A stretch of 64,000 bases of DNA from a virus, in UHGV virus genome UHGV-1375844; one strand, given 5' to 3'. The notes below the pieces were generated by a model. That model was not told the origin of the DNA. It saw only the letters and a program-made list of their open reading frames with translations, and did not search any database. Within the stretch, counting starts at the first letter, position 1. Each line of letters starts with the position of its first letter. Below, one piece after another: positions 1-64,000 of this stretch. The translations under genes and the position numbers were made by a program.

Positions 1-2225
1 TTGGTCAAAATGCCTATCGCCATGAGATCAATATCACTAAGGTGTTCAATCTCTTTGGCTACAGTGCGCAGGTGCTCGCTGAACCCATCTCCGGCAGCAC
101 ATGGCGCACCGTCACTCATGACCAGCATAATTTTTTTGTCTTCTGTTCGTCCCGAAAAGAGTGAGGCCAGTTGCGCGATACTCTCCCCATCAACGTTGTT
201 GAGTAACGGGAACGTTTCTCCGACGCAACCCATACGAGCGCGGATCTCTGGTGAGTTAGCTTTCTCGTTCCAGTTTTTGATGATAGGCAACATCAGGGCT
301 TCAAAACGCGAAAAACCACGTTTCGACATTGTTCCATGATCAGGGGCGCCGAATGTGGTAAAGCCGGTGATGATATTCGGTACGTTAATACGATCGAGTG
401 CATCAGCGATTGTGTAGGCACTGGCGAGTGCCAGATGAATCTTTCTGCCGCCCATTGAACCTGACAAATCGATTACCTGCTGCACACAGGCGTTAACTGC
501 CTTGTGATCTTCTTTCCGTCGAAATACGCGATCATCCTTCATTGCCAGACGATAAAGACTTGAGCCATGAACACGCCCTCGACGTTGGCCAGGGACAAAC
601 TGCACACGATTACGACTGGCGATCGCCCGTTCCAAATCTTTGGCCAGGGTTGAAGACACTCCGGCTGAAAGGTGTTCTTCAACCTGCAATTCAAACAGTT
701 TTCGTCCCTCTGGAACCATACGATAGCGATCAACAGGAGAGTGCATAGGGATTGCGCCAAAAACCTTTTTGGCCCGCTTGATATGCTCTTCCGCCTCGTC
801 AATTGGGCCGATGAAATCGTAAGAGCGGTCATACGGACGGTAATCAGAAAGAGAGCCGCTCATCAGCTCTTTGCTGATGGTTTCCGACAGCGCATCCTCA
901 GTCATTTCATCGGTACCGTCTTCTATTTCATCAAGCGCCTTCAGTGCATCTTCCAGCGTCATTCCGTCTGTTTCTGCAACGAAGCCTGTGTCACCATCAG
1001 GCGTCTCTTCTGTACCCTCGTCCTTTTCGCTCCCGTAGCTCTCTTCATCTTCTTCGCCGGGCACCCCATCGCCATCGCCAGCTCCACCATGTTCGGCAGT
1101 GTCATCTTCTCCTGACCCATAACCATCGGAATCATCGGCGTCATCTTGAATGCCGTCACCAGGGGCCGGAGACCCATCGCCCTCTGAGCCAGAACCTTCT
1201 TCATTTGCAGAATCCGGTGGTGTGGTGCTGCCGTCTTCGTCGGTATCTGGGTGTTCTCCGTGTTCTTCTTTACCTGTTTCTGAAGAATCATTACTTGTAT
1301 CACTTATGTCTTTATCGTCAGTAGGTAAGTCCTTATCTAATAAATCAGGCGAATCAGAATCACCAGAATCGCGATCTTTGGCTTCTTCTTCTTTGTCTCC
1401 GCCTTCTTCTTTCCGCCCTGGTGTGGCTTCTTCACGGCTGGGTTTTTCTGGCGCTTCAGGTTTATCTCCAGACTCATCATCGCGCTTGGAGGGCTTCTTT
1501 GCAGAAGATTTCATTTCAGGAAGTTTACCTTCTGGTTTTTCCTTCATGTCTTTCATGATCTGCGCAATAGCCGCGGCAACTTTGACGCAGTCTTCAGTAC
1601 TCGACATGTTGCGAACGGCAGCGTCGATACCGTGTTCTTTAAGCAGGGCGACGGGTTTTGAGATGTAATGCCAGTTATCTTCCATAAACTCGACGAAAGG
1701 GCTTTGGCCATCCCAGGCTCTGACTACAGGGCACAGGAAAAACTTCAGAAACAGATCTCGCTGATCCCCGCGACAGATAGATACTGCCTCGACTACTTTC
1801 GTCTTAAAGTATTTGTCGATAATGAGGTTTTGGGTTGCCAGAAGGTTACGACGAGTCCCATTAAAAACCTGCCCCATCCTGCGTTCGATAAAGACATCTT
1901 CCAGGGCATTCCAGAGACCTGTAGATGGCGCTTTTCCTTTCTCGCGCATCTTCATGGCGACCTTCGGATCAGTAAAAAGGATATGGGCTACCTCATGGTC
2001 TAGAAAGCCGCGTACCGCGTTCATCAGCGTAGGTGTTGCATCATCAGGTATGGATGGTATGTTGACCAACACCGGCTCTCCACGCTTGTTGTAGCGTACA
2101 AATGCTTCATTACCACGCTCCGCTACAGGGATGCTTTTTCCGGAAAGCATGGCGACTACTCGTTTAACGCAATCGCGAAAGTCCTGTACCTCTTTCAGTA
2201 CAGCTTTAGAAGATGCTTTAGACAT
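1..2225 (-). CDS. VWA-domain protein, CobT-like; C-terminal end lies beyond the window start
   Basis: Uninterrupted minus-strand frame from ATG at 2225 (MSKASSKAVLKEVQDF...) to the window edge, absent from the ORF track because it has no in-window stop; MIDAS-like DLSGSMGG motif; ~150-aa D/E/G/S-rich acidic linker; AAGGA 8 nt upstream of the ATG. Confidence 0.6.
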   Translation of the reverse strand, partial: MSKASSKAVLKEVQDFRDCVKRVVAMLSGKSIPVAERGNEAFVRYNKRGEPVLVNIPSIPDDATPTLMNAVRGFLDHEVAHILFTDPKVAMKMREKGKAPSTGLWNALEDVFIERRMGQVFNGTRRNLLATQNLIIDKYFKTKVVEAVSICRGDQRDLFLKFFLCPVVRAWDGQSPFVEFMEDNWHYISKPVALLKEHGIDAAVRNMSSTEDCVKVAAAIAQIMKDMKEKPEGKLPEMKSSAKKPSKRDDESGDKPEAPEKPSREEATPGRKEEGGDKEEEAKDRDSGDSDSPDLLDKDLPTDDKDISDTSNDSSETGKEEHGEHPDTDEDGSTTPPDSANEEGSGSEGDGSPAPGDGIQDDADDSDGYGSGEDDTAEHGGAGDGDGVPGEEDEESYGSEKDEGTEETPDGDTGFVAETDGMTLEDALKALDEIEDGTDEMTEDALSETISKELMSGSLSDYRPYDRSYDFIGPIDEAEEHIKRAKKVFGAIPMHSPVDRYRMVPEGRKLFELQVEEHLSAGVSSTLAKDLERAIASRNRVQFVPGQRRGRVHGSSLYRLAMKDDRVFRRKEDHKAVNACVQQVIDLSGSMGGRKIHLALASAYTIADALDRINVPNIITGFTTFGAPDHGTMSKRGFSRFEALMLPIIKNWNEKANSPEIRARMGCVGETFPLLNNVDGESIAQLASLFSGRTEDKKIMLVMSDGAPCAAGDGFSEHLRTVAKEIEHLSDIDLMAIGILT

Positions 2226-2243
2226 TAGAATTTCCTTGTTTTT

Positions 2244-2264
2244 AAAACAATTTGTTTTCTGATG
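2244..2264 (-). promoter_or_regulatory. Conserved promoter-proximal near-palindrome (AAACAATTTGTTTTCT family), copy 1, upstream of the VWA gene
   Basis: Plus-strand aaaacaatttgttttctgatg lies between a GATACA -10-like hexamer and the RBS of the gene starting at 2225; same motif at 8 other gene starts. Confidence 0.45.
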
Positions 2265-2339
2265 TGTGAAATGTATCACTGTACGAACAGGCCGCTAAAC
2301 TGTTCGTACAGGTCAACTTAGGGGATCAGGGAAGGACGT

Positions 2340-2561
2340 TTAGTTCGTTCTGACTGCTAAGGAGCCGCAGCCGGTATTGATGAGTGTGAAGCGCTTATCA
2401 CAAAGTTCGAAGGTAAAGGCGGTGGCGTCACCCATATCGAGGGAAATCTGTTTTGCTGGAAGGTCGGCTAGGATTGCCGCCACCTTTTCCTCGTGCAAAG
2501 AGAAAATATGGCCAACTTCAAGTTTGTTCAAATTACAGGCTATTTTTTCCATTTCATTCAT
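2340..2561 (-). CDS. Hypothetical small protein (73 aa)
   Basis: ORF track; divergent from the HTH gene across an AT-rich intergenic region (2562-2814); followed by a 10-bp-stem hairpin at 2281-2313. Confidence 0.35.
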   Translation of the reverse strand: MNEMEKIACNLNKLEVGHIFSLHEEKVAAILADLPAKQISLDMGDATAFTFELCDKRFTLINTGCGSLAVRTN

Positions 2562-2814
2562 CCAACTACAACGGTTTCTAAACGTTTCTGAATACTACTA
2601 CCTATTGTATCAATAAGGAATATTTTCATATCAGATGTTTCTGCTTGCGTGACAATGAAAATGCAAATCATTATTCGCTTAAGTCTTGCCCTGTCTGGGA
2701 TTTAAGAGCATAATGTGCCGCCAACAAATGATAGATAAGTCTTTACAACCCTGACCTTTGATGTAATATCAGTAAGCACTTACCAGAGACAAATAAAACA
2801 CGCAGGGTTTAATC

Positions 2815-3195
2815 ATGGCTACCAATGAAACAAAACAAGGTCGCTACGCCGCCTATATCGACTCTCTCATCACCATTTCTCCAAAAAGTCAGGCCACTAT
2901 TGCTAAGGAAATTGGGTACAAAAACCCCAATAATCTATCGCTTATCAAAAGTGGCAAAATTCCTCTGCCGGTGGACAAGGTTCGCCCGTTGGCCAACTCT
3001 TTGGATGCTGATCCAGTACGTCTCATGCTCATGGTTCTCGAAGAGCGTCACCCTGAGCTTCTTGAGTTCTTCCGTGATGAAGGCACAGCTCCGCTTTCCC
3101 AAGACGAAAAACAGGTATTGGATGCTTTTCGTAAGCGTTTCGATGGTCAACAAGGTGCTTCAGAACAGGTCGTCGAGGCCATCAAGTCAATGTGA
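2815..3195 (+). CDS. Putative HTH transcriptional regulator (candidate lysogeny-switch protein)
   Basis: N-terminal segment SQATIAKEIGYKNPNNLSLIKSGK resembles an XRE-type helix-turn-helix; divergent promoter region with 2340..2561; convergent with and adjacent to the integrase; variant of the intergenic palindrome (agtaagcacttac, 2771-2783) upstream. Confidence 0.5.
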   Translation: MATNETKQGRYAAYIDSLITISPKSQATIAKEIGYKNPNNLSLIKSGKIPLPVDKVRPLANSLDADPVRLMLMVLEERHPELLEFFRDEGTAPLSQDEKQVLDAFRKRFDGQQGASEQVVEAIKSM

Positions 3196-4293
3196 GAAAT
3201 TTATACGAATAAGCTCTGTCGCTAGACGATCTCCCTTGAAATTATGGTCTATCTCGTCTAAATCTGGTTGTTCTACGATGGATGCGATGTACGCCGAAAA
3301 TTTACATAAGGCGTCTCGCATTTCATCCATATAGTCGTGACGGTCGTAAACCCGATCTATACCTTCAAGGCTATGGTTCATGATTTTACGAGAGACTTCC
3401 TGATTAATACCCAGGGCAGGGAAATAGCTACGCGCAGTTCTTCGCAGATCGCGTGGGGTGAAAACCTCAACCTCCATCAACTCCGGACGTTCCAAAATCC
3501 TCCGGAGCGCCTGTGATATGGCTACTTTAGACATTGGCATGTCCTTATCGCGTTTCTTGTTTGAGGGCACCAGCCACTGGCTGTCTTTCCCATATTTAAA
3601 CAGTTCCTCGACGCACTTCCTCATCAGCGGGCTTAACGGTAGAGCATGTTGCCTGGCCGATTTATTACGTGTGCCTTGATTCCATACATCACGTTGAAGG
3701 TTGAACTCACTCTTCTTGGCCCGGAGCACTTCATCGGGTCGCCTGGCAGCCACGAGACATAATCTGGCCGCCCACTTTGTCCCTTCGCATACGTTGAAAT
3801 AATCCCAGACGTTCCAAAAAACCCAAACTTCGGCGTCCGTTAGCTTCCGTTCCCGGGGCGTAGGTTTGGCGCCACCAGCGACTTTGTTGAGCGACATATC
3901 GTTCAACGGCGACGTTTCGATGACCCCCTGGAAGGCGCACCAGCCCAAAAACTGCTTCATCAGGGAAAACACACGCCTGCCCATGACGATCTTCCCTTCC
4001 AGAATGAGCGGGTTCACCAGCTGGTTGACGAGAACCCTACTAATGTCACTTACTTTTACATCAGAGATAAAAGGTAAAACATGTATCAAAACACAATGGA
4101 CGGCGATCTCCGGTCGGCGTCTTGTTATGAGTAAAGATAAGCGAGTGAATAACAAGAAGGCATCTGAAAACTTCATGTCGCCACTTACCAGAGAGGCTGC
4201 CATCGCATTCATTTGCGAAGCCCGTTCCAGAAACTCAATCGCTTCTCGTGAGGTGTTTTCGGCTGCGCGTGCTCGATCAAACGAATTTTTCAT
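3187..4293 (-). CDS. int: Tyrosine recombinase / phage integrase (P4-like)
   Basis: C-terminal FTPRDLRRTARSY ... NHSLEGIDRVYDRHDY matches the box II / catalytic Tyr region of tyrosine integrases, but with Arg where the first box II His is usual; 368 aa. Confidence 0.75.
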   Translation of the reverse strand: MKNSFDRARAAENTSREAIEFLERASQMNAMAASLVSGDMKFSDAFLLFTRLSLLITRRRPEIAVHCVLIHVLPFISDVKVSDISRVLVNQLVNPLILEGKIVMGRRVFSLMKQFLGWCAFQGVIETSPLNDMSLNKVAGGAKPTPRERKLTDAEVWVFWNVWDYFNVCEGTKWAARLCLVAARRPDEVLRAKKSEFNLQRDVWNQGTRNKSARQHALPLSPLMRKCVEELFKYGKDSQWLVPSNKKRDKDMPMSKVAISQALRRILERPELMEVEVFTPRDLRRTARSYFPALGINQEVSRKIMNHSLEGIDRVYDRHDYMDEMRDALCKFSAYIASIVEQPDLDEIDHNFKGDRLATELIRINFSH

Positions 4294-4559
4294 AGTCCAA
4301 TCACTTAGTTAGCCGTAACACTGTATGTATAAACAGTATATTAGGCATTGTTTCTTATGGGATCAAGCCTAACGTTACAGTGATTTTACCAATGATTCCA
4401 TACTTAATAGGTATGGAATCATTAGAGGGCATTTTTTTGAATTTTTACCAGTATTTGGGGGGAGAGATTATGGAAACAGTGACCAGTTGCAGAAACGATT
4501 AAAAAAGAGTGGCTAAGCGCGGTAAGCCCAAACCGAATGAAGAGTTACCGCGCGAAATT

Positions 4560-5183
4560 TTAAAAATCTTCCGCTTGTTCGTACCAGTCGCGTTCGGTAT
4601 CCGATTCTATGCGAGTAATTTCAAAATCCTCATCAATAAAATTCCACTTTTCATCACGCCATGACAAACGAACTTTGGCCTCTACATCAAACTCTGTACC
4701 GGAATAAACATGGTCAGGCAGCTGATCGCCCAAATAGTTGAATGCCACCTGCATGTCAAGAATACCCTTTGTTTCATCGTAAGCAGTATCGAGTACCGTT
4801 AGATCATCAATGACGAAACCTTCGGCGTTCGTGGTTGCGATATCTGCTGCTAACTCGTCATCCACGGCCATTTCAAGAGAGAGAAAGGGGCCATTATGAT
4901 AGATAGCTTCTTCGAAATTATTGTCACCAAAAGCGGCCATTAACAAACGAGACTCAAGCGGCGTTTCTTTGGAAACCTTAGTAAGCTCATGATAATTAGA
5001 GAAGTTCGAGTTTTTGGCGATGATCTCTAATGCCTGAGAATGCGTGAGAGAAACATCTGAGCGAGCCAGTTTTTTGGCTTTGGTTTTGATGAGTTCAAGA
5101 CAAGAATATTGTGACATGGCCGTTCTCCAAATTTCTGACGCTTTTGGAAACCGATAGCCTGCTAACCGGACTCCGCGCGTCAC
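4560..5183 (-). CDS. Hypothetical acidic protein (likely start at internal Met, MSQYSCLELIKTK)
   Basis: ORF track; no recognisable motif. Confidence 0.45.
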   Translation of the reverse strand: MTRGVRLAGYRFPKASEIWRTAMSQYSCLELIKTKAKKLARSDVSLTHSQALEIIAKNSNFSNYHELTKVSKETPLESRLLMAAFGDNNFEEAIYHNGPFLSLEMAVDDELAADIATTNAEGFVIDDLTVLDTAYDETKGILDMQVAFNYLGDQLPDHVYSGTEFDVEAKVRLSWRDEKWNFIDEDFEITRIESDTERDWYEQAEDF

Positions 5184-5385
5184 AAATGTGGGCGAGCCAA
5201 GTATTTTAAGGGTAAATCATGATGGGCTATTGCTTCGCGAGACAGGCGCCAGGTGACCATCACCACCTGGCGTCATAATGGCAAATTCATCTAATTAAGT
5301 CAAACTGAGCATCTCTGGTGCGGGTTGATCCAAAAAGATTGCCGTATAAATTACTATTACTGAACGTGGCTAATGTGGGCCTTTT

Positions 5386-5634
5386 TCATAGCGTACTCAC
5401 CAGTGCCGCAAATTCTGTATAACCCCCGATAGGCTCACCATTTACGAACACCTGCGGTATGGTTTCCACCGGCTTGCCAACCAGGTCGCTCAACTTCTCT
5501 TTGTCGATCCCGGCCGCCATGATGTCAATGTATTCGTAATCACCAAAGCCGTGGCCCTGCAGCTGCTTCGCCAGCTCGACCGCACGTTTGCAGTATGAGC
5601 AATTATCGCGTCCGTAGATAACGACCTTCATCAC
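5386..5634 (-). CDS. Glutaredoxin (NrdH/Grx-like)
   Basis: 82 aa; VVIYGRDNCSYCKRA CxxC active site and TIPQVFVNGEPIGGYTEF glutaredoxin signature. Confidence 0.8.
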   Translation of the reverse strand: MMKVVIYGRDNCSYCKRAVELAKQLQGHGFGDYEYIDIMAAGIDKEKLSDLVGKPVETIPQVFVNGEPIGGYTEFAALVSTL

Positions 5635-5996
5635 TTCACCTCGTGCAGCTGCTGCTTGAGAAGATAGCCTTCCAGGGGCCAGATTTTGGCAATCGCGTTC
5701 TGGCGTGCAATTTTACGTCCGATCTCCGGATCAAAGTTCTCCGGGCTGGCGCACGCAGACTCGCCAGTTACCGTGTAGCCGTTCTCCAGCACAAGAACGC
5801 AGAAGGTCAGCAGTTCGAGTGATTGCGGGGCCGGCTCAGGCTCTTCCTGCTTCAGCCACAACGGTGAGCTGCGATATCCGTCCGCGCCGGTAAAGTAAAA
5901 CTCGCCTGAGATAACGGCTTCGATGCGTTCCGGGGTAACACGCGCGGCCGTTTTGCCTTTGGCCACGATCTCTTTCTCGATATCCATATCGGTCAT
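5631..5996 (-). CDS. Gp49-like phage protein (PF13876-like)
   Basis: 121 aa; segment VTGESACASPENFDPEIGRKIARQNAIAKIWPLEGY resembles the N4 gp49 / Sf6 gp66 family as I recall it; 4-nt overlap with the glutaredoxin gene. Confidence 0.45.
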   Translation of the reverse strand: MTDMDIEKEIVAKGKTAARVTPERIEAVISGEFYFTGADGYRSSPLWLKQEEPEPAPQSLELLTFCVLVLENGYTVTGESACASPENFDPEIGRKIARQNAIAKIWPLEGYLLKQQLHEVK

Positions 5997-6011
5997 TTTG
6001 GTTTCCTTACG

Positions 6012-6242
6012 TTAAAAACGAGCAATCCGGGTACGAAGAATCAGCTCATAGGCTTTCATCGCGTCCAGCTGCTTAATGAGCATGTTGCGGTCGACATCAG
6101 GGAGACGACTAAAAATCTCGGTGGCTGTGAAGCACTCCAGCTTGAAAATACGGCGCGACAGATCTTCCTGTTCCTCTATCACGCGCTGCTGGTGAGGCAG
6201 ATATTCTTTGGTCACGCTTATCTCCTTATTGGTAGGCTTCAA
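6012..6242 (-). CDS. Hypothetical small protein (76 aa)
   Basis: ORF track; overlaps the end of the PhoH gene by 17 nt. Confidence 0.4.
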   Translation of the reverse strand: MKPTNKEISVTKEYLPHQQRVIEEQEDLSRRIFKLECFTATEIFSRLPDVDRNMLIKQLDAMKAYELILRTRIARF

Positions 6243-6999
6243 GCGCTATTTTGCATAACTCAGACCGTACACAGTCCTCGCTCTCAAACTCAATCCGACC
6301 AACATATTCAGACGGCTTAAAGCGCTCCATAGCGTCTTCCAGCCCGGATTTGACGCTGCCAGGAAGATCGCATTGGGTGATGTCCCCGTTAACGATAACC
6401 GTGACGTTTTCTCCCATACGGGTCAGGAACATTTTCATTTGTGACGCTGTCACGTTTTGAGCTTCATCCAGAATCACCACAGCGTTTTCGAAAGTGCGCC
6501 CACGCATGTAAGCGAAGGGGGCAATCTCCACTTTGGCCACCTCTGGCTTTAAGTAGTATTCGAGAAACGAGCCACCCAGACGCTTCTGTAGCACGTCATA
6601 GACTGGCCGGAAGAACGGAGCGAACTTCTCGCTCATGTCGCCCGGAAGAAAGCCCAGATCTTCGTCTGCTTGCAATACCGGCCGAGTCACGATGATCTTG
6701 TCTACTTCCTTATTAAGTAGACGCTGCGCTGCAACGGCCGCGGCCAGGTACGTTTTACCGCAGCCAGCTTCGCCAGTGGCGAACGTTAGCGTTTTGGTAT
6801 CGAGGGAGATGAGATAGTGGGCCTGGGCCTCGTTTCGCGCTTCGAGAGGAGAGTTGTCGCGCTTCGGTTTCGGAGGCAGAGCAGGGGCGGCAGCCAGTTC
6901 GTCAACAATGATTGTGTCAATTTCATAGCCACGAATACGTGATTTTGACTTCAGCGCCTGGCGAGCTGCGCGACGCGCCTGTTTACGTTTGTTTCCCAT
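6226..6999 (-). CDS. phoH: PhoH-like ATPase
   Basis: Walker A GEAGCGKTYLAAAVAA and downstream PhoH-like motifs; start re-placed at the internal ATG at 6999 (MGNKRKQARR) which has AGGA 6 nt upstream. Confidence 0.85.
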   Translation of the reverse strand: MGNKRKQARRAARQALKSKSRIRGYEIDTIIVDELAAAPALPPKPKRDNSPLEARNEAQAHYLISLDTKTLTFATGEAGCGKTYLAAAVAAQRLLNKEVDKIIVTRPVLQADEDLGFLPGDMSEKFAPFFRPVYDVLQKRLGGSFLEYYLKPEVAKVEIAPFAYMRGRTFENAVVILDEAQNVTASQMKMFLTRMGENVTVIVNGDITQCDLPGSVKSGLEDAMERFKPSEYVGRIEFESEDCVRSELCKIALEAYQ

Positions 7000-7046
7000 G
7001 TTGAGTCCTTTCAAGTGAGTCACCGGCCTGACTATAGCTAAATATG

Positions 7047-7066
7047 ATAAGTAAGTCATTACTTAT
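7047..7066. repeat. Intergenic palindrome family (ATAAGTAAG-n-CTTACTTAT), copy
   Basis: ataagtaagtcattacttat between the PhoH start and the plus-strand moron. Confidence 0.6.
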
Positions 7067-7205
7067 TTATCGTGGCTTTGTGCTAGGTTAAAACAGCTTT
7101 GGGGAGCTGGTGCGCTTAAGGCCTTCCAGAAAACTCAAACTAGCTGAAATAGTAGGGTCAATTAGGTATCATTCCTTTTCAAATTTAACCAAAGACTCTT
7201 ATAAA

Positions 7206-8438
7206 ATGCCTGCTTTGTTAATTCTCATAATTGGGACATTGATGATTATTTTCTGGGATGTGATTAAGGAAAACGTAGAGGTTATAGGTACGCTTGCCAC
7301 TTCACTTGCCTTTTTTGCTACTGCCTGGGCTGCTTACGAGGCAAGGCATAGTGCAAAGGCGGCAATGAAGGCGACCCAGCTGACGGCTGATTCACTTCTT
7401 GAAATGAAAAAAGCCTCTTTTAAGGAGTGGTACGGCATTTTACTTGAACAGCATAATAAATTACTTGAGGATGTTAATAAGACCTTATTGGATGACAATG
7501 AACTTAATACCAGGTTGAATATTAATGTCATAAGAGGTATTTATTATCACGTAACCAAAAATCCTGCTTACATTAAGTATATTAATCACATAATTTTAAT
7601 CCTGAATTATGTAGATAAAGACTTTTATCTGCCGTCCTCGGCGGAAAATGAAAAGAGATCTTATATAGAACAGTTGCGCAACAGCATTAGCCCAAAAGTA
7701 AGCCTGCTGATTGCTATTTTTGGCCTTAATATCGACAATAATAAAACTTATGATGCAAAGAAACTTTACAACCTTCTAAGCAAATATAACTTTTTTGAAA
7801 ATGAGCTATTTTTTGAAGTTGCAATATCAAAAGTTCATTACTTAGACACTTATGTCGCCGAGATATTTGACAAAGAATACCGAAAAGACGTTGAATTTTA
7901 TGTTGATGAAACGGTTTGTGGTCGTGCGCTCTCTTTTATCAATACGACATGCCGACACCATAGGATTACTTTCGCAGTTCAGTGGTCTTACAACAACCCC
8001 TGCCAAAAGCATTTGCTGAAAAGATTCAATGACCTACCTATGCACATGAGAAACGTCATTGGGCTGAACATGGAAAAAGCAGCCGAGAAAGTGGCTACGT
8101 TTAATTCTGAGTTGCCTGGTTTTGTCGGCTGGGAAATTAAGATTGCTAATAATAAGGTGAGAGTAATTAAGGATGAAAAAGAACTGAAAAGGCTAATAAA
8201 GCTTTACTATAAATACCCCTTTGACCCTCGACAAACTGGTATCGTGTTAACCAATGGTTTCACCAATAGATTCGCCGATGAGATTAGGAATAGTATGTCT
8301 AGCTATGCTTTACATAAAGCCTATCTAGAACTCAGCTCTAATCCGAACAAAGATCAGGTAATTGATGAGATTGTGTCAGAGGTTGAAAAAATGGTCGATA
8401 AATTTAAAACAGAACTTAATTCTTTCTGCTTTAACTGA
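7206..8438 (+). CDS. Hypothetical membrane-anchored protein, AT-rich moron
   Basis: Only plus-strand gene in a minus-strand block; markedly AT-rich, K/N/I/Y-rich; N-terminal hydrophobic helix (PALLILIIGTLMIIFW); own terminator; ORF track begins at GTG 7110, first ATG at 7206, no clear SD. Confidence 0.55.
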   Translation: MPALLILIIGTLMIIFWDVIKENVEVIGTLATSLAFFATAWAAYEARHSAKAAMKATQLTADSLLEMKKASFKEWYGILLEQHNKLLEDVNKTLLDDNELNTRLNINVIRGIYYHVTKNPAYIKYINHIILILNYVDKDFYLPSSAENEKRSYIEQLRNSISPKVSLLIAIFGLNIDNNKTYDAKKLYNLLSKYNFFENELFFEVAISKVHYLDTYVAEIFDKEYRKDVEFYVDETVCGRALSFINTTCRHHRITFAVQWSYNNPCQKHLLKRFNDLPMHMRNVIGLNMEKAAEKVATFNSELPGFVGWEIKIANNKVRVIKDEKELKRLIKLYYKYPFDPRQTGIVLTNGFTNRFADEIRNSMSSYALHKAYLELSSNPNKDQVIDEIVSEVEKMVDKFKTELNSFCFN

Positions 8439-8446
8439 CTAAAAGA

Positions 8447-8474
8447 AAAGGGGCCGAAGCCCCTTTGGATTTTG
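8447..8474. terminator. Bidirectional rho-independent terminator
   Basis: ggggc-cgaa-gcccc hairpin flanked by an A-run (8441-8449) and a T-rich run (8464-8473); sits between convergent genes 7206..8438 (+) and 8639..9250 (-). Confidence 0.7.
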
Positions 8475-8638
8475 CGCTGAAAAAAGTCTAACTACGATGC
8501 TAAGAAGCACTATGGTTAAGAACGTCTGCCGTGTCTATCACAGCGTTGAACGGTCTGGGTGACGTTAGCGGAGTCATTTAGTGAATGGAATCCCAAACCG
8601 TTCAGCGATGTGCTGGCCTCCGCAGAGGCCAGTCGGTA

Positions 8639-9250
8639 TTACGATTTGCCGGCGTTAACTACCACGCCCTGGCGACGAGAGTCAGCTTCGGCAATCTTCA
8701 GTCGAGTTTCGCGTTCGGCCTTCAGCTCGCCCTGCAATTGGGCCACCTGCGACTCAAGGAACTCGATACGAGAGTCTTTCGCGGCGCTGGATGCGTTCAG
8801 TTCCGCCATTTCCACACGATGATCAGACTTCAGCTGGTTGACTTCCGCAGTAAATTTGCTGGCAGCTGCGCTATAGCCAGCTTCGCGAGCTGTGTTAACC
8901 GCCTCTTCGTTGTTGTCCAGCGCGTTTTCAAGATCGCGCTTAAGCTGAGTCAGCTCGACGTTGGAAATGCTGGCCAGACCGCGCTTCTTCATCAGATCCG
9001 CAAGTACGCCATCTTCGTTTTCGATTACCTTCAGACGCAGTTCCGCAGCCTTTTCTCGCTCTTTACTTGCGAACTGGCTATCCAGACCAGCCAGCTCAGC
9101 CTGGCGATATTCAATTTCTTCGGCCAACGTAACGCTGGTTTGTGAAAGGGTGTTCAGCTCGGTCGCAACCTTCGCCATATCACCGGCAGCTTTAACCATT
9201 GCTTTGGTGGAACGCTCAGTTAGGGAGATGACTTTCTTAACTTCGGACAT
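8639..9250 (-). CDS. Hypothetical coiled-coil protein
   Basis: 203 aa, heptad-rich (AELAGLDSQFASKEREKAAELRLK..., VAQLQGELKAERETRLK); immediately downstream of the tRNA cluster. Confidence 0.5.
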   Translation of the reverse strand: MSEVKKVISLTERSTKAMVKAAGDMAKVATELNTLSQTSVTLAEEIEYRQAELAGLDSQFASKEREKAAELRLKVIENEDGVLADLMKKRGLASISNVELTQLKRDLENALDNNEEAVNTAREAGYSAAASKFTAEVNQLKSDHRVEMAELNASSAAKDSRIEFLESQVAQLQGELKAERETRLKIAEADSRRQGVVVNAGKS

Positions 9251-9275
9251 GTGTTTTCCTTCGTCGCTTTTATAT

Positions 9276-9362
9276 TGGCGGAAGGTAATGGAATCGAACC
9301 ATCACCGCGCTCGCAGTGGGACGGTTTTCAAGACCGCTTGAGCACCATGCTCCCTACCTTCC
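9276..9362 (-). tRNA. tRNA-Ser: tRNA-Ser (anticodon UGA), class II with long variable arm
   Basis: Reverse complement gives GGAAGGT...GGTCTTGAAAACCG...GGTTCGATTCC...ACCTTCCGCCA; 7-bp acceptor stem, encoded CCA, anticodon loop CTTGAAA. Confidence 0.7.
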
Positions 9363-9604
9363 GTTATTTAGTGTGGTGGCCGGCGCTGATCTCCGGCATA
9401 ACAACCCGACTTAAATTCGCGACTTTAAATCGGTTCCTCCGTTTGTCCACTTTAGCCCGGAGTTAGCAACCTCAGTCACTCACCGATATGCCTATCGGTG
9501 GCGCGCATCAGCCTGCGCATTCACCACAACGGTGAGAGCACTCTTGGCGAACCTGTAGATTGGGCTATGATCCCGTTACAAGCGAATGCTCTTACCTGTT
9601 GTGT

Positions 9605-9737
9605 TGGTGCCGGTTAACGGACTCGAACCGTTGACCTCTGGCCTAACATCGGATCGTTGTCATTGACCAGCCATGCTGTCTACCGAAGTAGAAACGATGC
9701 TTTGGCTCTCGCGCTCTACCAACTGAGCTAAACCGGC
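9605..9737 (-). tRNA. tRNA-like element with a ~58-nt internal insertion (disrupted or intron-bearing tRNA)
   Basis: Reverse complement starts GCCGGTTTAGCTCAGTTGGTAGAGC (acceptor + D arm) and ends AACGGTTCGAGTCCGTTAACCGGCACCA (T arm + acceptor + CCA), but 79 nt separate the D arm from the T arm; the insert contains a UUCG-tetraloop hairpin (tctac-ttcg-gtaga). Confidence 0.35.
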
Positions 9738-9739
9738 AT

Positions 9740-9814
9740 TGGCGATGATGGGTGGATTCGAACCACCGACCAGTTGATTAACAGTCAACCGCTCTACCAC
9801 TGAGCTACACCATC
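9740..9814 (-). tRNA. tRNA-Asn: tRNA-Asn (anticodon GUU)
   Basis: Reverse complement GATGGTGTAGCTCAGTGGTAGAGCGGTTGACTGTTAATCAACTGGTCGGTGGTTCGAATCCACCCATCATCGCCA folds as a canonical cloverleaf; anticodon loop CTGTTAA. Confidence 0.8.
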
Positions 9815-9829
9815 AATTTCGCAGCGGTA

Positions 9830-10530
9830 CTGGCTTCAAAGATGAAGTTTTCCCGCAACTTGCACTTTGCGTTAGTGCCAGACGAGGCTTGCGGCTCGCT
9901 CAAATAGAGCGAAGATCTTAAACACTGCTCGGTGCTTCAGAGAGCGCCGGGGAGTCAGATCTTATTGGATGTATGGAATCATCCGTGTTGTGGCAGCTAC
10001 ATGCTAAAACCAGAGGGTATTACTATTGCCACAACGTTGAGGCCACTAAACCAGTAATGTTTGCCCAACATCTTTGTCAGTCGCTACAGCCTCTGTGGAT
10101 TCACCTGTATGATTGAAAGAAACAGTGGCCTCAACGTTGTGTGCTGGCTAACCAGGCCAGCCGGGTTACGTCGCCGATCTTCTTTAACCCAAGACAAAAC
10201 GACATAAGTAATGGAAATGACGTAACAGGATGAACGGTCGATAACTGAAACCGGGATAGGTGAATGGAATGAGGAAACCAACCGCCCATCCTGTTACTTC
10301 ATCGGAGAGGGCATGGGTGGTGCCGTATCATGCCCTCTCCTGCGTTCTGCAATCACACTCGCTCAGTGTGTCCCATTTCGGTGACGAGGCTGGAAACTGA
10401 CCTCGCTGGTGTTTGGCTTATTATGCTACTGCCAGATACTGATTGTCGTTTGCAGTTATCTTTAAACGTTCAAACAGTCGCGTACTAACGAAAACAAAGC
10501 AATCTTATACATATCATAAAAATAAGTAAA
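9830..10530. other. ORF-poor, highly structured non-coding region (candidate ncRNA or origin)
   Basis: Perfect 17-bp inverted repeat acaacgttgaggccact (10031-10047) / agtggcctcaacgttgt (10124-10140); perfect 12-bp-stem hairpin ggagagggcatg (10304-10315) / catgccctctcc (10329-10340); 11-bp inverted repeat gtaacaggatg / catcctgttac; no convincing ORF. Confidence 0.4.
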
Positions 10531-10537
10531 TACTTAT
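10521..10537. repeat. Intergenic palindrome family, copy
   Basis: aataagtaaatacttat. Confidence 0.5.
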
Positions 10538-10839
10538 CTATCGGTTATGCGTTCAGTTGATAACTTTTTGATCAGAGTCCCCTTCGAAGAGGGGGTTCGT
10601 GAGACAGTGGCGGTAAATCGCTTACCGTGGATAGTAATACTCTCGTGCTCCTTCAGTTCCCCATAGCGGATTTCCAATAGGGCGCCAAGACGCCATAGTC
10701 CATCATCGATACGCTTTTTACTGGCAAACTTTATCAGCAACCATTTCACAATAAATTGGCCTGCAGCGAATGCGCACGCAACGCCAGCTGCCGTAAAGTA
10801 GGCGACCAGCCACCAGTCGAGTGAGGTCAGTTCCGTCAT
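10534..10839 (-). CDS. Hypothetical membrane protein (101 aa)
   Basis: N-terminal hydrophobic helix (WWLVAYFTAAGVACAFAAGQFIV); start overlaps the stop of the upstream small ORF (ATGA). Confidence 0.5.
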   Translation of the reverse strand: MTELTSLDWWLVAYFTAAGVACAFAAGQFIVKWLLIKFASKKRIDDGLWRLGALLEIRYGELKEHESITIHGKRFTATVSRTPSSKGTLIKKLSTERITDR

Positions 10840-10988
10840 TTTGGCGCCCCTGTTTCATGAACTACACGATATACACGCTTGCCTATGCGCATAGATTTTG
10901 TTTTAAGCTGCTGCTTAACCAGATGTCGATGTGCGATGAAGCCGAGGCTCGCGCCAACAATCAAAGCTAATGTGATGTATGGAATCAT
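10836..10988 (-). CDS. Small membrane protein (50 aa), not in ORF track
   Basis: Own translation: MIPYITLALIVGASLGFIAHRHLVKQQLKTKSMRIGKRVYRVVHETGAPK; start/stop overlaps (ATGA) with both neighbours indicate translational coupling. Confidence 0.4.
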   Translation of the reverse strand: MIPYITLALIVGASLGFIAHRHLVKQQLKTKSMRIGKRVYRVVHETGAPK

Positions 10989-11194
10989 GAGTAAGCACCT
11001 GTTTCCGTCAGTTGTTTCAGTAATTCTCGGCCTTTTTTGGTCAACTGATAGTTCTCTGTTTTGCCCTCTGGCTCGACGTTGGCGACAAGGTTCATCCTCT
11101 CAAGTTTGGCACGCGTTTTTGGCTGCCAGTGTGCGTAGAAACACGACCATTTGCTGATTTCTCGAAGGGTGTCTCGTTCCCGCTTACTAAGCAT
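10985..11194 (-). CDS. Hypothetical small protein (start at internal Met, MLSKRERDTL)
   Basis: ORF track 10985..11233; C-terminal segment resembles a winged-helix DNA-binding protein. Confidence 0.4.
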   Translation of the reverse strand: MLSKRERDTLREISKWSCFYAHWQPKTRAKLERMNLVANVEPEGKTENYQLTKKGRELLKQLTETGAYS

Positions 11195-11352
11195 GATCAT
11201 CATTAACCCCCTGCAACTTATCAGTAATATCAATGATGCGATAAATGCGCCCTCTTCTCTGCATGATGCCCTCTTTCACGTAATCATTGAGACAACTACT
11301 CATCACCATGCTGCCGATAACAATCCCCAACCCCAAAAAAGCAATCATCCAG
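11187..11352 (-). CDS. Small membrane protein (~55 aa), not in ORF track
   Basis: Own translation: MMLGWMIAFLGLGIVIGSMVMSSCLNDYVKEGIMQRRGRIYRIIDITDKLQGVNDDHA; AGGAG RBS upstream; directly downstream of the ligase. Confidence 0.35.
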
Positions 11353-11359
11353 CCAAGCA

Positions 11360-12682
11360 TCATTCCTTGTCTCCTATGCGATCTTCCGTATCACGTAAGC
11401 AGCGCGGCCACTTCAATCGAGGGTGACGCAAACTACCGTCTGGCGTTTTCTCGTGACAGTGAACCTCTACAATGCGCCCGCGATACTTCTCCTGATTGTT
11501 CCAAATTTCATCCAGGTAACGGTGCTTTATGCCACTGGCTCGAACGACAACTCCATTCTCCAGCCGGATAACGATTTTCCCCAATGTATGTGCAAAACCA
11601 GAGTCCGGATCGCCTGGCTCGAAGTCGATAATTTCCCCGTCTTCAGAGTCTTCGTCTTTTAGCTTCCACCAGCTGCGGGAGCGCTTAAACTCATAAACAG
11701 AATCCGGATCTTTGCCCATCTCCCCTTCTTCATTGTCATCGAGGCGTTTCATAAAGCGCTCAATGAAGTCTTCATGGCTATGGATTATGTAGAACGGGTG
11801 CAAATGGATGTCCGGTGCATAGTCTTCACCGCGGGTGTTTCTGAACCATGCCACCAGCGAGGACAGGCGTTCTTTCAGCTTCATGCCCGTCTTCGCATAT
11901 TCTTTTGACTTAGCCAGAGAGCGCCATTCCGGCAAGAAGAAGTCAAAAATGTGATAGACCGCGCCGATCGCTTTTACGTTTTTCTTCCGCAGCGCGGAAA
12001 CAGACTGATTGAACGAACCTGCAGTTCCCTCTCCATCAAAGAAAATGTGTTTGTGGCCAGTGAGTCTCCCCAGCTCTAACATGGCCGGCTTTAAGTGATC
12101 GAGCGAAGTGATCGGGTTGCCTGTACGTGAAAGGAAATTAACCTCTTCCTCATCGACAATGACCTCACAAATGACGCGCAGCCCATCCAGCTTGAGGCTG
12201 CCGATCATTGGCCATTTTGCCTTCGGATTTGGCTTGAACGGATATTTGTCGCCTTTCTCCTTATATGCTGTTGCCAGCTGCACCTCGAACTTGGGAATTG
12301 GGGTTTCAAATACCTTGTTGCATAAACTTATGCCAACGCCGGCTTTCGGATCTTTGAGCAGAAAGCGGCGAAAAACATCCTGCCCATCAGCGCACATCGA
12401 GGCCACAATAGACTCAACGGCAGTGATGGCCGCATTACCGGTTAGTTCGCGTGCTGCGAGTTTCTCCAGTAACTCAACTGCCTTTTCATCGCTTGGAACC
12501 GACTGTTCCAGCGGCATGGCCACTTTATATTTCTTTACCCCGAATCGAATAAACGGGTTGAGCATCAGCGAAACCATGCTCTGTTCGAAAGCATCCATGC
12601 TGGCCAATGCCTCTTTTTTGGCATTGGTTCCCATCGTTTTAATGGCATCCAGCTTATGCTTCAAGGCGATCAATTTTTCCAT
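11360..12682 (-). CDS. ATP-dependent DNA ligase
   Basis: 440 aa; adenylation motif I K-x-D-G (SLKLDGLRVICEV). Confidence 0.8.
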   Translation of the reverse strand: MEKLIALKHKLDAIKTMGTNAKKEALASMDAFEQSMVSLMLNPFIRFGVKKYKVAMPLEQSVPSDEKAVELLEKLAARELTGNAAITAVESIVASMCADGQDVFRRFLLKDPKAGVGISLCNKVFETPIPKFEVQLATAYKEKGDKYPFKPNPKAKWPMIGSLKLDGLRVICEVIVDEEEVNFLSRTGNPITSLDHLKPAMLELGRLTGHKHIFFDGEGTAGSFNQSVSALRKKNVKAIGAVYHIFDFFLPEWRSLAKSKEYAKTGMKLKERLSSLVAWFRNTRGEDYAPDIHLHPFYIIHSHEDFIERFMKRLDDNEEGEMGKDPDSVYEFKRSRSWWKLKDEDSEDGEIIDFEPGDPDSGFAHTLGKIVIRLENGVVVRASGIKHRYLDEIWNNQEKYRGRIVEVHCHEKTPDGSLRHPRLKWPRCLRDTEDRIGDKE

Positions 12683-12716
12683 AGCTATTCAACCTCCATC
12701 GGTCGCTCGGGAGTTC

Positions 12717-13184
12717 TCATGTGTTTTCTTTTGTTGCTTCTTCAACAAGTGCCGCGTACACGTCAGTGACGGGCGCCAGTGATTCTTTAGATGTGGTATC
12801 TGGGTTCGCTTTCTTAGTACGCTTGACCAGACTGTTTATGTTTGTGGAATTGCGTTTGCGGTGGTTGGTTGTGGCGTTCCTGTTGCGCTCTTCAACTTCC
12901 TTAATGAGAGCTGCCATATCGACGAAGTAGATGGGTTCCCCTTTGCGGATCTCCTCAACCATCATCTTTACCGCTTTGCATTTGCCAGCGGCAATAGCCG
13001 TGGCGCAGGATGTAAAGGACGTTGCCGGCAAACGCTTCTCTTTGTAAGCGAGTATGGTGTGCTGGCAGACGGTGTAGCTGCAATGCGCATCATCACCGCC
13101 TATCTTCACTTCGGGACAGCGAAGCGAATAGCCGTTGTTTCCGGAGATGGACGGGATTTTAGAAAAATCTGTTCTTGTGGACAT
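12717..13184 (-). CDS. Hypothetical Cys-rich protein (possible zinc-binding)
   Basis: ORF track 12717..13232, start moved to ATG 13184 (MSTRTDFSK); CPEVKIGGDDAHCSYTVCQH ... SCATAIAAGKCK. Confidence 0.45.
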   Translation of the reverse strand: MSTRTDFSKIPSISGNNGYSLRCPEVKIGGDDAHCSYTVCQHTILAYKEKRLPATSFTSCATAIAAGKCKAVKMMVEEIRKGEPIYFVDMAALIKEVEERNRNATTNHRKRNSTNINSLVKRTKKANPDTTSKESLAPVTDVYAALVEEATKENT

Positions 13185-13202
13185 ATAACAAACCGTAGTC
13201 TT

Positions 13203-13220
13203 GTACTTACTTAATAAGTG
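13203..13220. repeat. Intergenic palindrome family, variant copy
   Basis: gtacttacttaataagtg. Confidence 0.35.
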
Positions 13221-13265
13221 GATTCTAAACAAGCCCCATCAGGGGGCTAAGTGTTTAAGTAAGGC

Positions 13266-14060
13266 TTACCAGGTCGCCCAGCCGGTCATCTTGCCTTGTG
13301 CGGCCTCGAATCTAAACGGCTCAAGTAGTTCATTGGCGTGGTGGACGGCATATGATTTGGCCTCCTGCTTAACCATTGGGAGATCATTAGCCAGACGGAC
13401 AACCTGCCCCGCAAAGCTCGCGAGGACGCCATCGCAAGCCTGTCCTGCATCGACAATGATGCGCACCAGGTCAAGGTCGCTATGACACATATCGCAGATG
13501 GTGCCGTATTCAACCTCACGAACACGCTCCACAGCCTTCTTGGTGTCAGCATTTACAACTAAATCCAGCAGACCAGGCGGGGTCTTCAGCTCAGAAGAAC
13601 GTTCCATTACTTCAGGCAATTCGATGATGCTTAAGAATGCGGCGCAGGCTGTGTCCTCTTCCGTTTCCGCTCTGTTTTTGATCGCTCTTAGGGTGATGTC
13701 TACGACACTAAGAAGATCTTCACCATGCAGGCATTGGGCGTAATTTGTGAAGACGATACGGCCGTCGTACCAGGCACCGGTACGTATCTCCATCGCTCCA
13801 TTCTCAGCCTTCTTCATGAAAGCCACCAACGCGGCACGCTTCGGTTTAATGCCCGGTAATTCAGGGGACTCTCCAAAGCGAACCCACACCCGCATGTAAG
13901 AAGAACCTTCAGCAAGCGATACGGTCTTTAGCACCTGTGCAATATGCTTCAACGCCGCATCGATGGCTTCACCAACAATTTTCTGGCGTTCGTCAGCGTC
14001 GATTTCCACGCCCGATTTATCAATCATCTCTGTCACGGATTTTTGAATGTCTTCTTTCAT
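13266..14060 (-). CDS. Hypothetical protein (264 aa)
   Basis: ORF track; between ligase and primase in the replication module; no motif recognised. Confidence 0.5.
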   Translation of the reverse strand: MKEDIQKSVTEMIDKSGVEIDADERQKIVGEAIDAALKHIAQVLKTVSLAEGSSYMRVWVRFGESPELPGIKPKRAALVAFMKKAENGAMEIRTGAWYDGRIVFTNYAQCLHGEDLLSVVDITLRAIKNRAETEEDTACAAFLSIIELPEVMERSSELKTPPGLLDLVVNADTKKAVERVREVEYGTICDMCHSDLDLVRIIVDAGQACDGVLASFAGQVVRLANDLPMVKQEAKSYAVHHANELLEPFRFEAAQGKMTGWATW

Positions 14061-14101
14061 CGGTATTCCTCACTCAACAATGCGCTTATTCTTACAGAAA
14101 T

Positions 14102-14121
14102 ATAAGTAAGCATCTACTTAT
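14102..14121. repeat. Intergenic palindrome family, copy
   Basis: ataagtaagcatctacttat between primase and the 264-aa gene. Confidence 0.6.
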
Positions 14122-14138
14122 CATAAAGGCTATAAAAC

Positions 14139-15254
14139 CTACACGAGAGCTTTGATGCCAAGCACCTTGCTTTGCAGTTCAAGCTGTCTTGTGTAGGGTT
14201 TCGCACGATAATAGGCTTTGAGGATTTGCTCTGGCGTCGCGTCGCCCGGGTCAAGTCCTTCCTCTCCTAAGCAGGCGACTTTAACGTTGATGCCCAGACT
14301 GGCGAGTCGTCTGGCCGCCGACATCGTGTTGCGGATCGCTTGCTTCTCGCTATCCCACATCATAATGACGTTTCGCAGACCACGGGCCTTCAGTGTCAGG
14401 AACGCGCCCAGCTGGTCTTCTGCATCTTCCGTTGTATTTCCGGATAAGTGCATCCCGAACGTACCTATTGGCTCGACGTACTCTCGCAACGTCTCTTCTT
14501 CGAATATGGCGCGCTTAACCCCCATGACATCAAACGCACCTTCACACACGACGACCGTCTGCTTTCCGACCGCGTTATGGCCGTTGTAGAGAAACTTTCC
14601 GGAGGCTGGCAGCTGCATGGGGAAAAGGTAGCGACGTTCTGCTGTGCCGGTGACATCACGCCCCTGGAATGTCTTCATGACACCATCCAGATCGTAAACC
14701 GGTATGAGAATGCGCATGTCAAACACCTGCCCCTTCACCTGGTCGGTGTAGGGATCGACATACGCGTGCTTGCCTTCCACGCAATAACGAAGGTCAAAGT
14801 ATCTGGCCATTTCCGGCGTTATGAGACGCTTAACGAGATAATCAGGAAGTCGCCCATCGATAGGCAGTTCATAGTGGCGCGGAAGAGCAACTGGCCCCTC
14901 AAGCTCAACACCACTGGATAACACCACTTCTTCTTTCTTCGGCGCCCACCCCTGCGAGATTAAGGCATTCTGAACGTATGCCTCGAAATCCCGGCGTGAT
15001 TTGCCACTGTAGTGCTTGAGAAAAACCAGCTTGTTAAACTGAATCTCTTCGGGGTGATCGCCCGCAAAACATTTACCTACGCCATGAGAGAGGTTGAAAT
15101 ACACTTTCCAGTTTGAGCTGCCGCATACCGGACACTCTTTGATGTTAATTTCTCGTCCGCGCGTACTCACTCCGCCGCGACGATAGATAACGCCTTCAGT
15201 ATCGAGCCATTGTTCAAAATCCAGCTCGGTCAGTAACTCTTTCAGGTCGCTCAC
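14139..15254 (-). CDS. DNA primase (zinc-ribbon + TOPRIM-like)
   Basis: CPVCGSSNWKVYF...GVGKCFAGDHP zinc ribbon; VVVCEGAFDVMG TOPRIM-like acidic motif; immediately downstream of the helicase. Confidence 0.75.
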   Translation of the reverse strand: MSDLKELLTELDFEQWLDTEGVIYRRGGVSTRGREINIKECPVCGSSNWKVYFNLSHGVGKCFAGDHPEEIQFNKLVFLKHYSGKSRRDFEAYVQNALISQGWAPKKEEVVLSSGVELEGPVALPRHYELPIDGRLPDYLVKRLITPEMARYFDLRYCVEGKHAYVDPYTDQVKGQVFDMRILIPVYDLDGVMKTFQGRDVTGTAERRYLFPMQLPASGKFLYNGHNAVGKQTVVVCEGAFDVMGVKRAIFEEETLREYVEPIGTFGMHLSGNTTEDAEDQLGAFLTLKARGLRNVIMMWDSEKQAIRNTMSAARRLASLGINVKVACLGEEGLDPGDATPEQILKAYYRAKPYTRQLELQSKVLGIKALV

Positions 15255-15404
15255 GTTTAAACCTACTTTTTTCAGGCAATATTTTGATTACTCTCGGTTT
15301 TTAGTTACCATAGAGGCTCATGTGTTTTTCTTTTGTGGTTTTGGCAAAAGAAAACTTAAATCTCTGATGGATTAAGGCGTGGAGAGACTTTCCACGCCTG
15401 TTTT

Positions 15405-16745
15405 TTATAAAACATCCATGATTCTTTCGATAAACCGCATTTGTTCCAGGTTCTGTTTGACACGGATGCTCACCCCGCCCTTCTGGTTACGTGAACCAGC
15501 AAAGTAGAGTCTTGCCTCGCCTTTTGCTTCTTCCTCTTCCGTTTTGTTGATAGTGATGACCAGGTCAGCGATACGCACCTTCTCGATGTTGTCTGCTGCG
15601 TGCATCATGGTCGCCACTTCCGATGCCCCACCTTCCCTGTTTGTTTGGGATGCGGTGATGCCGGCAACGTTGTGCTTGTCGTACAGCGCACGAAGATCGG
15701 TGTAAATGCTTCGTATGTTTGCCCGGTCATCACGGAGGTCGTAGCTCGGCCGCATCAGATCGGCATAATCGACAACCACCATATCCGGGATCATGCCATT
15801 TGCCTTCATGCCACCCAGCATACGGTCAAGATCTGCAGGCGATACGCTTCCGGATGGCCGCTCAACAATCCACAAGCTCCCAACCCCTTTCGTCGCCCCC
15901 AGCTCCGCCAGTTTGCGGTGGACGTCGTCGCGGCGCTCCACCAGCTTGGACATTTCCGTCTCGGACAGACGGGCGTCGAAACGGTCTGACAGAATAGAGG
16001 TGTGTACTTCCAGCGACAGATACAGGACGTTGTAACCGGCAAGCGTGGCGTTGACAGAGAACTCACCCATCGCCGTCGATTTACCAGACTTCGCGAAGCC
16101 CATGAACAGCACCATTTCACGCTTGGCCCAGCCTTTCTGGTAAAGCAGTTTATCGAGCAGGGGGAGACCCGTTGTGATGCTGTTTGGCACGTAATCGTCA
16201 GATGCCTCGTACTCACGCGTCTTGTAACGCTCTGCTGACTCAGAGAAGTAATCGTAGATGCCGGTCGCTTCGTTAGAGCCGATTTGCTGGACTTTGGCCA
16301 TGATTGCCATCGCGCCCTGGAAATCGCCCTTCTCCTTCATCTCAGCCGCTTTGATTAGCGCGTCGTCGAACGCCACGCTTTTGGCGAACGTCGCGACCTG
16401 GTCGACCATGTACGCCGTGTCTGACAGCTTCTCAGCGAGAATCCGCTTAAACGCCTCAACAACATCGGGGAACAGCTCTTCGCGGATCGTCTTATCGCGT
16501 TTGGCGCGTTTGAGCATGTCGAGGATGGCCGACGACGAAGGTGCGCTTTTGTACATTCTGTAATAGCCAGACACCATATTCACCAGCAGGGCATTGGCCG
16601 CGTTGGAGAACTGGTTAGGTGCAACCAAATCGCCTGCACGAGTCAGAAACTCATGGTCGCGACAGAAATAGGCTGCGAGCCGGTTCTGGAAGTCGTCATC
16701 GAACTCTTCTGACAACCCTCGTCCTGTGTGGCAAAGTTCGGTCAT
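15405..16745 (-). CDS. Replicative DNA helicase, DnaB-like
   Basis: 446 aa; Walker A GFAKSGKSTAMGEF; RecA-like C-terminal domain; adjacent primase. Confidence 0.8.
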   Translation of the reverse strand: MTELCHTGRGLSEEFDDDFQNRLAAYFCRDHEFLTRAGDLVAPNQFSNAANALLVNMVSGYYRMYKSAPSSSAILDMLKRAKRDKTIREELFPDVVEAFKRILAEKLSDTAYMVDQVATFAKSVAFDDALIKAAEMKEKGDFQGAMAIMAKVQQIGSNEATGIYDYFSESAERYKTREYEASDDYVPNSITTGLPLLDKLLYQKGWAKREMVLFMGFAKSGKSTAMGEFSVNATLAGYNVLYLSLEVHTSILSDRFDARLSETEMSKLVERRDDVHRKLAELGATKGVGSLWIVERPSGSVSPADLDRMLGGMKANGMIPDMVVVDYADLMRPSYDLRDDRANIRSIYTDLRALYDKHNVAGITASQTNREGGASEVATMMHAADNIEKVRIADLVITINKTEEEEAKGEARLYFAGSRNQKGGVSIRVKQNLEQMRFIERIMDVL

Positions 16746-16763
16746 GTGCTTTCCTTTAGTTCT

Positions 16764-16784
16764 TAAACAAATTGTTTTCTAATG
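16764..16784 (-). promoter_or_regulatory. Conserved promoter-proximal near-palindrome, copy 2, upstream of the helicase
   Basis: taaacaaattgttttctaatg, 19 nt upstream of the helicase start. Confidence 0.45.
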
Positions 16785-16805
16785 CTAAAAAAGCCAGATA
16801 GGGGA

Positions 16806-17531
16806 TCAACAGAAACGCCGCGCTTCTTCCAGCTCTTCCGGAAAGTGGGCGTAGATAACTCGCTCAGGCACAACTTCCATGAGCCAGATGGCAGAAAAAA
16901 TTATGCGTATGCGCTTATCCCGGGTGATGCCACGTAAACGCTCCAGAACCCACTCAAAATAGCTTTCCTGAATCGGGTCGTGCTGCATGTCTCCCATATG
17001 CTTAAAACTCACCAGAGAGTCATCCAGACGGGTTACAGCGCGTTTAGCTAACTTCTCTTCGAATATCTCGATTAGCTCTGGCTGCCAGAGATGTTGTGGG
17101 CGAGGTAATTTGTCCCACAACCGGCGTGCAGCTGCGGAGAGAACGGTGGAGATGAAGTAGTCATAAGAGCAGCAATAACGATCTGCGAACTGCCTGGCTT
17201 TCCAGAGAGAAGTCTTATTGGCTGTGGATAGCTCCTGATATGGCAAACGCTTCAGGCCAGTTGTAAACGGTGCTGTCTCGAAGTGTTCACGTCCATGCGA
17301 CAGCATGATGTAGGAGTACTGCCGCTTGTATGCTTCGGTGAACAGACATGTCGCCATTAGCGGGTGCATATCGCGGTAGTCGAACCACTTGGAGTCATAC
17401 AACTCGGCCTCATCCTTACAGCGCGAAAGACCGATGTTTTCGGCCACCCACTTGTCCATGACAGCGGTGTCCCACTCCTTCATGAAGGCGTACTGGTCGT
17501 TGTCGATAGTGTTGAAGAAAATCTGGCTCAT
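16806..17531 (-). CDS. Hypothetical protein (241 aa)
   Basis: ORF track; no motif recognised. Confidence 0.5.
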   Translation of the reverse strand: MSQIFFNTIDNDQYAFMKEWDTAVMDKWVAENIGLSRCKDEAELYDSKWFDYRDMHPLMATCLFTEAYKRQYSYIMLSHGREHFETAPFTTGLKRLPYQELSTANKTSLWKARQFADRYCCSYDYFISTVLSAAARRLWDKLPRPQHLWQPELIEIFEEKLAKRAVTRLDDSLVSFKHMGDMQHDPIQESYFEWVLERLRGITRDKRIRIIFSAIWLMEVVPERVIYAHFPEELEEARRFC

Positions 17532-17544
17532 GTGATCCGCTATG

Positions 17545-17563
17545 GTAGGTAGTTACTTACTTA
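17545..17563. repeat. Intergenic palindrome family, copy
   Basis: taggtagttacttacttat. Confidence 0.5.
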
Positions 17564-17649
17564 TCAAAGTGAGCGAATCATAACGACTGGAGACAGCTTT
17601 TGGAAGTGGCAACTGAAGGGAATGTGTCTGGGAAGCTCGTTGTGAAAAG

Positions 17650-17706
17650 ACCTGCTTCCGTATAAATAATAATAAGTAACTTAGTATTTATATACAGAAG
17701 CAGGTT
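17650..17706. repeat. Long palindrome A (CCTGCTTCCGTATA - AT-rich centre - TATACGGAAGCAGG family)
   Basis: acctgcttccgtata ... tatacagaagcaggt, 14 of 15 arm positions paired, ~27-nt AT-rich centre; second copy at 51708-51765. Confidence 0.6.
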
Positions 17707-17720
17707 ATAAAATCCTTTAT

Positions 17721-18131
17721 CTATTTTTCGATAACTCTTTGTTCAACTTCTTGCATCTGCTTTTCAGTGAGACTAGAAATGTGTTGATTCAGCAACAGAT
17801 TGCGGTAGAAACTTTTTTGAGCCTCCGATAAATCCTGTCGCTTATCAATGTTTCTCAAAGCATTGCCGTAACTCTCGCTGATCGCATCACCATTGAATGC
17901 CTCAATAATGGTTTTCACATTCATAGCCAAGACGCCAAAGATAAAACAACCAGTGTTGTATACCCAGTCTACAACAAACCCTTTGGCGTACAAGAAAGGG
18001 GTTAAAATGTGAAGAATAACCCAAAGCAAAGCGCCAATTATTATTCCAAAAGCAGTTCTAAGCGGATAGCCCAAAAACAGAATATCTATTGCCCGATTTA
18101 AATTCCGACTAAAGAAATCATGATCTGGCAT
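17721..18131 (-). CDS. Hypothetical membrane protein (136 aa), AT-rich
   Basis: Two predicted TM helices; last gene of the ParA operon; start overlaps upstream gene. Confidence 0.5.
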   Translation of the reverse strand: MPDHDFFSRNLNRAIDILFLGYPLRTAFGIIIGALLWVILHILTPFLYAKGFVVDWVYNTGCFIFGVLAMNVKTIIEAFNGDAISESYGNALRNIDKRQDLSEAQKSFYRNLLLNQHISSLTEKQMQEVEQRVIEK

Positions 18132-18762
18132 CTAAAACCCCCTTTCCCAATTCTTCCCCTGGAATTTCTTCCGAGGCAGGGGTATTAAATATTTTACGCC
18201 TTCTGCCGCTTCCACCATCATCGATCTTGTCGATATTATTTTCGATGAACTTTAAAAGCTGTATAGCCTCTGTACTATTGTTGCCGTAAAACCCTTTGGA
18301 AATACGATATGTCAGAACGCGCTCTTTCAGCTCAAGTAAAACAAAGACAACAATCCCGATAATAGTTACAATGGGGCTAAAGCCCCAAAAGTAACCCATT
18401 GAAGCACCAAGAAAAATCATCAGCACCGATAAAAACTTAACCTTAAGGAAGGTTTTTTTCTCATATAAAAGATAAAGCTCGGAAATAGTTTTCCTTTTCA
18501 AAAACTCTTGCTCTTTCTTTAAATTGTCCTCATGTTTTGCTTTTATCTCTTGTAATTTTATTCTGTACTCTTCTGATTTTATATAACTCAATGTATTACG
18601 ATACAAGAAACTACATACCATACCTATCATTGAGCCAATAACAGAAATGACACCTTGGTTTGAAATTCCCAACAACCCCATAACCTTTCCAAAGATCACG
18701 GCGGCTATAATGGCTAACATTAGACCTACGAACCATCCGAAATGTCTATTCAGGAATTTCAT
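18118..18762 (-). CDS. Hypothetical multi-pass membrane protein (214 aa), AT-rich
   Basis: Several hydrophobic helices; K/E-rich coiled segment; composition clearly more AT-rich than flanking genes. Confidence 0.5.
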   Translation of the reverse strand: MKFLNRHFGWFVGLMLAIIAAVIFGKVMGLLGISNQGVISVIGSMIGMVCSFLYRNTLSYIKSEEYRIKLQEIKAKHEDNLKKEQEFLKRKTISELYLLYEKKTFLKVKFLSVLMIFLGASMGYFWGFSPIVTIIGIVVFVLLELKERVLTYRISKGFYGNNSTEAIQLLKFIENNIDKIDDGGSGRRRKIFNTPASEEIPGEELGKGVLDARS

Positions 18763-18766
18763 TATA

Positions 18767-19126
18767 TTAGCCTTTCTTCATCAGCTCGCGCTTGATCTCG
18801 TCTGTGCGCATCGTGACGTCAGCAGCGGTGATCGCCTCGTTCAGTTTCACAATGTCCTCGATTTCCTGCGGCGACTTCTCTGCCAGATGGTAAATGGCTG
18901 CACGAATCACGTCAGAACGGGTGAACTTCTCAAAGCGAGGGATGAATTTCATCATCTCCAGCAGATCGAAGTATTCGTCCTCCAGCGACATGGTACGGCT
19001 CTTTATTTTCTCTTTCCCACGAGTCGGGCGGCCCTGTGGTCTGACTGGCTGGCGCAACGGCGTGCTGTTTTTGGCCGGAGCATCCGGTTCTTTGCGCTTG
19101 GCAAGGTCTCCCATCTTCATGGACAT
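18767..19126 (-). CDS. Small basic protein, candidate ParA partner (centromere-binding, ParG/ParB-like role)
   Basis: 119 aa, basic N-terminus; start/stop junction with parA. Confidence 0.4.
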   Translation of the reverse strand: MSMKMGDLAKRKEPDAPAKNSTPLRQPVRPQGRPTRGKEKIKSRTMSLEDEYFDLLEMMKFIPRFEKFTRSDVIRAAIYHLAEKSPQEIEDIVKLNEAITAADVTMRTDEIKRELMKKG

Positions 19127-19791
19127 TACTCTTCCTCCAGACTCAAGATATAATCAACAAACTGTTCAAACTCGGCTTCTGCCTTCTTGTCGCGTTCGGC
19201 GCCAGTCATTTCAAAGATAGAGCGACCAGCCTCTTCTGCATCATCGTAAACGTTACGGTTGTACAAATTGACCGGTGCAGCTTCGATACCAAACGTCTCA
19301 ACGATTTCTTTGGCGGCCAGAATACGCGACACCTGGGAAGGTAGTGACGGGCACTGGTTGATAACGGCACGTATTTTCACCTTCTCGTTCACATTGCGTA
19401 CATTGTCGATAATCGGGTCGATGTCGCGCAGCGATTTCAGGTCACGACGTTTAGGGCGCAGCGGTATGACGATAACATCAGCCATCAGCATAGCTTGTCG
19501 CTGGATTTCGGAGTCGAAGCCCCCTGCGTCTACAACCACGTAATCGAAGCGCCCCTGAAGCGATTTGAGATGCTTAACGACGTCTTCCTGAACGTAAGCG
19601 AAAGGAATGAGATCGAGATCTTCATTCTGTCGACGGTCTTCGCACCAGCTGGTAGTGGTGCGCTGGATGTCGATGTCGGTAACTTGGATTTTCTTTTTCT
19701 TTTTGACTTTCAGGCAAACCGCTATTTGCTGGGCAACGGTCGATTTACCCGGGCCACCCTTCGTGCCGCCAACCACAATGATCCTAGTCAT
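19126..19791 (-). CDS. parA: ParA/MinD-family partition ATPase
   Basis: Deviant Walker A GGTKGGPGKST at the N-terminus; 221 aa; unusual KKKKKI insertion encoded by an A-rich tract (19681-19700). Confidence 0.75.
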   Translation of the reverse strand: MTRIIVVGGTKGGPGKSTVAQQIAVCLKVKKKKKIQVTDIDIQRTTTSWCEDRRQNEDLDLIPFAYVQEDVVKHLKSLQGRFDYVVVDAGGFDSEIQRQAMLMADVIVIPLRPKRRDLKSLRDIDPIIDNVRNVNEKVKIRAVINQCPSLPSQVSRILAAKEIVETFGIEAAPVNLYNRNVYDDAEEAGRSIFEMTGAERDKKAEAEFEQFVDYILSLEEE

Positions 19792-19825
19792 TGAATAGTT
19801 CCCTTTGCGTGAATTATTGTCGTAT

Positions 19826-19845
19826 GAAACAACTTGTTTTCTTAT
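19826..19845 (-). promoter_or_regulatory. Conserved promoter-proximal near-palindrome, copy 3, upstream of parA
   Basis: gaaacaacttgttttcttat, 35 nt upstream of the parA start. Confidence 0.4.
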
Positions 19846-19986
19846 ATGCGATATAGCCTAAATGCCTACGGCTGCGGTGTAAAGGTGAAATGGTAGGTAT
19901 TATCGAGATAGAGAGGGTCTTGAGATTAAGAATGAGAAGAGGTAAACAACTTTTGGCGAGAAGGCGGCACATAGCCGCCAGACTGT

Positions 19987-20736
19987 TTATTTAGTGTATA
20001 GGCCGACAGGTGCTCTTGAGCAACGAGAGATGATTAGAACAATGAACTTCTGTACATTGACCTGAACTTTGTTAGGCAGCCATGAACTGAGTTCGGGATC
20101 GAGCAGTAACCCACGATTCCAAGGTAAAAAACCCGTGTTCTTGCCCATGCCGTATTCACCCAGCACGTCCTCGAACGTTTCTGTTTTGGCATTGTATATA
20201 CGCACATCGCCGGTACGCATGAGAGGGCCAGCCCAGATCTTAGCGCCAGGAATGGTTTGTTTATCGTCGCAGACTAAATGCTCGTACCAATGAAGAAGGA
20301 AAAGATAGGTACGGTGACACAATCCTCGCTGACGAAGCGCTCTGACGGTTTCGACCCCTGCTACCTGGTAACAGTCAATCTCGTTGCCGTCTTCAATAAA
20401 ACTATATCCACGCAGAGCTATCCTGCCGGCGATCGTGTTTTTGCTTTCGTCCAGCAGTCCGGACTGGAGCGCCTCTTTGATGATCTCTTCTTCAGGGGCA
20501 TCTTCATCAGCTCGATCTAAGATAAATTCACTCAGGTCGCCCTGGTCGTGCGCGCCGACTCGCTCCATAGAGACATACAGGCAAATGTCATCTTCTGGCT
20601 CGATGATTTCAATTTCTGAGATTTTATAGAGGGAGGCTTCGTTGATGAGAAAGCCAAAACGAGCAACACGAGTCTCCCCTTGATGAGGAAACTCGCTTAG
20701 ATCTTTTGAATATGCGGTATCTAGTGTAGGAGCCAT
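19987..20736 (-). CDS. Hypothetical protein (249 aa)
   Basis: ORF track; acidic; no motif recognised. Confidence 0.45.
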   Translation of the reverse strand: MAPTLDTAYSKDLSEFPHQGETRVARFGFLINEASLYKISEIEIIEPEDDICLYVSMERVGAHDQGDLSEFILDRADEDAPEEEIIKEALQSGLLDESKNTIAGRIALRGYSFIEDGNEIDCYQVAGVETVRALRQRGLCHRTYLFLLHWYEHLVCDDKQTIPGAKIWAGPLMRTGDVRIYNAKTETFEDVLGEYGMGKNTGFLPWNRGLLLDPELSSWLPNKVQVNVQKFIVLIISRCSRAPVGLYTK

Positions 20737-21104
20737 CTTGTAGCAGAGTCATCAGCCTTAACCGTACTGACAATGCTACCATGATTACGTAAGAAGCGGC
20801 GAATAGAATGTTCAATAACCTCCGAAAAAGCCTCGATAAAACGAGACAGCTCAGGGTACTGTTTGGCTGGCTTCACTACAAAACGAACACGACCATTCAG
20901 GTAAATTGCTTCAGCCAACGGTTTCACGCTTGCACCGGCGCGCTCGACATCGTCTTTAAAGGTAACGATGAAGCGTGAGTCTTCAGGTTCAATAGCGTCG
21001 TTATTGAGCTTACGTACTTCGAGCTTGTGCTGATGCAGCACATGAGTCTCGATAATACTCGTGCAATCGCGAATAGTTTGTATAGAACGTTTCTCGTTCA
21101 GCAT
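20721..21104 (-). CDS. Hypothetical protein (127 aa)
   Basis: ORF track. Confidence 0.45.
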   Translation of the reverse strand: MLNEKRSIQTIRDCTSIIETHVLHQHKLEVRKLNNDAIEPEDSRFIVTFKDDVERAGASVKPLAEAIYLNGRVRFVVKPAKQYPELSRFIEAFSEVIEHSIRRFLRNHGSIVSTVKADDSATRWLLH

Positions 21105-21346
21105 GTGTCCACCTTAGCCGTTAACACAAGTGTCATTGCGGCACCCCTTCCGGGGTTAAAGGCTACGAGTATGCGTAGCTTGTATGTGTCCCACTTACGT
21201 GGATGCCTAATAAATCTACATCAAATTGCTAAATGGTTCAACATGAGGTTGCGTGAACAGGCGTGTATACGGGTGAAGATGCCATCTTTAGGATAAAAGG
21301 TAAATTGGAGGCGCCACATAATTTCTGGCGCCCATAAATCACCAAC

Positions 21347-21574
21347 TCAGCTCCGGTGCTCCCACTTACACAACCTTTCACCTATCGTATTGTGGATAAG
21401 CAGCTGTCGCTCTGTTTCCTCGGTCATAAAATCCTCTCTACTCACATAGATAGGATTTGCGGCATCGCAGAATTGTACGCCCAAGGTCTGGGGTTTAATC
21501 ACGCATCCACTTATCGCGAAGCTCGCGATGAATGGCAGAAGCATCCTTAGCCCTGACTTCATTAATCGTTTCAT
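21347..21574 (-). CDS. Rz1-like o-spanin lipoprotein
   Basis: Signal peptide + lipobox (LLPFIASFAISGC); 75 aa; 80 nt of its 5' end overlap the 3' end of the Rz-like gene in another frame. Confidence 0.5.
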   Translation of the reverse strand: MKRLMKSGLRMLLPFIASFAISGCVIKPQTLGVQFCDAANPIYVSREDFMTEETERQLLIHNTIGERLCKWEHRS

Positions 21575-21746
21575 TTTTCACATCCACTGTGTTCTGAAGC
21601 CGTTTCCTGTCGTCTTGCCGCGCCTTTTCTTCCATTGCTTGCCGCGCCGCACGACCACCCATCGTATAGGCGCCTGCAAGCACTAAAAGAACGGCAGCCG
21701 CGGTAATCAGAGCAATCTTTAGCTTCGAAAATAGGCTGCCGAACAT
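21495..21746 (-). CDS. Rz-like i-spanin
   Basis: Internal ATG at 21746 with AAAGGA RBS (MFGSLFSKLKIALITAAAVLLVLAGA...); N-terminal TM helix then charged coiled-coil; the longer ORF-track frame (to 21944) overlaps the upstream gene and is taken as spurious. Confidence 0.5.
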   Translation of the reverse strand: MFGSLFSKLKIALITAAAVLLVLAGAYTMGGRAARQAMEEKARQDDRKRLQNTVDVKNETINEVRAKDASAIHRELRDKWMRD

Positions 21747-21747
21747 A

Positions 21748-22440
21748 TCAGACGATTCCTTTCTGATGCTTTCTGACCTGCGACCAGGCAATGAAGCCGG
21801 CCACGACGATAGTTGCGATCCCGAAGACGATGCGGATCGTGTCACCGCTGGTAATGTGGCCCTGTGCCTTGTCCATTGCCACCGATACCTGTGGCATGAC
21901 ATCGGCCAGCTGCGCCAGGCCAATACCTGCCGTAACGGTCGCACCGGCAGTCTCTTTGGTAACGGGAACAGCTTTTACAGTCTTTACCGGTTTGACAATG
22001 CCGGCACGTCGCAGACCTTCTTCGATAAGCTCGGATGCATACCAGGTATTTGGTGTTTTCAGCGGACCTCGACCATTTTCGTGTCTGATGATCGCCTCTA
22101 CCAGCGGTCTTAGGGTCTCGTAGTCATGTAAATCGATCACCATGTCCGGCGTGACACCAACAGCTTTGGCCACCTCATTCACGTAAGCCACAGTGTTGTT
22201 CTCATGTGGAGGCGCCCAGCGCTCAATAACTTCGCGGATCGTGTCGATGCTTGAGCCGTCTTTGGCTCGACGTTTGTCATGGTAGGTGATGAGCGTAACT
22301 GCCAATGCGCGAATCCCCCATACGGGATCTTTGAAAGTGCAGAAGCGCGGTTCTGAAGGGTTGTCGACTAAGCCCTGCCACGGCGAACCTTTATCAAGAT
22401 TGCCAGGGTTGTTGTTGCGAATACCTCTTGGAGTTTTCAT
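21748..22440 (-). CDS. Putative endolysin / peptidoglycan hydrolase-like protein with C-terminal TM helix
   Basis: Position between holin candidate and Rz/Rz1; N-terminal RGIRNNNPGNL motif that I associate with phage lysozyme-like proteins (recall only); C-terminal hydrophobic helix IVFGIATIVVAGFIAW. Confidence 0.4.
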   Translation of the reverse strand: MKTPRGIRNNNPGNLDKGSPWQGLVDNPSEPRFCTFKDPVWGIRALAVTLITYHDKRRAKDGSSIDTIREVIERWAPPHENNTVAYVNEVAKAVGVTPDMVIDLHDYETLRPLVEAIIRHENGRGPLKTPNTWYASELIEEGLRRAGIVKPVKTVKAVPVTKETAGATVTAGIGLAQLADVMPQVSVAMDKAQGHITSGDTIRIVFGIATIVVAGFIAWSQVRKHQKGIV

Positions 22441-22451
22441 CCTTGATCTCC

Positions 22452-22787
22452 TTATTGCAGTCCATTTTTAACGCCGTAAGCGGCCAGCCCCAACAGCAGT
22501 ACGGTAATCAGGAACGACGTAATCTTTGAGACAATGCCGCCAAAAAACCCGCTGGAGATGGAGTCGAGCCGATTAAGAAGTTTGTCCAGATTTGAATGCT
22601 GGATGCTGTGTTGTGCCGGGGTCATATCGCCAAAGTAGGTCTTGAGCTGATCGTTAACTTCCTGACCAATCTCCTCGCGCAGTTCTTTGCCCAATTTGCC
22701 GACTACCTCGCGGGCAACAATCGCGGCAATGCGCTCTACCTGCTCTGGCGTTACGCCTGCCATCTCGTTCGACATTATTTCCTCCAT
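22452..22787 (-). CDS. Putative holin (position-based), C-terminally anchored membrane protein
   Basis: 111 aa; single C-terminal TM (ITSFLITVLLLGLAAYGV); first gene of the lysis cassette. Confidence 0.35.
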   Translation of the reverse strand: MEEIMSNEMAGVTPEQVERIAAIVAREVVGKLGKELREEIGQEVNDQLKTYFGDMTPAQHSIQHSNLDKLLNRLDSISSGFFGGIVSKITSFLITVLLLGLAAYGVKNGLQ

Positions 22788-22838
22788 GAAAAGTCAAATC
22801 GGGATGGCAGGGTTATAACACATTAGCAAACAATTTTG

Positions 22839-22857
22839 TAGGTAAGCACTTACTTAT
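22839..22857. repeat. Intergenic palindrome family, copy
   Basis: taggtaagcacttacttat. Confidence 0.6.
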
Positions 22858-22865
22858 TAATGCAT

Positions 22866-23690
22866 TTAAACACGGGTGCCATGAATTGTGCCAACCGTCA
22901 CCCACGTTGGGGCATTACCATTAACAGCAGCGCCACCAGCCCCACCTGCATACGGGGTGATATTCTTCCCCCCTCCAGACTGCGAAGCAGCTGCACCAGC
23001 GGAACCCAAGTCACCACCTTTCCCGCCAACAGATGTTCCAAGGCTTGTGGAGGTATTCCCTGCACCTGGAGCCGTAAGCGAAGCATTGCTGCCGTTGCCA
23101 CCGCCGCCGCTGGGGTAGGTTTTTGTACCACCGACGCCAAATGGTCGCCCGCCGCCGCCGCCTGAATAAGTTGGTTTATTATTACCAGCCCCAACAGCGC
23201 CGCCGCCTCCACCACCGCCTCCAATAATGCCGTTATTTTGGATGCGCAGTTTGCTTCCGATGGCATTGGTGATCGCAGGACCGCCCGGCTTACCTTTGTT
23301 GGCATCGCCGTTTCCTCCACCGCCGCCATTTCCCCCACGGCCAAGCACCATTTGTCCCGAGTTAATCACAAGCAAGATATAAGCGCAGCTGGCAAGCTCG
23401 CTTGTAAAATTGAGACAGGGCGCACTGGCAGAACTCGACACAATGGTACCGGTGATGTTGACTCTGATGGCGTTGTCCTTCACGCCTAAAGACTTAATCT
23501 GATTGACTAGAGTAGACCAGGAATAGTTGTTGTTCGCTGAAACATTGATGACCTGCTCTCTGGACTTGCCTACCAGGGTTTTCATCCAGAAAGGGGCGCC
23601 AACCCGTACAGATCTGCCGGCAGCTGACATCCATCGTTGCCCAGTCTCACTTACTGCGGAGGAGCCAACCCATCCGGAGTTGATGGTCAT
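22866..23690 (-). CDS. Tail fibre / receptor-binding protein 2, glycine-rich C-terminal domain
   Basis: Start re-placed at ATG 23690 (MTINSGWVGSSAVSETGQRWMSAAG...); N-terminal ~40 aa paralogous to 25124..25681; long poly-Gly runs (GGGGGGGG). Confidence 0.6.
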   Translation of the reverse strand: MTINSGWVGSSAVSETGQRWMSAAGRSVRVGAPFWMKTLVGKSREQVINVSANNNYSWSTLVNQIKSLGVKDNAIRVNITGTIVSSSASAPCLNFTSELASCAYILLVINSGQMVLGRGGNGGGGGNGDANKGKPGGPAITNAIGSKLRIQNNGIIGGGGGGGGAVGAGNNKPTYSGGGGGRPFGVGGTKTYPSGGGGNGSNASLTAPGAGNTSTSLGTSVGGKGGDLGSAGAAASQSGGGKNITPYAGGAGGAAVNGNAPTWVTVGTIHGTRV

Positions 23691-23694
23691 TTTC

Positions 23695-23840
23695 TCATCT
23701 CCTTGAGTTCCATAACCTCTTTTTCGACGCTTTAACAGCTTCGACCATAATCCCAATGATACCGTTACATTTCAGACGAAGGCGTTCTTCTCCTGAATGG
23801 TCGTTTTTATCGGCTGTAACCAGCTCTGGTTGCAACTTTT
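23695..23840 (-). pseudogene. Remnant of a tail-fibre C-terminal intramolecular-chaperone domain
   Basis: Start-less frame KLQPELVTADKNDHSGEERLRLKCNGIIGIMVEAVKASKKRLWNSRR aligns with the C-terminus of the L-shaped fibre (KVQPELVTVDKNDQSGEERLRLNYNGVIGLLVEAVKELRDEI); DNA homology to 25681-25840. Confidence 0.6.
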
Positions 23841-23941
23841 ACATCTCGGGCGGTCAAGCTACCCGCCATCTTGCCCGACATCATTTCCTTAATGAAAGTC
23901 AGTTCAGATGGCAGGTAATACTATACTTTTTTTACCGGTCT

Positions 23942-23961
23942 ATAGGTAAGCACTTACCTAT
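23942..23961. repeat. Intergenic palindrome family, copy
   Basis: ataggtaagcacttacctat. Confidence 0.6.
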
Positions 23962-23975
23962 ATAACAAGCTAATT

Positions 23976-24221
23976 TTAGGATTTTGGGCAGTTGATGGAG
24001 GTGAACGCCCCTTGCCCCACCCAACGCCAGTTAAAAATACTCCCGGCCCGATAAAGCGTATACTTACCTTCTTTCTTGATCGCATAAATTGGCACACTCG
24101 TTGACGAACCGCCAACCATTGCCTTCCCATAGCAAACAGGCTCTGGTAATTTTTGACAGGCGCTCAATGTAAGTGTTACGCCTAGTAATAAAACTAATTT
24201 CTTCATTTTATATTCCATCAT
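23976..24221 (-). CDS. Small lipoprotein (candidate Cor/Llp-like superinfection-exclusion protein)
   Basis: Signal peptide with lipobox (MKKLVLLLGVTLTLSAC); ~60-aa mature part; sits inside the receptor-binding gene cluster. Confidence 0.5.
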   Translation of the reverse strand: MMEYKMKKLVLLLGVTLTLSACQKLPEPVCYGKAMVGGSSTSVPIYAIKKEGKYTLYRAGSIFNWRWVGQGAFTSINCPKS

Positions 24222-24826
24222 CCGTAGAGATTTCTGTTTAAGACTGGAACTCGGTTGTTGATAGCAAGGCTCGCCCCTCCATTAATTTCATTAACAAGGA
24301 TAGAACTCACGGTATTTCCGTAGCATGTGTAGCCGTAAACCAGCGTCTTAGCGCCACCCGGCATTGGAATAGCAAAGGCGTTAGCGTAAGTTGGCACAAC
24401 CGCTACCGGATAATTGAATACGTGCTTATCATTACTGTTCCAGCTATTATTATCAAGAAATGTGAAAGACAGTGGGATATTTGCCGTGTTATAGATCTCA
24501 ACCCCTGAAGAATTGAAAAAACTCATTCCCCATTTTTCTTTTCTGGTTATGCCCGTAGCGAAAACATACACAGTTACGTTTGAATCACTCCCACGTCCAC
24601 CGAAGCTGTAAATAACCTGGTTATTGCGAACTATACGATTCGCAAGCAGTGAAACAGCTTTTGTATACGCCACGAAGACCATAGGGGACCGATCAGGAGA
24701 TAGTCCCGTATTGAACTCGCTCCCCCCTTTCAGTGAGACAACATGTTTGCTCTGGAAAACCAGAGGCGTAAGGCTTGGAGACATCCAGACCTTTCCATCA
24801 GATCGAACGATTTTGCTTCCGTACAT
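24218..24826 (-). CDS. Hypothetical protein (202 aa), tail-fibre locus
   Basis: ORF track; start overlaps the upstream stop (TAATG). Confidence 0.45.
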   Translation of the reverse strand: MYGSKIVRSDGKVWMSPSLTPLVFQSKHVVSLKGGSEFNTGLSPDRSPMVFVAYTKAVSLLANRIVRNNQVIYSFGGRGSDSNVTVYVFATGITRKEKWGMSFFNSSGVEIYNTANIPLSFTFLDNNSWNSNDKHVFNYPVAVVPTYANAFAIPMPGGAKTLVYGYTCYGNTVSSILVNEINGGASLAINNRVPVLNRNLYG

Positions 24827-25080
24827 TATTTCTGAAACACCATTAGGTAGATGGTTCCGTATGCATTTGTCCAGTTAATCTGGTTTCCTGAAATGGTTAC
24901 ACTGCCAATGTTGCCATTCAGTGTTTCCATAATGTAGTAATCAAGAGACATCCCCGACTCGACAGCATACCTTCTGCTGCCGCTACCGGTTGGCTGAAAA
25001 TAATCCAGATAATAAATTGGCGCTAAGGCGTCGACCATTTCCTGTCTGCTCGGCGACCAAATTTTTGCTCCATAACTCAT
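24826..25080 (-). CDS. Hypothetical protein (84 aa), tail-fibre locus
   Basis: ORF track. Confidence 0.4.
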   Translation of the reverse strand: MSYGAKIWSPSRQEMVDALAPIYYLDYFQPTGSGSRRYAVESGMSLDYYIMETLNGNIGSVTISGNQINWTNAYGTIYLMVFQK

Positions 25081-25123
25081 ATATCATCCTTGATTATGTA
25101 AGGCGCTTGTGGGCGCCTTCTAA

Positions 25124-25681
25124 TTAAATTTTAGTTACGGCAATCGTTTTGCCATTTTGATTGTAAAGCCAGCCTCCTGCTGTACTCGCTCTATAATGCC
25201 TGGTGTTATATGCAAAGTGGCTCGGAGTGAAGGTAAAATTAGTTCCACCAAAAGAAAGCGTGAAATTTTGGTTCGGCCCATTAGTTAAACCTATATACAT
25301 GGTTGTCGCATTTTGAACCTGGGAAACATGCGTAATAGCACACCCCAATAATGTTCCACTAACAGAGCCTGTTGCGTTAATCGAGAGCGGTTGTTGCGCA
25401 CCGCTTACGACTGTTGCAGCAATGGCTCCTGTTTGAACGGAGTTATTTGAAAAACCACCATACGAGGATGTCCCTTGAATGAATTGACCGTTCGAAATCT
25501 GCGCTCTGAAAGCGTATGTGTTCCGGCCAACCACCACCGTGAAGTCCTGCATCGCTTTTCCAACCAGAGAACTCATCCAAAACGGAGTGCCAACCTTAAC
25601 TTTGGAGCCAGCGGCAGACATCCACCGCTGGCCAGTAGTTGATACGGCTGACGACCCGACCCATCCTGAGCCAATCGCCAT
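25124..25681 (-). CDS. Tail fibre / receptor-binding protein 1
   Basis: N-terminus MAIGSGWVGSSAVSTTGQRWMSAAG... paralogous to 22866..23690; start overlaps the stop of the L-shaped fibre (TAATG). Confidence 0.6.
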   Translation of the reverse strand: MAIGSGWVGSSAVSTTGQRWMSAAGSKVKVGTPFWMSSLVGKAMQDFTVVVGRNTYAFRAQISNGQFIQGTSSYGGFSNNSVQTGAIAATVVSGAQQPLSINATGSVSGTLLGCAITHVSQVQNATTMYIGLTNGPNQNFTLSFGGTNFTFTPSHFAYNTRHYRASTAGGWLYNQNGKTIAVTKI

Positions 25682-28600
25682 TATCTGTTCTCCTTGATTT
25701 CACGGATTTCGTCACGCAGCTCTTTCACCGCTTCGACCAGCAGTCCAATGACGCCGTTATAGTTCAGACGCAGACGCTCTTCCCCGGATTGGTCATTTTT
25801 ATCAACCGTTACCAGTTCTGGCTGTACCTTCTGAACATCCTGAGCGATCAGGCCACCAGACTGCTCGTATCGATCATGTACCTGAATCTCATACAGAACC
25901 CCTTCAATCTGCCCCAGCTTGTCGAGTGCGCTCTCGATTTTGCGGATATTCCGCTTACTTCTACGGTCAGAACGGATATATACGTCGTTGAAGCTACCAT
26001 TACCGCCACATACCCAAGTGCCATCGTTTTGCAGATATGCCTGGGCATCCGTACCGTTGGCCGTCCGTGAGTTGTTGATCATGTAAAAACCAAACTGGCT
26101 GTTACCCAGACCGCCGACGAAAAACTTACGATCGGCATGATCTTGTCTCAACAACGCTTGGGCCGAGCTGGTTGACACGGCATTCCGTCCAAAAATAACG
26201 TTCTGATCACGCATGTTAATCCACGAGCCAGAGCCGCTATTGATGGCGAAGCGACCTGCGTAGACCCACGCACTTGAAGTAATGTCTCCTGACACAGAAA
26301 GGGGCTTATTGCTTTGCAACGTCCCGTTGACGAATCGGAACACATGAGCGCTATTGGCGTAGACATCCAGTACGCCATCCCCATTTTGCTTAAACCCGGT
26401 ATCGTTATCTCCCAGAACAATAGAGTTCCCACCTAATCCATTCGTTACGCCTAAACCGAGGCTGCCGGCAATAGTTGCGCCACCAGCGATATCAAGGCCG
26501 TTAGCCATCGACGCACGACCAGAAGTGTTGTTAATGGTCAGCGGTCGAAGGCCGTTCCATCCACCAAACTTGTCGCCTGATGCCGTTAAAAGGAAATAGG
26601 TGCTGCTGCCATCGTTTCGGATGAAGAAGCCAAAGTTACCGTAAGCAGCTCGCAGAGCATTGGCGCTTAATGAGGTGATCTCATTTCTTGCACGAACACC
26701 ATATCCAGTGTTGATAATGAGTTCCTCTTGCGCGTCAGTATTCCCTGTCGCCCAACGGATAGTTCCACCCTGAACCGTCTCGTGCCAGATTGTGTCGCTA
26801 CTTCCCCCGCGGTATTTGCGGAGATATTTCTTACCCCCTGTCGTGCCTCCACATAAAGCGGTGGCCATGTACGTGCCCTGGGCGCCGCCATCCTGATTAA
26901 TGGTTCCGGTAACTGCTCCACCGCCTGTAGGGAGTGCCCCAACCTCAGCGGCGCTCGGTTTGTTAGCCGTGGTGTAGATCTGCGCCCAACCAGACCAATT
27001 GGCGTCAGTGGTATCACGACGAGAGCGGATGTAAGCTGGGGCATGGCCACCGCTGGTGCCACTCCAGCCGAGTAACAACTCGCCTTCGCCTGCAGCAGAC
27101 CCTCCTTTAAAATGAAGAACGTTGCCGTAAGTTGTTGGATAGCCGTTGTTGTAGGCTTCATACATCTGGATACCCGGCATGGCCCCCTGCGTACTTCCGG
27201 CCAGCGCGGTAACGCGACCGCGAGATACCAGAGTAGGGATGCTGATATTCGCGGTACCATCAAAAGCGACATTGTTGATCGATCTTGCCGTCTGCAATTT
27301 GCTCGCTGAGACCGCATTAGCACCTGAAGCAAGAGCGCCAATATCGGCAGGCGTTGGCTTATTACGGGTGTTATATAAGCGACGCCAGCCTGGTCCATAG
27401 CCGTCACCATTATTTACGTAAATAAACTCGGCGTTAGTTACCCCACCATGACCTGTCGTCGTTGGTGTGGTAATGCGGATCGTGTAGTTACCTGAGTTTC
27501 CATTGCTGAAAACTTCAATAACTGAACCAGAGAGATCAATCCTGCCGCATCCAGTGTCGTCAATGTAGTTATTGCTGGCGTAAGACCATGAGCAACGCGC
27601 GATCCAACATTTATACCCAAAAGCACCTTGTTCATTAAGCCAGGTAACAAACTGAGCTGTGGTAAAGGCCGCACCACTGCCACTATTCAGCCAACCACTA
27701 ACTGCTGCCGCAGCATTGATGTTTGCCGGGCTAATGTTAATGTCAGAAGAACCGTCGAAGTTTACACCTGCGATTTTACGTGCGGTTTGTAGCTTAGTTG
27801 CAGTCGCTGCGTTGCCTGTCGTGCTTTGATTTCCCTGGGTGTTAACACCAGGCAAGTTGATATCGGCGGAACCGTCAAAATTCACCCCACCAATTTTTCG
27901 GGGCGTCCTGAGCTTGCTGGCCGTACCCGCATTCCCTGATGTTGACTGGTTCCCCTCGGCATTCACACCCGGAAGATTGATGTCCTGGCTGCCATCGAAC
28001 AGCACCCCACCAATACGACGTCCCGTCTGGAGTACCGTCGCAGTACTCGCATTGCCCACCAGTGAGCCTGTAATAGCACCATTGATGTCTGAAAGTACTC
28101 GATGATATACCGTTCCCTCTACGGCGCCTTCAGGCAACGAGTCAACCGATTCGATCACTTCCAGCGATTCAACCGCGGCGCCGGAGAATTGCAGGTTCAC
28201 AATTAACTTTTGAGCGCCCGCGCCCACGCGAAGGTAGATGTCGTAATTTTCTTCGTCGGTATTAACGGTGGCCACGCTATTTACAGCGGAGTCCTGCGTT
28301 AAATAGGCAACAGCATTGAGACCTTTGGGATCGCCCCCCGCTGTGCGAAGAACAATGTCAGCCATCGCAGCCTGGCCTGGGCTATCGGTATCATAGCCAG
28401 CGCCACCGATCACTTCGATGTAGACAGTGCTGGTCGCTTGCGGCATACGCGCACGCGAGACTTTTACCCACTTGGGCGTATCAGAGGTCAAGTCCAGTTC
28501 GGCGGACGTACCTTTCCATTTCACGCTGGCGATACTGGACTGCGCATTCTGCGCATATTCGTATGCCTTGTCCTCAGACGCTTTCGCTTTCGTCTGGGAT

Positions 28601-29880
28601 GCTTTGGCCTCAGCTGCCGAAGTCGAGGCCTCGGACGCTTTTGCTGTCGCGAGTGTGGCCGACTCAGCGGCTTCTGTTGCCTTTGCTTCAATACCTGCCA
28701 GCGCGTCAGTTGCGGTGGTCGCAGATGCGGCTGCGCTTGCCTCAGACTTCTTCGCTTCGCCAGCACTTGATGCAGCTGCATCTTTGCTGGCCTCTGCCGC
28801 ATCAGCATATTCGCCAGCTGTAGTGGCGCTCCCCGCCGCCGCGTCAGCGCTTAAACCGGCAGCCACTTTACTCGCGGCGGCGGCTGTTTCCGAGGCGGCA
28901 GCGTTGGTTTCAGACACTTTAGCCGCGGCAGCGCTGGCGGCCGACCCGTCGGCGCTCTGCGCCGCGTTTGTTTCAGATGTTTTGGCTGCGTTCTGAGATG
29001 CAAGTGCGGCAGCTGCACTACCCGCTGCTGCGTTTTCCGATGCGGCGGCATTGCTCTCAGAAACTTCAGCAGCCGCAGCGGAATTAGATGCTGCGGTCGC
29101 AGAATCCGCAGCAGAGACAGCGCTGCCAGCAGCGTTAGTTTCTGAGGCTTTCGCGGCATTTTTGGACGCTGCGGCACTCGAAGCAGATGCCCCTGCTTCG
29201 GCGGCTTTCTCCGTTGCGGTGGCAGCTGAAGCTACAGCAGTCTCTTTATAGCTTTCTGCATTCGTTTCGGAGGTCTTTGCACCCTTAGCGGCTTCGCTGG
29301 CAACGCTTTCGGATGCAGCAGCTGCGGCAGCACTTTTACTGGCCTCAGTCGCCTTTGTTCCGGCAGTGCTTGCGCTATTGGCAGCTGCTGCTGCGCTGGC
29401 GGCTGCCTGTTTAGCTTTGTCACCCGCGGCATCGATTGCATCCGTATTGTCTCTGTACCATTGCTGGTTGGCATTGTGCTCATTGACGATTTGGGTGAGC
29501 GATTTGACTGTCACCTCAGTGCCGTCCTCGCGTTCGAGTGTCACTTCATCAATGGCAGTTAACCAGCTTCGCATTGTCTTCGAGTCGGCTGACATTCGAG
29601 TCATCAATGCCGTGAAGCGAGCACTGAACTGTGTCAGATCGCCTTCATAGGTAGTGATGATGCGGCATGGGACATCATTCTGGGTCTCACCCGAGTACTG
29701 CTCCATAAGTGTCAGGCGGGTGTCATTTAGCACACGCTTAATTTCGTACAGCTTGTTATCGGGGCCGATGACAATCATGCCCGGCAACACGCCATTGGCA
29801 GTGACGTTCCAAAACGTGCCAGTGCCCTCAAGCGTGTCACTTCCCTGTGTAAATGTGATAGTACCTTCCCTGTACCACAT
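25681..29880 (-). CDS. L-shaped tail fibre-like protein with C-terminal intramolecular chaperone (peptidase S74-like)
   Basis: 1399 aa; ~290-aa Ala/Ser-rich low-complexity repeat region; C-terminus ...IRSDRRSKRNIRKIESALDKLGQIEGVLYEI... resembles the self-cleaving chaperone domain of T5 pb1 and endosialidases. Confidence 0.75.
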   Translation of the reverse strand: MWYREGTITFTQGSDTLEGTGTFWNVTANGVLPGMIVIGPDNKLYEIKRVLNDTRLTLMEQYSGETQNDVPCRIITTYEGDLTQFSARFTALMTRMSADSKTMRSWLTAIDEVTLEREDGTEVTVKSLTQIVNEHNANQQWYRDNTDAIDAAGDKAKQAAASAAAAANSASTAGTKATEASKSAAAAAASESVASEAAKGAKTSETNAESYKETAVASAATATEKAAEAGASASSAAASKNAAKASETNAAGSAVSAADSATAASNSAAAAEVSESNAAASENAAAGSAAAALASQNAAKTSETNAAQSADGSAASAAAAKVSETNAAASETAAAASKVAAGLSADAAAGSATTAGEYADAAEASKDAAASSAGEAKKSEASAAASATTATDALAGIEAKATEAAESATLATAKASEASTSAAEAKASQTKAKASEDKAYEYAQNAQSSIASVKWKGTSAELDLTSDTPKWVKVSRARMPQATSTVYIEVIGGAGYDTDSPGQAAMADIVLRTAGGDPKGLNAVAYLTQDSAVNSVATVNTDEENYDIYLRVGAGAQKLIVNLQFSGAAVESLEVIESVDSLPEGAVEGTVYHRVLSDINGAITGSLVGNASTATVLQTGRRIGGVLFDGSQDINLPGVNAEGNQSTSGNAGTASKLRTPRKIGGVNFDGSADINLPGVNTQGNQSTTGNAATATKLQTARKIAGVNFDGSSDINISPANINAAAAVSGWLNSGSGAAFTTAQFVTWLNEQGAFGYKCWIARCSWSYASNNYIDDTGCGRIDLSGSVIEVFSNGNSGNYTIRITTPTTTGHGGVTNAEFIYVNNGDGYGPGWRRLYNTRNKPTPADIGALASGANAVSASKLQTARSINNVAFDGTANISIPTLVSRGRVTALAGSTQGAMPGIQMYEAYNNGYPTTYGNVLHFKGGSAAGEGELLLGWSGTSGGHAPAYIRSRRDTTDANWSGWAQIYTTANKPSAAEVGALPTGGGAVTGTINQDGGAQGTYMATALCGGTTGGKKYLRKYRGGSSDTIWHETVQGGTIRWATGNTDAQEELIINTGYGVRARNEITSLSANALRAAYGNFGFFIRNDGSSTYFLLTASGDKFGGWNGLRPLTINNTSGRASMANGLDIAGGATIAGSLGLGVTNGLGGNSIVLGDNDTGFKQNGDGVLDVYANSAHVFRFVNGTLQSNKPLSVSGDITSSAWVYAGRFAINSGSGSWINMRDQNVIFGRNAVSTSSAQALLRQDHADRKFFVGGLGNSQFGFYMINNSRTANGTDAQAYLQNDGTWVCGGNGSFNDVYIRSDRRSKRNIRKIESALDKLGQIEGVLYEIQVHDRYEQSGGLIAQDVQKVQPELVTVDKNDQSGEERLRLNYNGVIGLLVEAVKELRDEIREIKENR
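28560..29430. repeat. Low-complexity Ala-rich repeat-coding DNA within the L-shaped fibre gene
   Basis: Reiterated A-S-E-T-N-A-A-like units; produces spurious long ORFs on the opposite strand. Confidence 0.6.
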
Positions 29881-29917
29881 ATTCGCTCCTTGAAAGGACG
29901 GGCATCCTTGCCCGTCA

Positions 29918-29937
29918 TTAAGTAAGTACCTACTTAT
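29918..29937. repeat. Intergenic palindrome family, copy
   Basis: ttaagtaagtacctacttat; adjacent 7-bp-stem hairpin gacgggc-atcctt-gcccgtc (29896-29916). Confidence 0.6.
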
Positions 29938-29967
29938 TTTTACCGATATAAAGAAATATTTCTACTA

Positions 29968-32900
29968 TCAAAGCAAGCCAATGCGCACCCGGAGAACATT
30001 GTTGTCATCATAAACATCAATGCGCTGACCATTAATGACCAAACGACCGTTGCCACCGCTGTTGCCGTTAATCTCCAGAACTCCGTTTTTGCCAAACCGC
30101 CACCCAGAGCGCCCGGAAACAAAATTCGTAGACTGGAGATCGCCCACTTTGGCATTGGTAATCGTGCCATCCTTGATATAGGCGCCATTCATGTAAGCAA
30201 TGCTGTTTTCAACCACGAACGGCGTTGTAACCTTCCCGTTCACTGAGTTCACCAATCCAAAACGGTCGGCTTGAACAAGGAATTGAGACAGGCCAGTGCT
30301 GTCGATCCCCAGCGCGATGCCGGCAACATACTTCTGCCCGCCGCTGGTGGATGTCTCCATCTTAAGTGTCCAAGCTGTAGAGACCTTTTTATTGGTATCT
30401 GCAATAGCTGTCGCCTGTTGCCTAATCGTTGCAGAGTTACCGTCAACAGAGGCTTTTAGCGTGTCGATACGTGACCCCAACGCCCCATCAGCATTAGCCC
30501 TGGCGTTCGCCTCGGACGTAATCGCTGCATTAATGTCCTTGCCAGTCTGGGCTTTCAGGCTTGTGATCTGCCCGGCCAGCGCCGAATCGGCATCAGTACG
30601 AGCTTTAGTCTCAGTAGCAACCGCTGCTTTGATGTCCTGTGCAGTCTGGGCCTTTAACGTGCTGATCTGGGTTGCCAGTGCGCTATCCGCGTCAGTACGC
30701 GCTTTCGTTTCACTGGCAACTGCCGCCTTAATATCCTCCCCCGTCTGAGCCTTGAGGCTGGTAATTTGTTTGGATAATGCCTCATCCCCTGAAGCTCGTG
30801 CGGTCTGCTCTTCCGTAAGAGCCGCACTAATGTCACCTTCTACCTTCGCCTGCAGTGACGTAATCTGCCTGGAAAGCGATTCATCCGCAGTCGCTCGGGC
30901 CTCCTGCTCAGAAACAATGGCCGCAGAAATATCATCATTGATCTGGGCTTCCAGCTTGGTGATTTGTGTTGCGATCGCCTTATCAGCTTCAACACGAGCT
31001 GTCGTCTCTTCGGTAATAGATGCCCGGATGTCCTCACCAATCTCTGCGCGGATCTCTTCCACTTTGGAGGCCATCGCAGACATATCGTCAGCAAAGGTCT
31101 TTTGAGTGGTGGCGATCTTCGCATTATTGACCATCTGCTTATGCTGGTCTTCGTCCTGTCGCAGTGCGAGGTCGATGTTGGTTTTGGCCAATGCCTCGAT
31201 ATTAGTCGTCACTTCCGCGCTGGCACGTTCGACTTCGGCAACGGTCTTTTTCATCTCTTCGACAGCGGCTACGCTATCATCGACAGAAGACTTAATCGCC
31301 TCGATCTGTTTGGCGTTCGCCTTGTCACCCTCTACTCTGGCCTCTCGCTCTTCAGCAATTAAGGCAGATGAATTGTCCAGGGCCGCTTGAGCCGCTTCAA
31401 CCGCGCCGGCCACTGCTTTGCCCTGTTCAGACACAGTCTCCTGCAATTCAACCAGGGCGGCGTTTGAGTCTTCGACTTGACTCAGCGCCTCGTTAACCTT
31501 ATCGAGCGTGCCAGACACCTCTGTTTTCAGGTCATTCTGGGCCTGCTCAAGTCTGTCGCTGGTCTCTGACAGCTTCCCGTCCAGATCGGAAACAGACTGG
31601 TCGAGTTCTTTGAGGCTTTCCTCCATCTGCTTATTGATAGCGTCAACGGCTTCTTGAGAGGCTTTGGTGTCAATTTCCTCCAACAGTTCCTGCCCCAGCT
31701 CAGAAGACGTGATCTTACCTGTCAGGAAAGAAAGCACGTCTTTCGTCATAGCCTCTGTACCCAGATTAGAGTTAGGCGGACTTAACATGCCTCGTTTATT
31801 GGCTGCACGTACCCAATAGAACCAGGTCTCGCTATCCCCTAAACCCGCATGGGTAAAGGTCGTGCTGGCCGACTCAGCGATCAGCTTGGCTGTGTCCAGA
31901 TTGTTAGTCTGGGATGCATATACGTTGATATGGTCGAGGTCGATTGAGTCTGGGTTTACCCAATTCAAAATCACATTTCGGTAGTCGCCAACGGCCGTCA
32001 AAGCAGTCGGGGCGTCAGGCGGAGTCATCGTTCCCTGCACTTTGTATACGGTGCTGATAATCTCCGTCTTCTTACCGCTAAACGACACTGCGTACAGCTG
32101 GATGTCGTACTGCCCGTTTTCAGCAATATTGATGATCTCATATTGCTCTTCCGTTACGCGTGCCGACTGCCAGTTAGAAACGTTGTTAGCATCAGAACGT
32201 CGCCAGCTGATCCAGTATTCAGCAGATTTACCTTCCCACGTAGCAATGAGCTTGATTGAAAGGTTGCCCGGGCTGGAAATATACGTCCCTTCCGTAACCT
32301 GCAAATTTGTCGGCTTCGAGAAAGTCGGGTCAAGAACAGTATTGTTTTCCGGAATCAACGTCGCCCCGTTGTCGATGGCTTCGTATTTCGATGGGTTGTT
32401 CTGGACAACCGTAACATCGAAAGATCCCTGGGCATCACCTTGCGCAACGTTAATAACACGCACACGCATTGGCTCCAGATCTGGCTCGGTGATAGTCCAG
32501 ACGCCGTTCAACACAGGCATATCGCCTGACGACAGCGATTTTGAGAAGGTAACTTTGGTAAGGTTCTCACCGGTCTCAAGAATGTCTCTCTCGACGATTT
32601 TACCTTCCTGATTCATGACACGGATGTAGCTGCCGCCTTTCTTCAGCGTTACCGGCGCATCGAGCGTGATGCTGTTCTTGTTGAACGCCATAATGCGCCC
32701 GGAATTGCGTTTGCCGGCGCGATATTTGTTCTGAATCAGAACAGTCTCGCCAGGCATTAAGAAAGAGGCATCCAGACCTGCAGTAAAGGTGATTACGTCA
32801 GATTCCATGCGAGCGGTATACAGGAGCCACAGCCCGACTCGATGCGCCTGGCCACGACTGGTGCAGCCAAACGCCACGACTTCAGTTTTGCGCTCGCCAT

Positions 32901-34251
32901 AGCGACGCATCGCCTCCTGGTCTTCAACGTATTCGATGTTCTGCTTATAGCCATCTTCCTTGTTGTTGTAGGTTACAAGTGCAACGGAAGGACGGTCTTT
33001 GCGAGCAGATCCTTTGTAGCTGAATAAACCATCTTTGACGTTGGCATTAGTGAACATCATTACCGGATCAGATGGGCTATCCTGCATGACATTAACCATA
33101 CCACCAGCCCAGAAAACCATACCGCGGAACGCTCCAGCGATGTCCTGAATCAGTCGGTAAGCGTCCTGTCGGCTCGTGATCTGAGTGTTGATAGCGAAGC
33201 GTTTTTCTTTACCGCCGAAACCATCGTCGATCTCTTCATCGCAATAGCGGCCAATTTGGTAGAGCTGCCCCAGGTCGATCATGGATTCGGAAACGAACTG
33301 CCCGAGGCCGTAACGTGCGTTTGTCAGTACGTCGAAAAGAATCCACGCCGGGTTCGAAGATGACAACAGCTTAAAGGTGCCATCCCAGATGCCTTCATAG
33401 GTGTTAGTTTTTTCGTTGTAGTTTGACGGCACACGAATTTTTAAACCGCGAACCAGATACGAACGAGAAGGCATAGAACTACCAAACTGCTCGGAGTTAA
33501 CCTTAAGCCCCACCAGAGCGGAGTTCGGGTAGTTCATTGGCGTATCAACGATCTCACCGATCGAGTCAACCCAGGTGTCGTTATACAGATACTGAGTTTT
33601 ACTGTCGTCAGTAAGCCGGATGACGCGAACCTTATATGCCCGGCCAGGTTTCGGCAGCTTCAGCTCATAGCTGCGGTAGTAAACGCCTGTTTTCTTCGCT
33701 GTCAGCGCGATCTCAACGTTTTTCTCTCCTTCGGCAACCACGTCAGAGAATGTTCCGTCGCCGTTGGCGATCTGAAACTTGTACTGGACGGTCGTACCAT
33801 TGGTATCCCCGGATTTTTTATCCACGCTACGCAATGAAGGAAACTTGAGGATGACGCGAACGCGATCGGCTTCGTCGTTGTCGATGGAGACCGTAACGTC
33901 ATGCGTTTTTTTCAACTGAATGTTGATGGACTTCGGCGTCTCGACGAAATCAAAACCGGCCATAGGCGTCTGGTCTTGCGAGCCATCGCGAAAATCCCAT
34001 GTAATGCCGCTGTAGTTTGCAGAGCCGTCTTCGTTGAGGATCGGCAGATCGTCGATAAAAATCGACTTCGCGCCATCTACCAAGCCACCAATAACACCTT
34101 CCCCGAGCAGATCGAGGATGGATGCCATAGCACGCGAGTTAACGGTATCATCCGCTTCAACCGGTGTGCGGCTTGAGCCACTGCTTTTCTTACCGCCTGC
34201 ACCTGCGATCAGGAGAGGAAGTCTTTTCTTCTTGAACTGTTCCATGTTCAA
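29968..34251 (-). CDS. Central tail fibre / host-specificity protein, lambda J-like
   Basis: 1427 aa; follows the I-like gene in lambda order; C-terminal tandem ~32-aa coiled repeats. Confidence 0.75.
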   Translation of the reverse strand: MNMEQFKKKRLPLLIAGAGGKKSSGSSRTPVEADDTVNSRAMASILDLLGEGVIGGLVDGAKSIFIDDLPILNEDGSANYSGITWDFRDGSQDQTPMAGFDFVETPKSINIQLKKTHDVTVSIDNDEADRVRVILKFPSLRSVDKKSGDTNGTTVQYKFQIANGDGTFSDVVAEGEKNVEIALTAKKTGVYYRSYELKLPKPGRAYKVRVIRLTDDSKTQYLYNDTWVDSIGEIVDTPMNYPNSALVGLKVNSEQFGSSMPSRSYLVRGLKIRVPSNYNEKTNTYEGIWDGTFKLLSSSNPAWILFDVLTNARYGLGQFVSESMIDLGQLYQIGRYCDEEIDDGFGGKEKRFAINTQITSRQDAYRLIQDIAGAFRGMVFWAGGMVNVMQDSPSDPVMMFTNANVKDGLFSYKGSARKDRPSVALVTYNNKEDGYKQNIEYVEDQEAMRRYGERKTEVVAFGCTSRGQAHRVGLWLLYTARMESDVITFTAGLDASFLMPGETVLIQNKYRAGKRNSGRIMAFNKNSITLDAPVTLKKGGSYIRVMNQEGKIVERDILETGENLTKVTFSKSLSSGDMPVLNGVWTITEPDLEPMRVRVINVAQGDAQGSFDVTVVQNNPSKYEAIDNGATLIPENNTVLDPTFSKPTNLQVTEGTYISSPGNLSIKLIATWEGKSAEYWISWRRSDANNVSNWQSARVTEEQYEIINIAENGQYDIQLYAVSFSGKKTEIISTVYKVQGTMTPPDAPTALTAVGDYRNVILNWVNPDSIDLDHINVYASQTNNLDTAKLIAESASTTFTHAGLGDSETWFYWVRAANKRGMLSPPNSNLGTEAMTKDVLSFLTGKITSSELGQELLEEIDTKASQEAVDAINKQMEESLKELDQSVSDLDGKLSETSDRLEQAQNDLKTEVSGTLDKVNEALSQVEDSNAALVELQETVSEQGKAVAGAVEAAQAALDNSSALIAEEREARVEGDKANAKQIEAIKSSVDDSVAAVEEMKKTVAEVERASAEVTTNIEALAKTNIDLALRQDEDQHKQMVNNAKIATTQKTFADDMSAMASKVEEIRAEIGEDIRASITEETTARVEADKAIATQITKLEAQINDDISAAIVSEQEARATADESLSRQITSLQAKVEGDISAALTEEQTARASGDEALSKQITSLKAQTGEDIKAAVASETKARTDADSALATQISTLKAQTAQDIKAAVATETKARTDADSALAGQITSLKAQTGKDINAAITSEANARANADGALGSRIDTLKASVDGNSATIRQQATAIADTNKKVSTAWTLKMETSTSGGQKYVAGIALGIDSTGLSQFLVQADRFGLVNSVNGKVTTPFVVENSIAYMNGAYIKDGTITNAKVGDLQSTNFVSGRSGWRFGKNGVLEINGNSGGNGRLVINGQRIDVYDDNNVLRVRIGLL
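30260..31000. repeat. Tandem ~96-bp coding repeats in the J-like gene
   Basis: Protein units of type ITSLKAQTGEDIKAAVASETKARTDADSALATQ repeated at least 4 times. Confidence 0.6.
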
Positions 34252-34261
34252 AAATCCCTTA

Positions 34262-34852
34262 TTACATAAGCTGGTCGATAGTGATTGAAGAACTCACAAC
34301 CTGCGAACCAACCAAAATTTCTTCTCCGTAGATGAGCTGCACCGGATTGCCCTGATTGGTGGTGTTTTGCGGCCCATCGAAATAAAACGAGTTGGAATTG
34401 TCTGCCTGCCGAACGCTATCGTTCGTAGCCTGTGGGGAGATCAGCTGCGCCACCCCCCCCATCATCAGAGACAATCCCAACGGTGCTAGGGCGGGAACCC
34501 AGATTGAGGCAACTAGCAGGACTGCGCCGACAACGGTCTGAAACCACCCAAATGCAGAGCCGCCGCTACCGCGAGGAACTGGCGTGATGCGGATCTTCGC
34601 GATGTTTTCAGACTGCCCCATCATCTGGTACTCACCTTCGTCGACAGACCATTTGTGGCCTTGTTTGTTGGTGATCTGGATGTGGTAACTGTCATATCGT
34701 TTAATGTTGCGCTTCATCCAGGCTTTAAATCCCGGTCGGTTTGCGTCGATTAAATCCAGCGCCTGCTTGGTATTACGCACCTTCAAATGCCAGTGGCGGC
34801 CAAAGTGTTTGGCCATCGGGCCGCCAAGTTGAACATGAACTAACTCAGACAC
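34262..34852 (-). CDS. Tail assembly protein, lambda I-like
   Basis: C-terminal GGSAFGWFQTVVGAVLLVASIWVPALAPLGLSLMMGG hydrophobic segment; lambda gene order. Confidence 0.65.
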   Translation of the reverse strand: MSELVHVQLGGPMAKHFGRHWHLKVRNTKQALDLIDANRPGFKAWMKRNIKRYDSYHIQITNKQGHKWSVDEGEYQMMGQSENIAKIRITPVPRGSGGSAFGWFQTVVGAVLLVASIWVPALAPLGLSLMMGGVAQLISPQATNDSVRQADNSNSFYFDGPQNTTNQGNPVQLIYGEEILVGSQVVSSSITIDQLM

Positions 34853-35637
34853 GTCTCATCTCCCTTGAGTAAGTCTCTATGACGCAGGTGATGCGTCGTA
34901 TGTTTCTGGTACATTCCTCCGTAATAAGCCCGGCAGCTAAGACGGTCGATTTGGTGATGGAGAATCATTCCCTCTCCGATATAGACCGCGCAGTGATCAG
35001 GCATCTTCCCGTACTGGATGAAGAAGATGTCTCCTGGCTGTGGTTCCGTCCCTGGTGCCAGGCGCACTAACCCTTCTTTGCGATAGTTCTGATCAAGAAT
35101 GTCGTTGTCGCCCGTGTACCACGATGGAATGTGCAAATGAGCATTGGGGTTAAGGTCGACGCCGAACTCGCGCTTAAGGTAGTCGCGGCACAACATCCAG
35201 CAATCGAAAACGCCAAACACATACGGCCGGCCTACATAGGGCATTTCGAAGCCATCCGGGGTGATCACGTTCATCTCGCTAAAGTGGAAAGAAGCATCCC
35301 CCTCAACATTCTTGCGAACAGCCAGAATCATCCACGGTACCTCCGTGGCTTCGCAGCCTGCACGATCGGCATCTGACGCTTCCGCAGACTCATCAGTATG
35401 TGAATGCCAGATAGCAATCACCTCGCCTGCATCTTCTGCGGCCATGATGTCGTCGACGTGCATAACGAAAGTGTTTTGCGGGTTTTCCGACACGTTCCGA
35501 GCTTCCATAAAGCGATATTTATCGCCATGAGTACGCACCAGAAAGCCACACGCTTCGTTAGGGTAGCGATTGATGGCGCAGAGATAGATTTGCTGCATAA
35601 CGTCCGAACCAAGTTCAGGGAGCGCTTTATTACCCAT
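34840..35637 (-). CDS. Tail tip protein, lambda K-like (MPN/JAB + NlpC/P60-like)
   Basis: AIWHSHTDESAEASDAD JAB-type metal site; Cys-containing FDCWMLCRDY segment; lambda gene order. Confidence 0.7.
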   Translation of the reverse strand: MGNKALPELGSDVMQQIYLCAINRYPNEACGFLVRTHGDKYRFMEARNVSENPQNTFVMHVDDIMAAEDAGEVIAIWHSHTDESAEASDADRAGCEATEVPWMILAVRKNVEGDASFHFSEMNVITPDGFEMPYVGRPYVFGVFDCWMLCRDYLKREFGVDLNPNAHLHIPSWYTGDNDILDQNYRKEGLVRLAPGTEPQPGDIFFIQYGKMPDHCAVYIGEGMILHHQIDRLSCRAYYGGMYQKHTTHHLRHRDLLKGDETCLS

Positions 35638-36361
35638 AACGCGTTGCTCCTATAAACCCGCCAAAATGGATAACGCCATTGGCGAAGAAATTTCGACGAG
35701 CGTTGCATGAGTCGTAGCGTTTCGTGCAGTAATCCGCGCCTGACATCGTGGTTTGCTGGTTGTTCTTGTCGAAGTACGGACCGGTGTAGCCGCATTCGGG
35801 GCCACGGTACTTCCACGGACAGGTATTTTTGATAATCTGGCGATACGGCAGCTGCACGCCCATTAGATCGAACACACTGGACAACTCGAACTCGACAACC
35901 TCATGTGTTTCGAGAGTTTTTTGTTCGATAAACCACATTTCATCCGGGAAATGCTGGTTTGGATCGGCGGTGGGATTGCCGTCTTTGAAGTTGGCCGCAT
36001 CGAGGAAACGGGCCAGCGTCATCTTGCGAATTACACGACACCCAACCAGATCATCATTGGCCTGGACTTCAGCCGAGACGGTTCCTGCAAAGTTGGAAAC
36101 CTGAATTTTTGGACGCGGCAAAGTACCCTGACCAGTCTTATCAAAGCCTGATGCTTTGATTGGCCACGGTTCATAGGTCACCCCCTGCCAAACGACTGGC
36201 TCCATCAGTTCGTTCGTGCCGGCGTGAAAATACAGCTTGCCCCCAGAAGTGGTGTTCGACATATCCAGCTCGAACAGCTCAATGAGCGCGGAGGGTGACA
36301 AGCTTTGAATATCAGCTTTAATACCCATTGTTTCATCCTTGAAATTAACAGGCGCCAACAT
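35630..36361 (-). CDS. Minor tail protein, lambda L-like
   Basis: C-terminal Cys cluster (CPWKYRGPECGYTG...CTKRYDSCNARRNFFANGVIHFGGF); lambda gene order. Confidence 0.7.
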   Translation of the reverse strand: MLAPVNFKDETMGIKADIQSLSPSALIELFELDMSNTTSGGKLYFHAGTNELMEPVVWQGVTYEPWPIKASGFDKTGQGTLPRPKIQVSNFAGTVSAEVQANDDLVGCRVIRKMTLARFLDAANFKDGNPTADPNQHFPDEMWFIEQKTLETHEVVEFELSSVFDLMGVQLPYRQIIKNTCPWKYRGPECGYTGPYFDKNNQQTTMSGADYCTKRYDSCNARRNFFANGVIHFGGFIGATRYG

Positions 36362-36387
36362 CCTGTCAGCGCCTACAAATAATAGTA

Positions 36388-36403
36388 AATAAGCACTTAC
36401 TTA
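36388..36403. repeat. Intergenic palindrome family, copy
   Basis: aaataagcacttacttat between the M-like and L-like genes. Confidence 0.55.
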
Positions 36404-36417
36404 TCCAGTAGGATAAA

Positions 36418-36753
36418 TCAACCCTCAAACACTTGTCTGAACGTAGCTGTGAGTAAGAGATGCCCCTGATAGCGTTTCACCGTGTGGCTGTCGCACACCA
36501 CAATGATTTTCTTGCCTCTCGGGTTCGTCCAATAAAATGACTCGACCGCGGCCCGCTCTGTCAGGAAATCGTCAATGGCGTTAATCACATCATGTGTTCT
36601 TGTGAAGGTTAGAGACCACTCTTCTTTAATGCGATTAAGCCCTTTGCTCTGGCGCTGCTCATAATCGTCGCCAAAATTTAAAACTGTCACATTCGGTTTG
36701 ACGGTTTTTTCAGACTCGTAATCCGGGTACCAAGTGAAGGTTTTTCTTTCCAT
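36418..36753 (-). CDS. Minor tail protein, lambda M-like
   Basis: Start at internal ATG 36753 (MERKTFTWYPDY...); several segments align by eye with lambda gpM (KTF.W, FGDGY.QR, GLN, F.WT.P). Confidence 0.65.
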   Translation of the reverse strand: MERKTFTWYPDYESEKTVKPNVTVLNFGDDYEQRQSKGLNRIKEEWSLTFTRTHDVINAIDDFLTERAAVESFYWTNPRGKKIIVVCDSHTVKRYQGHLLLTATFRQVFEG

Positions 36754-36793
36754 TTCACGTCCTTGTGATGCTGCCCGCCAGGGCAGCAATTGG

Positions 36794-39700
36794 TTAGTTA
36801 CGTTTCGAGTTCGGGTTAAGTGATCCGCCAGGTCTCTTTTCCTGAGCGATGGTTTCGAGTGCGATCGCTTTCATTCGCTGTGCGGCATTGTTCCATGCAC
36901 TCTCTGTGTTAGCGCTCTCTGTTGTGCTTCCATCGCTGTTGACGTTGATCGCAATGGAAACCGGGGACACAACGCTTCCACCACCTTTAAACCCATCGGT
37001 GTTAAGCGTAACCGGAATGGTTCGTCCATCAGGCAGAGGTACGTATGCTTCGTTCATATCCCCTTCGCCAAACAGCGCAAGCTGCGGTGAATTGGCAATC
37101 CCGCCGTTCCGATATGCGCGAAGCGGAACAACGCCGTCCTTGCCGAAAATGCCACCGTTAGCGAACTTAGGAATATCAGGAATACCACTCGTTCCATCCG
37201 CGGCTGAACCGGTCAGGTTGTTAAAACCTGATGTTGAGCTGGATGAGCCAGAAGATGTGCTGTCAAACCCACCTCCTGCCCAGGCAGACGCCAGCCCAGA
37301 GGCGATGGTCATACCAAAGCCCAACCACTTGTTACCTGAACCCGATGCATTCGCGCCCAGCATGGCAAATGCGGCAGAAAGAGCGCCGGTTACAGAACTG
37401 AGGTTTTGCATAGAGAAGATGGAAGTCTTCACCGCTTTGGTTTCGGCATCTTTGGCCTCAGTACTGGTGAACAATCCATTTACCCAGCTGCCGATCGCGT
37501 TCGTTGCCGAGCCGATCGCATTTGCTGTCTCCTGGGTCGTCTGCCCCAGACCGGACACAGAGCTGGAGGTCTCCTTCGTTGCTTCACCTACAGATTTGTC
37601 ACCATTGACAGCGTTCATACGGACGCCCTGGTTCGCGACGGCTGAAGATACGCCTGTCAGCAGGTTTCCGCTTTGAGAGCTGCCGGGCGCCGTCGTCCCC
37701 ATGCCCAGCATGTTCATAAGCGGCAGAGTGATCTGCGTCTTAATAACCATGTTGGTGATGTCACGGAGAATGGATTCGGCCAGGCTGGAGAAATCCATTT
37801 TCCCCTTCATGACAAAGTCGGTGAGCGTGTCTGTCAGGCTACTGAAGAGATTGCTCCAGCTGCTTTCCAGCTGCTCGGCCAGGTTCTCATATTCAAGCGC
37901 CAGCTTTTGTGTAGCAGTCCCGGTCTCTTTAATGAGCGCGGTATTACCAGCGGCAACAAGCTGGTTGATCTGCTTCGTATACAGGGCCACGATTTTCGGG
38001 TCGGAAGCCTGTTCGCGCAGATCCATCAGAGCTTTCAGATTACGATTGTAGGTGTCGTTGAAATCAGCCACCTTCTCTTCACGAGACTTCGTATACCCTG
38101 CGCTAATGATGGAGTCGGACTCCGGCGCCCAGGTAGAGATCATCTGCTCGACGTTGCGGCGATTGAACATCTCACGATAGTCGTCGCTCGCATTCGCCAG
38201 ATCAGCCAGGCGAGATTTTGCCTTGTCGATCATCTCCTGAGTGATGAACTCGTTCGGAACAGCGTTAGCAAGGTCAGTCAGTGATTTTGTGGTATTTCGA
38301 AGAGACTGATCAAACGACACGGTCGCTTTAGAGCTTTCACCCATTTGCCCCATCAGCTGATCGGCTTTATCCAATGCTTTCTGGTAGCCGGCCGCCAGTT
38401 TACGCTGCGCACTCTCTTCTTTCTTCGCTGCACGCTGGGCAGCGTTTGCTGTACGCTGGCCCGCTTTTTCTGCTGCTGCTGCGTCCTGCTCACGCGCTTT
38501 GGTAAGAGCGGCAATAGCTGCGGTTCGCTCCTCATCGCTCATTTTCTCCAGAGAACTGGCACTTGAGGCTTTTTGCAGGTTCAGCTGAGTCTTGAGCTGC
38601 TTAGGCCCAATAATCGGCTTACCCTCAAAGTCCATCATCGGTGTGCCGTCTGGCAAGGTTCGCTGGTACGTTCCAGAATCCATCTGGTTGCGCATAAACT
38701 GAGCCACAGCTTTCTGAGCAGCTTTATCGGTCGTCCCCAGGCCCAGAACCGTCCCCTGGTTGGAAAGGACGCCCTTACCAGTTTTGGCCGCATTATCACG
38801 CTCAAACTCTGCCTGAGTCAGTTCCTGAGCAACCGCCTCCAGATGCTCCTGATAGCCGCGAATACTCCCTTGCAGCTTCTGTACCTGCTCGGTATTACCC
38901 TCCTTTTTGGCTTTCTCCAGCAGGTCGCTAAAATGTGCAATCTGCTTTTCGGTAGCAGTCTTACGTGATGACAAAGAGTCGACCAGCTTTTGTGCTGGTT
39001 CCAGATAGGACTTGTTTACCGTTTCGCGAAGCGGTTTGAGCAGGTTGTTCTTCTCTTCGTCAGAGAGAGATTTGTCGTCATTGATTTTCTGGATCTGTTC
39101 CAGTGCATCCTGACGCGCCTTCACGAATGTCGCGGAAAATACCTGGTTATCCGCACGGATTTTTTCAATCTGGGATTCGGCAGCCTCTTTTGCCAGACGC
39201 TTCGCTACAGCGCCATCCCCAAGCGCGATCGTGCCGGTGAGCGTTTTGTACTCTTCCTGATTCTTTTTCAGGCGAGCCTCAATATCAGCCTTCGACTCAG
39301 TAACGGTCACAGCACCGACAGTGCGAGAGACATAGTTCAGCCCTTGCCCTGTTTTCAGGGCTTGCTGGTCTGCCTGAATTTCTTTTTCAAGTTTGCCTGC
39401 ACGTTCTGCCATCTGCGCACGTTTGGCCGCCGTCATCGCTTCCGGGATCTTGCGAATCTCGTCCACAACTTTTGACGTTTCGCTGCGGAGCATGGTCATA
39501 TACGTGATCAGCCCGGCAACAGCTACGGTAGCAACGGTAAAAGCTGCACCAATGGGGTTGGCTGCGATGAACGCAGTCAGTCCGGCGAAAGCTCCCTGCA
39601 GACCCGTAATCGCACCACGAATGGCAAAAATGAGTGATGGGATCGGGGCCAGGCCCAACCGAGCTGCGCGGTTGAATCGGGTAATGGCCGTCGCGCCAAG

Positions 39701-41395
39701 ATTGAACGGCGCCTGGAGAACAGTCGACATCGTCGCGAACGTATTCACCATCTGTCCGGCTGTGCCGATCACGCCCATGATGCCGGCTCGCATCAGTTTG
39801 AAAGCCACCATCGCGGCCACAACCTTACCGAGATTGATGATCAGTTCCTGATTCTTCGCCAACCACTGAGCCAGCTCTCTCAGGGCGTCAATAGCAGTGG
39901 AAAGACCAGCTCCCAGAGAATTAGCAAAGGAAATGCCTTCTGCGCTGTTCATGATGGAAGCCAGCTCTTTCATCCCCTTGGAAAGAGAATCCAGATAGCC
40001 CGCCTGACCGATGCGATCAGCAAACAACGTGAAGGAGGTTTGCAGCTGCGCCAGCGCACCGGTGTAGGTTTGCATCATGTCTTTGGCCGCGTTTTCGTTT
40101 TCAGCACGCAGCCCAACAAACATCAGCGATAGCGCCTGTTTCGCTTCCACTGTACCGGTGGAAACTGCTTTGGTCAGTTCCCCCATAGTGATACCGGCAG
40201 CGTCTGCCATCGCTTTCATCGCGTTAGGAACGGCTTCACCCAATTGCTGACGCAGTTCTTCCATCGACACGACGCCCTTACCGGACATCTGCTGGACAGC
40301 TACGGCTGCACGTTTAAGTAGTTCACTGTCCCCGCCAAAACGTGCGACCGAGTCCACCAGCGCTTTCAAAGAGCCGTCAGTAGGATCAAGACCAGCCGAA
40401 CGGAATTTGACGAAGGAGTCGGTCAGCGCCTGCATAGCGAACGGGGCATTTTGTGCCATATTGACGATGTACTGCATATCGTCAGCGGCCGCCTGGCCAG
40501 GGTTGGCCTTGTCCTTATTCAGACCGCGCAGCATGACGCGCATACGCTCCATCTCGGCAGCGGCTTCAATAATCGGCTTCTGCCAACCGAAAAGAATGTC
40601 GGTTACTGTTCGGGCCGCATCACCGATCTCACCCAACAGAAAAATGTTACCGCGCAGCCCGGAGAACATGCCTCCTTCATAGCTTCTGCCGCCATGACCG
40701 GAAGACCAGCCGCGGCGACCATTTCCGCCATAACCAGAGCCATTCCCATCGCCCGTCGCCCGGACACGTACCGGTTTGCTAATGAGCTGCTGGCGACTGA
40801 TAACCGCATCCATCTGATCGCGGACCTTTTTAAGCCCTTCGGCAGCCTGGTTGGTCGTGACGCCCCAATTACTTAATCGCTTAGTTGTGGTGTTAAGGCG
40901 TGTATTCATGCCGCTGACGGATGCAGAGGCTTCCTTTACCTCCGTACCAAAGCGGCCAGCGCTTTTGCTCGCAAACGTTGCCCAATCTGAAAACTCATTG
41001 AGTTCAGACTGAACCTTTCGCAGCGAGGAAGTCAGTTTGTTGACGGATGAGATTGTGTGGTCGACTCTTTCAACCAGGGTTTTTAAGCCTGAGTTGAGAC
41101 TGGTGATGTTGCTACGCGTTTTACGAGAAGCATCAGAAACAAGCTCGAAGCCGGCAGCTACGTCCTGTAGTTTGTCTGCCGTGGCATCGAGCTTAGATTC
41201 AAGAACGCCGATGATGCGGGAGACCGAACCCAGCGAGCGTTCCAGACTATTAATTTTTTGAGCTGGCTTAGTGGCCTGCTCTCCGAATCTGGTAAGTAGC
41301 TTACCCGCCCGGTCAATTGACGCTGTAAACTGTTTGTCTTCCAGCGACAGGATAAACTCTACGTTTTGTGACATTCCCTTGTCATCCTCTGCCAA
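36794..41395 (-). CDS. Tail tape measure protein
   Basis: 1533 aa, largely helical, directly downstream of the G/GT chaperone genes. Confidence 0.85.
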   Translation of the reverse strand: MAEDDKGMSQNVEFILSLEDKQFTASIDRAGKLLTRFGEQATKPAQKINSLERSLGSVSRIIGVLESKLDATADKLQDVAAGFELVSDASRKTRSNITSLNSGLKTLVERVDHTISSVNKLTSSLRKVQSELNEFSDWATFASKSAGRFGTEVKEASASVSGMNTRLNTTTKRLSNWGVTTNQAAEGLKKVRDQMDAVISRQQLISKPVRVRATGDGNGSGYGGNGRRGWSSGHGGRSYEGGMFSGLRGNIFLLGEIGDAARTVTDILFGWQKPIIEAAAEMERMRVMLRGLNKDKANPGQAAADDMQYIVNMAQNAPFAMQALTDSFVKFRSAGLDPTDGSLKALVDSVARFGGDSELLKRAAVAVQQMSGKGVVSMEELRQQLGEAVPNAMKAMADAAGITMGELTKAVSTGTVEAKQALSLMFVGLRAENENAAKDMMQTYTGALAQLQTSFTLFADRIGQAGYLDSLSKGMKELASIMNSAEGISFANSLGAGLSTAIDALRELAQWLAKNQELIINLGKVVAAMVAFKLMRAGIMGVIGTAGQMVNTFATMSTVLQAPFNLGATAITRFNRAARLGLAPIPSLIFAIRGAITGLQGAFAGLTAFIAANPIGAAFTVATVAVAGLITYMTMLRSETSKVVDEIRKIPEAMTAAKRAQMAERAGKLEKEIQADQQALKTGQGLNYVSRTVGAVTVTESKADIEARLKKNQEEYKTLTGTIALGDGAVAKRLAKEAAESQIEKIRADNQVFSATFVKARQDALEQIQKINDDKSLSDEEKNNLLKPLRETVNKSYLEPAQKLVDSLSSRKTATEKQIAHFSDLLEKAKKEGNTEQVQKLQGSIRGYQEHLEAVAQELTQAEFERDNAAKTGKGVLSNQGTVLGLGTTDKAAQKAVAQFMRNQMDSGTYQRTLPDGTPMMDFEGKPIIGPKQLKTQLNLQKASSASSLEKMSDEERTAAIAALTKAREQDAAAAEKAGQRTANAAQRAAKKEESAQRKLAAGYQKALDKADQLMGQMGESSKATVSFDQSLRNTTKSLTDLANAVPNEFITQEMIDKAKSRLADLANASDDYREMFNRRNVEQMISTWAPESDSIISAGYTKSREEKVADFNDTYNRNLKALMDLREQASDPKIVALYTKQINQLVAAGNTALIKETGTATQKLALEYENLAEQLESSWSNLFSSLTDTLTDFVMKGKMDFSSLAESILRDITNMVIKTQITLPLMNMLGMGTTAPGSSQSGNLLTGVSSAVANQGVRMNAVNGDKSVGEATKETSSSVSGLGQTTQETANAIGSATNAIGSWVNGLFTSTEAKDAETKAVKTSIFSMQNLSSVTGALSAAFAMLGANASGSGNKWLGFGMTIASGLASAWAGGGFDSTSSGSSSSTSGFNNLTGSAADGTSGIPDIPKFANGGIFGKDGVVPLRAYRNGGIANSPQLALFGEGDMNEAYVPLPDGRTIPVTLNTDGFKGGGSVVSPVSIAINVNSDGSTTESANTESAWNNAAQRMKAIALETIAQEKRPGGSLNPNSKRN

Positions 41396-41744
41396 AAATT
41401 TGCATCAGTTGCTCTTTGGCGTCAGGGTCTGCCTTATCCTTACGTGGATCGTAGACTTTATCGGTAACGACTGGTCTTCCAATCCTGAGTTGCAAACCCT
41501 CCATGAACGCCTTCACGCCCTCGCCATCTGCCTGGGCAGCGCGAGCGACTTGTAGGTTGCGGACATCCTCTTCCGCACGTAGACGGTCGATGTTGCGACT
41601 GAGCATCCAGAACATCGTGAGAGGGACGCCCAGCAGCTCTATTGGCGACACGGCGTAGTGAGCAACTACACGACTGAAATAGAACCCGAGATCTATCGAG
41701 ACGGTCTTTATCCCGGATTCATCGCGGGAAACTACTTTGCCCCT
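41382..41744 (-). other. Candidate -1 frameshift extension of the tail assembly chaperone (GT fusion segment)
   Basis: Frame -1 relative to G is open from 41744 to the stop at 41382 and overlaps the G stop; proposed slip on A-AAG with TAG in the A site (caAAGTAG, 41732-41739). Confidence 0.4.
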
Positions 41745-42049
41745 TCACCAGCCGCTTTTTCGTTCTCTTCATCAATCACTTCCATAGCGAAGGTGAAGAT
41801 CTGCTGAAGCTGCGGAACAGTTAGTTTTTCCAGCACTGCATCAGGTACGGATGGGATGACCTTGCGCACAAGATCGGCATAGGCAGTAACCTGCTCTACC
41901 GGGGACATGTTCTGAAGGTCTTTCCCTTCCATTTGTTTGATGGAAACGAACAGGCCAACAGTCATTTCAACGATGGGGTATTCCTGACCGCCGAATTTGA
42001 TGCTTTTCTTCGGAGGCAGAATGGAGTCGAGATCGAGTAATTTGGTCAT
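41732..42049 (-). CDS. Tail assembly chaperone, lambda G-like
   Basis: 105 aa acidic protein between the major tail and tape measure genes. Confidence 0.6.
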   Translation of the reverse strand: MTKLLDLDSILPPKKSIKFGGQEYPIVEMTVGLFVSIKQMEGKDLQNMSPVEQVTAYADLVRKVIPSVPDAVLEKLTVPQLQQIFTFAMEVIDEENEKAAGEGAK

Positions 42050-42109
42050 TGGTTAAAATCCTTTTTGAAGAGAGGCTCTTCCTGAGCCTCTGCTTAATTA
42101 ACACCACGA

Positions 42110-42856
42110 TTAACTGGCAGCAGTCACCGTTACAGATTTGGTGGCCTTCTTGCCGCCGCTATTAGCAGTAAACGAAATGTTGACTGCGCCTTCTGCAACA
42201 CCGCGAACCAGTCCGGACTGGTCTACGGTTGCTTTTTGTGGATCTTCTGATGCCCAGACACCGGTTTTGTCTGCAACATCATCTGGTTGAACTTGCGCCG
42301 AAAGTTGAACCGTAGCCCCTACTTTGCAGGTCGGTGAACCCGGAGAGATGGTTACGGTTTTAACCGGCTTTGGGCCGCTCATTTTCCCCAGAACGCCGTT
42401 GTCATCCGGATATGCGGTGAACTGAACGGAGAAAACGCGAACATCATCAGACTGGTAGGTCATGGTGAAGTTGCCTGCGGTTGCGGCTTTCGGGATTGTC
42501 AGAACGTAGTCGGTCGTATCCTGCGGGGTCAGAATCAACTCTTTAGCAACGTCGATCAGGTTGACGCCCTGGGCAGAGGTAATGGTCACAGAATTGTCTT
42601 CTTCGCTCATGGTTGAACCAGGCATAAGATCGACCATGTTCTGCAACACGGACTCGGCCAGCGGCGCAGTGATGGTAATGTTACGACCCTGTACCAATTC
42701 TGAGATGGTGGTCTGCCCCAACTGGTCGACGGTCACTTTGAGGGTCTCTGTCGCAACTTCGACCTGAACGCCGCCTTTGGTGTAACCCAGATCCACGCCA
42801 CCAAACGACACTTTACAAGCGCCAAGTTTGATGTTTTTTACATGGGTATTGGACAT
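42110..42856 (-). CDS. Major tail protein with C-terminal Ig-like (Big_2-like) domain
   Basis: Start re-placed at ATG 42856 (MSNTHVKNIKL) with AAGGAG RBS; C-terminal TVTISPGSPTCKVGATVQLSAQV Ig-like segment. Confidence 0.7.
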   Translation of the reverse strand: MSNTHVKNIKLGACKVSFGGVDLGYTKGGVQVEVATETLKVTVDQLGQTTISELVQGRNITITAPLAESVLQNMVDLMPGSTMSEEDNSVTITSAQGVNLIDVAKELILTPQDTTDYVLTIPKAATAGNFTMTYQSDDVRVFSVQFTAYPDDNGVLGKMSGPKPVKTVTISPGSPTCKVGATVQLSAQVQPDDVADKTGVWASEDPQKATVDQSGLVRGVAEGAVNISFTANSGGKKATKSVTVTAAS

Positions 42857-42905
42857 TGTTGGAAAACTCCTTTTTCCGTTAATCGGCACCGTCATCGTGC
42901 CAATG

Positions 42906-42925
42906 ATAAGTATATACTTACTTAT
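42906..42925. repeat. Intergenic palindrome family, copy
   Basis: ataagtatatacttacttat. Confidence 0.6.
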
Positions 42926-42929
42926 TTTA

Positions 42930-43286
42930 TTAATTCAACAAATAGCCAGCAAATTCAACGGGGATGCCGGCTTCAATTAGCGCCCCATCGTTTTTGGGAT
43001 AGGTTATTGGCATCGTCATTGGGCGCACCAACCGAAAATGAACGCCTTCCGACTCAGTTTCCTCTACGGGCAGCATGGCCATAATTTTATTGGCCTTTTC
43101 CATAGTCTTTGTGATCGTCGCGTTTCTCACAATGATGGTAAAAGACTCATAGAAGAAACCCTGTAACTCGTGGTCAATACCAATGCCGCTGTTGGGGTTG
43201 ATCAGCAGAACGCCTGACTTCACATTGGCCGGCATAAAATGACAAAAAATGTCTGTTCCTACTTTCCCGATCTTCGCCTTTTGCAT
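42930..43286 (-). CDS. Putative tail terminator (lambda U position)
   Basis: Position only; start set at internal ATG 43286 to avoid a 65-nt overlap with the upstream gene. Confidence 0.35.
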   Translation of the reverse strand: MQKAKIGKVGTDIFCHFMPANVKSGVLLINPNSGIGIDHELQGFFYESFTIIVRNATITKTMEKANKIMAMLPVEETESEGVHFRLVRPMTMPITYPKNDGALIEAGIPVEFAGYLLN

Positions 43287-43314
43287 CAGGCTCGCAAATG
43301 CTTCAATAAACACA

Positions 43315-43788
43315 TTAACCTCTCGTAAAACCGGCTTTCCTTGCCGCGTCTGCAATTGTCTGCGAGAAACGCTTCTCACTAATCAACGCTGCCCTTTCGA
43401 GGAAGAAAGGCCCAACACGAGGCTGCACGCCAGCTACGGGCGGGTTGGTAACACTTTTCATGCGGGAAAGGTACCCGAGACGATATTTACCCAGCTCCAT
43501 ATATTCTGCGTAGTCGCCCACTTCCACGCCCGGGTGCCCCTCACGCGACTTTGCCCCTGAAACAGACAGCTCGATCCGCAACCCTGAATATCCCTCTTTA
43601 ACAACGCGAGCAAATATGGCGCTTTCCAACGAACCGGTCTCGATCGGTGCCATAGCACGCGCCAGACGCTCGACAAGCCTGGCCAGTTTCTCCATATCGC
43701 GGATCAAATAGCGTTTGAAGGCTTTTTGACTGTTGTTAAGTCGCTCACCAGCGCGTTTAAACTGGTGTGCGTCATAGCTTAAACCCAT
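43315..43788 (-). CDS. Putative tail completion / head-tail joining protein (lambda Z position)
   Basis: Position only. Confidence 0.35.
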   Translation of the reverse strand: MGLSYDAHQFKRAGERLNNSQKAFKRYLIRDMEKLARLVERLARAMAPIETGSLESAIFARVVKEGYSGLRIELSVSGAKSREGHPGVEVGDYAEYMELGKYRLGYLSRMKSVTNPPVAGVQPRVGPFFLERAALISEKRFSQTIADAARKAGFTRG

Positions 43789-44237
43789 ACGTTTGCCCCC
43801 ACTTCAAAATGCCCTGGGCGCTCACGGAGTCCCCAGCGGCGATGCACGCTTGATACTTTCAACTTTTGCCCTTCAAGTATCAGTACATCATCCAGCTGAA
43901 CAGTGGCTTCAAGAGGTAGTACCAAGACCGCATCGAACAATTCCAGATTCGCTTTGCCGCGGCTGCCTGAGCTATCGGCACGCACTGATGACTTCTCGTT
44001 GCTCTGCTCAAACTTAACAATACCGGCGCTCGTCTTTCTGACGAACTGCAACTGTGCCTCGCCGTAGACGTTTTTTGCACCGAAACGGTAGATTGCTAAT
44101 TCAGCTTGCCATGAAATATTCATCCACTCTCCCTCGTGATGATCGCCACACTCAAAACCAGGCGAAGGCGCGATTCCTCGTCTTAAGCCTTTCGACCAGA
44201 AGTAGATCATGCGGCGAGCGTTACGCACGGCGTACAA
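43779..44237 (-). CDS. Putative head-tail connector protein (lambda FII position); likely start at internal Met MNISWQAE
   Basis: Position only. Confidence 0.35.
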   Translation of the reverse strand: MYAVRNARRMIYFWSKGLRRGIAPSPGFECGDHHEGEWMNISWQAELAIYRFGAKNVYGEAQLQFVRKTSAGIVKFEQSNEKSSVRADSSGSRGKANLELFDAVLVLPLEATVQLDDVLILEGQKLKVSSVHRRWGLRERPGHFEVGANVWV

Positions 44238-45054
44238 TCATTCGATTGTTAATGTAACTGGTCAGCAGCCGCCAGGTACTGCGTGCCACTCGTACATTTG
44301 CCGCTTTACCGGTTCGATACATATTGGTGGTTTCACCAATAGACTCAGACAAGATGCCGTCCTCGCGGGCTGCCGCCACGTCATTACCGTTAGCGATCTC
44401 GCAGGCTTCATTTACCACGGCCAGCATCAGTGCCTCTTTGAAGTAGTCCGGTAACTCATCAAATTTTTCCTGTGTCATTCGCTCCCAATCGACAATATCG
44501 TGACGGTATACACCGTCAGCGCCCCACGGAATGTCATAGACGTTCAGCATATTCTGGGGTCGATCGTAACGGTCAAAGTCGATGCGCAGAATCTTGCGAA
44601 TGGAGAACGGGAGCGTTTTGACTCGCCTGGTGGCCTCGATGAGCCGTTTGCGCATTAGTCCTTCGCCATCGGCCAGCAAAGTGTCGCCATTCAGCATATC
44701 AATGGCTTGCATCTGAGCATCAGCCACTGTTGCGAATGACTGATCGGGAATAGCCAGCTCGAAACTGTTCAGGAGAACGTACATCTGTCGCTCTTCATGC
44801 GTCAGCCCTGCAGCAGTAGCTTTGACGATGACATAGCGCAAATCTCGCTCTTTATCGATCAGCTGGTTGTGCTCGGCCGACACGACAACCGGAATGGACA
44901 TCTGGCCTTCACTAATTTCGATTGGCTCGCCATCAACGAGGGTAGTCCCAGAGCTGTCTTTGACGGTGAAAGTGGCCGACTGAATATCGAGCACATTAAA
45001 CGCAAACGACAGTGAAACAGGTTCACCACTACGGTACGTGTCGATCTGAGCCAT
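44221..45054 (-). CDS. Hypothetical structural protein (277 aa)
   Basis: ORF track; within the head-tail joining block. Confidence 0.4.
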   Translation of the reverse strand: MAQIDTYRSGEPVSLSFAFNVLDIQSATFTVKDSSGTTLVDGEPIEISEGQMSIPVVVSAEHNQLIDKERDLRYVIVKATAAGLTHEERQMYVLLNSFELAIPDQSFATVADAQMQAIDMLNGDTLLADGEGLMRKRLIEATRRVKTLPFSIRKILRIDFDRYDRPQNMLNVYDIPWGADGVYRHDIVDWERMTQEKFDELPDYFKEALMLAVVNEACEIANGNDVAAAREDGILSESIGETTNMYRTGKAANVRVARSTWRLLTSYINNRMIVRRA

Positions 45055-45485
45055 TATTCACCGCCTTGCGCTTTAAGAATGCCTTCGATCATTTCGACAA
45101 TGCCTTTGGCTTTCACACCAATGGAGTTCCCAATCTGGCGAAGACCGGCGATACCTTCGCAGTCTGCAATGGACTCCAGCTCTTCCCGGGTAAACCGTTG
45201 CATTGGCTTGGCAACCTCTTCAGAGCCGCGTTTCAACGGGACAATATCAGGGGCAGTCTGCTCGACAATCTGATCGGCCACCAATTCATTACGGCGACTG
45301 TATGCGGCAGAGGGGGAAACGTTCGTCCCTTCTACGGTAGAGGCGCGCATAGACGCACAAATTCGTTGCTGATCTACGAATGGCAGTTCAGACACCGATA
45401 CGCCCTCCACGAACTGAACGCCGCATAAAATGCCCGTATAGCCTACGAATTGGGGTTCTAATAAACGAATTTTTGCTGGTTTCAT
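45054..45485 (-). CDS. Hypothetical structural protein (143 aa)
   Basis: ORF track. Confidence 0.4.
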   Translation of the reverse strand: MKPAKIRLLEPQFVGYTGILCGVQFVEGVSVSELPFVDQQRICASMRASTVEGTNVSPSAAYSRRNELVADQIVEQTAPDIVPLKRGSEEVAKPMQRFTREELESIADCEGIAGLRQIGNSIGVKAKGIVEMIEGILKAQGGE

Positions 45486-45524
45486 AATTTCTCACTTATG
45501 GGCGGCCTGGCCGCCCATGTGTTG

Positions 45525-46187
45525 TTACGCGTCTGGAGATTCGGTCACTTGCAAAGATGCAGTGGCCTTATGGCTTCCGTCTTCTGAGACGATTTCAATG
45601 GTTGCAACACCAGCTGCGACACCCGTTGCCAAGCCTGACTGATCGATGGTTGCGAACTCTGGATTCTTCGAAGCCCAGGTCACTTTTTTATTCGATGCAT
45701 TGGCTGGCAGGACATTAGCGGCCAGTCTTACGGTCGCGCCTTTCTCCACTGTGGCGGAATCCGGTTTAATGGATACCGACTCAACGGAAACAGGTTTCAC
45801 GGTTAACTCAACTGTCGCTGATAGATTCGTTTCCGAATCCGTCGCGGTGATCTGCACTTTCCCTGCCGCTACGCCTGTCACCAAGCCAGCGGTATTAACG
45901 GTAGCAATCGCGTTGTCGGCGCTTTTCCATGTAAATGAACCCGCACCTTCGCTCATAGTGATAGCTGCACGTAGCTGTACAGTTTTCCCTACCAAAACAG
46001 AGGGCGAAGCCGGTGTGATTGACACGGTCTGACTGAATGGAACGGCCTGGAGACAAGCGGCAAGATGGCCCTGCTGACGCTCACTTAAAGGCTCGTTGGA
46101 AATGGAGTTAGTGAATCCGGCTCGGCACATATGGCCAGTAAAATCCGAAAACGCCTCTTCCATAATTTTCATCTTTTGCTCTGGCAT
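45525..46187 (-). CDS. Ig-like (Big_2-like) domain protein, candidate capsid decoration protein
   Basis: Two tandem Ig-like segments (VSITPASPSVLVGKTVQLRA...; VSIKPDSATVEKGATVRLAA...); immediately downstream of the major capsid gene. Confidence 0.6.
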   Translation of the reverse strand: MPEQKMKIMEEAFSDFTGHMCRAGFTNSISNEPLSERQQGHLAACLQAVPFSQTVSITPASPSVLVGKTVQLRAAITMSEGAGSFTWKSADNAIATVNTAGLVTGVAAGKVQITATDSETNLSATVELTVKPVSVESVSIKPDSATVEKGATVRLAANVLPANASNKKVTWASKNPEFATIDQSGLATGVAAGVATIEIVSEDGSHKATASLQVTESPDA

Positions 46188-46204
46188 TCTTCTGCTCCTA
46201 CAAA

Positions 46205-46229
46205 AAGGGTGGGCGTATAGCCCACCCTT
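46205..46229 (-). terminator. Rho-independent terminator / attenuator after the major capsid gene
   Basis: aagggtgggc-tata-gcccaccctt hairpin followed by TTTTTG on the minus strand. Confidence 0.6.
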
Positions 46230-46233
46230 AACA

Positions 46234-46253
46234 GTAGATAACTACTTACCTAC
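46234..46253. repeat. Intergenic palindrome family, copy
   Basis: gtagataactacttacctac. Confidence 0.5.
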
Positions 46254-46261
46254 TACACTGA

Positions 46262-47143
46262 TCAAATTTTGACGTTTTTCAGTGCCGCGATAGCTTTATC
46301 GTGCTTATTCGCCAGCGAGCAGTACCATTTAACACGGGTACGAACTGCGTCTTTGTTCTGAACAGTGCCGATATTTTCCACAACGATACCGGCATTCTCG
46401 CCACCGTACAGGCCAGTCACACCGTTTTCTTCAGACAGATGCAGACAGTAAATGTCAGCCGCATCATTCTCTTCAGTTTTAGGAATGAAGTCGTTGATGA
46501 TGAACGGAATACCGTTGTGGCACAGCATCGGGCGACCGAAGTTTTCCAGCATAATTTCGGACGGACCGACATTTACGGTACGCAGCAGTGCTCGGTATGC
46601 ACGCAGGTGCTCAGAACGCATCATGATGCAGTCAGCGCCCAGATCCTTCACTGCGTCGACCAGCTCATCGAACATAGAGAAGGTCATGGAAGCCTTCGCA
46701 ATGTCAATTTTCTGATCGTCGTGCATCAGCTTAGGAATGCCGTCGAACGCTTTGGTGTTCTCGGTAGAGTTACCAAGAATCAGGTTACGACGGAAAGCAC
46801 GCGCCAGGCCTTTTACCTTCTGACGAACCTGAATTGCGAGCTGGCTGTTGGTGTCAGACATAGTGGTCGCCAGGAATTTGTCGACGTCTACGTCGCCTGC
46901 CAGAATACGCAGCTTCGCCACATGCTCGGTGAAGGTTGCCGCGCCTTCGGAGATGGTGTCGTTCACATCAATGAAGGTCGCTTCGCTCAGGGTAGCTTCA
47001 CGGTTGTAAAGGTACGCTTTGGAGTCGATCTTCATGAACGGCAGAATGGCGAACAGATCATCGCGGTCAATAATAGTTTCGATCACGCCCTGTTCGAGTT
47101 CGTTGTTAGACAGCTTTTCAGCTTCTTCACGCAGTAATGGCAT
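46262..47143 (-). CDS. Major capsid protein (lambda E-like by position and local similarity)
   Basis: 293 aa between scaffold and decoration genes; GLYGGENAGIVVENIGTVQNKD resembles lambda gpE GMYGDVAIVVYSGQYVENGVKK; followed by an attenuator. Confidence 0.65.
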   Translation of the reverse strand: MPLLREEAEKLSNNELEQGVIETIIDRDDLFAILPFMKIDSKAYLYNREATLSEATFIDVNDTISEGAATFTEHVAKLRILAGDVDVDKFLATTMSDTNSQLAIQVRQKVKGLARAFRRNLILGNSTENTKAFDGIPKLMHDDQKIDIAKASMTFSMFDELVDAVKDLGADCIMMRSEHLRAYRALLRTVNVGPSEIMLENFGRPMLCHNGIPFIINDFIPKTEENDAADIYCLHLSEENGVTGLYGGENAGIVVENIGTVQNKDAVRTRVKWYCSLANKHDKAIAALKNVKI

Positions 47144-47168
47144 CTTTCATTTCCCTATGATTAAGATG

Positions 47169-48065
47169 TTACTTGAGTCCGATTTTCCCCAGACCGGAAG
47201 TCAACTTATCCATTGTCGACCTGTTCTTCGGCTGGTTAACTTTATGGGTCGGTTTGCTGTTTGAACCGGCACCCTGCTTGGCTTCGCTGCGCATCAATGC
47301 GTCAGCCTCCGGATCAGCACGCAGAATGCGCTCAATCGCGGATTCGAACGGTAACGGCTTACCTTCGCCGTCAACCAGAACTGCACGTTCCTTCTGACCG
47401 GCCGGCTTGTCATAGCCAACAACGCTACCGTCTTCACCCACTTCAAAATGAGAGCCGTAGATAACGCGTGCTTTTGCCGGTGTCATCAGAACCTTTTCAC
47501 GCAGGAAGGTAGAGCCGCTGAATGACGCGCCGACAGTCATTTCGACCAGCTGGGCTTTTAAGGCGGCGTTTTCACTCTCCAAAGCGGAGAATCGTTCGTC
47601 ACGCTGTGCCAGCTCATGCTGATGCGCTTCGATCATCTGCTTTTTGACAGCGTCGAACTCGCCTCGGCGTTCCAGTTCAGCTTGCTCCGCCTCACGGCGT
47701 GCATTTTCTGCGGCTTGTTCAGCTTCCAGAAGCTGACGAGCACGCGCCGGGTCAATGTCACCGTACTGAGCAAGCTGATCGGATAAAGAGCGCTCTTTTT
47801 CCTTGCGCTTCATATTCTCTTTCAGCAGGTCAGCGCCAGCTTTCTTAGACTTACGCAGTTCGGCCAGCAACTCTTCAGGAGTCAAACCAGCTAAATCGTC
47901 GTCTTCACCCTTCGGCTGCTCTTTTTGCTCACCCTGTTTGCCTGGGTCTTGAGTACCCTGCTCGTTATCACCAGCAGGAGCACCAGCACCTGCGCCGCCA
48001 CGCTCATGCGATTCGGCTACATCCATCAGGCCACGACGGGCCATAAGCATTTGCCACAGATTCAT
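47169..48065 (-). CDS. Scaffolding protein (possibly with protease function)
   Basis: 298 aa; highly charged coiled-coil core (EQAAENARREAEQAELERRG...); between portal and capsid. Confidence 0.6.
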   Translation of the reverse strand: MNLWQMLMARRGLMDVAESHERGGAGAGAPAGDNEQGTQDPGKQGEQKEQPKGEDDDLAGLTPEELLAELRKSKKAGADLLKENMKRKEKERSLSDQLAQYGDIDPARARQLLEAEQAAENARREAEQAELERRGEFDAVKKQMIEAHQHELAQRDERFSALESENAALKAQLVEMTVGASFSGSTFLREKVLMTPAKARVIYGSHFEVGEDGSVVGYDKPAGQKERAVLVDGEGKPLPFESAIERILRADPEADALMRSEAKQGAGSNSKPTHKVNQPKNRSTMDKLTSGLGKIGLK

Positions 48066-48086
48066 AGAAATTCCTTTTGTTACTTA

Positions 48087-49661
48087 TCACTCGGTCTCTT
48101 GAGTAGATGAGTCCCCATTCCCTCGGGGTTGATCTTGCCCGCTCTCTTGGGCTGCATCTCGATCATAAGTAAGTACTGACTTATTTTCAAGGGTGTTTAG
48201 ATCATTTTTTAGAGGAAATTTCAAGAGGTCTTTATCAAATTCCTTTTTCATCGCTTCGGAAATGTTAGGGAAGACTTTCTCGATAAGCATTTCCATCTGG
48301 TGCCGACGAACAGAATCTGGCGCCTGCAGCAATGCGAGTTTCTCAGCAACAGCAAATTCGTCAGTCAGCCCGCGAATATCGAAACTCTCCGGGTAAGCAA
48401 TTAAAGAGTGGTCTTCGTCCAGTTCGACACCCATCCACTTCGCGGCCAGCATCATCATTTGGCGCTCGGCTCTTTCGAGACGTTCAGCCTTTGTCACCAG
48501 CAGACTGTTAACTCTCTGGAAGTCGTACATTTTGGCTGCGCCTGATGAGTTATCGATACCCTGCGCGTTATCCTGCTTGGTTCGCTCTCCTGCAACACCA
48601 ACGGAGTGGTAGATCTCATTAATCACGGTCTTAATCGTGGTAATGATCATCTGCGCTTGTTTTGGGTCAGGCGAAAGGTAAAACGGCTGGTTCCCGCCCT
48701 CGGAATCGTAGGTGAAAACACGCTTCGTCCCCATCTCCAGCACCTTGTCGTGATTTTCATCGCCCGGCAGTAGAGACTGAACAGGGATAGCAAGCTGGCT
48801 AAATGTCTGATCCTGAATGATGGCGTCCAGGTTCGAGAGATAGTTAGCGACGGCCCGATCGAGATAGGCAATATCATCAATGAGTGACGGGCTGAAATAA
48901 GGTGATTCACTTTCCCCGATGCAATCTACCGGGAATACCGGTACCGCGCCCAACTTGTGCTCACCGTAGTCCTCCAGCACGACTTTTGCCTGCCTGCGAC
49001 CTGCGCCACCGGAACTCTTTTTCACCTCTTCACGGAAGAGATACCATTCATTTTGTGTCCATAGACGATAACGCTGGTATTCCTGACCAGTTGAGGTGAA
49101 AGGGTCCGTATCGTCACGCGCAATTTCTACGATCAGCGCCCACAGCATATTGCCATCTTCGTCCCAGGCCACATCAAGCAGCTGCTGCGGCGAAATCCAG
49201 TAGGCATAGGCTCGCGCCCCCTTCTGTTTCTCGTCAGCAACGGACTCAACGTCACCGTTCATTGTGCTATCGACCACAACCCAGATGCGGCCGTAAATAG
49301 ACGACTGAAGATCGATTGCCGCCATGAACGCATCAATGGAAGCATTCTGCCGTGTGGCTCGTTTCCAGAAATTGCGGATCTGCTCGGGCGCCTCTTCGAT
49401 ATTGCGATGAATATCCTCTTTGAAGAGATATTTGTTGATCAGGTTTACCACTTCGCGAGTGTGGTTAAAGCGATACGCTCGCTCAAGGCGCTCCTTGAAC
49501 TCCTGATCACCCTCTTTGAAGTAACGAAAGATATTTTCGCTGAACCAGGCTCGCCCGCCAGCGTAAGTGCTGGCGAGAAAATCCCAATGTTCTTTTTTCT
49601 TCTCATATTCGGGGTGGCGCCGGGCCACCAGATCTTTGATTTGCTTATCAGTCAATTCCAT
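48087..49661 (-). CDS. Portal protein
   Basis: 524 aa directly downstream of the large terminase; AGGAG RBS; a palindrome copy (48165-48184) lies inside its 3' end. Confidence 0.7.
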   Translation of the reverse strand: MELTDKQIKDLVARRHPEYEKKKEHWDFLASTYAGGRAWFSENIFRYFKEGDQEFKERLERAYRFNHTREVVNLINKYLFKEDIHRNIEEAPEQIRNFWKRATRQNASIDAFMAAIDLQSSIYGRIWVVVDSTMNGDVESVADEKQKGARAYAYWISPQQLLDVAWDEDGNMLWALIVEIARDDTDPFTSTGQEYQRYRLWTQNEWYLFREEVKKSSGGAGRRQAKVVLEDYGEHKLGAVPVFPVDCIGESESPYFSPSLIDDIAYLDRAVANYLSNLDAIIQDQTFSQLAIPVQSLLPGDENHDKVLEMGTKRVFTYDSEGGNQPFYLSPDPKQAQMIITTIKTVINEIYHSVGVAGERTKQDNAQGIDNSSGAAKMYDFQRVNSLLVTKAERLERAERQMMMLAAKWMGVELDEDHSLIAYPESFDIRGLTDEFAVAEKLALLQAPDSVRRHQMEMLIEKVFPNISEAMKKEFDKDLLKFPLKNDLNTLENKSVLTYDRDAAQESGQDQPRGNGDSSTQETE

Positions 49662-49677
49662 TTGCTTTACTCTCCTG

Positions 49678-49697
49678 ATAGGTAAGCACTTACTTAT
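49678..49697. repeat. Intergenic palindrome family, copy
   Basis: ataggtaagcacttacttat between terL and portal. Confidence 0.6.
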
Positions 49698-50956
49698 CTT
49701 GATCCGCCAAGAATAACACGATTTTTAACCGGATACCTACGATGAACTGGATAACCTAATGCATCCGCGCTGTGCTCAATGCCACCACTCTTATCCATAT
49801 CCCGTGAGCCAGGTTTATAAATTACTTTTTCAAGCGAATCGATAAGGTGTTTGCATTTCGGGTCGATATAAAGCCGCGTTTCGCCAGATGCGCTTAACAG
49901 CATACGGTTTACGGCATTCACACGATCCGCTATTGGCGGGTGCTTCTTCGGAAAATCAACCCGTAGAAAACCCTTTTCCTTAAAAATGTCTACGTCTGAC
50001 TCACCACGAGCGTGCTGACGATACGCGCCGGCAGGGTCGGGGAAAATGGTCACATGTGATTTCCATCGCCAGTAACGGCGCTCCAGCTCATCACACACTT
50101 CTGCCGTGTTGGATGAGAAAAGCACCAACTCGTCAACCGCCCACAACTCGCCATTTGGCTGTGGCTGGAGAATGACAGAAGACATCGGATCGATGTTGAA
50201 GTCCTGACCAACCCAGATCGGCAGCTTTGGATTGAACTGCAACGGCTTCACATGCACGCTTCGGTCGAAAGGATAGTAAACACGACCGGACATGTTTTCG
50301 AAGCTGGCCAGGTACTCCTGAGCGAACGACTTAGGGTCCATATCATTCTTCGCGGCTTCGATTTCAGCGGTCGGAACAAACGGAGAGTCAGCAGTAACAA
50401 ACTGCCAGCTCTTCCACTGGCCTTTACGCTGTAGCTCTTTGTTCTGGCCGATCGTCCACAGCTTATGGAACTCAGAGAAGCCTTTCGGCGTACCGATGAT
50501 CAGCGCCCCGCCCCGGGTGGATGACAACGTCGGTCGAAGAACCTTATACCAGGTGTCCGGCTTCATATCCTGAAACTCGTCGAGTACCACGAAGTGAAGC
50601 GCAACACCACGGAGCGTATCGGGCTTATCGGCGCCTTTGAGCGCGATCTCAGAGCCGTTCTTCAGCACGATTGTCATCGTGGTATCGTTTTTCTTACGAA
50701 TCCATTTCCGGGGTAAAACTTCCTGCAGGTCATCCCACAAAATCTGGCGTGCCATCTGATAAGTCGGCGCGACATACCAGACACGTTGTTTTTTCTCTTT
50801 GGCCGCGGCTCGGATAATGGTGGAAATCGACAACCGGGATTTACCCCAGCGTCGACCCGCACATACCACCTTGAATCGATGTGGCGACTGGAAGACTTTC
50901 ATCTGTCCAGAATGCAGCTGTACGAGACTCAGAGACGACGGGATGCTCATAATCAA
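49694..50956 (-). CDS. terL: Terminase large subunit
   Basis: Walker A VVCAGRRWGKS, Walker B-like VVLDEFQDM; 420 aa; overlaps terS by 4 nt. Confidence 0.8.
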   Translation of the reverse strand: MIMSIPSSLSLVQLHSGQMKVFQSPHRFKVVCAGRRWGKSRLSISTIIRAAAKEKKQRVWYVAPTYQMARQILWDDLQEVLPRKWIRKKNDTTMTIVLKNGSEIALKGADKPDTLRGVALHFVVLDEFQDMKPDTWYKVLRPTLSSTRGGALIIGTPKGFSEFHKLWTIGQNKELQRKGQWKSWQFVTADSPFVPTAEIEAAKNDMDPKSFAQEYLASFENMSGRVYYPFDRSVHVKPLQFNPKLPIWVGQDFNIDPMSSVILQPQPNGELWAVDELVLFSSNTAEVCDELERRYWRWKSHVTIFPDPAGAYRQHARGESDVDIFKEKGFLRVDFPKKHPPIADRVNAVNRMLLSASGETRLYIDPKCKHLIDSLEKVIYKPGSRDMDKSGGIEHSADALGYPVHRRYPVKNRVILGGSR

Positions 50957-51594
50957 ACACTCCCATCACTTTCATCGTCCGACGCGTCAGAATCGATTTC
51001 AGCTTCGCTCAGCGCTTCCTCTTCCAGCGACTCAAGCAGTTCATCATCGATCAACTCAGGCTCATCGTCTTCCTTACGCAGCTGCGCAACCTGTGAAGGT
51101 GTAAGTTCGCCAAACACCAGGTTCGGAATTTCATCTTCCTCATTTTCGGCGCGATCCATGCCGAGCGCTTTCGAAGAGATTTCGAAGCACTTGGCCAGTG
51201 TGCCGCTGGCTCGCTGGAGACTTTTAAGGTCATCTTCTATAGCTGCGAGAGGTCTGCCATCCTTTTTGGCAGTGGCAACTTCGTGCATGACCATGCGCCC
51301 GAGTGCAAACGCCCAATCGTCGTAGCGAGTACGCCGCTCTTCAATTTTGTCTGCTCTCGCTTTGGCACGAAGCTCCGCATCGGATTTGAGCGATTCGCGA
51401 ACCATCTTTCCAACAGAGTCAGCGCCCTTCTCTAATCCACGCTTTTTGAAATGTCTGGAGAGCGTTTCACGACGAATGCCGTACTCTTCCTCCAGTTTTG
51501 AGAGCGTATACTCGCCTGAAGTCCACTTCGCTTCGGCTTCTGCCCACTCAGCTGGCGTCAGGCGAGTTTTGGTCTCGTCTTTTTCTACCGTCAT
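50953..51594 (-). CDS. terS: Terminase small subunit
   Basis: 213 aa; N-terminal HTH-like segment, acidic C-terminus; immediately upstream of terL. Confidence 0.6.
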   Translation of the reverse strand: MTVEKDETKTRLTPAEWAEAEAKWTSGEYTLSKLEEEYGIRRETLSRHFKKRGLEKGADSVGKMVRESLKSDAELRAKARADKIEERRTRYDDWAFALGRMVMHEVATAKKDGRPLAAIEDDLKSLQRASGTLAKCFEISSKALGMDRAENEEDEIPNLVFGELTPSQVAQLRKEDDEPELIDDELLESLEEEALSEAEIDSDASDDESDGSV

Positions 51595-51634
51595 AGATCC
51601 CTCTAAAACACGCAGAGCGCATCCTTGCGCCCTC

Positions 51635-51682
51635 TAAACAATTTGTTTAAATCTCTGTCTAACCAATTTGTTTTCTGGGTGG
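51635..51682 (-). promoter_or_regulatory. Conserved promoter-proximal near-palindrome, copies 4 and 5 (tandem), upstream of terS
   Basis: taaacaatttgtttaaatc (51635-51653) and accaatttgttttctgggtgg (51662-51682). Confidence 0.45.
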
Positions 51683-51707
51683 TTTATCAAAACTTGAGAG
51701 TTGCAGA

Positions 51708-51765
51708 ACCTGCTTCCGTATATAATTAATAAGTGACTTAATATTTATTTATACGGAAGCAGGCT
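51708..51765. repeat. Long palindrome B (same family as 17650-17706)
   Basis: cctgcttccgtatata - AT-rich centre - tatacggaagcagg, perfect arms. Confidence 0.65.
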
Positions 51766-51788
51766 CCACATCTGACTCCCAGACCTGC

Positions 51789-52055
51789 TTACATCACCAG
51801 TAACTTGGCCCTTGCTCGACCCAATGCAGTCAGCCCCAGCGTGCGGCGGTGATAGCCTGAATCCCCGCGCTGCCGACACATTCCCTTCTCCACCAGCCCC
51901 TTTTTCACCAGTGCGCGGATAGAGAACTGCATACTCTGCTTGGTCGTTTTGTACGGCAGGACTTCAAGCAGCTCGTCCAGATCAAGCAGATTCCCTCGCT
52001 CGTGCCCTAAATTGATGGTTTTAATGATGTCTTTCTGTTTGTCGGTCAAAGTCAT
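51789..52055 (-). CDS. Putative winged-helix DNA-binding protein (88 aa)
   Basis: Basic C-terminal half; last gene of the ParB-ATPase-GNAT operon. Confidence 0.4.
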   Translation of the reverse strand: MTLTDKQKDIIKTINLGHERGNLLDLDELLEVLPYKTTKQSMQFSIRALVKKGLVEKGMCRQRGDSGYHRRTLGLTALGRARAKLLVM

Positions 52056-52064
52056 GGCAAATCC

Positions 52065-52964
52065 TTATGCCGGTAAAGCAATTTCAAGTGGTTTATCCAA
52101 AGGCTGTTTGTCGAACGCCAGCAGCGGCAGAGTTTCTGGCAACGAGCGACCAAAATCCGGGTTGCGGTACACCCCATATAACGGTGAGGTGAAGCTCAGG
52201 TTATGAATATCTTTGAGTAGCTTCACGATGCTGGCTTCATCCACCAGGCTGTCGGCAATATCCTGAATGGTAGTGCCTCGGTTACGCCCGGCTTTGGCCA
52301 GTGAACTGTTCTTGTGGTAGTCGGCAACCAGATCACGCAGCGCACGACGACGGCGAGATTCGCTCATGGCGAACAGCTCTTTGACGATCGCTTCGTTGTC
52401 GCCAGGGTCGGAACGAAAATGACGCTGGAAGACGCGCAGCGCACTCTCATAGCTCTTCGGACGCTCCGGACGGATGAACTGGAACCCTGCTTTCATGGCG
52501 AACGGGTTGTATTTGCTCATCGATGACTGGATCTCGATGATTGGCCGGTCATGCATCCTGCTAACCAGGTTAATCATTCGATAGGAGACGCCGACACCGC
52601 GATACTGCGTATCCACTACAGAACGGCTGATCACTGCAAAGTTATTGTTCACGTACCGGCCCCAATACTGGTTGGCCACAGTGGTATTGGTCGTTGGCTT
52701 CAGCTTAGGAAACATGCGATGGCGAGGTGCCAGTAGAAGTTTCGGATAGGCCATGACCACGACGCCCACCAGCCGGCCGTCCAGCTCGCAGCGATAATAC
52801 GTGGGCGCGAACGGTTTACCGTCCGTCTTGTAGTGCAGCGACTTCAGCGCGTGCCAGTCTTCAACAGTGCCTTTGGATACGGTCATTCGTTCCAGAAAGT
52901 CCAGATGCCGCGGGAACTCTTCCGGACGGTAGCGTTTGATGATGATGTCTGCCATGTCGATCAC
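52065..52964 (-). CDS. GNAT-fold acyltransferase-like protein (299 aa)
   Basis: VVDTQYRGVGVSYRMINLV matches GNAT motif A (R-x-x-G-x-G/S); SKYNPFAMKAGFQF matches motif B. Confidence 0.5.
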   Translation of the reverse strand: MIDMADIIIKRYRPEEFPRHLDFLERMTVSKGTVEDWHALKSLHYKTDGKPFAPTYYRCELDGRLVGVVVMAYPKLLLAPRHRMFPKLKPTTNTTVANQYWGRYVNNNFAVISRSVVDTQYRGVGVSYRMINLVSRMHDRPIIEIQSSMSKYNPFAMKAGFQFIRPERPKSYESALRVFQRHFRSDPGDNEAIVKELFAMSESRRRRALRDLVADYHKNSSLAKAGRNRGTTIQDIADSLVDEASIVKLLKDIHNLSFTSPLYGVYRNPDFGRSLPETLPLLAFDKQPLDKPLEIALPA

Positions 52965-53215
52965 CTGCGCTCGATATTGGCATTAATGAAATCCAGGCGA
53001 AGAGATTCCATCGCTCCCACCATGACATACGGGCGCCCGCCGTTATGCCAGCAATCAAGAACACTGCCGTCATTGTTGATCATCAGCAGCGCCAGGCTCT
53101 GGCTTTTGCCTTCTCTGGCGTACTGAAGTGCTTCTTCCAGCAGGCGGATGACTTCAACGTTATTGTTGTCAGCCTCTTTCGATGGCTTCAGCTCTACGAT
53201 CTTCAAATCAGGCAT
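52961..53215 (-). CDS. Hypothetical protein (84 aa)
   Basis: ORF track; start/stop overlaps with both neighbours. Confidence 0.4.
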   Translation of the reverse strand: MPDLKIVELKPSKEADNNNVEVIRLLEEALQYAREGKSQSLALLMINNDGSVLDCWHNGGRPYVMVGAMESLRLDFINANIERR

Positions 53216-53846
53216 ATTCCACCTTCACGCGTTCTTTGTAGTGCTTGGTGATCTGCATATCCGGCCGCAGGGCGTTCTTCAGATCTTCGTGTGTCGTCGC
53301 CACCATTACCGTCGCGCCAACCTTACGAGCGGCACGCTGGAGGTTCGACGCAACAACCTGAGCGGTTACACGGTCGAGTACGGCACCAAATTCGTCGGCC
53401 GCCCACACTTTCGCGCCGGACTCGATTAGCTTGGCGATTTTGAGACGGTATTTCTGGCCGTCAGACATTTCGGATGGCTTGCGCACAAAGAGATAGGCGT
53501 CATTCAATCCGGCCATAGACAACAGCCCCAGCGCTTCGCTGGTGGTTTTGCCCAGCTGGTCGATGACGTTAACCTCATTGTCGAAAGCAAAATCATCGAT
53601 TGAGGCCACAGAAAGACCTTCATCCTTCATCTGGCGTTGCAGCTCGCGCAGCACAACGGATTTGCCTGAACCGGATTGTCCGGTGATGTACACAACATCA
53701 CCCTGCTTCACTTCCAGCTCCAGATTGTCGTAAAGCGTCCACTCTTTTTCGTCCAGACCAAGACCGAACGATTCGGCAATTTCCAGCGTTCGCGTGGTTT
53801 TGTTCACGCGGGTCTGGAACGACACGTTGATGGTGTACTTACTCAT
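53208..53846 (-). CDS. ABC-type ATPase (stand-alone nucleotide-binding domain, 212 aa)
   Basis: Walker A GQSGSGKS, signature-like MSDGQKYR, Walker B VWAADEFGA, H-loop-like VATTHEDL. Confidence 0.65.
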   Translation of the reverse strand: MSKYTINVSFQTRVNKTTRTLEIAESFGLGLDEKEWTLYDNLELEVKQGDVVYITGQSGSGKSVVLRELQRQMKDEGLSVASIDDFAFDNEVNVIDQLGKTTSEALGLLSMAGLNDAYLFVRKPSEMSDGQKYRLKIAKLIESGAKVWAADEFGAVLDRVTAQVVASNLQRAARKVGATVMVATTHEDLKNALRPDMQITKHYKERVKVEYA

Positions 53847-54511
53847 GCAGCCAGCTCCCCGGAGGACACTTTCTCCGCATACGCCACGAAAGCGTTCACC
53901 CCGCGCTCTCCCGTGATTTCTTCCATGTGGGCGAGCAAATCCCCAACCACAATGGCAGAGCCAGCAGGAAGCGTTTTAAAGCCCAATACGTCGATGACAC
54001 GGACTTCTTCAGCGGCCACTTCGCGACTGATCTCGGTGTGCTCTTCTTTCTGGCGTTCCGTCTCTTCGCCCAGATCGAGCACCAGAGAGCCGGTTTCCAT
54101 CTCTTCGGTCATGCTGCCGACAAGCACATTCAGTTCACGCTCTTCAAAACCGAAGACCTCGACGTCGCCCAGCACCAGGGATTCCAGTTCCTGCTGCAAT
54201 TTGATGGCGTCGTAATCGATACTGGCAAGGCGGTTGTCTTCCAGACGCTTCGCCTTCACCTCTTCTTCATTCAGATCGTCGCGAACAATGACCGGCACAC
54301 GCTCCAGACCAGCCAGAAGCGCCGCCTCGCGACGACCATGACCAGTAATGATGACGCCGTTCTTGTCGATCGTGATCGGCTGGTCAAAACCGCGCTTTTT
54401 GATGGCGGCAGCCAGATCGCGGATCTGCTGTTCATCATGTTTTTTGGCGTTCATCTCATACGGGATGAGTTCAGCCGGGTTTCGATAGACGATTTCAAAG
54501 TTCTTGGTCAT
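53843..54511 (-). CDS. ParB/Srx-like N-terminal domain protein 2
   Basis: Start at ATG 54511 overlapping the upstream stop (TAATG); GVIITGHGRREAALLAG resembles the ParB arginine-patch motif; acidic C-terminus. Confidence 0.6.
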   Translation of the reverse strand: MTKNFEIVYRNPAELIPYEMNAKKHDEQQIRDLAAAIKKRGFDQPITIDKNGVIITGHGRREAALLAGLERVPVIVRDDLNEEEVKAKRLEDNRLASIDYDAIKLQQELESLVLGDVEVFGFEERELNVLVGSMTEEMETGSLVLDLGEETERQKEEHTEISREVAAEEVRVIDVLGFKTLPAGSAIVVGDLLAHMEEITGERGVNAFVAYAEKVSSGELAA

Positions 54512-55209
54512 TACATACGCTCCTTGTAGTAGTCGACCAGCCACACCAGGGCTTCCCCGGCGTTCTCCATTTCGTTACCGGTGTTGATCCCCTGCTCTTT
54601 GATGATGGTTTTGATGGTGTCGGCGACGCGATCTGACGCATCAAACGTCACTTTGAAGCGCATCGTCTGGTGTTCTGCGCCAACACGCTCCGTTTTCTCG
54701 CGGCGATCGTCGTCAGCTGGCTCATCATCGCCGCGGGAAAGCGCTTCCAGCGCTTCGAGATCAATGGCAGAGGCTTTGGCAAGGGTGGCCGCCATTTCAT
54801 CGTCATAGGGGGCAATATCGGAAAGCCGGTAGTCGATTTCAGACTGGATTTCTTCGATCAGTCGCTGCAAAGCGATCTGATCGTCTTCGCCGTAACGTTC
54901 GTTATCGACAAGTGACATCTGCTTGGCCACCAGGTCGTTGATTTTGCCAACCGAGATGACAGGAACAGTCGAAATTCCCTGCTCTATCGCAGCCCGCCAG
55001 CGATGTTCGCCGCCGAGGATCTGGAAAGTGCCACCGTCCAGCTCACGGGCCAAAATTGGCTTAAAAAAGCCCAGCTTCTCGATAGAACCTTTCAGTTTTT
55101 CGAAGTTTTGCGCCCCCACCGAGTTGGTGTTCCAGGGATTCGGACACAGTTTCGCAACTTCAACCTGCAAAATCGTAATTTTCACATCCATTTTCTTGAT
55201 ACAATCCAT
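54511..55209 (-). CDS. ParB/Srx-like N-terminal domain protein 1
   Basis: FQILGGEHRWRAAIEQG ParB-box-like motif; acidic C-terminus; palindrome copy immediately upstream of the ATG in place of a classical SD. Confidence 0.6.
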   Translation of the reverse strand: MDCIKKMDVKITILQVEVAKLCPNPWNTNSVGAQNFEKLKGSIEKLGFFKPILARELDGGTFQILGGEHRWRAAIEQGISTVPVISVGKINDLVAKQMSLVDNERYGEDDQIALQRLIEEIQSEIDYRLSDIAPYDDEMAATLAKASAIDLEALEALSRGDDEPADDDRREKTERVGAEHQTMRFKVTFDASDRVADTIKTIIKEQGINTGNEMENAGEALVWLVDYYKERM

Positions 55210-55212
55210 TGT

Positions 55213-55229
55213 ATAAGTACTTACTTATT
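55213..55229. repeat. Intergenic palindrome family, copy, in the divergent region between the ParB operon and the helicase
   Basis: tataagtacttacttat. Confidence 0.6.
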
Positions 55230-55273
55230 ATAATAGCCAATTAACACACAAAAGGCACGAAGGAAAGAGGTTT

Positions 55274-56833
55274 ATGACAGTTCGTATTGTATCGAATGCC
55301 GTCAATGCACTTATTTCGGGTGCAGATGACAATGTAAAAAGGCTCGTTCAGGAAATGTTGAGCTACGAAGTAGAGGCTGGTGACTGGAAAGGCACCAGCA
55401 CGATGTTCAACTGGAGCAAAAATGCGTTCCCGGCCGGCTTCGCCAAGCCAGTGGCAGCCAACCTTCTCAAAGCGGGCATCAAATGCGTCCACGTTCGTAA
55501 GGATAAAGCGACGCCGCTTGGCAAGCCTAATCCAGTCGTTAATCCGTTTCCGTACAACCCAGACTATGCCTATCAAGATCAGACTGTCGAAACGCTCGTT
55601 CGCGAGGGGATGATGATCGCGCAAATTGCGACAGGGGGCGGGAAGTCTAACGTAGCGTGTAAAGCAGCAGCACGTATTGGGCGAATGACGTTGTTTTTAA
55701 CCACGCGTTCTGTTTTGATGTTCCAGATGGCTGAAAATTTCCAAAAATCTATCGATTATCGAGCTGAAAACGGAGAACCGTGGCTTAAAGGCCAGAAGGT
55801 GGGCGTAATAGGATCTGGTCAGTGTCAGGTTTCACGCCATATCAACGTCGCAACGGTGCAAACCCTGGCCAGCTTCCTTGAAGAACCGCCACGCGATGCT
55901 TCACCGGAAAAGAGGAATCACCACCTTAGACGTCAGGGGCTTGTTAAGCGGTTCCTTTCCAGCGTTTCCCTCCTGATTCTGGAAGAAGCCCACGAATCAT
56001 CAGGCTCCAATTTCTACGATATAGCGCGGTTATGCATTAATGCTGATTATCGACTGGCTCTGACAGCTACACCGTTCATGAAGGATTCGACGGAAGCGAA
56101 CATGCGTCTCATGGCAGTGGCCGGGCGAATTGAGATCAAAGTCACCGAAAAATACTTGATCGACCGAGGTATTTTAGCAAAGCCCTACTTTCTTTATCAT
56201 AAGATCTCGTACACTCCGGATGAGGTACGAATCCGGGCCGAACTAGCTTCAAAACATCTCAATTTCAGGGTCGGAATGAGCACTGCGTATCAGAAAGCCT
56301 ATCAATTAGGTATTGTCTACAATCTGGCTCGCAACGAAGCCATTGTGCGTGAGGCGCTCATGTACAAAAGCCACGGCCTGAACTGTATGACACTGGTGCG
56401 TCTGAAAAGGCATGGACAGATCCTGATGGAAATGATGAGAGAGAGCGGCCTTAACGTCGACTTTATCTATGGGGAGTCAAATCAGTCTACCCGGCAAGCC
56501 AAACTGAGCAGCTTAGCGGCAGGCAAGATAGACGTTTTGATTGGCTCAACCATACTGGATGTAGGCGTCGACGTTCCTAGCGTCGGGGCGGTAATTCTGG
56601 GTGGTGGAGGAAAGGCCGAAGTTGAAATGCGTCAGCGCGTAGGACGTGGCCTTCGAGCCAAAAAAAATCAGGCGAATGTGTGTTTTGTTACCGACTTCAT
56701 CGATGTGAGCAACAAATATCTCATGTCGCACTCATATGAACGGAAAAACATCATCGACACTACGCCTGGGTTTGCCGAGGGCGTATTGCCAGTGGGTAGC
56801 ACCTTCGATTTTACTGTTTTAAATAGAGAGTAA
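55274..56833 (+). CDS. Superfamily 2 helicase (DEAH-like)
   Basis: Motif I ATGGGKSN, motif II LILEEAHES, motif VI QRVGRGLR; AAGGAAAGAGG RBS; 519 aa. Confidence 0.75.
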   Translation: MTVRIVSNAVNALISGADDNVKRLVQEMLSYEVEAGDWKGTSTMFNWSKNAFPAGFAKPVAANLLKAGIKCVHVRKDKATPLGKPNPVVNPFPYNPDYAYQDQTVETLVREGMMIAQIATGGGKSNVACKAAARIGRMTLFLTTRSVLMFQMAENFQKSIDYRAENGEPWLKGQKVGVIGSGQCQVSRHINVATVQTLASFLEEPPRDASPEKRNHHLRRQGLVKRFLSSVSLLILEEAHESSGSNFYDIARLCINADYRLALTATPFMKDSTEANMRLMAVAGRIEIKVTEKYLIDRGILAKPYFLYHKISYTPDEVRIRAELASKHLNFRVGMSTAYQKAYQLGIVYNLARNEAIVREALMYKSHGLNCMTLVRLKRHGQILMEMMRESGLNVDFIYGESNQSTRQAKLSSLAAGKIDVLIGSTILDVGVDVPSVGAVILGGGGKAEVEMRQRVGRGLRAKKNQANVCFVTDFIDVSNKYLMSHSYERKNIIDTTPGFAEGVLPVGSTFDFTVLNRE

Positions 56834-56835
56834 TA

Positions 56836-57114
56836 ATGAGCGATAAACGCGCTATACATTGCCAGGTGCAACTGACCGAGAAGGCCAACGACAAGCTGGA
56901 AAACTTTCAAAATCGTCTTCGTGAACGCAACATTAAGTTGTCAAAGGCAGACATCATCAATCTGGTGCTGGCCAACATGACAGTTGCCGATTTTGATAAG
57001 GCAGCGACATCTCTGGAGGCGTCAGCGAAAGCTCGTGAAAAAGTCATGAAAATTTACGAGAACTCGGGGATGACCAAAGAAGATTTGGCCGATATTCTAA
57101 AACGTCTCGACTGA
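56836..57114 (+). CDS. Hypothetical small protein (92 aa)
   Basis: ORF track; followed by terminator hairpin atggcgcc-ttta-ggcgccat + GTTTT (57121-57145). Confidence 0.45.
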   Translation: MSDKRAIHCQVQLTEKANDKLENFQNRLRERNIKLSKADIINLVLANMTVADFDKAATSLEASAKAREKVMKIYENSGMTKEDLADILKRLD

Positions 57115-57120
57115 ATCAAG

Positions 57121-57145
57121 ATGGCGCCTTTAGGCGCCATGTTTT
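57121..57145 (+). terminator. Rho-independent terminator
   Basis: Perfect 8-bp stem, 4-nt loop, T-rich tail. Confidence 0.6.
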
Positions 57146-57176
57146 AATGAACTGATAAGGACTTTGTTCAGGTACG

Positions 57177-57599
57177 ATGAAATACGTAATAATTCCACTA
57201 ATCACCACCTCTGCTTTACTTCTTTCCGCATGTCAGTCCCGTCCTGTTTCTGTTTCTGATGCAAAACCCGCGCCGCAGGCCAGAGTATTCAAATATCAGA
57301 CTCCAGAAGCCTCCACCCTGGTGGTCTTACGTGATAAAGGCATGGTCGGCTCTGGATGTGACGCTTCCATCTTCATCAATGGGGAAACCGTCGCAAAACT
57401 GGAGACAGGTGAAAAAGCCACTTTCCATCTTGCAGCTGGAGAATGGATCGTCGGAGCCTCGCTTGAAGGTTCCGGACTGTGCGCACTTAACCCGGCACGA
57501 CAGGAGCGTGAAACAATTACCAAAGCCGGTGACACGAAAGTGTTCAGGGTGTTTACCAGCAATGCTGGTGACATAGATATTCTTCCAACGACGCTGTAA
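57177..57599 (+). CDS. Lipoprotein (140 aa)
   Basis: Signal peptide and lipobox (IIPLITTSALLLSAC). Confidence 0.55.
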   Translation: MKYVIIPLITTSALLLSACQSRPVSVSDAKPAPQARVFKYQTPEASTLVVLRDKGMVGSGCDASIFINGETVAKLETGEKATFHLAAGEWIVGASLEGSGLCALNPARQERETITKAGDTKVFRVFTSNAGDIDILPTTL

Positions 57600-57603
57600 T
57601 GAC

Positions 57604-58131
57604 ATGACGAACATAACTGACATCACCTACGGTATACCTGCAGAAGTCTGGCCGCGGGATTATTCTAACGTCGAGAAGGCACTCATGTTCTGGCGTAAAT
57701 CCCTCATTCCTGTAAGGGTCACGATGGAGGATGGTCAGGTGTTCTGCATGTATGTGCAGGGTCTCATGTCATCCCGCAATAAGGTTGATCTTTGCTCTGC
57801 CCCGTTCGACAAAGAAAATCGTATAAGGCTCCCACTTGAGCGGATCAGCACGATTGAGTCGGGTGTGACAGAAAGTATTGGACACGACTTCAAGGGGCGA
57901 ATCACGATTAACCCCGAATATGTTGATAATCGGCCATCTCGCCGGGACTTCTTCAAAATCTGTCGGCAGGCTCATGCGTCTCAGAAGTCTATAAGGGTGT
58001 ACATGGCGGATGGCCGTGAAATTGAAGGTGTGTCATTAGGCGTTGACGCTTGCCAGGTCACGATCGGCATTGGTGAAGGTCGCAAGATGGTGGTCTTGTT
58101 CGATTGGGTCGAAAGGATTATACCGTTTTAA
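57604..58131 (+). CDS. Hypothetical protein (175 aa)
   Basis: ORF track; 4 nt after the lipoprotein gene. Confidence 0.45.
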   Translation: MTNITDITYGIPAEVWPRDYSNVEKALMFWRKSLIPVRVTMEDGQVFCMYVQGLMSSRNKVDLCSAPFDKENRIRLPLERISTIESGVTESIGHDFKGRITINPEYVDNRPSRRDFFKICRQAHASQKSIRVYMADGREIEGVSLGVDACQVTIGIGEGRKMVVLFDWVERIIPF

Positions 58132-58452
58132 ATCTATAAGGGTAATAACCGGCTAAGTCCGGTTATTATTTTATGGGTCACTTCTTCACTATATATTCCT
58201 TACAGCCAATTCCCGCCAATAATATATAAGGGCAATCTCACAATTGCGTTATTTATTTAGGGAACACCTTCAAGAAAAACGGATTTATTTCTAAGACTTT
58301 GATTTTTATTGAATAAAATTTTTTCCTGCTACCTTACAAAAAATACTTGCTTTTAAAATTCATATAGCGATAATTACACACATCGAAAGCGAACACGCTA
58401 ACGATAAATAAAAAACAAATTAATTTTCAATATTACATAAGGATTAAATATT

Positions 58453-59100
58453 ATGTCTAACGTTATCTCTAAAAAAGCTATCATCGACGCTGCTGTAGTT
58501 ATCACTGAAGAGCTTCAGATCAAAGCAAATGAAGCAAGCCAGACACGCGAACAACGCGCTAAAAATGGAACTGCTACCAAAGCAGATAAAGCTAACGAGC
58601 TTGCAGCCACTACTAAACTTGCATACTTCACTAACAACGTATTAAACGCGCTTAAAGATGAAAAATTAGCTGGTGTCTTTTACTACGCGATTAAAGCCAG
58701 CAAGCAAGATCCAGAAGTATTTTTCCGTGAAGCGATGACTAATAGCTACTCTCTCGAAAAGCTGGTTTATCTGGTGAAGTCTATTAAGTCTGGCAAATGT
58801 GTTTATTCAGTCGCTGATATGTCAGGATCTCGCGTATTCGCATTAATCGAAATGATTAATGATGAAATGGAAACTTTTACTAATGGCGCTGTATTCGATT
58901 TAATGAATGAAGCTAAAAAAGCATGTGAGATTAAATTAGACGCTGGCTACACTCAAGCCAATCAGCTTATCAATTTGTGTGAACGTCTGGGACTGGTCGA
59001 GAAGATCAAAGGAATGGGCGCTGCTAAAAACGGATCTCAGCAATATCGCTTTATCAAGAATGATTTTTATAACTATCTGGCTGAAGCGTTCAAAGCGTAA
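58453..59100 (+). CDS. Hypothetical protein (215 aa), AT-rich moron-like gene
   Basis: Preceded by a ~300-bp very AT-rich promoter-like region (58140-58450); followed by a strong terminator. Confidence 0.5.
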   Translation: MSNVISKKAIIDAAVVITEELQIKANEASQTREQRAKNGTATKADKANELAATTKLAYFTNNVLNALKDEKLAGVFYYAIKASKQDPEVFFREAMTNSYSLEKLVYLVKSIKSGKCVYSVADMSGSRVFALIEMINDEMETFTNGAVFDLMNEAKKACEIKLDAGYTQANQLINLCERLGLVEKIKGMGAAKNGSQQYRFIKNDFYNYLAEAFKA

Positions 59101-59112
59101 TTAGATGGATAT

Positions 59113-59138
59113 AGCGCCCACTATGGGCGCTAGTTTTA
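59113..59138 (+). terminator. Rho-independent terminator (agcgccca-ctat-gggcgct + T-run)
   Basis: Hairpin followed by agtttt. Confidence 0.6.
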
Positions 59139-59150
59139 AGGATAAAAATC

Positions 59151-59354
59151 ATGACAAGCTATGACCAGATCCTCGCGGAGTATCGCGCAAAATATCGCGC
59201 TTATAAACTTGAATTAATCGACGATCTAAAAGCGCAACGCGATAAACTAAATTTTACTTTTGCTGATTTGCTTAACAGTAAAAGAGACTGTAAACGCAAG
59301 CGTGAATATTTGCGCTTGTCTGAAATGATCGGAAAACTGCAAAACAGCATTTAA
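59151..59354 (+). CDS. Hypothetical small basic protein (67 aa)
   Basis: ORF track; AGGA RBS; flanked by two near-identical terminator hairpins. Confidence 0.45.
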   Translation: MTSYDQILAEYRAKYRAYKLELIDDLKAQRDKLNFTFADLLNSKRDCKRKREYLRLSEMIGKLQNSI

Positions 59355-59356
59355 AC

Positions 59357-59430
59357 AAAAGCGCCCACTATGGGCGCTTTTTTCGTTTCAGGATCTCCAC
59401 CATAACGCGCCAACAATGGCGCGTTTTCTT
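59357..59430 (+). terminator. Tandem rho-independent terminators
   Basis: aaagcgccca-ctat-gggcgcttttttcg (59357-59382) and aacgcgcc-aacaat-ggcgcgttttctttt (59404-59430). Confidence 0.65.
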
Positions 59431-59859
59431 TTGTCTGGCGTTCACTCATTCACAACAAAAATAAGCTCCATAAAAACGCCACTGCGACGCGTTTTAACGT
59501 GTGGCAATACGTACCCATAGCTAAAACAAAAAAGCGCTCAGAATGCGAGGTGTGGCGTTTTAGTGTATGGCTTATTTTATGCTGTCGTGGGCGTGATCGT
59601 CTGGCGTTATCTGGCGACGTGATCCGCGCCATCCTTCGGGACGTGTCGGCAATAATGGCGTGATCCGTGGGCGCTCGCGTATAGTCTCCACGTTGGCGCA
59701 ACGTGTACGCGCTTACAGTCTCGTTTATTCAGTGATTCATAATCACATAGCGAAAGCTATCCGGATGGCTCAGGGGCTGAAAAGCCCACCAGCACCACCC
59801 CAGCGCCTCTGTGCATTTTCTGGTGTGATTCTGAGCGTCTCCCGCTCGGTTTCTACATA

Positions 59860-59990
59860 GAGGCAAACCCAGCCGTTTCCCGAAAATTCCCTGGCCGTTT
59901 CCCTACGGCTGCCCGAATCGCTCTCTGGCCGTTCCTGAAGTTTTCCCCTGCGGCAGCGGGCGTCCAAAAAGAAAGGGCCGTTTCCAGCCC
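59860..59990. repeat. Iteron-like array 1 (GCCGTTTCC motif, 4 copies)
   Basis: cagccgtttccc, ggccgtttccct, ggccgttcctg (variant), gggccgtttccag at irregular 25-40-bp spacing. Confidence 0.55.
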
Positions 59991-59998
59991 CTCCCCTC

Positions 59999-60481
59999 TC
60001 ACACGCCAGGCAGGATATGAATGCGGTTGCTGACATACATCTCTTTCACGAAGTCCCCGCATGTGACTTTCCATTCACTGACACCGGCTTCATAAACCAC
60101 GTTTTTGCATTTAAGTGCATTGTCAGCGATACGCACACCCTGCGCTGTTGCTTCCTGGTCGGTGAAGTCGAACCCGGATTCAGTTTTGACCCACACGGCA
60201 ATTTGTGTTGCCAGCTCGATGAGTTTTGACTGGCAGAAGCGACCGCGTCGTACCGGGAAGATAAATACCCCGAACCCCGCGGTGGTAACGTAGGCTTTTT
60301 CGAATACGCGTTTATGTCGACGGTTACAGATAATGTTGCTGGCGATCTGCTGCTTCTCTTTCCCTGACAACTCAATGGTCTCATTGCCACGCCAGGCGCC
60401 CAGCACGCTTTTTTCAATGTCAGAGTAAGTCACGGAGATCGTGCCATGCTCGGGAGTGTTCACAGTAGCGATATAGTTCAT
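59999..60481 (-). CDS. Hypothetical early protein (160 aa)
   Basis: ORF track; own promoter-proximal motif upstream. Confidence 0.5.
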   Translation of the reverse strand: MNYIATVNTPEHGTISVTYSDIEKSVLGAWRGNETIELSGKEKQQIASNIICNRRHKRVFEKAYVTTAGFGVFIFPVRRGRFCQSKLIELATQIAVWVKTESGFDFTDQEATAQGVRIADNALKCKNVVYEAGVSEWKVTCGDFVKEMYVSNRIHILPGV

Positions 60482-60493
60482 CGAGATAATCCT

Positions 60494-60517
60494 TTAAACA
60501 ATTTGTTTTCTTGATGG
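60494..60517 (-). promoter_or_regulatory. Conserved promoter-proximal near-palindrome, copy 6
   Basis: ttaaacaatttgttttcttgatgg; on the minus strand follows GATAAT (-10-like) with a TTGGAC -35-like box 16 nt upstream. Confidence 0.5.
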
Positions 60518-60704
60518 TTTAATTATCGCTACGCGTATCAGGCGTCCAAGCGCTCTATTCCGGCATCTGTTTGCCTGAAGGGAGTCAGAGGGTCGTTCGG
60601 TAGCCTGGCGGTAAGAGGTGGGTGTTTTGCCTGATGTGATGAGGTTGGTATATCTGGCGGGCAAGCGGTGCTATCTTGGCCGCAGGTAACTCAGGAGACT
60701 CAAG

Positions 60705-60893
60705 ATGTTAGATAAACTGGATAATCTGCAATTAAGCGAAGAAGAGGCAACGGCTCTGGCCCAGCTCGTCAAACGACTCACCTGGACTGATATGCGAGGC
60801 TGTGCCGTTGACGATGATGAGGCGTATACCATCAGTGATGCGGTCGCCAAATTGCAGAAGAGTCTCGCTGAAGCAGGCTTCGCTCCGCGATAG
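60705..60893 (+). CDS. Hypothetical small protein (62 aa)
   Basis: ORF track; AGGAG RBS. Confidence 0.35.
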   Translation: MLDKLDNLQLSEEEATALAQLVKRLTWTDMRGCAVDDDEAYTISDAVAKLQKSLAEAGFAPR

Positions 60894-60920
60894 GCCACCA
60901 GCAAGGGTGGCCCCGTTCTC

Positions 60921-61202
60921 TTAGTGGAGCAGACCGACGTCGATGGTGTCGCCGGAGTCTGTGATGCGGATCATCAGCATGGCGAAGGCATTTAACGGAT
61001 AGCCTGCGTGCCACTCCGGGAAACGATCGTCTCGCATGAAATCGGCAATGTCATACACGCTGTCCTGAAAACGGAAGAAGCGGGTGGCGCTCTGCTCGTC
61101 GTATTCAACATGATCCATCTCCTGCTGTTCTGCCGGCGACAGGTCCAGCCAGGACTCCAGGTAAACATTTTCAGCTTTAGGGGTAATTGTAAAATCGGTC
61201 AT
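60921..61202 (-). CDS. Hypothetical early acidic protein (93 aa)
   Basis: ORF track; own promoter-proximal motif. Confidence 0.45.
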   Translation of the reverse strand: MTDFTITPKAENVYLESWLDLSPAEQQEMDHVEYDEQSATRFFRFQDSVYDIADFMRDDRFPEWHAGYPLNAFAMLMIRITDSGDTIDVGLLH

Positions 61203-61220
61203 GTGCTTAATCCTCAGTGC

Positions 61221-61244
61221 GTAAACAATTTGTTTTCTTGTTGG
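61221..61244 (-). promoter_or_regulatory. Conserved promoter-proximal near-palindrome, copy 7
   Basis: gtaaacaatttgttttcttgttgg followed by taattatcgc (GATAAT on the minus strand). Confidence 0.5.
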
Positions 61245-61329
61245 TGTAATTATCGCAGTGTGAATAAGGCAGAAAACATTTTGTTATCGGGGGCAAGTAA
61301 GTGGCGCGGGATTCGCGCCACTGGCGGGA

Positions 61330-61722
61330 TTAGGCGAACACGCTTTCAGGGATGTAATCATCAATGAGTGCGCCGGAGTTAATGCGCAAACCGTACTGAC
61401 CCATCCAGGTGCTGTTAGGGTTAAGATCTGAGGTGAACAGCGCGTTCACTTTCGTCATAAGCGATTCGAACATCGTACTATCGACGGTGCGGAAGTAGGC
61501 TTCCAGTTTGAGCAGTAGCGGATCTGATGCGTCGCTAATGTTCTGGTAGCCAATGGCGTATGTGCTCTTATCAGTACCCTTACGCACTAAGGTGCTGGTA
61601 TGTACCTCAGTTCCGGTGGTGTTATCACGCACAACAACGGTCAGTTTGGCAGTGGCTTCGCCGGAGGTGGTCTCAGATGCATAATGCAGATCGAGTACCA
61701 GATTTTCACGTAAAACAGTCAT
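61330..61722 (-). CDS. Hypothetical early protein (130 aa)
   Basis: ORF track. Confidence 0.45.
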   Translation of the reverse strand: MTVLRENLVLDLHYASETTSGEATAKLTVVVRDNTTGTEVHTSTLVRKGTDKSTYAIGYQNISDASDPLLLKLEAYFRTVDSTMFESLMTKVNALFTSDLNPNSTWMGQYGLRINSGALIDDYIPESVFA

Positions 61723-61762
61723 TATCTTCTCCCTGTGTTAGACCCCTTTTATATTATTGTCA

Positions 61763-61778
61763 TAAGTAACTACTTACA
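61763..61778. repeat. Intergenic palindrome family, copy
   Basis: ataagtaactacttac. Confidence 0.45.
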
Positions 61779-61852
61779 ATACAGAGTAGCCAAAAAAGCC
61801 CCGAAGGATGGACGGGGCTGTCGTAAATTCGACTAAACGCTTTTGCACATGG

Positions 61853-62164
61853 TCAGGCTGTGGCTTGAAGAGAGACGCGCTGTATTTCCTGCTGGGCTGC
61901 TTTATTGGCTTCAAGTAATGCCAGCTCAAGCTCCCCTTCTGGCCATATCATTTGTTTGGACACCCATCCTGTTTTCCCCTGGCGTCTGACACTCATCACA
62001 TAGCGCGAGCGGGCGCCATTTTCGAACGTGACAAGTGTCTCCTTGAAGAGCCTGATGGATGTACCGTTTGCGATAACATCAAGGAGAGTCAGTTGCTTCA
62101 GTATTGTTGGCTTGGCCTTTTTTGGCTGCCCAACACTCAGTCTGGAAATCATCCCGATATTCAT
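61853..62164 (-). CDS. Hypothetical early protein (start at internal Met, MNIGMISRLSVGQ)
   Basis: ORF-track frame extends through the promoter motif; ATG at 62164 lies just downstream of motif copy 8. Confidence 0.45.
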   Translation of the reverse strand: MNIGMISRLSVGQPKKAKPTILKQLTLLDVIANGTSIRLFKETLVTFENGARSRYVMSVRRQGKTGWVSKQMIWPEGELELALLEANKAAQQEIQRVSLQATA

Positions 62165-62175
62165 ACACAACTCCG

Positions 62176-62199
62176 TAAACAATTTGTTTTCTTGATGGC
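62176..62199 (-). promoter_or_regulatory. Conserved promoter-proximal near-palindrome, copy 8
   Basis: gtaaacaatttgttttcttgatgg; TATTAT -10-like hexamer on the minus strand. Confidence 0.5.
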
Positions 62200-62304
62200 G
62201 TAAATAATACCAGTGTGAAAACGGTGACAAAGCGTGTCGTTACGGCGCTGCGCTGCCCCGGAGGTGGCAAACAACAAAAAGCCACCGTGCTGGTGGCCTC
62301 ACTC

Positions 62305-62523
62305 TTAATCTTCTTCGTCCGGGAACTCGCTGTGTACCGCGTCCACCAGCTGCCGCTTTTCATCTTCACTCAGCAGGTGCCAGATATCCTTCCCTTTGGG
62401 CGATTCCCCTTCTGCCGGGACGAACGACCATAGCTTGCGGTGCAGTTCCGGCCCTACAGCATCCAGACATTCGGCCAGCGAATCCACACTCCACACCTCA
62501 ACCAGCACAGGCATCTTAATCAT
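62305..62523 (-). CDS. Hypothetical early acidic protein (start at internal Met, MIKMPVLVEVW)
   Basis: ORF track 62305..62601; internal ATG 62523 has a GAGGG RBS. Confidence 0.4.
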   Translation of the reverse strand: MIKMPVLVEVWSVDSLAECLDAVGPELHRKLWSFVPAEGESPKGKDIWHLLSEDEKRQLVDAVHSEFPDEED

Positions 62524-62533
62524 CTCTTCGCCC

Positions 62534-62752
62534 TCACTTCGTTTCTGACGTTGTGCAGTTCCACGCGACGGACATTGGGCTGTCCTCGATATGGAAATCA
62601 AACGTCCCTTCTCTGTACCCTTCAGAGATAAGCGTCGCTACGCGAGTAGTGACATCCTGGGAACGGATAACGTCATCGAGGGAGATCTGGAGTTCGTCAG
62701 TGCATGTCTCTTCTCCGCAAAGGGTGATGCTGATATTAAGATGCTTGTACAT
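62534..62752 (-). CDS. Hypothetical early protein (72 aa)
   Basis: ORF track; promoter-proximal motif upstream. Confidence 0.45.
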   Translation of the reverse strand: MYKHLNISITLCGEETCTDELQISLDDVIRSQDVTTRVATLISEGYREGTFDFHIEDSPMSVAWNCTTSETK

Positions 62753-62767
62753 GTGTTTCTCCTTTGT

Positions 62768-62790
62768 CTAAACACGTTGTTTTCTTATTG
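62768..62790 (-). promoter_or_regulatory. Conserved promoter-proximal near-palindrome, copy 9 (variant AAACACGTTGTTTTCT)
   Basis: ctaaacacgttgttttcttattgg followed by ttattatcgc. Confidence 0.45.
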
Positions 62791-62897
62791 GTGTTATTAT
62801 CGCAATAAGAAAACGGGGAAAAAGCATTCATTAAAGGCTGATGTGTTTGTGTCGATTTATTGCTATGTATGTATCTGGCTAACTCAGAGGGAATGTG

Positions 62898-63140
62898 ATG
62901 AGCACTAACAACTACACAGACGGCTACTTCAGCATCGATGTCGAGAGAGGCGAACTGCTACATGGCGGCGCCTCTGTTGGACGCATTATTCTGGTCAACG
63001 GCCAGATTTACACAGAGCTGGACGATAGCAGTGCAGACACACCTGTCGTCTCCGGTCCCTTCGGGACAAGAGAGGAGGCGTTAGATGATTTGTGGGACAA
63101 CAGGGATGATGCAAATCAGGGCAGCGAGATTTTCGAATAA
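62898..63140 (+). CDS. Hypothetical acidic protein (80 aa)
   Basis: ORF track starts at GTG 62895; ATG at 62898 with GAGGGA RBS. Confidence 0.4.
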   Translation: MSTNNYTDGYFSIDVERGELLHGGASVGRIILVNGQIYTELDDSSADTPVVSGPFGTREEALDDLWDNRDDANQGSEIFE

Positions 63141-63289
63141 ACGTCCTCGGCAATTTCGCCACCAAAACCCTTAACCCTTTACACTAGCTCTGGCTTCCCG
63201 ACATGAGCGTGCGAAGCTAGTCTGGTCTCAACACTCAATTGCGGGACTCACAAGTTCCCGCAATATTCAGGTTAACGAGAAGCAAGACA

Positions 63290-63450
63290 CACTCCCGCAG
63301 CGCTCCCTCGCTCTTTACCGGGATGCATCCGTTTCCTGACCTGAAGCCAGCCTTTTCCCGGTTCGCATGACGGGATTCTCCCCGTTTCCCTGAAAAACCC
63401 AGCCGTTTCCCTGCGGCGATGCTCCCGTTTTCCAGTAGGGATGCAGCCTT
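63290..63450. repeat. Iteron-like array 2 (CCGTTTCC motif, 5-6 copies)
   Basis: atccgtttcctg, agccttttcccgg, ccccgtttccctg, agccgtttccctg, cccgttttccag, agccttttctctg. Confidence 0.55.
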
Positions 63451-63499
63451 TTCTCTGGATGGCCCGCAGGTTGACCGTAGGGGTGGGGAGGGACGTTAC

Positions 63500-64000
63500 G
63501 GGAGATAAAATCATGGCTTGAATAAATACGGGAAAAGTAGCGATCCCCCTCTTCCCCTTCCCACTTATACCTCCAGTTAAATCTCTGCGTTCCTCTCTCC
63601 TTTAATCGAATCTGTCTTCCCTCCGATAAGGCTCAATACGATGACTACCTCTGTACGTGAAATGGGTGGTTCGTACTCTCTGCCGGCATATGTCTTTTTG
63701 CGCTTCTTGAGGCTGTTCTTCTATGCGTTTTCTTCTGGGTTGTTTTCGTCTCTTTGGGTGTTCTTCTTCTCTGGGTATTGAGTAATGGCAGGTGTGCTTT
63801 CCTCTTCGTTTACTTGCTGAGAAGGAAGTGTGGGGAATGGCAGTAGGGCGCTTTAGTTGTTCTCTGCATATCAAGTAATAGCGTTCCCTGCTTTTCAGGA
63901 CTTTGCGCTCTCTTCAGGGGTAATGGTGGGTAAGTAAGATTGCAACGGCTCCTGTTCTGGTCTGGGTTTGCCCGGGGTTGCATTCTGAGCGCTGTTCTCT
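63500..64000. other. ORF-free pyrimidine-rich (T/C-skewed) region at the window end
   Basis: Strong T+C excess on the plus strand; no RBS-supported ORF; follows iteron array 2. Confidence 0.4.

Follow-up and report, generated by a model that had tools for sequence, protein, structure and literature searches.

The region 59,999–63,140 of the window, i.e., of the whole 64,000-nt stretch of DNA analyzed here (virus UHGV-1375844), is one of the conserved accessory modules of a phage-plasmid of the SSU5/pHCM2 type, and the data support its description as a block of repressed accessory genes. Four of its transcription units are headed by a common predicted promoter/operator cassette. The block probably belongs to an element-wide repressor regulon that would keep it silent in the carrier state, and its acidic products may act on the host.

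The region matches Salmonella phage SSU5 with 82% identity along 94% of its length and in a shared gene order, and the window also encodes a siphovirus structural module, a helicase, ParB and an integrase. The block itself is 98% identical to the Salmonella plasmid pSA20094620.2, again in the same gene order; a Salmonella plasmid at 98% is typed as IncFIB. In the SSU5 group (Salmonella phage SSU5, S. Typhi pHCM2, Y. pestis pMT1 and E. coli phage Cyrano) the block, its order and its cassettes are orthologous. The orthologues are SSU5_110 to SSU5_117 in SSU5 and CYRAN_104 to CYRAN_111 in Cyrano, and in the records of this group all block genes are either "hypothetical" or mis-named ("ABC transporter," "repressor-like"). 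The block adjoins a regulator cluster, which consists of an FljA-like gene and a 215-aa gene with a related promoter. The coordinates of all features are given in Table 1.

Table 1. Genes, predicted regulatory sites and hairpins of the block, and two candidate regulator genes (positions in the window).
Feature	Position	Strand	Description
P160	59999–60481	−	160 aa, basic, pI 8.7, PHROG 1641
P62	60705–60893	+	62 aa, acidic, Pfam DUF7706, convergent with P93
P93	60921–61202	−	93 aa, very acidic, pI 4.2, PHROG 1845
P130	61330–61722	−	130 aa, acidic, pI 4.7, PHROG 2473
P103	61853–62164	−	103 aa, basic, pI 10.3, PHROG 5125
P72a	62305–62523	−	72 aa, acidic, pI 4.5, PHROG 6757; second gene of the unit with P72b
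P72b	62534–62752	−	72 aa, acidic, pI 4.35, PHROG 15489; first gene of the unit with P72a
P80	62898–63140	+	80 aa, very acidic, pI 4.05, PHROG 23830; divergent from P72b
P160 cassette	60495–60527	−	operator AGAAAACAAATTGTTTA 60495–60511; predicted −10 GATAAT 60522–60527
P93 cassette	61222–61287	−	proximal operator 61222–61238; predicted −10 GATAAT 61249–61254 after TGc; second, inverted operator AGAAAACATTTTGTTAT (plus strand) 61271–61287
P103 cassette	62176–62209	−	operator 62176–62192; predicted −10 TATTAT 62204–62209 after TGg
P72b-P72a cassette	62769–62801	−	operator AGAAAACAACGTGTTTA 62769–62785; predicted −10 GATAAT 62796–62801 after TGc
P130 promoter (predicted)	61751–61779	−	−35 TTGTAA 61774–61779; 17-nt spacer; −10 TAATAT 61751–61756
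Type-2 palindrome at P130	61763–61776		TAAGTAGTTACTTA
P62/P93 hairpin	60893–60912		GC-rich, between convergent genes
Post-P103 hairpin	61792–61818	−	GCCCCG-N9-CGGGGC, then TTTTTT; intrinsic-terminator-like; kept in all relatives
Post-P72a hairpin	62278–62300	−	intrinsic-terminator-like
XRE/CI-like regulator	2815–3195	+	126 aa; adjoins the integrase gene; candidate operator binder
FljA-family protein	57604–58131	+	175 aa; Pfam Flag1_repress (PF03614); candidate operator binder

Eight genuine small genes coding for 62–160 amino acids were identified, and they form about seven short transcription units, most of which end with a terminator-like hairpin. A preceding sequence-only reading had described eight short ORFs, seven on the minus strand and one on the plus strand. 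All eight proved to be real genes, each having a Shine-Dalgarno sequence, a conserved length and a PHROG or Pfam family that covers the protein from end to end, but the strand assignment had to be corrected to six genes on the minus and two on the plus strand. Of 15 comparisons of block genes with orthologues in SSU5 and Klebsiella, 12 showed more synonymous than non-synonymous codon differences; those of P62 with SSU5 and of P130 and P103 with Klebsiella did not.

The plus-strand reading of P62 is considered real because the protein matches DUF7706 (E-value 1e-28, 99 bits, with a Pfam gathering cut-off of 27) and differs from the Klebsiella copy by 25 synonymous and only 3 non-synonymous changes. 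The earlier statement that no protein of the block can be recognized therefore holds for seven of them, but not for P62. All eight proteins were found to be confined to the SSU5-like lineage with no informative sequence match, P62 homologues occurring also in IncN conjugative plasmids, where a nuc gene, a GNAT gene and a relaxase gene are their neighbors. Conservation within the block is highest for P160, which Yersinia pestis pMT1 carries as well. Members of the P93 family share at least 68% identity and occur solely in SSU5-like elements; the database name "ABC transporter" was rejected as a propagated error. For P130, an exhaustive search returned 24 cluster representatives with 33–61% identity, none with an available annotation. 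The P103 family was found solely on contigs of SSU5-like elements of about 100–117 kb, and its start was set to the ATG at 62164, the TTG at 62230 given in the ORF list being rejected. Among the relatives examined, those from Klebsiella and E. coli lack P80, and no conserved cassette lies upstream of it.

The cassette has a length of about 55 nt and heads the minus-strand units P72b-P72a, P103, P93 and P160. In the direction of transcription it comprises a −10-like box (GATAAT or TATTAT, preceded by TGn in three of the four cassettes), a spacer of 10–11 nt, a 17-bp near-palindrome AGAAAACAAnTTGTTTA, the Shine-Dalgarno sequence and the ATG. The sequence-only reading that four genes are preceded by a conserved element could be verified, as the element is a 55-nt direct repeat whose four paralogous copies (60495, 61222, 62176, and 62769) each stop 10–20 nt before a start codon. 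The 17-mer, hereafter called the operator, ends 0–6 nt before the Shine-Dalgarno sequence, and the −10 box 10–11 nt upstream would place it at about +3 to +20 of the transcript in the four block units, in which the −35 region is poor. None of the four cassettes has an acceptable −35 box at a spacing of 16–18 nt from the −10 box, and a sigma-70 consensus scan called none of them. We infer that the cassettes act as promoters, the −10 box with an upstream TG being their one recognizable promoter feature. The literature search yielded neither transcription-start nor binding data for the SSU5-group family.

The P160 cassette has neither a TG extension nor an upstream operator. In the P93 cassette, the second, inverted operator has its center 51 bp from that of the proximal one. 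Several units of the window share this fixed center-to-center distance with units of SSU5, Klebsiella and Cyrano, and this suggests a pair of DNA operators flanking the promoter.

The operator is not limited to the block. The 18-nt core of the 55-nt repeat occurs nine times in the window with 0.04 occurrences expected, and none of 100 shuffles reached this number. All nine strong sites in the 64 kb are intergenic and lie just upstream of start codons; two stretches of Cyrano (78 kb together) contain 17 sites. With sites outside the block as well, the motif is genome-wide and not peculiar to the block. The operator also precedes the genes for a DnaB-like helicase, a ParA-like ATPase and a CobT-like protein, and is found twice in front of the small-terminase gene. 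Sharing it with these genes would place the block in one element-wide regulon. Furthermore, the operator is kept in SSU5, in a Klebsiella plasmid, in E. coli plasmids at 68–73% nucleotide identity, in pMT1 and in Cyrano, and its counts exceed those of shuffled sequences significantly at the locus of each relative except pMT1 (two sites; 1 of 200 shuffles). The operator has constant arms (AAACA/TGTTT) on either side of a variable center. A description of an operator regulon in the SSU5 group was not found in the literature searched.

Most likely, a dimeric DNA-binding repressor encoded by the element would occupy AGAAAACAAnTTGTTTA in the plasmid (lysogenic) state. Bound next to the ribosome-binding site and, where present, also at the inverted copy across the −35 region, it would shut the cassette promoters. 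The regulon would thus be silent in the carrier state and be released together upon entry into a repressor-free cell or upon induction.

Published RNA-seq data of the E. coli phage-plasmid Cyrano (normalized reads, PMC9928086 S1 Table) provide values for the lysogen; the Cyrano orthologues are 55–83% identical to their counterparts in the block. The block orthologues reached 6.7–25.5 compared to a median of 9.8, which is background, and the gene of the XRE-like repressor reached 96 (PMC9928086). Other operator-linked genes were low as well, with 7.1 for terS, 7.8 for the CobT-like gene and 21 for the helicase gene (PMC9928086). In this relative, lysogens keep the operator-linked genes silent apart from the ParA-like gene, which reads 50 despite its operator (PMC9928086), so that repression is not complete. 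The low values of the orthologues fit genes that are switched on solely once repression is lifted; with ciprofloxacin, a 39-fold induction of Cyrano is obtained (PMC9928086).

The designation of the block genes as early, made from the sequence, could be retained in part. The terminase operon carries the same operator, and the promoter predicted for P130 is a different one. Small-terminase operons are normally late, and with an operator in front of terS the regulon cannot simply be called early.

The similarity of the cassettes could also be explained by a duplicated promoter module, or a host-factor site, that was spread by recombination and whose palindrome has no repressor. The similarity among the four block copies extends over 55 nt and exceeds that among sites elsewhere, which suggests that the cassette was duplicated together with the small genes, and the −10 region GCGATAATTA may resemble the A/T-rich sites to which nucleoid proteins bind. 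Outside the block, however, the sites have only the 17-mer in common and differ in their flanks, so that selection acts on the palindrome itself. Since the palindrome is moreover kept at orthologous positions through about 30% divergence, the fixed 51-bp pairs recur in several genomes, and operator-linked genes stay silent in the Cyrano lysogen, this explanation is considered highly improbable.

A repressor regulon of this kind resembles that of the phage-plasmid P1 with its C1 repressor and many dispersed operators. P1 likewise lives as a plasmid, is organized in many short transcription units, and has a single operator sequence scattered before unrelated lytic-cycle genes. The C1 operator is an asymmetric 17-mer, whereas the operator described here is a near-palindrome, and there is no sequence relationship between them. 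Further differences are that the operator here also precedes the terminase operon and that there are only candidates for the repressor of the present element.

Two candidate binders were identified. The XRE/CI-like regulator corresponds by position and annotation to CYRAN_45, which is expressed in the Cyrano lysogen. Upstream of its own gene there is no operator of the type found in the cassettes (type 1) but a type-2-like palindrome instead, and for this reason the protein is kept as a candidate. The second one, encoded next to the block, belongs to the FljA family with 298 bits and an E-value of 3e-89 over profile positions 1–170 of 170.

FljA is the translational repressor of phase-1 flagellin and binds a 5′-UTR beside the ribosome-binding site, a mode of action with which the location of the 17-mer would agree. 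The 17-mer could therefore act as RNA, with the FljA-family protein binding the 5′ end of the mRNA, blocking translation and destabilizing the message, as FljA does for fliC. The 175-aa neighbor is a full-length Flag1_repress member, among phages this protein is restricted to SSU5-like elements, which carry the motif, and the operator would fall within the 5′-terminal 20 nt of the mRNA beside the ribosome-binding site. In addition, the Salmonella fliC 5′-UTR contains AACATCAAGTTGTAAT just upstream of its Shine-Dalgarno sequence. It has CAAGTTGT in common with operator variants, and in both this octamer is placed alike with respect to the Shine-Dalgarno sequence. However, the fliC site scores −4.1 bits on the operator matrix compared to 17–26 for real sites, and the E. 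coli fliC version has a different spacing. The inverted copies 51 bp upstream, past the −10 box, would be outside the transcript of that promoter and favor binding to DNA, as do the conserved symmetry and the variable center, which suit a DNA-binding dimer. As RNA, the motif would yield no more than an A-U-rich stem of 5 bp and a loop of 3 nt. Finally, the known target of FljA is a single host mRNA, unlike a regulon of about 20 sites, and the FljA-like gene reads just 1.8 times background in the Cyrano lysogen (PMC9928086). An action as RNA thus appears unlikely, and a DNA-binding repressor is preferred.

A broader proposal would be that the SSU5 group runs its lytic program through two undescribed genome-wide sets of cis-elements, the AGAAAACAAnTTGTTTA operator and the TAAGTAnnTACTTA palindrome, that the former is read by the FljA-family protein as DNA or in the 5′-UTR, and that the acidic proteins are new inhibitors of host or defense functions. 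Taken together, this is decidedly unlikely. If it were true, the FljA family, known for one flagellin mRNA alone, would become the master switch of a phage-plasmid.

Concerning the gene products, six of the eight proteins have a pI below 4.8 (4.05–4.72) compared to 2 of the 52 other annotated genes. Among small genes elsewhere in the window the ratio is 1 of 23 (one-sided Fisher test for 6/8 versus 1/23, about 2.5e-4). The size and charge of P93 (net charge −13 in 93 aa), P80 (−13 in 80 aa) and P72a (−10 in 72 aa) would suit DNA mimics. Under the preferred repressor regulon, the block products would most likely bind and inhibit host proteins or mimic nucleic acid, serving host takeover, anti-restriction or other counter-defense. 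Ocr, ArdA, KlcA/ArdB and anti-CRISPR proteins are likewise small and strongly acidic and are encoded by clustered short genes, which are expressed on entry into a new cell and vary in content between relatives. Such variation is also seen here, where P62, P72a/b, P80 and extra genes in the E. coli relatives come and go. None of the eight block proteins, however, could be linked to a defense system. Searches for anti-defense families (Ocr, ArdA, ArdB/KlcA, Acr, and others) in Pfam, NCBIfam, PADLOC and PDB sequences matched none of the eight, and profiles of three families likewise gave no match. The structure prediction and fold search that the sequence-only reading had suggested for its anti-defense proposal did not bear it out: the AlphaFold models of P160 (160 aa, pLDDT 82) and P93 (93 aa, pLDDT 74) had no match among solved or viral structures, known anti-defense proteins included. 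An anti-defense role is at present only a guess with indirect support from the acidity of the proteins; gene content varies between relatives as well.

With the same regulation, the proteins could instead serve the life cycle of the element itself, as modulators of lysis and lysogeny (anti-repressor or Cro-like), in replication and copy-number control, or as helpers of partition and packaging. The co-regulation with helicase, ParA-like and terminase genes and the regulator cluster next to the block (FljA-like and 215-aa genes) would agree with this, and the basic P103 could bind nucleic acid. Furthermore, P160 and P93 form a core that is retained even by Y. pestis pMT1, a degraded element that has lost phage production. 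Counter-defense genes usually vary, so that for these two proteins roles in the plasmid state or in housekeeping fit better than counter-defense. On the other hand, none of the eight proteins showed a domain for DNA binding or regulation, six of them are strongly acidic unlike typical regulators, and P62, P72a/b and P80 behave like accessory cargo. A function restricted to the own life cycle is therefore considered rather unlikely, and products acting on the host remain the preferred reading.

P130 seems to stand outside this circuit. Its predicted promoter shows both a −35 and a −10 hexamer by eye, is invariant across six relatives and has no type-1 operator. Its spacer is overlapped by the type-2 palindrome, which has 26 matches with 0.84 expected, mainly in the intergenic regions of structural and lysis genes. 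No fewer than 45 transcriptional units have been described for P1, together with 11 late promoters that contain a conserved inverted repeat (PMC10695390). The Lpa-dependent late promoters of P1 carry a 9-bp inverted repeat, and here the second repeat is tied to late genes, too. As the type-2 palindrome does not keep a fixed distance from a −10 box, an Lpa-like role is just an analogy. Finally, the GC-rich hairpin that separates P62 from the convergent P93 is likely a bidirectional terminator.

Each of the four genes P160, P93, P103 and P72b in the block of eight small genes (named by their length) is preceded by a copy of a 55-nt direct repeat. The copies, located at 60495, 61222, 62176 and 62769, respectively, end 10-20 nt ahead of the start codons. 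The sequence-only reading had described a conserved element in front of four genes of the block, which agrees with these four copies; the element is not private to the block, as sites were found elsewhere, too. On the coding strand, the four block cassettes consist of (TGn)GATAAT or TATTAT, a spacer of 10-11 nt, the near-palindromic 17-mer AGAAAACAAnTTGTTTA (type-1 operator), 0-6 nt, a Shine-Dalgarno sequence, 6-8 nt and ATG. If the hexamer is the -10 box, transcription would start about 3 nt before the 17-mer, which would place the latter at roughly +3 to +20. The -35 regions of the four cassettes are poor, and a consensus sigma-70 scan reported none of them; promoter function is inferred from the conserved -10 sequence with its TG extension. 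The cassette is best read as a putative promoter and repressor operator of an element-wide regulon.

All eight genes of the block possess a Shine-Dalgarno sequence and an ATG start, each has an end-to-end match to a PHROG or Pfam family, and the gene lengths are conserved. When block genes were compared with their orthologues in SSU5 and Klebsiella, synonymous differences exceeded non-synonymous ones in 12 of 15 comparisons, the exceptions being P62 against SSU5 as well as P130 and P103 against the Klebsiella plasmid copy. By these features, all eight are real genes. Their number had been given correctly before, but the strand count of seven minus has to be changed to six minus and two plus, since a minus-strand ORF (60671-60904) had probably been taken in place of P62. 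This ORF was rejected as a gene in favor of the plus-strand frame, which matches Pfam DUF7706 (E 1e-28) and shows 25 synonymous versus 3 non-synonymous codon differences from its Klebsiella copy. The gene content differs between relatives: P160, P93 and the genes resembling P130 and P103 are present almost throughout, but P62, P72a/b and P80 come and go; in the E. coli relatives other small genes replace the latter, each bearing the same operator. Terminator-like hairpins close most of the transcription units, and the layout of the block is predicted to be a row of mono- or bicistronic cassettes.

Coordinates of the block genes, hairpins, operator sites and type-2 palindromes
Feature	Position	Strand	Remark
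P160	59999-60481	-	
P62	60705-60893	+	DUF7706
P93	60921-61202	-	
P130	61330-61722	-	
P103	61853-62164	-	
P72a	62305-62523	-	
P72b	62534-62752	-	
P80	62898-63140	+	
Terminator-like hairpin	62278-62300		3' of P72a
Terminator-like hairpin	61792-61818		3' of P103
Terminator-like hairpin	60893-60912		between convergent P62 and P93
Weaker hairpins			3' of P130 and of P160
Strong operator site	2244		directly upstream of CobT-like gene
Strong operator site	16764		directly upstream of DnaB-like helicase gene
Strong operator site	19826		directly upstream of ParA-like AAA ATPase gene
Strong operator sites, tandem pair	51660 and 51635		directly upstream of small-terminase gene (terS)
51-bp operator pair, window	61280 and 61229		
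51-bp operator pair, SSU5	13298 and 13247		
51-bp operator pair, Cyrano	13172 and 13121		
51-bp operator pairs, SSU5 and Klebsiella			P93 units
Type-2 sites, window	2769, 7052, 10523, 14107, 17546, 22843, 23943, 29923, 36390, 42907, 46235, 48166, 49683, 55214, 61763		

In a collection of 30 operator sites, there is no or hardly any variation in the arms AAACA and TGTTT, the centre base is free, and the innermost right-arm base changes without compensation. Folded as RNA, the operator could form no more than five A-U-rich pairs around a 3-nt loop; as DNA, it would be a classical dimer site. In several units, a second, inverted copy lies upstream of the -10 box, and the centre-to-centre distance of such pairs, computed from the site coordinates, is constant at 51 bp. 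This fixed spacing of about five helical turns and the location of the partner outside the transcript of that promoter argue for a DNA operator pair, which would bracket the promoter. Mainly because of this upstream partner at fixed spacing, transcriptional repression is the preferred reading.

A different mode of action, which we consider unlikely, is that an FljA-like protein reads the operator next to the ribosome-binding site, as in the control of the fliC leader. This 175-aa protein (57604-58131, plus strand) matches the FljA family over its full length (Pfam PF03614, E 3e-89). Among phages it occurs only in SSU5-like elements, and its gene is conserved in all SSU5-like relatives including the Y. 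pestis plasmid pMT1. An operator site abutting the ribosome-binding site would fit an FljA-type mechanism, and among the authentic fliC leaders of E. coli, Salmonella and Citrobacter that were compared, the latter two carry AACATCAAGTTGTAAT just ahead of the Shine-Dalgarno sequence, with CAAGTTGT in common with operator variants. However, the spacing differs in the E. coli leader, and against a matrix built from the phage operator sites the Salmonella and Citrobacter leader scores -4.1 bits, compared to 17-26 for true sites. Due to this weak match, the FljA reading is kept only as a rival to transcriptional repression. Possible functions of the FljA-like protein are silencing of host flagellin and control of genes of the element itself, alone or together.

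The 18-nt core of the operator occurs nine times in the window, compared to 0.04 expected occurrences. Sites outside the block share only the 17-mer with the block cassettes and differ in their flanks; it is therefore the palindrome itself on which selection acts. Operator sites are kept at orthologous positions in every relative examined, namely SSU5, a Klebsiella plasmid, two E. coli plasmids whose identity to the block is only 68-73%, Y. pestis pMT1, and the E. coli phage-plasmid Cyrano, in which 17 sites were found in two scanned stretches (78 kb together; about 0.1 expected). An exact 17-mer scan of viral contigs returned a mixture of chance occurrences and SSU5-like contigs.

In the region 59400-64000, nucleotide identity is 98% with Salmonella enterica and Enterobacter hormaechei plasmids and 82% with the Salmonella phage SSU5. 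The best plasmid match is typed as IncFIB and non-mobilisable, and its annotation is colinear with the window, comprising a siphovirus structural module, terminase, DnaB-like helicase, ligase, integrase and ParB-like genes as well as tRNAs. Based on these identities and the colinear annotation, the window is classified as a phage-plasmid of the SSU5/pHCM2 type. The block is present, at least in part, in about 890 plasmid records, which come from Klebsiella, Escherichia, Enterobacter, Salmonella, Yersinia (pMT1) and others. Phage-plasmids of the SSU5 type occur very commonly in clinical Klebsiella, E. coli, Enterobacter and Salmonella, and they also disseminate resistance genes. In the literature searched, no description of their lysis-lysogeny control was found, and within the same literature the type-1 operator and the type-2 palindrome, a second palindrome found genome-wide, appear to be undescribed. 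The operator offers a handle for finding the repressor, for defining the genes released on entry or induction, and for building reporters.

Further structures were observed near individual operators. The terS leader (51595-51700, minus strand) contains, in this order, a -10-like GATAAA, the tandem pair of type-1 operators (25 bp between their centres), a hairpin plus T run, and a Shine-Dalgarno sequence. This arrangement resembles a repressed promoter with an attenuator behind it and is a hint that the late operon may be controlled by antitermination. A perfect 12-bp inverted repeat without T run, CTGTACGAACAG-N9-CTGTTCGTACAG, is located at 2281-2313, immediately upstream of the operator of the CobT-like gene. 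In addition, a 215-aa gene (58453-59100) with a low GC content of 0.40 is preceded by a weak plus-strand operator copy at 58410 with the degenerate sequence AAAAAACAAATTAATTT; its -10 region ATAGCGATAATTACAC, within the upstream stretch 58340-58452 (plus strand), is related to the block cassettes.

Four block genes have orthologues in Cyrano, namely P160 (CYRAN_111, 68% identity), P93 (CYRAN_110, 83%), P130 (CYRAN_107, 58%) and P103 (CYRAN_106, 55%), and all of these except the P130 orthologue are preceded by the same operators. RNA-seq of the Cyrano lysogen in LB gave a median of 9.8 normalised reads, with a cut-off of 49 for 'morons' (PMC9928086 S1 Table). In this data set, the block orthologues reached 25.5 (CYRAN_111), 6.7 (CYRAN_110), 17.0 (CYRAN_107) and 12.2 (CYRAN_106), and the other operator-linked genes 7.1 (terS), 7.8 (CobT-like), 21 (helicase) and 50 (ParA-like) (PMC9928086). 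Thus, the block genes are not lysogeny-expressed cargo; their behaviour in the lysogen of this relative is like that of lytic genes and fits repression in the plasmid state. Ciprofloxacin induces Cyrano 39-fold (PMC9928086). The proposed designation of the block genes as early is plausible for the four cassette units and doubtful for P130, and the same operator also heads the terminase operon.

A classical candidate for the binder of the operator is the XRE/CI-like protein of 126 aa (2815-3195, plus strand; PHROG 8, E 7e-10). Upstream of its gene, the 17-mer is absent and a type-2-like palindrome is present instead. CYRAN_45, which corresponds to it in Cyrano by position and annotation, is expressed in the lysogen. 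The XRE-like 'putative repressor' adjoining the integrase of Cyrano reached 96 normalised reads, compared to 148 for a LexA-like S24 peptidase gene and 18 for the FljA-like gene (PMC9928086).

The 215-aa gene, an 88-aa gene (51789-52055, minus strand) and a 71-aa regulator were considered as the lysogenic repressor but rejected, since the genes that correspond to them in Cyrano by synteny and annotation show no expression above background in the lysogen (5.9 for CYRAN_113, 7.8 and 6.4, respectively). The 88-aa protein looks like a winged-helix protein by its sequence. Its gene ends an operon of ParB, ParB, ABC-ATPase and acetyltransferase-fusion genes immediately upstream of the terS operators, and this whole operon is silent in the Cyrano lysogen.

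P130 is assigned to another regulatory class than the cassette units. Its upstream region lacks the type-1 operator and contains a good promoter of the sigma-70 type, consisting of TTGTAA (61774-61779), a 17-nt spacer and TAATAT (61751-61756), which is overlapped by the palindrome TAAGTAGTTACTTA (61763-61776). In six relatives, which otherwise show about 30% divergence, this promoter region is almost unchanged. The type-2 palindrome TAAGTAnnTACTTA, in its longer form roughly ATAAGTAAGTnCTTACTTAT, shows 26 matches at about 15 sites, compared to 0.84 expected in the window, and is conserved in Cyrano with eight sites in the first 50 kb. Almost all sites are intergenic and most are located ahead of structural and lysis genes, including portal, scaffold-like, Ig-like, tail, tail-fibre and holin-region genes; others lie in the divergent region between the helicase and ParB genes and upstream of the XRE-like gene. 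A GC hairpin with a T run comes after many of these sites. P1, in which the activator Lpa binds a conserved inverted repeat present in the 11 late promoters (PMC10695390), is an analogy only; no constant distance between palindrome and -10 box was found. A late-activator site, a second operator and an RNA element ahead of terminators are possible roles of the type-2 palindrome.

Searches of all eight block proteins against Pfam, PHROGs, NCBIfam and PADLOC returned only DUF7706 and PHROGs of unknown function. The statement that the block holds no recognisable protein is therefore true for seven of them, which match only function-unknown PHROGs, while P62 belongs to DUF7706. IncN conjugative plasmids carry homologues of P62 as well; in two such loci (4948-5142) the homologue has a fixed position after virB11, nuc and a GNAT gene, facing the relaxase gene. 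DUF7706 is therefore a small family common to phage-plasmids and conjugative plasmids. The P160, P93 and P103 families are confined to SSU5-like contigs from Enterobacterales. For P130, an exhaustive search yielded 24 representatives (33-61% identity), all unannotated and without a Pfam domain. PDB sequence searches (four with single sequences, three with family profiles) gave no match, and neither did the structure prediction recommended in the sequence-only reading, in which a moderate model of P93 (pLDDT 74) had a best E of 2.9 against PDB structures. The widespread RefSeq/nr name 'ABC transporter' for P93 orthologues was rejected, as the protein has 93 residues and no ATPase motif or domain; the name is a propagated misannotation, and the names 'repressor-like' for SSU5_116 and 'CorA transporter' for SSU5_119 look similarly unfounded.

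The block is unusual in that six of its eight proteins have a pI of 4.05-4.72; among the 52 other annotated genes of the element only 2 fall below 4.8, and among the 23 small ones only 1 (Fisher estimate for 6/8 versus 1/23, about 2.5e-4). DNA mimics and protein inhibitors, like Ocr, ArdA and many anti-CRISPRs, are typically small and acidic. The size, charge and partial variability of the block proteins hint at a possible role in anti-defence or host takeover, a reading somewhat weakened since P160 and P93 belong to the core genes and have been retained even in pMT1. With eight compact, conserved and mostly acidic proteins, which would be produced only upon release from repression, the block provides a short candidate list for counter-defence and host-takeover screens; if none scores, it would be ordinary accessory cargo of a known family. 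It represents a new instance, not characterised before, of a well-known type of phage region.

Outside the block, a 185-aa gene (4560-5117, minus strand; PHROG 28020) adjoins the integrase gene. Its counterpart by position, CYRAN_43, has by a wide margin the highest expression in the lysogen with 7084 normalised reads, about 720 times background (PMC9928086), and the 185-aa gene is a candidate lysogenic-conversion or exclusion factor.

Finally, 640 bp without a credible ORF (59355-59998) lie between two terminators and P160. An Rfam search returned only sub-threshold terminator-like matches, at 59241-59389. Three GGCCGTTTCC-like repeats are located at 59871-59985 (115 bp), and a 30-mer related to them is found again at 63382-63411.

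What the first reader, a model, noticed from the sequence alone, without database searches (positions are those of the whole stretch)
63450..64000. ORF-free, strongly pyrimidine-skewed segment at the right edge of the window
The last ~550 nt are T/C-rich on the plus strand with very few purine runs and no RBS-supported ORF. The only track ORF here (63602..63874, minus) looks compositional. Such skewed tracts can be genome termini, origin regions or non-coding RNA genes.
Basis: seen in the sequence. Interest (0 to 1): 0.4.

Follow-up and report, generated by a model that had tools for sequence, protein, structure and literature searches.

The report
Conserved non-coding repeat region, phage-plasmid
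The window's last 550 bases are the middle of a conserved 1.3-1.65 kb non-coding stretch of an SSU5-like phage-plasmid that is full of short direct repeats, has the most lopsided base composition in the element, and most likely acts as a protein-binding control or replication site rather than as a gene, a structured RNA or a genome end.

Summary
The window is an SSU5/pHCM2-like phage-plasmid, 95.7% identical to Enterobacter pAMS-38a. Positions 63450-64000 lie in a 1651-bp unannotated gap that starts at 63141 and runs about 790 bp past the window edge.

The ORF-free claim holds. Variable alignment columns show no codon periodicity, start codons are not conserved, indels break frames, and there are no Pfam or PHROG hits.

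The skew is real but mis-described. It is G+T-rich (A- and C-poor), the most extreme in the window (z 4.2) and in the whole 109-kb plasmid (z about 6.5). Pyrimidine content is unremarkable (57%).

The gap is conserved at 65-83% identity in 857 plasmids and 12 phage records. Flanking genes have diverged beyond nucleotide detection or been replaced.

I found no conserved or unusually stable RNA structure on either strand and no Rfam match.

The gap carries three direct-repeat families (R1 at 21-22-bp spacing, R2, R3). R1 and R3 recur about 3.5 kb to the left around a conserved gene. None matches the RepA iterons.

Best reading, with low confidence: a cis-acting protein-binding DNA region, most likely the phage-mode replication origin. 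Close rivals are a Rho-loading transcription insulator and a regulator-binding hub. A genome terminus is not supported. The element is real, uncharacterised and moderately interesting.

The parts
63141..64000 (.). In-window part of a conserved 1651-bp non-coding region. It equals L001 6342-7992 in pAMS-38a and continues about 790 bp past the window edge.
   Evidence: Unannotated in pAMS-38a, pHCM2 and Klebsiella and E. coli relatives. Conserved in 857 plasmids. No codon periodicity.
63238..63264 (.). Inverted repeat ATTGCGGGA-N9-TCCCGCAAT, about 100 nt downstream of the small + strand gene 62895-63140. Possibly a terminator hairpin, but there is no T-run on either strand.
   Evidence: Read directly from the sequence. 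Retained in the Salmonella and Enterobacter lineages.
63326..63462 (+). R1-B: six direct repeats with core CC(G/T)TTT(C/T)C at 63329, 63351, 63382, 63403, 63425 and 63447. Spacing is 22, 31, 21, 22, 22 bp.
   Evidence: The exact 8-mer occurs 11 times in the window against 2.3 expected; 0 of 100 shuffles reach that. Spacing is conserved in relatives.
63465..63580 (.). Conserved core block: GTTACGGGGGAT..TTGAATAAATACG..AGCGAT.CCCCTC..CCCACTTATAC. It is conserved as primary sequence, not as a hairpin.
   Evidence: 32% variable columns against 44-64% at third codon positions. Consensus fold -3.2 kcal/mol with almost no covariation.
63581..63765 (.). T-rich, A-poor spacer. Its sequence evolves near neutrally, but its composition is kept in every lineage. 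It contains degenerate TTCTTCTNTGGGT units.
   Evidence: 55% variable columns. Composition A 0.11-0.18, T 0.37-0.45 in 15 diverse relatives. TRF reports a 19-bp unit at 2.2 copies.
63766..64000 (+). R2 zone: direct repeats TTCTCYG(N)GTAT(N)RRGTAATGGC. Cores lie at about 63782, 63834, 63875 and 63920. A fifth copy starts at the window edge and a sixth lies beyond it. This is the G+T-richest part (0.67).
   Evidence: 35% variable columns. G+T.
63602..63874 (-). The track ORF (90 aa, TTG start). It is not a gene.
   Evidence: Start codon not conserved, frame-breaking length differences, 4-5 in-frame stops in E. coli relatives. No Pfam or PHROG hit.
59873..59990 (+). R1-A: a second cluster of the same R1 repeats. 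The first two are 22 bp apart and share an identical 17-mer, AAACCCAGCCGTTTCCC, with R1-B. The cluster lies just 3' of gene 59999-60481(-).
   Evidence: Present in every relative with enough flank, 3.1-4.3 kb from R1-B.
60571..60650 (+). R3-A: three units with a ~29-31-bp period, T(A/T)GCCTG-N6-(A/T)(G/T)AGGT(G/T)GGT. This is the same family as the three R3-B units that lie in the gap just beyond the window (L001 7251-7340).
   Evidence: One relative has four R3-B units instead of three.

Best explanation
The segment is the central part of a conserved, non-coding, cis-acting DNA region of an SSU5-like phage-plasmid.

Layout, left to right in window orientation:
- six R1 repeats spaced two helical turns apart;
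- a sequence-conserved core;
- a G+T-rich spacer;
- five to six R2 repeats;
- beyond the window: three 31-bp R3 repeats, two AT-rich patches (27-32% G+C) and copies of the element's promoter/operator motif (D1).

I infer that the repeats are binding sites for sequence-specific DNA-binding proteins that build a nucleoprotein complex here. The most likely role is the origin, or origin-control region, used when the element replicates as a phage with its own helicase, primase and Pol III alpha. The RepA/IncFIB origin 30 kb away would serve plasmid maintenance. The second R1/R3 cluster 3.5 kb to the left would be a partner site, as in P4 ori/crr or SPP1 oriL/oriR.

Shown: non-coding status, conservation, the repeats, the skew, and absence of RNA structure.
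Inferred: protein binding and origin function.
For: - Non-coding.
- Conservation: 65-83% identity in 857 plasmids and 12 phage records across six or more genera. Neighbouring genes are replaced or have diverged to 55-59% amino-acid identity with no nucleotide hit.
- Constraint: the core, R2 zone and right part vary at 32-35% of columns, against 44-64% at third codon positions in the same four genomes.
- Repeats: three direct-repeat families. R1 has 21-22-bp phasing. R3 shows unit-number variation, 3 versus 4 units.
- By elimination: apart from the RepA iterons, this is the only non-coding repeat array in the 109-kb element. The RepA iterons (ACTCACTACAGTGGATA) are unrelated.
- Replication genes: the element encodes a full phage-type replisome, so a second origin is expected.
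- AT-rich patches of 27-32% G+C lie inside the region.
- Skew: it is the strongest keto (G+T) skew of the whole element. From general knowledge, such skew is the signature of a strand that is often single-stranded.
- Not RNA structure.
Against: - No initiator gene lies within 6 kb on either side.
- There are no DnaA boxes or IHF consensus sites.
- Cumulative GC/AT skew shows no polarity switch at the locus.
- The AT-rich patches lie 700-900 bp from R1.
- R1, R3 and the D1 promoter/operator motif also sit in gene-regulatory positions around gene 59999-60481. That fits a transcriptional role as well as it fits an origin.
- The spacer keeps its composition but not its sequence. That suggests selection on an RNA or physical property rather than on binding sites.
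- There is no experimental or literature support.
Confidence: 0.35

Rival explanations
1. Transcription-boundary element. Nearly all genes are read on the window's minus strand. A minus-strand transcript entering this region would be untranslated, C-rich and G-poor, and essentially unstructured for about 1 kb. That is an ideal Rho loading (rut) zone. It would insulate the upstream replication/nucleotide-metabolism operon from the downstream small genes, each of which has its own promoter. The repeats could be sites for roadblock or antitermination factors.
For: - Gene orientation.
- On the minus strand, C/G exceeds 1 in 89-100% of 78-nt windows in six lineages, with medians of 1.6-2.3.
- Mean MFE is only -10 to -17 kcal/mol per 150 nt.
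- Composition is conserved where sequence is not.
- In E. coli LF82, expression falls from 57 units (CYRAN_102, just upstream) to the floor value of 5 (CYRAN_103, inside the gap) in the lysogen (PMC9928086 S1 Table).
Against: - A rut zone does not need 1.3 kb, nor three families of sequence-conserved direct repeats and a conserved core.
- The LF82 data show the drop occurs before the skewed part.
- R1, the leftmost part, is G-rich on the minus strand.
- Rho dependence was not tested.
Confidence: 0.25
2. Regulator-binding hub or decoy. The gap collects extra copies of motifs that elsewhere sit in regulatory positions: R3 upstream of a D1 promoter, R1 just 3' of the same gene, and the D1 operator palindrome. 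It would loop with module A (59873-60650) or titrate the regulators, setting thresholds in the lysis-lysogeny or early-gene programme. P1 incA and lambda OL-OR looping work in comparable ways.
For: - Two R1 clusters in the same orientation, 3.1-4.3 kb apart, bracket the variable small-gene cassette in every lineage examined.
- R3-A lies 45-125 nt upstream of the D1 promoter of gene 59999-60481.
- Partial D1/operator copies lie in the gap at record 50041-50074 (E=0.0035) and 50289-50270 (E=0.006).
- 21-22-bp phasing of R1.
Against: - No regulator is identified. Neighbouring proteins have no DNA-binding domain hits.
- R2, the family that fills the finding's coordinates, is unique to the gap and is not D1-like by HMM.
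- This reading does not explain the extreme G+T skew.
Confidence: 0.2
3. Evolutionary relic: decayed cassette DNA and leftover repeats with no present function. It would look conserved only because the family is young.
For: - The spacer 63581-63765 varies at 55% of columns, close to third-codon-position rates.
- IS-associated truncations of the region exist in large Klebsiella plasmids, and one contig carries unrelated DNA within R2.
Against: - The core, R2, R3 and right part are more conserved than synonymous sites.
- The region persists where flanking genes are exchanged or diverged.
- Composition is maintained in all lineages.
- There are no protein-level remnants of neighbouring genes.
Confidence: 0.08
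4. Virion genome terminus or packaging (cos/pac) site, with the R2 repeats as terminase small-subunit binding sites.
For: Repeat arrays in non-coding DNA are typical of cos/pac regions (general knowledge).
Against: - The terminase genes lie about 13 kb away and have their own 900-bp non-coding region upstream (record 62812-63714).
- The ends of the SSU5 record lie beside the terminase genes, not here.
- The sequence is continuous in all circular records.
Confidence: 0.05
5. Non-coding RNA gene, either structured or a protein sponge. One version would be a CsrA-type sponge using the GGA motifs that R1 presents on the minus strand. Another would be an Hfq sponge using A-R-N triplets.
For: - Each R1 unit reads GGAAA on the minus strand at about 22-nt spacing, and one unit folds with GGA in a loop.
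- The minus-strand RNA would be A-rich.
Against: - No Rfam match at E<=1.
- SCI 0-0.33. z-scores of -0.14, 0.02 and +1.08 against shuffles. Almost no covariation.
- A-R-N runs are no more frequent than composition predicts.
- Expression is at background in the LF82 lysogen.
- No sigma-70-like promoter was found.
Confidence: 0.05
6. A missed protein-coding gene, for example a small hydrophobic peptide at 63641-63781(+).
For: An ORF exists in the window and in the closest relative. It has a weak sub-threshold Pfam match to a transmembrane segment.
Against: - The ATG is replaced by GCG, GAG or GTG in all other lineages.
- There is a 1-nt indel in Klebsiella.
- There is no codon periodicity.
Confidence: 0.02

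Closest known systems
Iteron-type replication origins and their partner sites (P1 oriR/incA, F, R6K; phage P4 ori + crr; SPP1 oriL + oriR; lambda ori). Comparison made from general knowledge.
   Same: A non-coding array of short direct repeats phased at about two helical turns (R1, 21-22 bp). A second cluster of the same repeats lies a few kb away. AT-rich patches occur in the same region. The element already carries a separate plasmid origin, as P1 does with oriR and oriL.
   Different: No initiator gene is adjacent. There are no DnaA or IHF sites. Three unrelated repeat families occur instead of one. The repeats are unrelated to the element's own RepA iterons. A 1-kb extreme G+T skew is not a feature of those origins.
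Rho-dependent terminators / rut regions (for example lambda tR1). Comparison made from general knowledge.
   Same: An untranslated, C>G, unstructured RNA in the main direction of transcription, sitting at a boundary between transcription modules.
   Different: This region is ten times longer than a typical rut site. It contains conserved repeat families and a conserved core that rut sites do not need.
Dispersed operator systems of phage-plasmids (P1 C1 operators; lambda OL/OR looping). Comparison made from general knowledge.
   Same: Repeated motifs (D1 palindrome, R1, R3) are shared between this region and promoter-proximal positions elsewhere. Paired clusters lie 3-4 kb apart.
   Different: No cognate repressor has been identified. 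R1 and R3 are direct repeats, not palindromes. The R2 family is confined to the gap.

Membership tests
Iteron-type (Rep-dependent theta) replication origin | Three or more direct repeats of about 17-22 bp at helical-phase spacing | tested here: met
   R1 has six copies spaced 22, 31, 21, 22, 22 bp. R3 has three 31-bp units.
Iteron-type (Rep-dependent theta) replication origin | Adjacent AT-rich unwinding element | tested here: inconclusive
   AT-rich patches of 27-32% G+C exist at L001 7385-7445 and 7560-7660. They lie 700-900 bp from R1 and 45-220 bp from R3.
Iteron-type (Rep-dependent theta) replication origin | DnaA boxes and/or IHF site | tested here: not met
   No TTWTNCACA and no WATCAANNNNTTR in the gap.
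Iteron-type (Rep-dependent theta) replication origin | Cognate initiator gene next to, or matching, the iterons | tested here: not met
   No rep-like gene lies within 6 kb. The RepA iterons are a different sequence.
Iteron-type (Rep-dependent theta) replication origin | Supports autonomous or phage-driven replication | not testable with these tools
   Needs cloning or marker-frequency analysis.
Rho-dependent terminator (rut) region | C-rich, G-poor, unstructured, untranslated RNA of 80 nt or more | tested here: met
   On the minus strand, C/G exceeds 1 in 89-100% of 78-nt windows. Folding energy is low. The region is non-coding.
Rho-dependent terminator (rut) region | Rho-dependent 3' ends in vivo | not testable with these tools
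   Needs term-seq with and without bicyclomycin.
Structured non-coding RNA (any Rfam family, including CsrB/RsmZ-type sponges) | Match to a covariance model, or conserved secondary structure with covariation | tested here: not met
   No Rfam hit at gathering threshold or at E<=1. SCI is at most 0.33. Only 1 of 7 predicted pairs shows a compensatory change. z-scores are about 0.
Protein-coding gene | Conserved ORF and start codon, third-position substitution bias, family match | tested here: not met
Phage genome terminus / cos-pac site | Located at the virion DNA ends or beside the terminase genes | tested here: not met
   The region is 13 kb from the terminase genes. The SSU5 record ends lie beside the terminase genes. 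Physical ends are not testable here.

The most novel reading that the evidence does not exclude
The roughly 1-kb keto-skewed core would be a dedicated device that works through strand asymmetry. One version is an R-loop or displaced-strand (transcript-primed) lytic origin. The other is a regulated Rho-loading insulator whose passage is gated by proteins bound to the R1, R2 and R3 arrays. Either would couple the plasmid-to-phage switch to one conserved non-coding locus shared by more than 850 clinical Enterobacteriaceae phage-plasmids.
Probability: 0.15. Interest if true: 0.65.

Novelty: new member of a known kind. Interest (0 to 1): 0.4.

Why it matters
SSU5/pHCM2-like phage-plasmids are among the commonest phage-plasmids in Klebsiella, E. 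coli, Enterobacter and Salmonella, and some carry resistance genes. How they switch from plasmid maintenance to phage replication is unknown. In the papers I could search, no lytic origin or immunity operator has been mapped.

This region is the largest and most conserved non-coding stretch of the element. It outlasts its neighbouring genes, yet annotation pipelines leave it blank. If it is the phage-mode origin or the control hub, it gives a defined target for experiments and a conserved marker for typing.

If it proves to be only a termination zone or a relic, the finding is ordinary.

Tried and rejected
1. R2 as a degenerate copy of the D1 promoter/leader repeat. By eye the two look similar (ATTAC.CCA..AC..GA.AA.AAC). 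An nhmmer profile of nine canonical D1 copies does not detect any R2 unit. Rejected.

2. Hfq sponge. (A-R-N)3 and (A-R-N)4 runs are not enriched over composition.

3. CsrA sponge from the R1 GGA motifs. Only one unit places GGA in a loop, the fold is no better than shuffles, and Rfam finds nothing.

4. The G-rich/C-rich hairpin at 63480/63550. The G-rich arm is missing in the E. coli and Klebsiella lineages and there is no covariation.

5. Chains of tiny coupled ORFs through the TAATG motifs. The spacings are incompatible with a shared frame, and there is no codon periodicity.

6. Pseudogene of a neighbouring gene. tblastn finds nothing.

7. Sigma-70 promoters. The scan finds none, and the terminator-like hits are at chance level.

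8. Chi sites. There are none in the gap; the R3 CCTGGTGG is only Chi-like.

9. Wider taxonomic reach. A 22-nt conserved pattern scanned against one genome per species found real copies only in Kluyvera. The four Photorhabdus hits fall inside an ABC-transporter ORF, and the remaining hits gave no further alignment where tested (3 of 12) and match the ~17 expected by chance (my estimate).

11. Fragments of the region in large Klebsiella plasmids. These are IS-flanked remnants and tell nothing about function.

12. Literature. Searches on SSU5, pHCM2 and phage-plasmid origins, iterons and non-coding features found no description of this region.

13. Concerted C-to-T change in three R2 copies. It occurs in only one lineage, which is too little to argue co-evolution.

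Full report
**What the window is.** Megablast of 62800-64000 finds Salmonella phage SSU5 (84%) and 184 plasmids. The best match is Enterobacter hormaechei pAMS-38a, at 95.7% over the full length. pAMS-38a is a 109-kb circular, non-mobilizable IncFIB element. It carries phage structural genes, a phage-type replisome and a RepA replicon. The window is therefore part of an SSU5/pHCM2-like phage-plasmid. Nearly all its genes lie on the window's minus strand.

**Where the finding sits.** In pAMS-38a the homologous stretch is a 1651-bp gap with no annotated feature. It is L001 6342-7992, equal to window 63141 onward, and runs about 790 bp past the window edge. NCBI's pipeline leaves the same gap empty in pHCM2 and in Klebsiella, E. 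coli and Salmonella Newport relatives. Only ad hoc phage annotations (SSU5, Cyrano, PhiR41_1) place short, non-homologous ORFs there. In this lineage the gap lies between convergent genes. In others it lies between co-directional minus-strand genes.

**Observation: no gene.**
- Across nine relatives the variable alignment columns fall equally on the three phases: 216/209/212 of 1088, p=0.94. A neighbouring gene gives 12/46/8, p=2.5e-9.
- The start codons of all four in-window ORFs are lost in other lineages. Lengths differ by non-multiples of three. The track ORF 63602-63874(-) has 4-5 in-frame stops in E. coli relatives.
- There are no Pfam or PHROG families and no protein-level remnants of neighbouring genes.
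- The minus-strand ORF stays open only because that strand is T-poor.

**Observation: the skew.**
- Pyrimidine content is 0.570, in the top 8.6% of windows, and C is lower than G. So "T/C-rich" holds only for 63540-63800.
- The real anomaly is A- and C-poverty. G+T is 0.608 (z 4.2), the highest of all 551-nt windows, and 0.674 for 63700-64000.
- In pAMS-38a the 14 most A+C-rich 500-nt windows on the gene strand all fall in this gap. The maximum is 0.698 against 0.508 ± 0.029.
- The skew is kept in all 15 diverse relatives from L001 6781 to 7765.

**Conservation.**
- blastn finds the gap in 857 PLSDB plasmids (Klebsiella 449, Escherichia 224, Enterobacter 90, Salmonella 49 and others) and in 12 phage records. 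Identity is 65-83%, usually over L001 about 6500-7765.
- Forty-two distinct copies were aligned, including 34 from IMG/VR.
- In Cyrano-type E. coli elements, none of the flanking genes gives a nucleotide hit. Some survive at 55-59% amino-acid identity. The gap segments are still 69-83% identical.
- For one set of four genomes, third codon positions vary at 44-64% of sites. The core, the R2 zone and the right part of the gap vary at 32-35%, R1 and R3 at 44-45%, and the T-rich spacer at 55%.
- So parts of the region are under sequence constraint. The spacer is constrained only in composition.

**Not a structured RNA.**
- Rfam gives nothing at gathering thresholds or at E<=1.
- Sliding RNAalifold on 16 diverse sequences gives SCI values of 0-0.33 on both strands. 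The minus-strand RNA of the skewed part barely folds, at -10 to -17 kcal/mol per 150 nt.
- Single-sequence folds are no better than shuffles, with z of -0.14, 0.02 and +1.08.
- The conserved core has a consensus energy of -3.2 kcal/mol and essentially no covariation.

**Anatomy**, left to right:
- a hairpin at 63238-63264;
- R1-B: six CC(G/T)TTT(C/T)C repeats spaced 22, 31, 21, 22, 22 bp (63326-63462);
- a sequence-conserved core (63465-63580);
- a T-rich spacer with degenerate TTCTTCTNTGGGT units (63581-63765);
- the R2 zone: TTCTCYGNGTATNRRGTAATGGC in 5-6 copies, from 63766 across the window edge.

Beyond the window:
- R3-B: three 31-bp units (four in one relative);
- a palindromic copy of the element's promoter/operator motif;
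- two AT-rich patches;
- a block with repeated (A/G)TCAAC(G) motifs.

The exact R1 8-mer occurs 11 times in the window against 2.3 expected, and six of these lie in two clusters.

**A paralogous module.** R1 and R3 both recur about 3.5 kb to the left.
- R3-A (60571-60650) lies upstream of a D1-type promoter.
- Next comes gene 59999-60481(-).
- R1-A (59873-59990) follows, sharing an identical 17-mer with R1-B.

This arrangement, with a 22-bp R1 pair 3.1-4.3 kb from R1-B, is present in every relative that has enough flank. That includes Cyrano, which lacks the intervening plus-strand gene. The gap therefore reads as R3 - [non-coding, R2-rich, skewed DNA] - R1, where module A reads R3 - promoter - gene - R1.

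**What it is not related to.**
- The RepA (IncFIB) iterons are ACTCACTACAGTGGATA and lie 30 kb away.
- There are no DnaA boxes, IHF sites or Chi sites.
- Cumulative skews rise monotonically around the plasmid with no switch here.
- The terminase genes are 13 kb away. The linear SSU5 record is opened beside them, not here.
- TRF finds no other non-coding repeat arrays apart from the RepA iterons and this gap.

**Interpretation.** The evidence establishes a conserved, non-coding, repeat-dense element whose function is read at the DNA or primary-sequence level.

I rank the phage-mode replication origin, or its control region, first (0.35). The arguments for it:
- it is the only iteron-like array besides RepA's;
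- R1 is phased at two helical turns;
- a partner cluster lies a few kb away;
- AT-rich patches are present;
- the element has its own replisome;
- the extreme keto skew suggests a strand that is often single-stranded.

The weaknesses are the lack of an adjacent initiator, the lack of host-factor boxes and the lack of a skew switch.

Two rivals are nearly as good.
- A Rho-loading insulator (0.25). The minus-strand RNA would be untranslated, C>G and unstructured for about 1 kb. Composition is conserved where sequence is not. In the LF82 lysogen, expression drops to background inside the gap.
- A regulator-binding or looping hub shared with module A (0.20).

Lower still are a relic (0.08), a terminus or pac site (0.05), an RNA gene (0.05) and a missed peptide gene (0.02).

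**Literature.** Searches on SSU5, pHCM2 and phage-plasmid origins, iterons and non-coding features found no description of this region. The only relevant data are the Cyrano transcript levels in PMC9928086.

**Verdict.** The element is real, conserved and uncharacterised. It is best filed as a new member of the known class of cis-acting repeat-rich control or origin regions. Interest is moderate, at 0.4.

Noticed in passing
window 60495-60549, 61222-61276, 62176-62230, 62769-62823 (+ strand coordinates; the elements act on the minus strand): D1 is a ~55-nt repeat upstream of at least nine genes of the element. On the gene strand it reads TGnGATAAT-aACACCAAC-AAGAAAAC-AAAnTTGTTTA, then an RBS and ATG. 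That is an extended -10-like hexamer followed by a 13-bp palindrome. Partial copies sit just upstream of the DnaB-like helicase, nrdB, the terS-like gene, Rha and ydfZ. It looks like a phage-specific promoter/operator class and could also drive cassette shuffling.
   Followed up: partly
[not shown]
   Followed up: yes
L013 (IMG/VR), aligned to L001 ~7285: This copy has four R3 units instead of three, through gain of one 31-bp unit.
   Followed up: no
L017 (IMG/VR, 7.2-kb contig), from L001 ~7050: The sequence leaves the family alignment inside the R2 zone and continues as unrelated DNA, so an insertion or rearrangement is likely. Large Klebsiella IncFIB/IncU plasmids keep only L001 7059-7765, near IS5/IS903 transposases.
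   Followed up: no
window 9276-9362, 9608-9737, 9740-9814 (all -): ARAGORN calls tRNA-Ser(tga) and tRNA-Asn(gtt). Rfam additionally reports a 130-nt tRNA-model match at 9608-9737 that ARAGORN does not call. It may be an interrupted or degenerate tRNA.
   Followed up: no
window 59113-59136 and 59360-59383 (+): Two near-identical hairpins, AGCGCCCACTATGGGCGCT followed by a T-run. They look like Rho-independent terminators and lie in a second ~880-bp non-coding region to the left of R1-A.
   Followed up: no
L001 7763-7866 (-), about 560-670 bp beyond the window end: A short ORF (34 aa from the internal ATG, MQFSPELRQRIAAWGENDLSLREQINDELDHL[I]; tool-listed as 7763-7948, 61 aa from GTG) at the right border of the gap. 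Homologous DNA was seen only in the Newport-type relatives L010 and L012. It may be a small unannotated gene.
   Followed up: no
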